The notes below the pieces were generated by a model that had not been told where the DNA came from, ran no database searches, and saw only the letters and a list, made by a program, of their open reading frames with translations. Source: Eledone cirrhosa (Eukaryota). Taken from it: a stretch of DNA of 64,000 nt. The stretch covers positions 40,796,001-40,860,000 of the forward strand of contig OZ024747.1 in the NCBI GenBank assembly GCA_964016885.1, read 5' to 3'. This document shows, piece by piece, positions 1-64,000 of the stretch (position 1 is its first letter; each line of letters opens with the position of its first letter). A program made the position numbers and the translations under genes.

Positions 1-813
1 AACTTTTTGAGATAGTCCCTAGTGCGCCTATGACAATCGGGATCACTTTGACTTCATGGCAGTTCCAAATCCTTTTTACCTCCCACTTTAAGTCCTGGTA
101 TCGGTTAATTTTCTCCCTCTCCTTCTCTTGCACTCTCGTGTCGAATGGGCAGGCCACATCTACAATTAGGCACGATCTTTTTTCTTTGTCCACAACCACC
201 AGGTTAAGTCTATTGTGTTCCAGTTTCTTGTCCGTCTGTATCCTAAAATCCCACAGCACCTTCACCTGATCGTTCTCCATCACCGCCTCTGGCTTATGCT
301 CATACCACTTCTCAGAATGTGGTTAATTGTTTACTTTGCAGAGGTGCCAGTGGATCACCCTGCCCATCACATCATGTCTCCAGCCCTTATAGTGAGTCTG
401 GGCTAGGTGTTTACACTCGGATACAATGTGAGCCACAGTCTCCTCTCTGTCTCCACAGATCCTGCACAGTGGGCTAGCCTCCTCCTTGTAAATATGGTGT
501 TTCAACCACTTCGTTTTGAGGGCCTGCTCCTGCGCAGCCATTAACATTCCTTCTGTAGCCTTTTTATGGTCTCCTCTTTTCAACCAGTTCCATGTCTGTG
601 GATCTCTAAATTCAGTTTTCTCAAAGAAGGTATTATGAAGGGATTTTCCCTTAAGGCTGCTCTTCCTCCTTGATGTTATTTCCTCCTTGGACATCCCCTG
701 GCCTACTGTCCCCTCCTTCAGTACAGTTCTGAGCATTGGCTCCTTACTATAGGTCACGTATTTGTATAGGTTGTTTTTCTCCATCTGAACACAGTCCTCT
801 ATGCTGATAAGAC

Positions 814-816
<3 letters not shown>
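1..816 (-). mobile_element. 5'-truncated R4/Dong-clade LINE copy, same family as 1012-4640; runs off the window edge
   Basis: Near-identical to about 1194-2008. Encodes the CRICG..ETVAHIVSEC zinc knuckle and RHD motif (ORF 323-784). The endonuclease PD motif is mutated (RLNL instead of RPDL). Its 5' end abuts (TAA)n at 817. Confidence 0.9.
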
Positions 817-888
<72 letters not shown>

Positions 889-899
889 GTTGTTATTAC
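817..899. repeat. (TTA)n/(TAA)n microsatellite, Dong tail/target
   Basis: Direct reading of the sequence. Confidence 0.95.
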
Positions 900-1011
900 T
901 CTTTGAGTCTCAGTCATTGATGTTAGTTAACTGGAAAGTTTGTTGAAATGAATATCAAGCCACTACCTTATTATTTATTATTATTATACATTATTGTTAT
1001 ACATTATTATT

Positions 1012-4000
1012 CCTTGAATCACAGTCATTGATGTTAGTTAACTGGAAAGTCCGTTGGAATGAATATCAAGCCACTACCTGCAGCCTCAGATATTCAGGAC
1101 GTATCTGAGGGTTCTTGCTGTTCCCAGCAAGCATGCCTTTTGAAGCGTTCCAAAAAGCGTGAAGGGGTCAATTTTCTTTAACCATCCCTGGAAACTTTTG
1201 GAGATAGTCCCCAGTGCGCCTATGACAATCGGGATCACTTTGACTTCATGGCCGTTCCAAATCCTTTTTACCTCCCACTTTAAGTCCTGGTATCGGTTAA
1301 TTTTCTCCCTCTCCTTCTCTTGCACTCTCGTGTCGAATGGGCAGGCCACATCCACAATCAGCCACGATCTTTTTTCTTTGTCCACAACCACCAGGTCAGG
1401 TCTATTGTGTTCCAGTTTCTTGTCCGTCTATATCCTAAAATCCCACAGCACCTTCACCTGATCGTTCTCCATCACCGCCTCTGGCTTATGCTCATACCAT
1501 TTCTCAGAATGTGGTAAATTGTTTACTTTGCAGAGGTGCCAGTGGATCACCCTGCCCATCACATCATGTCTCCAGCCCTTATAGTGGGTCTGGGCTAGGT
1601 GTTTACACTCGGATACAATGTGAGCCACAGTCTCCTTTCTCTCTCCACAGATCCTGCACAGTGGGCTAGCCTCCTCCTTGTAAATATGGTGTTTCAACCA
1701 CTTCGTTTTGAGGGCCTGCTTTTGCGCAGCCATTAACATTCCTTCTGTAGCCTTTTTAAGGTCTCCTCTTCTCAACCAGTTCTATGTCTGTGGATCTCTA
1801 AATTCAGTTTTCTCAAAGAAGGTACTATGAAGGGATTTTTCCTGAAGGCTGCTCTTTCTCCTTGATGTTATTTCCTCCTTGGACATCCCCTGGCCTATTG
1901 TCCCCTCCTTCAGTACAGTTCTGAGCATTGGCTCCTTACTATCAGTCACGTATTTGTGTAGGTTGTTTTTCTCCATCTGAACACAGTCCTCTATGCTGAT
2001 AAGACCTCTTCCACCCTCAGATCTCCTTAGGTAGAGTCTATCGACATCACTCCTCTTGTGGAACATGTTGTAGATAGTCAATAGCTTCCTAGTCTTCCTA
2101 TCCATTTCTTTTTGTTCAGCAACATTCCATCTCAGAATTCAAGCACTGTACCTAATAATAGACACAGCTCGGTAATTTACTGCGCTTATGGCATTTCTGC
2201 TCTTCAGATGTGACTTCAATACGCTCCTTACTCTCCGAATGTATTCTGTTCTTAACAATTCCTTCATTTTTTTGTTCTTTATGCCATCAGCCTCCAGAAC
2301 GCCCAAATACTTGTATCCTTCCTCAGAGTCAATTTCCCACCTGTTGGTATCTGGATTCCGTTACTTCTGCTCAACCTACCCTTCCTCATCACAATGACTC
2401 CACACTTACCAATACCAAACTGCATACATATATCACTGCTGAAAATACGGAGTGTCAACAAGCACATCCAACTCCTTCTCACTCTTCCCGAAGAGCTTAA
2501 GATCGTCCATGAAGAGGAGGTGATTGATGGTAAGCCCTCCCTTTCCCAACCCGTATCCTGCTCTCACTTTTCGCAGTACACTGGTCAGGGGCATCAGCGC
2601 AAGGACAAACAACAGAGGGGACAGGCTATCTCCCTGGAAGATACCTCTCTTGATCTTCACGCTTTCCAAGGATTCTCCAGTTGATGTCAACTCTGTTTCC
2701 CAGGACCTGATACTCTTGCCCAACAACTGTTTGATGTTATCTGCCACCTTGAAGATCTCCAGGCTTTTGGTGATCCAAGAATGAGGCACCATGTCAAATG
2801 CCTTTCTGTAGTCTATCCATCCCATGGCAAGATCAGTGTGTCTCCTCCTGCAATTCCCCATTACCATCTTATCAATAAGTAACTGGTCCTTTGTACCACG
2901 TGACTTCTTTCGGCATCCTTTCTGTTCGTCCGGTAACAAGTTGTTTGTGTGGAGGTGATGGTAGATTTCCTCAGACATAATGCTCGTCAACAGTTTCCAC
3001 ATTACGGACAGACATGTGATAGGTCTATAGTTGGTAACATCATTACCCTTGATTCGGTCTTTCATTATCAGAACTGTGGTACCTTTTGTCAACCACTTTG
3101 GTACCTCACCTGACATCAAGCAGTCATTGAACATGGTTGTCAGTTTCGGGTGGAGGGATGTTATATTTTTAATCCAATACCCCTGCACACCATCTGGGCC
3201 TGGTGATTTCCAGTTGGTTAGTTTTTTGGCCTGCCCCTTAAGAGTTTCATCTGTGATACTCAAATCAGTTTGCTGGTGTGCCTGCTCACCGATCTCCCTC
3301 TGTACTGTCTCAATCCACCCTGCCTGGTCATTATGTCTAACATCCTGCTCCCATATTCCTCTCCAGAATGTTTTAGTTTGTTCCGCCTCAGGGATCAAGT
3401 CGTTGCCTCTTTCTTTCCCCTCAAGCTGTCCAAACAGCATCTTCTGGCTGTTGTCGAACATGCGGTTCTGTTTATACTGACTGACTCTGTTCTCGTATCG
3501 CCTGATTTTTGCACTCTTTGCTACAATGCGTTGCTTCAGTTCCTCTATGATAATATTTAGCTTTTTCCTCCTAGTTTTGTACTTTATTTCCAGTCTATTT
3601 TTAGTGCCTATGTTTTTTAGTGTCCCATTCAGTAGTGACTCAAGCTTTCCAATGTCATTTCTCATTTCCCTGATTTGACCACTCAGTCGTTTCTTCCACC
3701 TAGGCTCTGCTCTTTCTTGTCTGTTGTTTCCTCTCGCTTTCATACCAAGTAGTTTCCTCACCGTATTTGATGTTGCTTTGAGTATATTGTTGCACTGGTG
3801 AAGGCTCCTCGCCTCAAGGTATGGGATGACTTTGTTTACCTTAGCTGTTGTTTCTTTTAACTTTTTCCTGTCTACAAATCTTAGGTTCATAGGTCTCCCA
3901 CTATCATTGTTCAATTCATCTACCACTAAATTTAGGATGTCAACCGAATCTTGTCCTAGCCCGCCAGCATTCATCTCCTCAGTGGCCGTATCTCTGTTCC

Positions 4001-4640
4001 AGGTATTATTTATCTCAGTATTCAGATCATTGTCTGCTTCGGGTGGTTCCTCCGTTCTCTCGACCTCTTCACCTTCATTTCCCACTGGCTCGTTTGCCTG
4101 GCATACTCCACCCTCCATCTCCAAGCTAATCTCTCTGCTCAGTTCCTCCAGTTCCAGCTCGCTTATCCACCCATTAGTTCTTATTACCCGAGCCTGCCCG
4201 GCCAATTTTTGTTCATCTAATTTAAATAGACCAATCTCGTTCCAGATGTTATGCATCCGTCTCCTATAGCCCCTCTCCTTGGGGTTACTTTTCAGGTAAC
4301 ATTGCATAACAGTTCTATTCAATTCTTTCGTCCAGTTGGTTCTGGTCCCTTTCCTTCTTCTTCTTCCTCCGACACCAGCAGTATTTGGTTGACAGCCAGC
4401 TTCCTGCTGCTGAGCCAGGTTCCTGCTGCTGAGCCGGGGAGCACCTGTTGGGTGAGAGTCTGTCACATGACGTTCTAGTCTCCATTTCACCGTTATTCGA
4501 ACTGTTTAGGTTCGATATTTAAACACTCTTATCGAAGATTGGCGAATGTATGGTTACATAACCATCTGTGGATTCACCGTCTCCGGTGGTTGGTCGCTCC
4601 ACTTGGCTCTTGTGTGGCATTATCACCACGCTGTAGACGA
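1012..4640 (-). mobile_element. R4/Dong-clade non-LTR retrotransposon (RT plus restriction-like endonuclease), near full length, disrupted
   Basis: ORF 2433-4490 has RT motifs (NYRPITCL, IDYRKAFD, GIFQGDSLSP, HLLFMDDLKLF). Downstream frames 2105-1086 give the CCHC knuckle, RHD, and PD..D..E-K endonuclease motifs. The 3' UTR ends in (TAA)n. Frameshifts near 2480-2280 and a stop near 1782. Confidence 0.93.
2433..4490 (-). pseudogene. R4/Dong ORF, N-terminal region plus reverse transcriptase (685 aa, frameshifted after the MDD motif)
   Basis: Translated RT motifs in the ORF track. Confidence 0.9.
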
Positions 4641-5021
4641 ACACAAATAAACAAACAAACAAACAGGCAGAAAAACCCCCAAAAATGAATAAGCATAAGT
4701 TTCATTGTAATGTAGTGTTCGAATGTCTGACTTAGTTTTTCCCTTCTCTTCTCTGTCCGTCCGCTTGTTTCTCTCTACATTCTTATTTTCTTTACGTTTT
4801 TTTGTTTTTGTTTTTCTCTGTTTGTTTTTCTTTTTTTTTTGTTGTTGTTGCTGTGCTGCTTTGGTTTTGATTTTTGATTTTTGTTTTTTCTTTTGAGTCT
4901 ATCTATATATTTTGATGCCTTCCTCTTTTTTAGTAGGAATTCTATAATGTGGTGGCAGTGCTGTGCTAGCGGAAACTAGCAGGAAGCAATGGGAGAGAAT
5001 AGCGGCGGTAGCGATACTGAG

Positions 5022-5713
5022 GCAGTGGTGGTGGTGATGTCGATACTGAGGCAGTGGTGGTGGTGATGTGATCGTATTACTGTAGTGATGGTGTTGTAGC
5101 GGTCGTAGCAATGAAGGAGTGGTGGCGGCGGTGATGGGATAGTGGTAGTAATGATGGATGGGCGGCGTTGTCGTTACTGATGTCCGTTCGGTGAATCTAT
5201 GGGGTTAGTCGCGTACATGTGTTGACATAAATTCCCTTAATGTTGGAATTAAACATTTTGTTAAAACTTGGGACAATAATAATAGTATTTATTATTATCA
5301 TTATTATGTTGAGATTGGTTGAGGTGGTGGTGAAGTTGCCGTTATCTGGCTGTTGTGTTTAGTGTACACAGAGAGGTGATGGGGTAGGTGGTGTATCTAG
5401 TTTCTGGTATTGGTGAGATTGGTGTTGTTTGGCTGTTCTATATAGTGTAGACAGAGGAGGGGGGTTCTTCTTCTTCCATTTATAGCCATTTTCTTTTTTG
5501 AATATACAATGTACAATACAAAGTTGAATATTTGAATATTTGAGCCTTATAACAATATATTTTGGGTCCGAATTTTTGGGGGGCTCAAGCCGGATGCTTT
5601 ACGTAACATTTGTACTAAGAGTTGTTATTTCACAAATGATTTAAATATGTTAAAAATTCAAAACTTACGGGAGCGATTTCATGACCTTCTACCACCTCGT
5701 GCGTCTTCTTCCC
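5022..5713 (-). repeat. 5' module X, copy 1 (duplicated at about 10262-10800)
   Basis: 5022-5157 and 5323-5713 match 10262-10396 and 10408-10800 almost base for base. Both copies abut (TTA)n. Confidence 0.88.

Positions 5714-5804
<91 letters not shown>
5714..5804. repeat. (TTA)n microsatellite
   Basis: Direct reading. Confidence 0.95.
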
Positions 5805-5806
<2 letters not shown>

Positions 5807-5930
5807 AGTTGCATTTATCTTGCTTTATGTTCATACGAGTTATCACCAAGTCACAACCAGTGACCTCAAGAGACAACAAGGTCCGCCATGTTCAAGAAAG
5901 AACATACATATTCATATTATTATTATTATT

Positions 5931-8900
5931 ACAGTTGCATTTATCTTGCTTTATGTTCATACGAGTTATCACCAAGTCACAACCAGTGACCTCAAGAGAC
6001 AACAAGGTCCGCCATGTTCAAGAAAGAACATATATATTCACACATGCATCTTTAGTGTTTAGACTTGTGATGTACTTATATTGACAGAATCTTCCTTAGT
6101 ATATGGGCAGTTCCCATTAGTACTATCTTTTGTATTTCTCCTATACGCGGGTTTCCTGGGATTTGCGATAAGTAATCATTAGACCGCTTAGGTATCATTC
6201 CCAGAGCGCCTACAACCACTGGTATTGTTTTAGTTCTCAATTTCCACATTTTTCCAATTTCTATCTCCAGGTCCTTATACTTGCTCAATTTTTCAAATGT
6301 TTTTATAGATACATTCCTGTCTATTGGAACAGACATATCAATTAGCAGGCATACCCTCTTTTGGAAGTCTTTCAATATTATATCAGGTCTGTTTGCATCT
6401 ATTTTTCGGTCTGTTTGGATGCTAAAGTTCCACAAGATTGAGATGTGATCTTTTTCAAGTATGGGAGGTGGTTGATGCTCCCACCAATTCTTTTGATGGG
6501 GCAGGTCAAAATGCTTACACATTATCCAATGTATGTATTGTGCAGCTCTGTCATGCCTGTTTAGGTATTCGGTTGGAGTTATAGGACTGCACATTGAAAT
6601 TATATGGTCAATGGTCTCTGGTTGTTTTATGCATACTCGGTATAATGGGCTACACCCATTTTTTATTATGTTGGCTTGGTAATTTTTTGTTGGCAGACAC
6701 TGATCTTGTGCCGATATAATCAGTCCTTCAGTCTCCGATTTCAGTCCAGAGGATGCCAACCACTGATGGGTTAAAGTTTTGTCAACATCAGGATTGTTAG
6801 CTCGCTCTGAGTATTTTCCATACAGAGGCTTTTCTTGCCATTTCTTAGCCAGTTTCTGTAGCAGTTCTTTCTTTGCAGTTACTTTTACCTGCTTTGCTTT
6901 TTATGTGTTTTCCATTTCAGCAGTAAATGGGACTTCTGAAATTTGTAGTCCATTACTGTATCTTTGTGCATCTTTTGTAATGGAATATGATCTGTTGATG
7001 CTTTCGTGTTTCAAAACGAGTTTGATCATCCAATCATGTGATTCCCTTAGATATGTAGATAATCCAATTGTTGCAGTTTTCAACGCAATGTCTAACTGGA
7101 TTAACCCACGTCCTCCTTCTTTCCTAGGGAGATATATTCTATCTATATCTGCCTTAGGGTGATGCATTCTGTGCATGGTTAAGAATTTTCGAATTTTTGT
7201 ATCGAGCCTACGGATCTTTGTGCTTGACCAGTTGATGACATTGTAACTGTAGGTTACTACTGGTATGGCAAGCGTGTTTATGGCATTGATCCTATTCCTT
7301 GCATTCAATTCCGTTCTTAAAATTGCTCTTACTCTGCGGTAACATTCCTTCCTTATCCTTTCCCTCATTGTCGAGTGCTTGATTCCGTCTCCTTCACAAA
7401 CACCTAGATATTTGTAAGTTTTTTCTTGATCAAGTTCTCTTATCACGTTCCCCCGATCAAGATTAATGTCTGAACTTTTCAGCAGCTTTCCTCTGGTGAA
7501 CGTTGCTTTGGCGCATTTATCTAGTCCAAACTCCATTTTAATGTCATCACTGAACTGCTTCACAGTGGATAATAGCCCTTGCAATTGTTCATCATTTTTT
7601 GCAAATAGTTTCAGGTCATCCATGTAGAACAGGTGATTAATGGTTTTGTCATAAACTTTATATCCATGTTTTGTTTCATTGAGCATTTTACTTAATGGTA
7701 TAAGTGCGATGCAGAATAAAAGCGGTGATAAAGAGTCACCCTGAAAAATTCCACAATTAATATTAACTTCTCCAGCTTCCAGTGATTTTGTTTCACTATT
7801 CAAAAGGAGTGTCGTTTCCCATGTCTTCATACTGAATGACAAAAACCTCCTGACAACGGGGGATATTTTGAAAATCTCTAAACATTTTTCAATCCAACTG
7901 TGTGGCAAACTATCGAATGCGTTTTTATAATCTATCCAAGCAATCGATAGATTTTTGTGTCATATGAGAAATAGGTCATTTGTTATCAGGTGATCATATG
8001 TGTATTCAGTTAGGACTGATGTTAAAATTTTATACATTGTGGTCAAGCAAGTTATCGGTCTGTAATTTTGGGGATTGTTTGTCTCATCATTCTTCGGAAG
8101 CAGGAATGTAATGCCGTTAACTAGCCATGATGGTATCTTTTCTGGCTCCTTAACTATTTCATTGTAAAGTTGGGCTAACAGCTCATGAGACTCTGTGAAG
8201 GCATTTATCCAAAAGTTTTGTATTTTGTCTTTTCCTGGGGATTTCCATTTGCTGGTTTTTCTTAGAGCCAAGCGCAACTGTTCAACTGTTATATTTTCCC
8301 ATATTTGTTCCTCAAGGTGAGCTGTATCTTTCATGTGTCTGTCTATCCATGGGGCATGTATGTTATGAACTATTTCTTCGGCCCAGATCTTTTCCCAGAA
8401 TTCTTGCACTTCCTCCTTGGGTGGTATTGATTTAGCAGTTATTGTTGACTTACCAACTTTTCTGTAGAAGTCTCTTTGGTTGTTTTTGAACATATTATTG
8501 TCCTTATAGAATCTAGATCGTTTTTCAAAGCGCTTTATACGAGCAGCTTTGGCCGACACTTTTTGCTTGATTATTTCTATCAGCATGTCTATGTCACATG
8601 TTGATTTTATACTGTACTTTTTTTTCAATTTTCTAAGTTTAGTTTGTTTAACATGTTCACCTACTTTATAGTTTGTTAAAATTTTTATGTCAGATCGGAG
8701 AAGGTTTATTTGGCGATTGATGTTCTCTTGCCAAGTAGATTTCTTGTGGGAATTCCTTTGTTTTTTCATCTTCACTCCACATAAGTGAGTGGTGACTTTA
8801 GCCGATGCATAATAGAGATGATTTAAATCAGTAATGTTTAGTTTGTTTGTGATGATTATGTTTTTGAGAATTATGTTAGTCTTGTGTATTATCTTTTGGT

Positions 8901-9810
8901 TCTGTTTGGAGTTCTGGATCTTAGGGAGGGTGTCTCGTTGCCCCATGTCAGATTCTTTCATTTTCATCCATTCGATCATAATTTCATCCTTCAAGTTGGC
9001 AAGTTCATTCTCATTCATTTCTTTATCATTTACGATCTCATTATTTTCATTTGGAGTTTCATCCTGAGCATGCACTCCCTCCACTTTTTCGATCCTTTCT
9101 TTAATTTGTTCTGTTGCCAGTGATTCCGCCCCAACCCTGGGATTCGAAGTGTTACAGTTTACCTCGTTTTCACTGACACATGTTTCATTTTCCCTTCGCT
9201 GACTTTGTGCTAATAGCTTGATCTGATCAATTTCTATATCAGTTAGTAACTTTTTTCTTACAATATTTCTTCGTATATTGGCTAGTTTGTTACTGTCAAT
9301 ATAGCCTCTGTTTTCGGGATGTTTCTTTTTCCAGTTGATATATGTCTGTTCTGTATTCGATGTATTTGATGGGTAGTACATGGCAGTGTAGAAAGCCTCA
9401 AGGACTTCTTTATTATCTTCCCTTCACCATTTTTCTCTCTTTTTCTTTGGATTTCTTGGTGGTGAGCATGGAGGGCCAACAGTAGGAGTATTCCGGTTAT
9501 GGGAGGTCTCCAGCTCCGAAGTGATGGGAAGGTTTGAACCATTAGCTGATTTTTCGACCCCAGTCTGGTTCCTCTCTGAGGGACGCGGCCCTTTTTTACC
9601 CGGGTGACGGCCGATCCGGTATGAGATTTTATCATTAGACATTTACTTTATTTTGTCGCGTTTTATCCTTATCCGCCAAGGGGTAATCATTTCGTGTTAC
9701 CACTTCTAGAACGAGTGTCAACCAAGACTAGAGGGGTCGTTCTCCCCTAGAGACACGGCTATTCCCCGCCGGCCGCACTCACGGTATTTCTTGGTCACGG
9801 GGTTTTCTTT
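5931..9810 (-). mobile_element. Second, divergent R4/Dong-clade LINE, near full length, disrupted
   Basis: ORFs 9381-7960, 7908-6901 and 6759-6076 carry NYRPITCL, GIFQGDSLSP, HLFYMDDLKLF, ETIDHIISMC, RHD, RPDII..D and KYKDLEIE. The RT segment equivalent to EQKGC..DQLLI appears deleted near 7960. The 3' UTR ends in (TAA)n. Confidence 0.93.
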
Positions 9811-10261
9811 TTGTTGTTTTTTTAAATTGTTATTATCATGAGTGGTTCCTTAATGTGAGCATAGCGTGGCTTAAGAATGAAATTATTAATAATTGTCTCC
9901 ACTCCAGGCACAAGGCCAGCAATCACCCAGTGCATTACAATAATATAATATACTTTTTGTTGTAGTTGGCTGTTATTGTTGTTGGCTATGTCGGTGGTGG
10001 TGCCGGGGCTTTTTATATTGTTGGTGAGGAAGGGGTGAGCCAGCAGTCCCATAGTTGTTGATGTTGACGTTTGGTGACCAGGTCACTAAGTCAATCTATT
10101 TATATATTTTGCTAGCCTCTCCCTTGTCTAGTGATACCGCCACCTTCCCCTTTCTCTCTCAAGTTAACAGGGGAATAGTGGTGGTAGCATTGAAGGAGTG
10201 GTGGCGGCGACGATGGGATAGCGGTAGCAATGATGGATGGGGTGGGGGGTGGCAGCGGTGA

Positions 10262-10800
10262 CAGTGGTGGTGGTGATGTCGATACTGAGGCAGTGGTGGT
10301 GGTGATGTGATCGTATTACTGTAGTGATGGTGTTGTAGCGGTGGTAGCAATGAAGGAGTGGTGGCGGCGGTGATGGGATAGTGGTGGTAATGATGGCAGT
10401 AGTGAGTGGTGGTGGTGAAATTGCCGTTATCTGGCTGTTGTGTTTAGTGTACACAGAGAGGTGATGGGGTAGGTGTTGTATCTAGTTTCTGGTGTTGGTG
10501 AGATTGGTGTTGTTTGGCTGTTCTATATAGCGTAGACAGAGGATGGGGGGGGGGGTCTTCTTCCATTTATAGCCATTTTCTTTTTTGAATATACAATGTA
10601 CAATACAAAGTTGAATATTTGAATATTTGAGCCTTATAACAATATATTTTGGGTCCGAATTTTTTGGGGCTCAAGCCGGATGCTTTACGTAGCATTTGTA
10701 CTAAGAGTTGTTATTTCACAAATGATTTAAATATGTTAAAAATTCAAAACTTACGAGAGCGATTTCATGACCTTCCGCCACCTCGTGCGTCTTCTTCCCT
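10262..10800 (-). repeat. 5' module X, copy 2
   Basis: Matches 5022-5713 and is followed by (TTA/TTC)n at 10800-10872. Confidence 0.88.
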
Positions 10801-10829
10801 TATTCTTATTCTTATTCTTATTATTATTC

Positions 10830-10872
<43 letters not shown>

Positions 10873-10874
<2 letters not shown>

Positions 10875-11520
10875 TTGGGGGGGGGGTCATATTGTTGTAA
10901 TAATATTGCCAGAAATAATAACTGAACACAATCACTGTTTGGTTGGTTTTCGCTTCTGTATCTTTTATATCTCCATAGTTAATTTATTTGGCCATCAATG
11001 TTTATCATTGACTGACCAACGGTTAAAAATACAGATATAAATATATATATATAGTCTATCAAAGTTCTTTCGTTGCACATCTGCAACATCATCAGTGGTA
11101 CTATGATCATGTGTCCTCCTATTGTGTTGTGTTTACGCCATTTTTATTTTATTTAATTATTGATTTATTGATTTTTGTCTCTGTCTCTGTGCATGCGTTT
11201 GCGTGTGTGTATAATGTTTGGTGTGTGTGTTTGCGTTTGGGTGAGTGTGTTTTGGTTTTTGTATTCTATCTTTGTTTATTAGTGTGTGTTTATATGTGTT
11301 TGTTGTTATTGTACTAGTGTATATATTTATTTATATTTCTCTTAAGTCAGTATTGTGTGTTTGGATGTTTTTGTTGTTGTTCCATTTATTTTTTCTGTTT
11401 AACTTTAGCTTTCTAAGCTCTATTTCGCTCGGTTCTCAGATTTTCCTGCCTGTTGGGTCATTTCTATGTTTAGATATTATTTTAATTTCTATGTTGTCTA
11501 TGTTACCGTCATGTTTTTAT
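10873..11520 (-). mobile_element. Penelope-like element 3' fragment (GIY-YIG C-terminus plus pseudo-LTR with hammerhead)
   Basis: Reverse-complement homolog of about 27420-28090. Confidence 0.8.
11057..11100 (-). ncRNA. Minimal type I hammerhead ribozyme motif (family B variant)
   Basis: Minus strand reads TACCA CTGATGA T GTTGC-AGATGT-GCAAC GAAA GAAC TT TGATA. Confidence 0.65.
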
Positions 11521-12057
11521 CTGTGTCTGTGAGTGTGTGTGTGTATAAATGTATGTATAATATATCCCCCCCCCATACTTTTGTTTGATCAGTTGACTAC
11601 CTTGTTAATCGAAGGAAGTATATATTTACCACCTTCTCACCAATTTACCACAACACCCTGGTCGGTCATGCCACTGTAAAATTTATAGTAACTATCTTAG
11701 CACAGCACACACGCATTACTATTGTTGACTTTGCCTATCTGTGGACTTTTGGTTGTTTGTTCTTAGGATTAGCCAGCTGACGAGATCCCTGCGAAGTCCT
11801 AATTGTTAATTAGCAATTGGTATGATGAAAATCATGTAATTCAAGCGTTTGAAATATGAGTTTGTTGACGTTTTCAGTGTTGAATTTCTTTAAATTCTTA
11901 TTCGCCTTATTATGTACAATTTAGATACGGTCGCTACACGAATCTATCGAAATCAGGTTTTCACATTTGTTTTTATTGTGGTTTCGTGAGCGGCAAGATC
12001 TAAATCATAGTGAATGATTATATGCATTTACTACAGTATCCATCTAAATTCCTATCA

Positions 12058-13070
12058 GAAGGGCATTCAAAAGGTCAGTGGAAAAATGACATTAAAAAAA
12101 TGTATGAATGTAAAAAAATGTATCTCCTCACATAAGCACCATCAATATGAAGATACTTTTGTAAGTGATAAAATCAGCCATTTACACCGTCCTGATAGGA
12201 CGGAAGATCCTAATAATTTAACCATGGTAAACTGACAGTTTTTACATCATTAATGGGCTCAAATTGGTTACCTTTAAAATCTGTTTTTAAGTTTTGGAAA
12301 TAGAAAAGAATTAGGTGCTAAGTCAGGACTATAGGGTTTTCTAATAATTTCCTATTAAAAGTCTCTCAAGGTTCCCTTTGTTTGACGAGGGGATAGGGTA
12401 AGAGTATTGTCGTGGTGGAAAAAATTCTCTGATGAAGTTTTCTGCTATATTTACGGCTAAATTTCTCAAAACATTTTCATAATGAGATGTTACTCTTTTT
12501 CTTCCATATAAGAACTCAACAAACAAAATACCATCAACATCTCAAAAGAATGTTGCTCTAATCTTTCCTCCTGAACGGTTCTCTCTTGATTTGATCAGAC
12601 CCTTTCCACCTTGAGTAACAATTGCTTGGACTGAGCCACGTTTTATCTCCAGTCACAATTCGCCTCAGAGAGCCTTCTGAATTTTGATCGCATTTGTTTA
12701 AATCTTCTAAAGAAAGCCCTGCTCTTGTTTGTTGTTGATTCGGGTACAGCAATCTTGGCACCCAGAGGGAAGAAAGTTTGCTCACCTTTGATTTATCACA
12801 TAAAATTGTGTGAACCGAACAAACGAAGATGTCAAGGGTGCGAACAATGTTGTCTATCTCTATCAATTAAATATCGAACAGCATCGGTTTCTCTTCACAA
12901 ACTCATTCTGATGGCCTGCCAGTCCGTTCATTATCTTTAAAACGAGTTATCCATATGCAAATTGCTGACTCTTTTTTAAAGGGAAGGGTCGCCATGAACA
13001 TATTTCAAAGCGTTAATAATGTCCTTTTTCTTCAAACCAGATTCTACCATTAAAGTATATTTTCCTGAAT
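12058..13070 (-). mobile_element. Decayed mariner (Tc1/mariner) transposon
   Basis: ORF 12558-12866 contains the mariner signature WVPRLL and IVTGDKTW (first catalytic Asp region). The rest is degenerate. Confidence 0.8.
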
Positions 13071-13116
13071 ATTATGTGGTTTATATGGATACAAAATAGT
13101 TTTTTTTTTCAAACGA

Positions 13117-13164
<48 letters not shown>

Positions 13165-13166
<2 letters not shown>

Positions 13167-13637
13167 GTGTGGCATGCTGACCTCTACATAACTGAGGCCC
13201 TCAGGCAACTCCACAACCCCCTCTTCTACCGCCCCTACACTCTGACCCTCCCCCTACTACCAGCAACAAGTTTCCTCCACCATCCAATACCTCGTCTCCT
13301 CCTCCCTCCTACCACCCACTGCCCCCACCTCATCGTCTGCATCCTCCGCATCTACTTCCTCCCCCAAATCCACAAACCCGACCCCTCGGCCGCCCCATCG
13401 TCTCCGCTTGCAACTGCCGCTCTACCGAACTAATCTCTGCCTCTTTCGACTCCATCCTCGCCCCCCTCGTCACCGCTCTCCCCTCCCACATTCCAACACC
13501 AACCACGCCCTTCGCCTTTTCGATTCCCTCACCTTCCTAACCGGCCCACCTCCCCTCCTCTTCGCCTTAGACATAAAATCCCTTTACACCGTCATCCCCC
13601 ACGCCGACGGCCTACGCAACTTCCAACACTACTTTGA
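13165..13637 (+). mobile_element. Penelope-like reverse transcriptase fragment
   Basis: Across frameshifts reads VVW.ADLYI.EALRQL, IYFLPQIHKP, RPIVS, TNHALRLF and ALDIKSLYTVIPHADGL (PLE RT D..SLYT.IP motif). Confidence 0.85.
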
Positions 13638-13640
13638 CCT

Positions 13641-14368
13641 TATTTTATTATACGTATTTCGAAGATGTATGACTTATGTATAACATAAGTCAAAACATCT
13701 TCTCTTCTCATAAAATCCACAGGCGATGTAGATATAATTTGATATTCAGGCGGACAGACGAGCTATTCAGTTCAGTGGCCGGCAAGCAAATGCCTGGAAA
13801 AACCTCCACACAGAAGATATTATAGAAGTGGGAAAAATATTACAGTTGGTGTTGGCGTTTTTGGACTGGCTAGAGTATGAGGTTACCGGATTAGTCAAAT
13901 AGATCAAAAGAAAACAAGTATGGGCCGTTAGTCTATCTATTAATCACTTATGTTAGATTAAATTAGATACTAAATCGAAAATAATAAAAAATTTTAGGTA
14001 TTTATTCAAAAATGCTAAAGTTTTAAATTACTAATTTCGTAGACAATTTATCTGTTTATATTTACAGTTGTATTTTAGTAGATATTATATGAGTGGAAAC
14101 ATATTTAACAGTTGGCGTCGCTATTTATTTGAACCCGCTAGGGTATCATATAACCGGATTAATCAATTAGTTCAAAGGAAACGATGTATATGTATTGTAG
14201 CCTATTTTATCATTATTTCCAGGCATATGCTTGCCGGCCACAACTGAATAGATCGTCTGACGCCTGCATATCAAATGATATCTACATCTCCTGTGAATTT
14301 TATCTGAAGAGAACATGTTTTGACTTATGTTATACATAAACCATACATCTTCGAAATACCTATAATAA
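13641..14368. mobile_element. Foldback element with about 155 bp terminal inverted repeats, each carrying a hammerhead motif
   Basis: 13644-13800 is the diverged reverse complement of 14216-14368. There is a diverged internal direct repeat (13836-13915 vs 14101-14182). Confidence 0.7.
14297..14368 (+). ncRNA. Type I hammerhead ribozyme motif (family D, long stem II)
   Basis: ATTTTAT CTGAAGA [GAA.ATG...CATCTTC] GAAA T ACCT A TA ATAA. The inverted copy at 13641-13716 has the better stems (ATACGTAT palindrome, ATAAAAT stem I) but a mutated core (GAGAAGA). Confidence 0.6.
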
Positions 14369-14416
14369 CATAAATAGGGATGGACTAAAGGGACTGTGTT
14401 GTTTGTTTATTATTAT

Positions 14417-14592
14417 TATCGGTAGAGGGTCGGACGCCATGCTTTCTAGCATAGAGTTACGTCCCTTTACGGACCAGTTCAAATCCCGCCGAGGTTAGCT
14501 TTGCCTTTCATCCTTACGGGGTCGATAAATAAAGTACCAGTAATGTACTGGATAATTGGTGGCCTTGTGCCAAAAGTAAAAACAATTATTAT
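14417..14592 (+). mobile_element. tRNA-derived SINE (main family)
   Basis: B-box GTTCAAATCC, conserved core GCCTTTCATCCTTACGGGGTCGATAAA, and tail GGCCTTGTGCCAAAAGTA. Many copies in the window. Confidence 0.85.
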
Positions 14593-14680
14593 TTATAACT
14601 ATACTCCGGATAAACATATACCGTTGAGTTCTTTACATCTGTTATATAAAAGGCGGCTGATTCTCTCTCTATATATATAT

Positions 14681-14880
14681 AGTTTTAATATAGAAGAGAT
14701 TCTACATGACTAGAACTGTTTCATTCGTGAGAAATCATCAGGAATCTGATTCCTGATGATTTCTCACGAAGGAAACAGTTCTAGTCCTGTAGAATGTCTT
14801 CTATATTAAAACTTTTATTCTCTGCTATGTATTCAGTACTTTACTTACTGTGGTTACCTCCGATTCAACCCGGAATAACA
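14681..14880. mobile_element. Family A hammerhead palindrome element
   Basis: Inverted arms 14681-14746 and 14748-14812 with a hammerhead on each strand, plus the family 3' tail ending TGGTTACCTCCGATTCAACCCGGAATAAC. Confidence 0.8.
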
Positions 14881-14925
14881 TACCTTATATATATTTATAT
14901 ATAAATAAATATATATATATAAATA

Positions 14926-14981
<56 letters not shown>

Positions 14982-14994
14982 GAATAGAAAACGA

Positions 14995-15142
14995 AAAATC
15001 AGTGATGCATCTGAACTCAATTTATTGTGTTACAATTGTTTCGCCGGCTGCCAGCTCGAGACGCGATCATTGCGTGGAGAGAATATGCTCCGAAATCATT
15101 GTAACACACAATAAATTGAGTTCAGCTGCATCACGGATTTTT
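14995..15142. repeat. Short foldback with about 50 bp arms (possible PLE pseudo-LTR inversion)
   Basis: AAAATCAGTGATGCATCTGAACTCAATTTATTGTGTTACAAT pairs with ATTGTAACACACAATAAATTGAGTTCAGCTGCATCACGGATTTT. Confidence 0.7.
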
Positions 15143-15229
15143 CGTTTTCTATTCTATCATACTCTGCTCTGTAAGAGCATAGAGTGCTCAACCGGCATAC
15201 CGCCTATGGAAGCATCTTAGCTACCATCA

Positions 15230-15272
<43 letters not shown>

Positions 15273-16189
15273 CTACATTTAACTACATTGTGGTGAATAT
15301 ATTTTCAGATTTAGTCAACCAATCTTGTTTATATGTGTATACATATGTGTGTGCGTGTGTATATATATATATGTATGGGTGTGTGTATGTGTGTTTGTGT
15401 GTTTGTCATATATATGCGAAAATTTACCACAAAAATTATGTACACATAAGCGAATATAAAAAAAGAAACTATATAAATGCGGATGTGCAAGGAAACCGAA
15501 CAATATTCGAGAAGTAATTAAAAAATATAACAATGAACCGAGTGGAAAATATTGGCGAAAATCCAATTTATCTGAGAAAAATCGCAGAGATTAAACAGTA
15601 ATCTTGTATTAATATATAATTATAAAGTAAATATTTAGGGGCGTGCTCGGCAGGATCCCAATAATTCAGATGCACCTCTAATTACGCAGTAATTATATAC
15701 CTCCTAATGGGTTATCTCGCCGATATTTTTTCAAGCAACTTTATATGTCGCATTCATGTTTACCTTATTCTTGCCTTCATTTTAGAGATTTTTCATGGCT
15801 ACATTTTTAGTTATTTCCTATACACAGGTTTGGCTTCATTCTACAATAGCATTTATATTTTTTTTCTTATTCTTATATTAATTTATTTATGCATATTTTT
15901 CATATTCCTTATTTAATTTTCTCGTGTATCGAGATATGCCACTTCTTGTTTTTTTTTTTGTTTTTTTTTTCGTTTACTTTCTTCTCCTCCTCTAGTTGTC
16001 TAAAACCCCCTTTCCATCTCTATCGCTATTTCTAACTACAATGGTTACATTGTCCACCAATTTTATGTTTTTCTTTCAGTTTTATCACATCAAAAATTGA
16101 TAATCAAACAATATCATTGTATGTATTAATCTTGTGGTATATATGTTGTGTGAGCTGTGTGTTTCATTACTTGCTTATTGTATTGGCTG

Positions 16190-18600
16190 CTGAGCTGTGC
16201 TGCAAAATCGATAATGTCTTGCGCAGAATGTGGTATGTTCCTAGAAGAACTATCTTTCAACATTATGTAGCTTTGTGAGCCCTGTTATGGCTTGTATAGT
16301 TTTGTTCATATCTATTTATTACACTTAATGCATCACATTATTAGAACTACTTTTACCTTCATGCCCCACATTCTGTTATTTCGATTTCGGGATACTTGTA
16401 TTTCGATAGTTTTTCCACTTGTGTGCATGCATTTTCCCCAGTCATATATTATCATATCTGTACGATTTGCCTCAATATCGTATCAGTTTCGATGGACATA
16501 TTCAAGATGGCTGAGGCCAGGCCATTATCTTCTACCGTGTTTACATGTTTAGTACATTTTAAAGTCACTTTTTGCCCATGTTCACAACTGCCCACTCGAT
16601 CAAGCGTGTGTTCAGACTTGAAAACTATTGGGCAGCAGGAGATGGTTTGATTAATCGTCTCACTGTGCTGGTTGCACAGTCTACATTTGAAGTTAGAAAC
16701 TGGTTTTATTATTTCGTTCTTGTTTTTAGCCAGACATTGATTTTGTACAGATAAAATCAGCCCTTCTCTTTCTTCTTTTAGCCCGAGGTTTTTAAGCCAT
16801 TGTTGATTTCCGTATGGCTTACTTTTCTAACGAGTCTTGAGGGGTAATGACTGGAAAGTGGGTTTTCTTTCCATCTCTTCTCAGAACATTTTGTAGTTCT
16901 TTTTTTCATTCTTTTGTTTCTGTAACTTTTTCTGTTGTAACATTCTTATCTAAATCTGTTGCTTCGGTGTAGTTAGCTCCTACTTCTAGTTTGTTTTCTG
17001 TCGCTTTTTTGTATATAAATATTTTTGTTTTCGTATTTTTAATACATTTATCAGTTTTCCACTATTTGCTTCTAAATATGTTTTCCAGTCCGCCCGTTGT
17101 TATTTTATAGAATTTTCTATTTGTATCCGACCATGCCCTCTTTGTAGTAAGTATATTTTATCTGTCTGCTTTGGGATGGCGGTTTCGATACACTGTTTTG
17201 TGGTTTCTTTCTAAAACTTTCAACTCACTTAAATTCCAGTTTATTATATTGAATGGAGATGATGGGTTGTCCTGGCATGAGTTGTGCGGATCCGATTAAG
17301 GGATGGCAACCTTCATGTGGCCCACCCTGTACGGAATTCATCGAAATTAATGTCATTTCTCGATATATGAACAGTTTGGGTATATCGCTAATTTTGGAGA
17401 GAAAACTAGATTGACTTTCCACTCCAGCATTCAAACAGTTGTTCATTCTTGTGTGCTTATCATTTCAATTGATGCTTCTGCTATGTATATCTATATACTG
17501 ATCAGGATTTTCAGACAGAATTCGGAAACTTTGTGTCTATTCCTGGTGTTTTCCAGTTACTTACACTTCTCAATGTGTCAGTGATTTCTATGCTAGTGAT
17601 GGTGGGTCATTCGTGTGGGGCAGCTATGTATTTTTCTCTTCCTTTTTGATCAATTGTGAATTTTTGTTGTTTATTTTCTCTGCTCTATATTCCCATCCAT
17701 TATATTTGGTTTTCCTACGGTGTTGATGTGTCTTCTACTATCAATATGTTTTATTCCGCATGTTTTTGCTACTAAGCTCTGTTTTAGCTTTTCTCCGGCT
17801 TCCAAAGTGTCTCCCTATCTATTTGTGTTATATGTATTTCGTACTTGGATCATATCTATTTCTTCTTTTTGTTTGATCACCTTTTTCTAGTTCACGAAGT
17901 AATTATATAGCTTTCATTTTGTTTTCAATTTTGTGTCATGTTTCCTTTCAATTATGGAGGACTGGCTGTTGCTGGAGCTTTCCTTCATTAGAAACAAGCC
18001 CATTTTCTATTAACACCAATAATGTTATTAAATATATCTAATCATCCATTATGTCGATATTCTAACAGTTTGTTGTATTATGCAGGAATTCTTACAGGGC
18101 CCTTTTATATTTATATATCTCTTCATAGAGCAGTTTATTGATTTTGTAATGTCTTCTATTTTCTTAATTGTTTCAATTAGATCATCTTCTATATTAATTC
18201 TAGTAGATCTGTTGTGTATTTTTATTTTGCTTATTGTTAGATGTGTTTTAACTTTTGTATTTCATATTGTGTTTCTTTGACCTTCATCTTTTTTGTTTTT
18301 CGATTGTTGCCTACGCGTTTCTTTTTTTTAAATTTGCTATACTACATTATTTATTTCTTGTGTGGACAGATCTGTTGTAATTTCAGTCTGGCTTGGGTTC
18401 TCAATAATTATTAATGAGATTTTTTTTCTTTTCGTTCTTTTGAGTAAGGAAGGCTCAGTTGTGCTATTTTCGTTGGCTTCTAATGCGTTTATTGTGTGGT
18501 TATAAGTTTTGTTTTATTTTCAATTTGTATTCTGTCTATAAATTTTGATTTTAGATACCTTGGTTTATCTTAAAGTACTTCTCCGTCCGATTGCTGGTGT
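16190..18600 (-). mobile_element. Highly decayed R4/Dong-clade LINE
   Basis: Minus-strand remnants read by eye: KIVLLGTYHILRKTLS (C-terminus, about 16210-16250), HPKAD..IYL (about 17140-17180) and NWKTPG (about 17542-17560). Confidence 0.65.
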
Positions 18601-18839
18601 GTTTTCTCGTATAGTTTCCTTGGGTCGTTGTTATGTTTTCCTCCATAGCTCATATATTTCTTTCACAATGCTGCTGTGGTTTGCTTACAGTGTTACTGAG
18701 TGTTATTCATCCTTCGGAATCGAAGATTACTATGACTGCAATGTTGAGTGGAGGATCTTTGGTTGTGGGTCTGCAGGGGACTGATGCGACTAATCATGGC
18801 CTGGAAGCTATACCTACGTGTGGGGAGGTGCTGCACAGA

Positions 18840-19720
18840 TCGCTTCCTCTGAGTCACTATACTGTGGTCTGTTTTCTGCTGCACATGTTCCCTCAAAGAT
18901 TTTGCTTTGTCAGTTTGGGTGATCCAGGATAAGTGATTCCCAGCTACTGAGATTGGAGTTGAGGTATTTGAGGGGTGCTTTAAGATTGTCTTTGAAACGT
19001 CTCTTCTGTCTAGCGACTGAGCGCTTGCACTTTCTCAGCTCTCAATACACAAGCTGTCTCAGTAGTCATCTGTCAGACATCCTGACAATATGACCGGTCC
19101 ATCTGATTTATTCGGGCCTTGTCTAGGAGAGTGTGGACACTATAGATACAAACCCGTCTCAGGACCTCCGAGTCTGGGATTTTTTCGAACCACGATATAT
19201 AAAAACATCTGCGGATAGCTCAGATGTAAATGGTTGAGCTGTTTAGTATGTCTGCTGTAGATGGTCCAGTTTTCGCTGGTGTAGAAGAGAGTGATGAGGA
19301 CCACTGTCCGGTAGCCTCTGAGCTTAGTAGCGAGGCTGAGTCCATTCAACTTCTATAAATTGTCGCGGAGTCTCTCAATGGCGGCATTGGATCTGACAAT
19401 TCTATTGCTAACTTCTATATTTACAGTTACCACCAGCGACAGAGGACTTCTGAAATAGGTGAAGCTATCAGCAGCTTGTAGCTTCTGTCCCTTCACTGTG
19501 ATGTGTAGTTCGTGGTAGGGTTTTCTATGTGCAGGCAGGTACATACCTTCAGTTTTGCAGGTATGGATTTTGAGTTCAATGTTATCACAGGCCTGTGAGA
19601 AGCTATCAGTTTCTTGTATCTTTTGCGATGTGGCAACACTGAGAGCACTATCATCAGCAAACAAAATGTCTCAGATGACAGTCTCTGTTACCATTGTAAA
19701 AGCTTGAAGACGTGGGATGT
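18840..19720 (-). mobile_element. RTE/BovB-like LINE RT fragment
   Basis: LFADDSAL, FSQACDN, KTE.MY.PA, TKL..Y..VVL.TL.Y..E.WT.YSRH.KQLNH (ORFs 19353-19664 and 19140-19349). Confidence 0.85.
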
Positions 19721-19725
19721 ATATT

Positions 19726-20156
19726 CTAAACTATAAGGAGCGCGGTACTGCGTACGGTTTATAATTTTTTATCACATTAGTAAAATAAGTTGCATTACTT
19801 TGAATAAATAATGAATGAATATTACATAATTTATCTACTAAATTTCGTGGCTGTTGATTAAATATATTTTGTTTATTTAAAGATTCACTTCTTTAAAATT
19901 TCTGAAATGTCAACACTTCCGGTTGGTCATCGCTTAAATAATCATATTAATTTTCTCCTAATGCAGCTTATATATAATATGGTCTTTTTTAATGTATCAT
20001 GGATTACGTTATTGATTAAATAAGACAGTGTAACACATTCTTCGTTCAATTTCAAGTATTATATATTGTCAATTATGACTTTATTTGATGTATATACCTG
20101 CGTATAATATCAATATGCAGACTACACATGCGAGCAGAAAACCACCCGAGGGCTAG
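19726..20156 (+). mobile_element. Putative non-autonomous Helitron
   Basis: Starts TCTAAACTATAA and ends with a GC-rich subterminal stretch followed by CTAG|T. No ORF. Confidence 0.45.
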
Positions 20157-21000
20157 TATATATATAACACTCTGGGGTAGTCATTGTTTATCCAACGTTA
20201 TCATCTAACTTTGCTTTTCTTTTCGATATTGACGTTAAAAACGTTTAGTGTAAACATTTTGAAAGGACACCATGTCTGTGTTCTGTGTTACGAGGCCCTG
20301 TTGGTAGAGTGACTACATGAGGATTTACTACTGGAATCGCCTCTTTGATTGTGTTTTGTTTGTTTGTTTGTTTGTTTTTGTTGTTGATAACTGATTGTTT
20401 CATTAAATTAAAAAGTAATGTATTTTAAAACTTATTTTGAAATTGTGTTACCATTTTATTTTTTCTTCTACTTGTGTCGCATATTTCGTCAGTATGTATA
20501 TGTATTTCGTGTGTGTATATTCGTGTGTGTGTATGGGGGGTGAATGTGTGTATATATACACGTGTGAGCATGTGTGCACGTGTGTGTGGGAGCGTGTATG
20601 TGTGTGAGCATGTATGTGTGTGTGCGTGCGCGTGCATTGTGTAGTAATTTTCGTACTTACAGTGTTAGTTTATTTGCATTTAGTGGTCTTCCTCGTTCGA
20701 GTTAATTACCATCTTTCATGCGGGCTCATGCTCTCTTACCAAAATATCTTATGTGAAGGACACATCTTGTTTATAGAATAATATTTCAATTTTCTATATT
20801 GATATTCGTCTGAAATGTTTATGCATTTCATTGTTCTTTTTTGTTTCTTTTTTTAGGGGGGGGGGGGTCTTGAGTCATTTTGGCGATGTTATTGGTTTAG
20901 TGTTACGAGAGTTGTTTACGCACGCCCATGTTGCTGTTGATATTATTATTACAAAAACACTTGTTTTTTTTAAATAGAAACAACAAAAAATATAACATAG

Positions 21001-21321
21001 GGTCAAACATATTTTATCCTCTCTTTCATTCTGTGCTTCATTGACGTCGTCGCAAAACACACGTGAAGACGCTGTCGCCACCACCACTGAACAAGTTAAC
21101 GATGACGGTGCGAGAAACAATGTTAACAAGAAAAACAACTCTTCCGTAAACGCCACCACGTCTACAACTGAAGAAAACGTTAACAACAAAGACATTAATG
21201 ACAATGACAGCAATAACAAAATCAACAACACGAGTGCGACAGAAAAAGAGAGATGTTTGGTGCAAGCAGCCAAACTGATCTCGATTCAAAAGACCTGGGC
21301 CAACGAAACGTTCCGTCCGAG
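21001..21321 (+). CDS. Candidate host coding exon (hydrophobic N-terminus, N/T/D-rich linker, C..FRPR)
   Basis: Open frame from 20996: HRVKHIFILSLSFCASLTSSQNTRED...ERCLVQAAKLISIQKTWANETFRP. CpG-rich compared with the flanks. Possible donor AG|GTATTG at 21321/21322. No in-frame ATG. Confidence 0.35.
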
Positions 21322-21602
21322 GTATTGGCAGCTACCATGAAAACAAAAATCTGAATTATCAATGTATTTCGAAAAAAATCTAAAAAAAAACGAATTAGTA
21401 CCACAATCCCACGTCAAAATAGCATTAAAACATATAGTACAGTAGATTGAACATATCGCAAAGACCAAACTATTCGGGGGTATTTTGGTGCCCTTCAAGA
21501 GTGAATCGCTTGTCATAAAACACTCTGTGGTTCCCATTAAAACGGACCAATTTATATTGTTCCCCTCTTACAAGAATCCTGTGATAAAGGACTGATCTAA
21601 GG

Positions 21603-21678
21603 CCAATTAATAGGGTTCACCTAACAAGAGAAACCTTACCAATTAATAGGGTTCACCTAACTAGAGAAACCTTACCAA
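21603..21678 (+). repeat. 36 bp tandem duplication
   Basis: CCAATTAATAGGGTTCACCTAAC(A/T)AGAGAAACCTTA repeated twice. Confidence 0.9.
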
Positions 21679-21749
21679 AATGATACGTGTTTTTATTATT
21701 ATTATTGTTATTATTATTGTTATTATTAAGAAATCGTTAGTATTATAAC

Positions 21750-21975
21750 TGTGGATTGGTAAAATCGTTAGAGTGTCAGAGAAAATGCTTTGCGGCATTT
21801 GTTCCAGCCCTTTACGTCCTGAGTTCAAATTCCGTTGAGGTTAACTTTGCCTTTCATCCTTACGGGGTTGATAAAATAAAGTACCAGTAATGCACTGGGG
21901 TAGATTTAGTTGAATTTCTCCTCTCCCCCCCAGGAAAAAAAATTTGCTGGCCTTGTGCCTATAGTAGAAATCATT
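21750..21975 (+). mobile_element. tRNA-derived SINE (variant of main family)
   Basis: A/B boxes and the conserved GCCTTTCATCCTTACGGGG core. Confidence 0.8.
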
Positions 21976-22147
21976 ATTATCATTTTGTTGTTATTGTTTT
22001 TGTTATTGGTATAGCTGTTATTATTGTTCGTGTTGCTTTTGTTGATGATGAGGATGATGATGATGTTTATATAGTCTATATAATAATGATATAGAGGAGA
22101 CATTAATTATTTGTTAATGAGATATTAACGATAATTACCATGATCAT

Positions 22148-22261
22148 AATAATTGTTTCTACTTCTGGCACAAGGCCAGCAATTATTCCAGTGTATGACT
22201 GGTACGTTATTATATCGACCCCTTAAGGATGAAAGGCAAAGTTAACCTCGGCGGGATTTGA
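22148..22261 (-). mobile_element. SINE 3' half
   Basis: Reverse complement of the SINE core and tail. Confidence 0.75.
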
Positions 22262-22289
22262 TGATAGGAATGTTGGCATCAACAGCAAC

Positions 22290-22600
22290 GGTGTGGATAA
22301 TGATTATGGTTGTAGTAATTGTGAAGATGATGGTGTTGGTGGTGGTGGTGGTGGTGGTGGTGTTGGTGGTGAGGGTGGTGGTGGTGCTGAGGGTGGTGGT
22401 GGTGAGGGCGGTGGTGGTGGTGGGGAGGTGATAATGTTGATAAAGATGATGGCGTTGGTTGTTGTGTGTGGTGGTGGTCGTCGTGTTGTTGGTGGTGGTG
22501 GTGGTGGTGAGGGTGGTGGTGGTTGTGGTGGTGCTGGTGATAATGTTGATGAAGATGAGGACGAGGACAATGGCGGTCCTAGTGATGCTGTTTATAGTGG
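22290..22600. repeat. (GGT)n-rich low-complexity tract
   Basis: Direct reading. Confidence 0.85.
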
Positions 22601-23041
22601 TGATAATATTCTAAATATAGATTTGATGTCAATAGCAATTAACTGTAAAGGCAATAAAAAGGTAAATAAAAGAAAGAAAAAGAGAAAAGTAATAAAACAA
22701 TAATAACAATAAGGACAACAGCAATAACATGAACTGAGTGAATACAATTCATCCCAACATTTTATAAATAACACTCATGCGATATTTATTTCAGGAAATT
22801 AAGAAATATTCACAGGAAAAGTTATAAAAGTTATGTAGTCTGTTGACAGCTTTCAGATAGTCTGTTTATCAGGATCTTTACACACTATTCTTGTGGTCTG
22901 ATTTTTTTTTACTTGTTATTCATGATCGACCCAACATTTGCAGTTCTTCTAAATATCGCTATGTTGAAACCTCATAATTATAAGGCAAGCTGAGATTGAA
23001 ATACAGTTTTGATAAGGCTGACGTATGCTTTGCTTTGCTTT

Positions 23042-23301
23042 GGAGGCGTGTAGTCTAGTGGTAAGTGTGTTGGACTTATGATCATAATGTCGTCGGTTCG
23101 ATTCCTGGTCTGGACCACTTCATTTAACGTTACTCCAGTGTACGTAGCTGAAAATGAGTACCGGCAGTAGCCGGGGGTTTAACCATACGATGCACTGGCG
23201 TCCTGTCCAGGTGGAATGTTTTGTACTCTCAGTCGCTTAACGCCACAGAAACCAAAATAAACGCCGGCCTGATGAGCCTCCGGTCTCGTGAAAGACTTTA
23301 C
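23042..23301 (+). mobile_element. Second tRNA-derived SINE family with a V-like central domain
   Basis: tRNA head (TAGTCTAGTGG A-box, GGTTCGATTCC B-box), CTGGCGTCCTGTCCAGG (V-domain-like), and a LINE-like tail GAAACC...GGCCTGATGAGCC...AGACTTTAC. Confidence 0.7.
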
Positions 23302-24470
23302 ATGTTTTGCTTTGGAGTAAAATGTTGTAACCTCTACAGTTCTTCTTCATAATTTATATCCATGGGAAAACAATGGTTACTAATTTAGTGTATAAGGCCA
23401 GCAATTTTGGATGTAGGTGGTAACTGTGAATTACATTGATTCCAGTGCTTGACTGTTTCTGAAACCATCTGAATAATTAAATTTGCATTAGTAATATGTG
23501 GGAACCTATTGTCGCATTTAAGAAACACAATATGCCCTAAGAATTATTTTGAAAAGGCAATATATCCTTTCAGGAAATATATAGCTTACAGTATTATCCC
23601 ACAATGTGATGTTCTATCACAAGCAGCACATATGTATTACTGCTGCCTCGCAAAATATCACTATACTTTGTTTTTGTTAAGAATTGCTACATTATTATAA
23701 ACCTTTACATCAACTTACTTATGTTTTATATATACACTTGAAATAATTTTGTTTCACTTATCTTTTATGATGTTGAATTGCATCAGAATATTGTTATAAT
23801 ATTGTAACATTCATTCCTTCTCGGTGAATATGGAAGCAAACGCTAGTATCTCCAGGTGATCTACTCTATCAAACAACCTTTGTGATATTAATCTTTACAA
23901 TTATCAAAGTAATGCGTTTGAACAGAATGCTTCGTTTGAGTTTCCAAAATGAATGACAGAAGATACGACATTTTGCTACTGTGCAAATACATTCAGGATA
24001 ACCAACGAAAGGAAGCTGGATACTAAATAGGAATAAACTGTAGTTTATGTAGCAGCATGAAAAGAGTCTTCTATAAACCTACGACAATAAAATTGATATT
24101 AAATGCTGCATTAAGTACAGAATGCAACCGGCGGTAAGCAGACAATTCAACCTCAAATGTATATAGTATAAGTGTGTATGTAAATGCATGTGTATGAGTT
24201 TCGTTGTGATAAAGAATTGAATAGCTGACTGCCTTCCCATATGTTTTTAAGGATTAATGTAAGAGCATGCACACCTACACACACATACACACACACAAAT
24301 GTGTGTGTGTATGTGTGTGAATATATACATATGGTAAATGTATATACACACACTTTAGAGGAATAGATATGAATCGGTACACATACAAAACATCCATATG
24401 TATGGTTATGTGCGTGCTTGGTAAGATCCTCGACTGCATAATTATATATACATATATATATATATATATA

Positions 24471-24548
<78 letters not shown>

Positions 24549-24549
24549 G

Positions 24550-24610
<61 letters not shown>

Positions 24611-25077
24611 TACCATTACAGCTAGGAAATAAGTTTCGTTATTTGGAAGCTCGACAACGCGTGTTAAGCAAAACTGCCAAGGTATTAAGAAAGTATGTAG
24701 AGGAATGAAAGAACACAGAGAACTGAAATAAATGAGTGAGGATGATAGAAAGTTACGATAGCAATTTTTAATTATCCCAAATATTTCCTGATTTTCCATC
24801 CATTTTCAAGTGAAGTCTGTAAGAGAGGACCTAAGACAGAAACCTATACATGCTTGGTTAAATACTGGACTAGAAAGTTTTTTAACCTATGTTGAATTAT
24901 GTTGCGCCTGGTCACCAATGACCTGCTCTATTATTAAGTATAAGGACATTGTAATAGACGGAATTTATTGACGACTCTCAGTTAAGGGTTACGGACAATT
25001 CGGTTTCGATTCCATATCTTTTCTATACTTTTGATACGAATTATTATAAGGTAGAATTATGTTGGCTTTGTGTGGAC

Positions 25078-25166
<89 letters not shown>

Positions 25167-25169
<3 letters not shown>

Positions 25170-52400: not shown

Positions 52401-55298
52401 TTTGAACCCGGATCAAAGGTAACTCTACTGCGATTTCACTTCGCACTATACGTGGGATAAGAAGGGAAAGAAATGTAATGATAGAAAACAAAAGTTGAGA
52501 TTCATGACTATTGGACGGGTTTGTAATGTCCATCCAGCATCTGGTGATGTGTTTTATCTCCGAATTCTGTTGCATAGTGATTTTTCGAGAGGTAAACAGA
52601 GCTTCGTTGATTTGAAAACATACCAGGCTGTGTCAACATCTGGGAATCCTTCAGGATGACGCTGAATGGAATAACGCCATGGAAGCTGCTGGAACGACAC
52701 AGATGCCAGCTCAAATAAGGCAGTTGTTTGTCACGATTCTAGGATTCTGCAATTCTGCCGATCCAAGAGAGTTATTTGAACGCCATTGGGGAATTATGGC
52801 TGATGATTTTAGCCATCATCTTCAGGTCGATGATGAAAATTTGATGATGGCTATTGTTTTGCTCAATATTGAGCAACTGCTTGAAGTTCATTTGAAATGT
52901 TTAAGAGATTTCAATTTGCCAATTCCTGATGAAGAAATGCGGCAACGTGTCTTAGCATTGAACATGAGATTGCAGCTTAGACGGTTGCCACTCGATCGGA
53001 GGGAACTATTCCAGTTTGATCCACTGGAACAACAACGTATTGTGGATGAACCTATGCCAATGTTGACCCAATCTCAGAGAGAATTGGTCGATGGCGTTCT
53101 CCACTCGATTTCCACTAATGAGCAAATTTGTGCTTTCATAGATGCTCCAGGAGGCACCGGAAAGACATTCTGTTTCAACACTATGTTATCGGCATCCCTG
53201 TAGAAAACAGTGGGATCGCTGCCACTTTGCTGAGTGGTGGAAGGATCTTCCACTCATACTTCAAGGCTCCATTGGCTCCGGATGAGTTGAGTGTCTGTAA
53301 CATTACAGGACAAAGTGAACTCGCGGGCCTTATACGCAATACGTGGGGACGAGGCTCCAATGGCACACAGATATTTGCTGGAGGCATTGGACAGAACTTT
53401 GAGAGATATCTGGTGTAGTGACCTGCCATTCGGTGTTAAGACTATCGTTCTTGGTGGCGATTTCAGTCAGGTGCTACCAATTGTTAGGAATGCTCAAAGA
53501 GCGCAAATTGTCGATGCATGTCTGAAAAAGTCCCCGTTGTGGCGCCATTTCAGAGTTTTGCGATTACACGATAATATGCGACTTCGTATGTTCGGGCAAA
53601 ACGAAAAGGCCGATGGTTGATGCAGTTGGGAAACGATGAATTGCCACACGTTGGTGATAATCAGACTGTAAGAATCCCAGACCATTTGGTCATGCCACTG
53701 GACCGCCAAGCATTGATTGACTGGGTGTCCCCTAATTTGAATGCTTTTTGGCAGAATATCTCCTGGATATCGGAACGCCTTATTCTAACTCATACGAATG
53801 CAATGGTCGATGAAATAAATTCACAAGTAGCCGGAATGTTTCCTGGAGAGGAATGGTTGACCGTCAGTGCGGATGCAATGGAGCCTAATCAGCAGAACAA
53901 TATGGATGTTCCGACTGAGTATCTGAATTCACTTCAAATAACCGGATTTCTCCCACATATTTTGAGGTTGAAAAGGGGTATGCTGATTATATTGCTTAGA
54001 AATATCAATCATAAAATGGGTCTTTGCAATGGTACTTTGATTGTTGAGAGATTGATTAACGCAAGAGTTTCAGAAGCTAAACTCCCAGGCAGAGAGGAAT
54101 CGGTTTTCATTCCGAGGATCATGCTGAGACCAAGTGAAGATCTGCTGCCATTCATTTCATTTGGCAAAGGTGACAGTTTCCCGTCAATTTGGCCTTCTCC
54201 ATGACTGTCAACAAGGCACAGGGACAGACTTTCAAGCGAGTCGGTGTCTACTTGAATGATCCAGCATTCAGCCATGGGCAACTTTATGTTGCTGCATCTC
54301 GAGTGTGCCATCCTGATGGTATAAAATTTGCAATTGATACCACTAACAGAGGAACAACCTTGAATATTGTCTATAATGAAGCTTTGAGCTGATGTATGCA
54401 TATCTTTAATGCTATCAATAAGCGACGTAAATGATTCGGACACTGGTGTCCTTTGATCAGTATTGTGAGCTTTGACAGAGTTATCATTTATGTTCAATGT
54501 CATATATTGTCGATAATGAGCAATAAAAACCAACAAGTATTGGTAGAAATTGCCTTCAAATTTATCGCTTCTGATTGCAGTGGTAATAAAACCTCATCAT
54601 ATGCTGAGTCTGGCAAAAGGTTTGGTACCTATGGCCGGCAAGGGCTAGAGTAATATTGAAAAACGATTCTATTTTCGAAGTAGAAGGATCCGCCATTTGG
54701 AGTTCAAACCAAGCCACCTCCCCGAGTTGAACTCTGGGCAATATTGACTGTCTATTACTCAGTGGCTAAGACCTGGAAATTACTGAATAAAGTGTTGTGT
54801 CATATAATTTGTTGTTTTATTATTATAGCTGACCACTTATAGATAAGCATGTTATCCATATCCATATTAATTTGGCATTTGTATTATTTCAAGTAAATAG
54901 GGACCTTTTTTACATTGACGGACATCTTTTATATTAATTATCTATATCTGTATCTACATATAATATAAAAGATTGGAACTTCCATCATCCTTTTGAGAAA
55001 TGTGGAACAACCACGTCTATGCAATGATACACGTTTTACAGTCACGCAGAAGATTAACCATCTCCTAGAAGTCACTATTCTAGGTGGGGTGGGAGCATTG
55101 TTCATATACTATGCACAAGCGGTACAACCAAGAATCTGGTATATCTGGAAGATTTTGTTTTACTGTTTTCCGTATCACACAGACACTACGGACTCGCCTC
55201 ATACTGTAACTAGACAAACATCCAATACAGTCATTTTCTTTTTACCTGTCTTCTCTTATCCTCTATTTACCCAGGCGAAGCTGGGTACGTCAGCTAGT
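49435..55298 (+). mobile_element. Second, divergent Helitron (Rep plus Pif1 helicase), frameshifted
   Basis: ORF 50858-52273 has PDLFITVTCNP, VIEFQKRGLPHAHL (HUH) and YLFKYVYKG. Helicase motifs DAPGGTGKTF, GGDFSQVLP and TVNKAQGQTF follow. The 3' end is the ACCCAG-GCGAAG-CTGGGT hairpin plus CTAG|T near 55295. Confidence 0.92.
50858..52273 (+). pseudogene. Helitron Rep (HUH endonuclease) segment
   Basis: All three rolling-circle motifs are present. Frameshifted at both ends. Confidence 0.9.
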
Positions 55299-55304
55299 AT
55301 ATAT

Positions 55305-56154
55305 TAATTTCAACAATGTCAGTATTCCGTGTGTCATAATTCTCGATTATCATTGGTTCATAGGTTTCAAACGAGTCCGCTCACCTCAACAACGGCAAAC
55401 TTAAATAAATATGCATAATGCCAATGAGGGAATGAGAGGGGAGAGTAAGAAAGAAAGAGGCAAAGTGAACGCTGTAACTATTATCATGTGTGCGTGTGTA
55501 TGTACGTGCGCGTATGTTTATGTGTGTGTGCGTGCGTGCAGCGTTCCACAGAAAGTAAAAGTAATTCGACTTTATCAAACAGTGAACTACAGCGGCGACG
55601 GCGTGTAGCCAGGAATGAAGAAAAACGGGCCGAACAGCGCCATCGGAACGCCGAACTTCAGAGGCGAAGACGTGTCGCCATGAATGAAGAGGAGCTGGCT
55701 GAACAACGCCAACGAAACACTGGAGCCAAGCAGCGATAGCGTGCTGCGATGGCTGAAGACGAACTGGCTGAGCATCATCTTTTATATTAATTATCTATAT
55801 CTATATCTACAAATAATATAACAGATTGGAACTTCCATCATCCTTTTGAGAAACGTGGAACAACCACGTCTATGCAATGATACACGTTTTACAGTCAGGC
55901 AGAAGATGCACCATCTCCTAGAGGTCACTATTCTAGGTGGGAGCACCTAGAATTGTTCATATACTATGCACAAACGGTACAACGAAGAATCTGGTATATC
56001 TGGAAGATTTTCTTTTACTGTTTTTTGTATCACACAGACACTACGGACTCGCCTCATACTGTACCCAGAATAACATCCAATACAGTCATTTTCTCTTTTA
56101 CCTGTCTTCTCTTATCATCTGTTTACCCGGGCGAAGCTGGGTACGTCAGCTAGT
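55305..56154 (+). mobile_element. Internally deleted Helitron derivative, head-to-tail with the full element
   Basis: 55305-55560 matches 49437-49680, 55563-55780 matches 49926-50145, and 55777-56154 matches 54922-55298. Ends in hairpin plus CTAG|T. Confidence 0.85.
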
Positions 56155-56235
56155 GTTAATAGTTATTGCTTTCCTTCCCCTCTTATTTCCACACACATCA
56201 CACTGACACATATACATACAGTATCAAACACACAG

Positions 56236-56328
<93 letters not shown>

Positions 56329-56649
56329 TTCTATAGAAACTTGTTCTCTCTGCGTTTCTTCTCTCTGTCTTTTTTCTCATTCTGTGTTTCTCTTGCTCAC
56401 ATCCTCTGTAACACTTCCTCTCTTTTAGTCTGCCTGTTTCTCTCTCTCTAACTCACTCACACACTCACAATATTTACATTTCTCCCCTCTATCGAAAAAC
56501 GTTGTCACGAATGAGGAGACGGGGGAGGAGAAGTAAAGAGCCACTTCCTCATTTTGCTTCTCCGTTTCTTTCTCTTCCCTCTCACTCCCTCATTGGCATT
56601 ATGCACAGACATACAAATACACAGACACCTGCTAATATATATATATATA

Positions 56650-57307
56650 CTAGCAGAATGGCCCAGCGTTGCTCGGGATTTGCTCTAGGGTTCTTATATA
56701 TTTTATACATATTTATCCTTATCGAGCCTCGTGAAATAAATACGTTTGTTTATATTTTGTTATTGTGTATGCAAAAATATCTGTACACGAATATATAAAT
56801 ATATATATATATATATATTAAAATAACAGATTAAATTTTAAGCAAAGAATCACTGCTTTCACACTTAACGGGATCTTCTGAAACTAAAAAAATCAATCTG
56901 TGAACGCAGAAAATGAATCGCTGCTTTCAACCTTAACGGGATCTTCTACCTAAAAGCAGTATGAAGTACACTAAGACTAACTGATGTAATCGTTGGCCTT
57001 GTTTGTTTATATTTTGTTTGTGTGTGTGCAAAAATATCTGTCAGTGATGCATGTGATTATGTAATCGCCAGCCTTGTTTGTTTATATTTTGTTTTTGTGT
57101 ATGCAAAAATATCTGTACACGAATATCTATATTAAAATAATATATTAATGTTTAAGAAAAGAATCGCTGCTTTCAACCTTAACGGGATCTTCTGAAACTA
57201 AAAAAATCAATCTGTGAACGCAGATGTAAATATTTCGTAAAACGTTGCAACCGAAGGAAAACAGGAAGACGATACTTTGGTTCGTGAAAACGTTCCCTGG
57301 CATAAGA

Positions 57308-57339
<32 letters not shown>

Positions 57340-57664
57340 TATATATATATATACATATATACACACACACTGATCGCGTCATAATGTCGTAATGCAGACA
57401 GCCAGGCATACAGACAGATATTATGAAGGCGCGACGTCATATCTATGTATCTATCTAAAAAGAGAAAGACTAAGAGAAAGAGAAAGAGATCGCTAAATCG
57501 CCTAATACGGTCCCTAGGGCATTGGAAATTTGAAATTTATTTTGCTTAGAACACTCAATAGGACCATAAGTATTACATGTGTAAAGTTTGAAAAAAAAAC
57601 GGTTGGGTAGTTCTCGAGTTTTAGGAAAACAGATACACAGACAGTCTTTGTTTTATATATATAG

Positions 57665-57665
<1 letters not shown>
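56650..57665 (-). mobile_element. Putative non-autonomous Helitron
   Basis: Minus strand starts A|TCTATATATATAAAA and ends with the CCCGAGC-AAC-GCTGGG hairpin plus CTAG|T. Contains internal tandem duplications also seen inverted at 43680-43775. Confidence 0.6.
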
Positions 57666-57735
<70 letters not shown>

Positions 57736-57816
57736 CCACCGTTCGTAACCATTCTCTCTCTCTCTATCTATCTATCTGAATATCTAACACTTTAATTGTA
57801 TTTCTCTGTAAAACGG

Positions 57817-57881
<65 letters not shown>

Positions 57882-57964
57882 ATCTTTAGCAGTGTGTGTG
57901 TGTAATTTCCGTGTGATTAAACCAACCAAACACCCAAGAAACATCCCTCTCTTATATATATATA

Positions 57965-58017
<53 letters not shown>

Positions 58018-58032
58018 ATATGTGTATATATG

Positions 58033-58092
<60 letters not shown>

Positions 58093-58172
58093 GTAAACAG
58101 AAATAACAACACAATCGGTGCAGTATATGGGAGGGGTATATTAGGTTAACGCTTGATATAGCAGGAAGAGGG

Positions 58173-58208
58173 TCTTAACGTTTCGGACGCTAGTCCTTCA
58201 TTAGAAGA
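58173..58208 (-). ncRNA. Degenerate minimal hammerhead (family G; G5A core mutation)
   Basis: TCTT CTAATGA A GGAC-TAGC-GTCC GAAA CG TT AAGA. Confidence 0.55.
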
Positions 58209-58303
58209 AAGAATGAGAAATAAGATAGATTGAGGGGACGGGTGGGTTTCGAATTGGAAAAAATGTCTTTAGATAAAAATAACAGATCCAATATATATTA
58301 TAT

Positions 58304-58420
58304 ATAGAAATGGCTTCTACATGACTAGAATTGTTTTATTCTTATGAAATTATCCTGGCATCCCTGATGATTTCATACGAATGAAATAGTTTTATTCCTG
58401 TAGAAGCCATTTCTGTTTTA
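58304..58420. mobile_element. Old diverged family A hammerhead palindrome
   Basis: Inverted arms; right arm CTGATGA TTTC-ATAC-GAAT GAAA...CTGTAGAA. Confidence 0.6.
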
Positions 58421-59002
58421 AATAATGATGTTTACACTCTACTAATGTATTGAGTACATTTTTAATTTTGGTTTCCCCGATTTCACTTATGATCTACAGA
58501 TATATGTATATATGTATGTATATATATATGCGCCTGCTTTTATCTGTTTCTCTCCTCTCTACGTCTTCCTTTTTCTTTTCACATTTCTCTCTTTCTCTCT
58601 CTCTCCTTCACCCTCCCCCTCTCTCTCCTTCACTCCCCTCTCTTCCCCCCTCTCTCCTTCTCAGCTTGTAAATATATATACACTAAGACATATCTCATCT
58701 ATGCTAGCGAGCAAGAGAGAGTGTTCAACGCCATACGTTTGGACCATAATAGTACAGAATTCGTTATAAAATTGCAAATCAACGACCGAAACATACATTA
58801 AAATACATGGATTAATTTTATCTCACTCGAGCATTGGCTTCATCAATTCGTTTCGTCATATTGATAAGAAGCGGAATAAATTTTGCCAGTAAATACGATG
58901 TTTGGTTGAAAAGTGTATAGGCTGACCCAGAGTCTCTCATAAAATGGCTAAATGAGTTTTATTTTTTCAGCATAGTCCCTGGAAATAAGCAATACAGTTA
59001 TT

Positions 59003-59193
59003 AATAATTGTTTCTAATTTTGGTACAACGCCAGCAATTACCCATTACATTACTGGTACTTTATTTTATCGACCCCGTAAGGATGAAAGGCAAAGTTAAC
59101 CTTGGCGGGATTTGAACTCAGACCATAAAGGGCCGTAACTCTTTGCTGAAAGCATGGCGTCCGACCCTCTGCCGATACTGCCAATCCACCGCC
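59003..59193 (-). mobile_element. tRNA-derived SINE with target-site duplication
   Basis: Family match. ATACAGTTATTAATAAT is repeated at about 58992 and 59198. Confidence 0.9.
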
Positions 59194-59639
59194 TTTTATA
59201 CAGTTATTAATAATAATAGTTGAAATTAATGCAAGCAAGATTTCCCAGCTCTAGCATAAATCTTTCATAGCTAGCCTGTGTATGTTTCAACCGACCCTCG
59301 TTTATGTGTTATCATTCCGAAACCACCACGCTTAATCGGAAGAATATCATGATACTCCATGTTGTCTCTATATATTTTTTCTTCTTTATATAATACTTTG
59401 AATTTTCTGTTTTCAATACCATAGATATATATGATACCCCAACGGGCGATGTATATTGTTCGGTATTTATTGTTTTATATGAAATTTTAAAACCATTTCC
59501 CCAACGTCCATATTTTTAAAGAAATGAACAAAAATGTCTACGAACTTAATCTTTGTCAATGAACGCTACTAAAACACACAGAAACTAACCCTACAGCATA
59601 CAACACCACATGTACTGAAGAAGAAGAATATAAATCACG

Positions 59640-59830
59640 ATCTCATGTACAGATTTAGAAAATATTTAATAGGAATATTCAAGGAGTTTACCTGCACTAA
59701 CGTCCTCACAGCCGACTTCCTAGATATAGTATTAGATTAAAAATACAGGCAAACATTACACCCACTGAAAGCCAGGCATAAACATAATATACACTAATAT
59801 ATTCGTAAAAGATTCTAACCAGATTCAAGT
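59640..59830 (+). mobile_element. Decayed PLE RT fragment
   Basis: DFLDIVLD..TG..Y..KP motif read by eye. Confidence 0.4.
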
Positions 59831-60397
59831 ATAATTAAGAAAATTTCAACTGGTAAACATTGAATATAACACATAGGGATATATCATTATACAAGCCAAA
59901 CTCTGTAGCTCACTGAATCATTTATATGGGAGACGTTTGGGAATATGATCCAGATGGTTGACATATTAGCCCTTCTGCGTCTTTGGTTAAGGCATTTATG
60001 TTCTGATAGTTAATTCTAGGCAGCCCATTTGATACTAAACTGCTTAAAAGCTAACTCTGACACAAAACTGTTTGTTTTAAACAATTTAGATTTATCTAAA
60101 AACCTTTCATCAACATTTTTCGTAAGAATCTTTTATTACGTTATGCTTCAAACTCCCGGCAAATAAAGAGAAAGCTATTTTCTCCAAAGCCTTCAAATTC
60201 GTAGTCATTTTCAGAAACATTTGAAAATAATTGGCAATGTCTTTTATTAGAAATATGGCAAGGAAAGGGTTAATTTTTATCTGAAATGACAGCTCATTAG
60301 TGTGTCACCACTTAGTGCGGCGTTGAACTACTTCGCTTTTCAAAATCTACGCTTGCATATTTCGTCCAGAAGACATGATATTGTTTAATAGAATAAC

Positions 60398-60586
60398 TGT
60401 TTCTATTTTAGGCACAAGGCTAGAAATAACCCAGTGTATTACTGGTACTTTATTTTATCGACCCCGTAAGGATGAAAGGCAAAGTTAACCTCGGCGGGAT
60501 TTGAACTCAGAATGGCAAGAGCCGTAACTCTATGCGTCAAAGCATGGCGTCCGACCCTCTACCGATACTGCCATTCCACCGCCCCT
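60398..60586 (-). mobile_element. tRNA-derived SINE with 17 bp target-site duplication
   Basis: TTGTTTAATAGAATAAC at 60381-60397 and 60587-60603. Confidence 0.9.
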
Positions 60587-60691
60587 TTGTTTAATAGAAT
60601 AACACCATAAAAACAAGCTCCTGTACAACTCATATACAAAGGCGAAGTTAAAGATAGCGTTAACATGTATTTTTGTTTAAATGATCCTGCT

Positions 60692-60867
60692 CAGTATCGG
60701 TAGAGGGTCGGACGCCATGCTTTCCAGCATAGTTACGTCCCTTTACGATCTGAGTTCAAATCCCGCCGAGGTTGACTTTGCCTTTCATCCTTACGGGGTC
60801 GATAAAATAAAGTACCAGTAATGCACTGGGTAATTGCTGGCCTTGTGCCTAAAGTAGAAACAATTAT
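60692..60867 (+). mobile_element. tRNA-derived SINE (main family)
   Basis: Family match. Confidence 0.88.
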
Positions 60868-60949
60868 TTTCTCTATTTACCGAAATAGATAAGGTTGACC
60901 ATGGTCTAATACAACAAGTACGCTTCTCACTATTAATGAATGTATGGAT

Positions 60950-61245
60950 CTGCAACTCCTGGTGGAGTCGTGAGGGCACCAAAATGACATACGGCATTTT
61001 AAACACCTGGCGGGGCCCATCTATTCTCCATGTCTGAAGACAACCGATTTCTTCCAGAGAAGTAGAGAGGAAGTGAAAACGAGGAAGAATCAACCTCAGT
61101 ATTGTACAGGGAGGTTTTTTAATTGAATATATGAAAGGCAAAGTCAACCACGACGGATGTTGATCGCAGATAGCTGAGAGCCAGAACGGATACTGCAAAG
61201 CATTCTAACCGACGTTCTAACAACTTTGCCAATTCACAGCCTTTC
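60950..61245 (-). mobile_element. SINE with the same head but an alternative 3' tail (decayed)
   Basis: Head at 61120-61245. The tail at 60950-61056 is homologous to 62105-62220. Confidence 0.6.
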
Positions 61246-62080
61246 AATGATTGAGTCATAAAAACTAAAGAAGGGTCACTTGCTTAAGTGGATATTTCCA
61301 CTTCTTATATTTACTTTTGTTCTTTTTGCACGTCTTCAAGTTAAGGTGTTTATCGAAGAATCAAATCTATAAATCGTTTCTTATTCACATTTGGAGTGTC
61401 TCACTTGTTACTCCTTAAATGCCTTAGGAAAAGACACGAATGTCACAATGTTTCATAAAATCAATTTTATTTTCAGAATTGTAATCTACTACAGTAAAGG
61501 CTATTTTTTCTGTTGTCTGCCCTCCAGCATCGATGCAGTGATGGTTTATGAAGTCATATAAGTGGAATAAATTCAATATGCAGTGAACACACAACAGAAC
61601 GAATTGTGAATGAATGCGATTGAAGGAAATTACTCTTTGTCCGAATCAACACGCTTACTAGAATTAGTAAAAGTGAGTAAAGAAAAGACGGAAATTATTC
61701 GAACTATTAACCTTTGCTTTGATTTATGTGTGTGCGTGTGTGTGTGGTTGGGTGTATATGGGTGTGTATGTGTGTGTGGGTGTGTATGTGTGTGAGGGTG
61801 TGTGTGTCTATGTAGGCGTGATGCGTGTTTGCTGTCACTTATGAATTATTTTCTGGCTTCACTTATTGAAAATTACAAAAATTTACATTTTAAATAGATA
61901 CAACTGTGAACCGCAGGTAGCATAAATACTTTAGAAGGCGCACTTAGCATTATTTTAATTTCAAAATATTATTTAGATTGTGACAAAAATACGCAACTAT
62001 GCAGCAATATTTCATTCATATATTCATCAGATGTTTTGTAGTTAAACATAGAGCCAAAAAGGAATTTTAAGGCAATGATA

Positions 62081-62420
62081 CATACATACATACATACATA
62101 GTACCGTAACTCCTGGAGGAGTCGAAAGGGAGCACTAATGACATACGGCTTTTCTATGGCATTTCGAAATCTGGTGGAGCCCATCTCTTCCCGAGGTCTG
62201 AGTAAAGCAGATTTCTTCCGGTGAAAGATAGAAAGTGAGAGAATGGAAGTGAGAAAGAGATATAGAGGAAGAATTGACCCCAGTACTTGACTGGTACTTT
62301 TTTATCTCCTTCGAATAGATGAAAGATAAAGTTGACCGTGAAGGGATTTGAACACAGAGCCATAACGAATACCCCAAAGCATTCTATCCGACGTTCTAAC
62401 GACTCTAATTCGCTGCCTTC
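62081..62420 (-). mobile_element. SINE with the same head, an alternative 3' tail and a (TATG)n end
   Basis: Head and core at 62275-62420, tail at 62105-62220, (CATA)n at 62081-62100. Confidence 0.62.
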
Positions 62421-62790
62421 GGGCAATGATACGTACATGTAAATGAAGAAATTGTCATGAAAATCACAAAGGAATGAATTACATTTTTCAATAGATCGTT
62501 TGATGTAATATCTTTGAAGTAATGATATTTCATATCTTCAAATATAGGAAATATTTTATTCTAAATCGAAAACGAATAACGTTTCCGTTCAGCGATTATT
62601 TTCCAATATTTTACCAATACCTAATCTAACAGATATTAACGTCCACGAAAGGAAACAATATATTTATCCAAAGCAGACAAAAGTGGGCGAAGCAATATAA
62701 AAATCGATATTAATACATAAAGCATATCATAAAATACGTATACTTTTATAATTTACATTATATACATTGGACGGATCTTGTTTTGTTGTT

Positions 62791-62836
62791 AACACAACGT
62801 TTCGGCTGATGTATTCTCCAGCCTTCATCAGGTGTC
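62791..62836 (-). ncRNA. Minimal type I hammerhead ribozyme (family F)
   Basis: GACAC CTGATGA A GGCTG-GAGAATACAT-CAGCC GAAA CG TT GTGTT, with a palindromic AACGTT stem III region. Confidence 0.82.
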
Positions 62837-64000
62837 CCGGTGATGTTATTATTAACGTTTGTTCAGGTCACTGCCTAGAATTGTACTCGGAATCAACGAC
62901 CATTCAGTGAATCCCTGCATTTCTTACACCGAAAGTGACAAGGGCGTGTTTATACTTCGGTGTACAACAAATGTCGCAAGGGATTTTGTTCAAAATATAC
63001 TATTTCTCCGGTTTTCTCACCTAAAAATATTGTCAGGCTCTTGCGCGAAAACCGAAAAGAATCAAATATCTGGCCGAGTGTGTGTAGGTGTGTATTTGGA
63101 GGTATGTCGGAGGAGGGTGTCTGTGTGTGTGTGTGGATAGAAATATAGAAGAGCCGCTGTTTAAGAAAAGAAGAAATAAGTAACACAAAGCATATACAAC
63201 AAACTAAGATGATAGAATAGATTTCTAAAATCATTTAATATCCTTTCAAATGTTTCAATAAAAATAAGTTAAATATAAAGTTAAATATAAAAATAAGTTA
63301 CAATATAGTAAAAAATAGGGTGTGTATTTATCACCTTATTGTTTCACTAACCGATGAATATAACTTTCCATTTCCAAAGAATCCTTGTGATGAAGGAATT
63401 TTCTTGTATTAGTTTATTTGGTTTATTTGTATTAGTTTATTTGGTTTGCATCTTCCCCACAAGGTATGAGACACATTCCTAAGGTACAACATAGTTGTAT
63501 AGAACACAGAACCATGTGGTTGCGAAGTGATCTGCTTTAACCATAAAATCATTCTGCACTCACCTTGTTGCCATAGAGTTATTTATATACGAACATATAA
63601 TTCGTTAATTTTCAGCTTTTTCATTAAGAATATTAGATGTAAACTTTTAAATTTAATTTCATTTTACTTAGAGAAAACTGATAAACAAAATGAAGAGATT
63701 TGTGGGATGTGGCATTAGAAAGAGATCGATAAAACGTAAATATAATTAGATTATCAAATGTTGTAATATGTAAATAATACAAATATAAAATGGCAGAGCA
63801 TGTGTAAGTAGTTCTATATATTAGAAAAAACGCAAAGAAACTATAAAAATATGTTACGTGATAACGCATCTTTTTATTTATCTTTTACTTTTAATCATGA
63901 CTGTAGATATTGAAAAAGAAATCTCCACTGAATATTATTCAAATGTTTTCGAAGTTTGTTGTTTCCTTATTTTATCTTAAGATTTGATTAACAGTGTTTT

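Follow-up and report, generated by a model that had tools for sequence, protein, structure and literature searches.

The minus strand of the analysed DNA (a stretch of 64,000 nucleotides, referred to as the window) contains one TAA-repeat array that houses two full-length LINEs, Dong2 and Dong1. Both are of the R4/Dong type by their domains and TAA targeting, the RT tree containing no named reference and the fetched homologues none named Dong or R4. The locus comprises the following features:

1..816, minus strand: 5′-truncated Dong1 copy, beginning directly at TAA and extending past the window edge
817..898, minus strand: (TAA)∼27 array
900..967, minus strand: Dong1-like 3′ end stub of 68 nt (6 differences), placed after the degenerate TAA at 968-1010
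968-1010, minus strand: degenerate TAA stretch 3′ of Dong1
∼1086..4485, minus strand: Dong1 coding region with RT, CCHC knuckle and PD..D endonuclease; first ATG at 4485
5713-5023, minus strand: X1, the 5′ end of Dong1 (blocks A, I1 and B)
5714..5805, minus strand: (TAA)30 array; junction TAATA/GGGAAG
5806..5914, minus strand: stub of 109 nt repeating the Dong2 3′ end (1 difference)
5932..6072, minus strand: Dong2 3′UTR, then (TAA)5 at 5915-5931
6073..9642, minus strand: Dong2 ORF with RT, zinc knuckle and PD..D endonuclease
10799-10262, minus strand: X2, the 5′ end of Dong2 (blocks A and B)
10800..10872, minus strand: outer (TAA)∼24 array with TAAGAA variants; junction TAA/GGGAAG
10873..11281, no strand assigned: dispersed repeat R, split by the TAA array

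These coordinates confirm the minus-strand order given in the original prediction, namely (TAA)n, X, Dong2, (TAA)n, X, Dong1, (TAA)n and truncated Dong1, X being the module common to both 5′ ends. Other copies of repeat R (near 27040-27200, 28000-28160, 38300-38430 and 38620-38760) have a single TTA at the array site and no TAA array. All five 5′ junctions at the locus abut TAA repeats, and the truncated Dong1 copy differs from Dong1 at 27 of 816 positions (3.3%). Dong1 and Dong2 are each trailed by a 3′ stub of their own family, which suggests re-priming or template jumps at this locus.

The two ORFs had been described as highly diverged in protein and GC content. This was borne out, with protein identity of 31% over 727 columns and 37% over 455, and GC content of 45.1% vs. 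37.7%. The ORF distance amounts to 2.6 substitutions per site, and by distance from Dong1 the Dong2 protein ranked 102nd of 103 in an RT tree of 104 sequences, which were sampled for the most part around Dong1. The Dong1 coding region contains three internal stops and three frameshifts, one of which is a 19-nt duplication at 4394-4435, while the Dong2 ORF is damaged by three internal stops and an in-frame deletion of 28 codons. The single decayed frame of each element includes a non-LTR RT domain (Pfam RVT_1, 4e-22 and 1.7e-21), and the closest relatives of solved structure are R2 proteins. A scan with the standard zinc-knuckle and endonuclease motif definitions found a CCHC knuckle and a PD..D endonuclease in Dong1, and PD..D and KY.DL in Dong2, where the first Cys of the zinc knuckle reads Tyr. 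Among 17 related loci, a (TAA)4+ array was present ≤700 nt before the ORF segment in 11, and a 3′ TAA tail in 6.

The leaders of the two elements (∼1,230 and 1,157 nt) are composed of the following segments:

5323..5713, minus strand: X1 block A, at the 5′ end of Dong1; TATAAA at 5484-5479
5158..5322, minus strand: I1, 165 nt, X1 only, with a short degenerate TAA stretch (5289-5307)
5023..5157, minus strand: X1 block B, its end overlapping a perfect 29-nt tandem duplication (5012-5069)
4898..4934, minus strand: Y, older colinear segment of the Dong1 leader, common to the Dong2 leader
10408..10799, minus strand: X2 block A, at the 5′ end of Dong2, with an 83-nt-period sub-repeat; TATAAA at 10571
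10262..10396, minus strand: X2 block B (2/135 differences vs. X1 block B)
10176..10241, minus strand: b′ of the Dong2 leader, where the start of B recurs as an older copy (7/66 differences vs. X1; 89% identity)
10095..10132, minus strand: Y′, older colinear segment of the Dong2 leader (30/38 columns identical to Y; 79%)
9888..9938, minus strand: SINE-like 3′ fragment of 51 nt in the Dong2 leader, from an abundant tRNA-type family

The X copies, noted as nearly identical over about 390 and 135 bp, indeed differ at only 15 of 525 positions (2.9%), with 13 substitutions in 390 aligned nt of block A and two in 135 nt of block B. The BLAST E-values (0.0 for A, 4e-62 for B) are far beyond chance. 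The divergence does not differ significantly from the 3.3% between the two Dong1 copies (Fisher p = 0.75), and the source leaders were therefore near-identical when inserted. Judged by its stop codons, each element has decayed by ∼2% (wide intervals, 0.4-6%), and divergence has no power to separate a transfer of leaders from a local duplication of DNA. The match with the decay between the Dong1 copies also excludes misassembly. An assembly artefact duplicating X could be suspected where repeats abound and the junctions lie in microsatellites, but the copies differ by 15 substitutions, two gaps and the 165/11-nt segment, which leaves this explanation a negligible probability.

X behaves as the 5′ terminus of each element, as had been proposed: each Dong begins at the identical X nucleotide immediately after (TAA)n, and no (TAA)4+ lies between X and either ORF. 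Alternatively, X or block A alone might be a non-autonomous element in its own right, which targets TAA and inserted before each Dong. Its start exactly at TAA and the degenerate TAA stretch after block A in X1 fit such a passenger, but that stretch is missing from X2 and sits upstream of the shared block B. The absence of a TAA tail after X likewise disfavours a passenger, as X has no 3′ tail of its own, and no free copy was found in the window. With the general A/B-box consensus, no B-box-like motif was found in the first 110 nt of X, where A-box-like matches occur at one mismatch; the identical scan finds a B box in the related element L006 and in a SINE of the window. Neither terminal inverted repeats nor a tRNA gene were found. 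We consider the passenger element very unlikely.

The two copies of X differ in the register of the 5′ junction (TAA/GGG in X2 vs. TAATA/GGG in X1) and in the spacer between A and B (165 nt in X1 vs. 11 unrelated nt in X2). The register difference argues against DNA duplication, which would copy the register. The junctions seen in 11 of the 17 related loci are likewise not all in one TAA register. The X2 array is mutated beside the junction, which weakens the register argument. The spacer difference is not a clean indel and was counted for leader transfer; however, the 28-codon deletion of the Dong2 ORF indicates that large deletions happen at such an age, and the I1 difference thus discriminates between the models weakly. 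Neither the Dong2 leader nor window positions 11000-64000 matched I1 significantly.

Local duplication had been named in the original prediction only as a refutation, and it is a live rival. Dong2 would have entered the TAA array 5′ of X-Dong1, copying a target of ∼0.55-0.7 kb (TAA plus X) either because the target-site duplication was very long or because a strand invaded the neighbour, with X native to Dong1 only; in a variant of this explanation, the leaders would have undergone local gene conversion later. It predicts the (TAA)n-X-Dong2-(TAA)n-X-Dong1 layout and the adjacency exactly, and an X divergence of 2.9% is compatible with twice the decay of Dong2. X-sharing was seen at one locus, with the sharers adjacent, which is predicted by local duplication and not required by family-wide sharing. 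The rotifer element R9 is reported to make an exceptionally long duplication, said to measure 126 bp. Another study (PMC2912911) speaks of "extremely long TSDs" where truncated L1 copies inserted in HeLa cells. On the other hand, L1 duplications in genomes are described as peaking at 14-16 bp in a study that sampled only 5-30 bp, and extra events would be needed here, namely a 1-nt junction change and the replacement of 165 nt by 11 nt.

The older segments of the leaders also bear on this alternative. As judged from the alignments, the shared leader sequence is layered, with an older colinear layer behind the 97% layer: identity is ∼97% in blocks A and B and 79-89% in b′ and Y, and the leaders are unalignable closer to the ORFs. 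In Dong2, the young B sits directly ahead of its older homologue b′. The latter is of low complexity and may be an internal duplication. The score of Y was matched in 5/500 shuffles of the whole unique leaders, 0/2000 position-restricted shuffles and 1/528 real window tiles, and in 0/198 tiles once the A-rich stretch of Dong1 was removed, as against 21/198 unfiltered real tiles for the whole Dong1 leader (A-rich matches), the sharper tests having been picked post hoc with the alignment already known. Such a layer is beyond what one duplication can produce and provides an independent pointer to leader exchange between the Dong1 and Dong2 lineages. Local duplication leaves b′ and Y unexplained and would still demand an older exchange; we judge it unlikely. 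The SINE-like fragment of the Dong2 leader, 80-90% identical to seven other copies, resembles captured host DNA and was counted against leader transfer.

Two other complete relatives, L001 and L006, begin at TAA with unrelated SINE-type heads, which points to swapping of 5′ modules in this clade; their leaders (218 and 426 nt, respectively) are much shorter than those of the Dongs, a difference counted against leader transfer. Both Dong leaders gave only TAA-type matches with the 17 related loci. No third copy of X was found in the 64-kb window: among the best 25 matches listed per query, those besides self and sub-repeats were of low complexity and scored ≤∼43 bits. X was likewise not found in two decayed Dong-like copies of the window, which are old and have unrecognisable 5′ ends. 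A 22-nt X pattern had no match in GTDB contigs, and X motifs had none in the transcriptome FASTA of PMC9115989 (files 1-4 and 8). At the protein level, none of 23 candidates matched the 105-aa frame read across X2 at E ≤ 1, six-frame translations of the leaders matched none of 287 fetched proteins, and no same-family protein was present among the 151, 18 and 150 listed (best 71% over 266 aa).

The TATAAA motif noted in X is present at 5484-5479, and also at 10571 in X2. As promoter evidence it is uninformative, occurring at background frequency (143 times in the window, both strands counted, or 1.12 per kb) and lying ∼230 nt inside X, so that a start 30 nt behind the motif would omit the 5′ end of X itself. 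No promoter motif above background was found in X. We also looked for an HDV-like ribozyme. On 4300-11000, Rfam at E ≤ 10 returned four sub-threshold chance matches only, with no match at gathering score in the whole window and none on L001 and L006, and in neither leader did ribozyme descriptors (three scripts, no positive control) reveal a canonical fold on the sense strand. An R2-L3-like 12-mer near the 5′ end of X was rejected, as it lies on the antisense strand and is not followed by the downstream elements. Block A folds no better than its shuffles (z = 0.33); the core leaders gave z = -1.67 (Dong1) and z = 0.04 (Dong2). The promoter function of X is inferred solely from its position as the first nucleotides of the element and from the negative ribozyme searches.

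The register difference and the layered homology fit leaders passed from family to family, probably more than once, better than a passenger element. Thus, the swap of a leader between families, as originally interpreted, is supported by the older layer, while the passenger suggested beside it is not, X having no tail of its own. We hold with moderate confidence that X is a predicted promoter-holding 5′ leader which was transferred between the two Dong families and is carried by other full-length copies of both. A reverse transcriptase copying Dong2 RNA may have changed templates out of register within the CCA-rich sub-repeats and continued on a leader of Dong1 type, which would set a fresh A-B ahead of the older b′-Y′ of Dong2, itself the possible product of an earlier exchange. 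The chimera would then have entered this TAA array independently of Dong1. The direction, from a Dong1-type donor to Dong2, is suggested by the tandem of young and old copies, and a third family may have been the donor.

The jump of the Dong2 reverse transcriptase to RNA of the Dong1 family might also have produced a single insertion that founded no subfamily. Such a one-off chimera accounts for the independent junction, the differing A-B linker and the young-plus-old tandem equally well, and R2 5′ ends are described as showing template jumps onto other RNAs (PMC3414825). However, a rare event would have been caught in one of two full-length elements, beside the donor family by coincidence, and the older layer suggests that earlier chimeras propagated. 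We regard the one-off event as distinctly unlikely. A broader form of leader transfer is conceivable, although we hold it only tentatively: a promoter-leader cassette may have crossed at least twice, as the old 79-89% and the young 97% layers would imply, between Dong lineages down to one-third protein identity, with TAA arrays as exchange sites and ribozyme processing of read-through RNA given up for captured, swappable promoters. The loss of ribozyme processing would concern this branch of the R4 clade and would follow from the cassette taken together with the SINE-type heads of the two complete relatives.

To our knowledge, the transcription of microsatellite-targeting LINEs away from rDNA is poorly known, and a ribozyme is what the single Dong tested relies on. 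Should X occur family-wide, it would define a 0.5-kb candidate promoter common to very distant lineages; expression modules of LINEs would move over distances far beyond the L1 examples, with a bearing on the number of Dong families that coexist in one genome. A shared leader would also merge or mislabel families in repeat annotation. If the locus instead holds a 0.6-kb target-site duplication, it would offer a rare glimpse of second-strand repair.

Like Bombyx mori Dong and Ascaris R4, the elements described here encode RT, zinc knuckle and PD..D endonuclease in one ORF, abut (TAA)n at both ends and are inserted serially into one array. B. mori Dong is described as self-cleaving at the TAA junction via an HDV-like ribozyme (PMC3774820), while no such ribozyme was detected here. 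An HDV-like ribozyme at this junction is also reported for R4. In addition, the ∼1.2-kb leaders are common to two very distant lineages. Long target-site duplications (rotifer R9; L1 in cultured cells) resemble the direct repeat of X flanking Dong2, but 0.55-0.7 kb would be required, and neither the junction register nor the internal structure is the same in the two copies. In Drosophila, R2 template jumps are reported in vivo, as are R2/R1 hybrids (PMC3414825); in the hybrid SIDEs, as described there, the 5′ processing or expression module of a site-specific element is likewise joined to a distant element sharing the locus, in tandem arrays. SIDEs are non-autonomous and carry a validated ribozyme module, whereas the recipient here has a full ORF and the function of its module is a prediction. 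In the exchange of 5′UTRs among mammalian L1 families, one long, sub-repeated leader is likewise found on non-sister families; RT strand switching is one mechanism proposed (PMC3600994; PMC5381506), and 11 5′UTR replacements as well as inter-family recombination are reported for mouse L1 (PMC3600994). That exchange was shown on family consensus sequences, as opposed to one locus here, and the mouse families mostly form one lineage a few million years deep, in contrast to proteins only 31-37% identical. By the criterion used for L1, leader similarity discordant with ORF distance, the 97% identical leaders of Dong1 and Dong2 stand against that same protein identity, and the arrangement is a variant of the known LINE 5′UTR exchange.

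Dong-type LINE insertions, spaced by TAA repeats, form an array here, in the following order on the minus strand:

(TAA)~24
10799-10262 (-), leader module X2, and 9642-6073 (-), ORF, of the full-length element Dong2
(TAA)5
5806-5914 (-), 109-nt Dong2 stub (1/109 differences from the 3' end of its own family)
(TAA)30
5713-5023 (-), leader module X1, and ~4485-1086 (-), coding region, of the full-length element Dong1
degenerate TAA
900-967 (-), 68-nt Dong1-like stub (6/68 differences from the 3' end of its own family)
(TAA)~27
5'-truncated Dong1 copy, exiting the window

Each full-length Dong is thus followed, across TAA repeats, by a 3'-end stub of its own family, which suggests that priming aborted and started afresh at the 3' end of the RNA. 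The array splits a dispersed repeat, R (10873-11281). Since the four other R copies examined carry a single TTA at this point and no array, the 24-unit TAA array in R must, on this comparison, have arisen at its present site, perhaps as a tail-only insertion.

Both elements encode an RT domain, a C-terminal zinc knuckle and a PD..D endonuclease motif, and their best solved relatives are R2 proteins. Both are decayed, Dong1 by three frameshifts and three stops and Dong2 by three stops and a 28-codon deletion. They share 31% identity over 727 columns (37% over 455). Their distance is 2.6 substitutions per site in a 104-sequence RT tree, which comprises Dong1, Dong2 and those 102 of 138 fetched proteins that span the RT region, mostly Dong1 relatives. 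No same-family sequence was found for either among the homologous proteins listed and fetched. Their placement in the Dong/R4 clade is based on architecture and target, the RT tree containing no named Dong or R4 reference. TAA targeting holds in relatives: a (TAA)4+ array lies within 700 nt before the ORF segment in 11 of 17 related loci. No X was seen in two other Dong-like copies, both heavily decayed (~16206-18700 and 25254-26752, minus strand).

The coordinates, sizes and GC contrast of the original prediction were borne out (ORF GC 45.1 vs 37.7%). X1 and X2 differ by 13 substitutions in the 390 nt of block A and 2 in the 135 nt of block B; the spacer between the blocks is 165 nt in X1 (I1) and 11 unrelated nt in X2. 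No third copy of X was found within the 64-kb window. The X1-X2 divergence (15/525) is indistinguishable from that between Dong1 and its own truncated copy (27/816; p=0.75), and the stop codons put the decay of each element at ~2%, with wide intervals. Misassembly as the source of the two X copies is therefore excluded, an assembly artefact being scarcely credible, and the match means that the leaders were near-identical around the time of insertion. By this divergence, two independent insertions and a duplication of equal age look alike.

The host is an animal, and the character of the window's SINE-like family may point to an octopod. Of the 51 Dong-R4 families in Octopus vulgaris, five have been active recently; they account for 1,129 near-full-length insertions with a mean length of 4.19 kb (PMC13282606). 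The two elements of the window are 4.70 and 4.87 kb long when X is included, and 4.01 and 4.33 kb when blocks A-B are left out, so length is no deciding criterion.

The suggestion that X is a separate TAA-targeting passenger was not supported and is now highly improbable: no (TAA)4+ tail lies between X and the ORF in Dong1 or Dong2, and no B box (first 110 nt scanned), tRNA gene, Rfam match, terminal inverted repeats or unusual folding was found in X. The degenerate TAA stretch of I1 lies upstream of the shared B and is missing from X2. The TATAAA motif is where it had been predicted, but was rejected as a promoter sign, since the window contains 143 occurrences, both strands counted, and this one lies 230 nt inside X. 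A LINE promoter must regenerate the element's own first base, which could not be done from that site. Resembling a 3' splice acceptor, an extended pyrimidine tract with CTACAG at its end (~4690-4631, minus strand) lies in the Dong1 leader ~145 nt before the first ATG.

Downstream of B, Dong2 carries b' (10176-10241), which repeats the opening 66 nt of B with seven differences. A further segment, Y (4898-4934) in Dong1 and Y' (10095-10132) in Dong2, is colinear ~90-130 nt after B, with 30 of 38 columns identical and preceded by a 14/16-identical motif. When the unique leaders were shuffled in full, 5 of 500 shuffles matched its score; in post hoc tests it was matched by 0/2000 position-restricted shuffles, 1/528 real 200-nt tiles and, once the A-rich stretch of Dong1 was dropped, 0/198 tiles. 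Because 21/198 tiles matched with that stretch kept and the sharper tests are post hoc, Y is probably, not certainly, real homology. Towards the ORFs the two leaders cannot be aligned (93/2000 shuffles match the score). If Y is real, the leaders of these distant lineages would have been related before the event that left X at 97% identity, and the Dong2 order A-B(young)-b'-Y'(old) would be what the addition of a new module ahead of its old homologue should leave behind.

X2 is preceded by a complete TAA and X1 by TAATA, and relatives vary likewise (TAAT, TAATA, TAA). Independent insertions would give such variation, whereas duplicated DNA would keep the junction as it was. The argument is of moderate strength because most such relatives are truncated and the X2 array is mutated beside the junction. 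A long local duplication or conversion when Dong2 inserted best accounts for the adjacency of the two elements, but it needs two further changes, leaves the old leader layer over, and is unlikely. We lean towards RT template switching, which would carry a leader module from one co-targeting Dong family to another, at least twice (the old layer and the 97% layer), the chimeric Dong2 then spreading as a subfamily. The layers and junctions are seen directly; the switch, the direction of transfer and the family-wide spread we infer. A one-off RNA chimera, as opposed to such a propagating subfamily, is rather improbable. X is predicted to supply an internal promoter, probably.

Two relatives, L001 and L006, have leaders complete from TAA array to ORF start (218 and 426 nt). 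That of L006 starts with a tRNA-like head bearing A- and B-box-like motifs (L006:551-680), and the L001 head (L001:131-260), with no Rfam match, presumably resembles 5S/tRNA-type SINEs. These heads suggest that autonomous LINEs have captured Pol III promoters. X was not found in either, nor did its 22-nt pattern match GTDB contigs; since these relatives carry SINE-type heads instead, the clade appears to have taken up foreign 5' modules on repeated occasions. Both are apparently eukaryotic contigs inside bacterial MAGs, and all 17 loci are animal-type Dong LINEs in GTDB bacterial genome records (one, L007, titled as a Streptomyces strain), likely host-DNA contamination.

The Dong2 leader also holds a 51-nt 3' fragment (9888-9938, minus strand) of an abundant tRNA-type, SINE-like family (~190 nt, A/B-box-like motifs, ATT-rich tail). 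Being 10-20% diverged from other copies, it may be older than the Dong2 insertion. Those copies and further repeats are:

14417-14603, 21748-21993, 22146-22261, 32691-32884, 36197-36391, 58993-59193, 60379-60587 and 60692-60869, SINE-like copies
36782-37895, near-perfect 1.1-kb palindrome, 96.5% self-complementary
40310-42483 (-), LINE fragment, RT and PHD-finger match in one 525-aa frame
45481-47042 (-) and 50834-54204 (+), Helitron-like Rep and PIF1 helicase fragments in opposite orientations

The shared leader is a real, well-defined feature at one locus. In Bombyx mori, Dong RNA is cleaved at the TAA junction by an HDV-like ribozyme (PMC3774820), whereas scans run without a positive control, a weak negative, detected none in the two leaders here. 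Leader exchange as such is already known: it is well established in mouse L1, where 11 replacements are reported (PMC3600994; see also PMC5381506), and would work in the same way here, although sharing of X is known from one locus. R2/R1 hybrids, in which 5' modules cross families (PMC3414825), are non-autonomous, whereas X heads two autonomous Dong lineages. In the open-access literature searched, two autonomous Dong lineages so far apart were nowhere reported to share a near-identical leader; such a report may exist in subscription journals, Repbase or repeat libraries. What would be new here is the Dong form of leader exchange, between such distant lineages.
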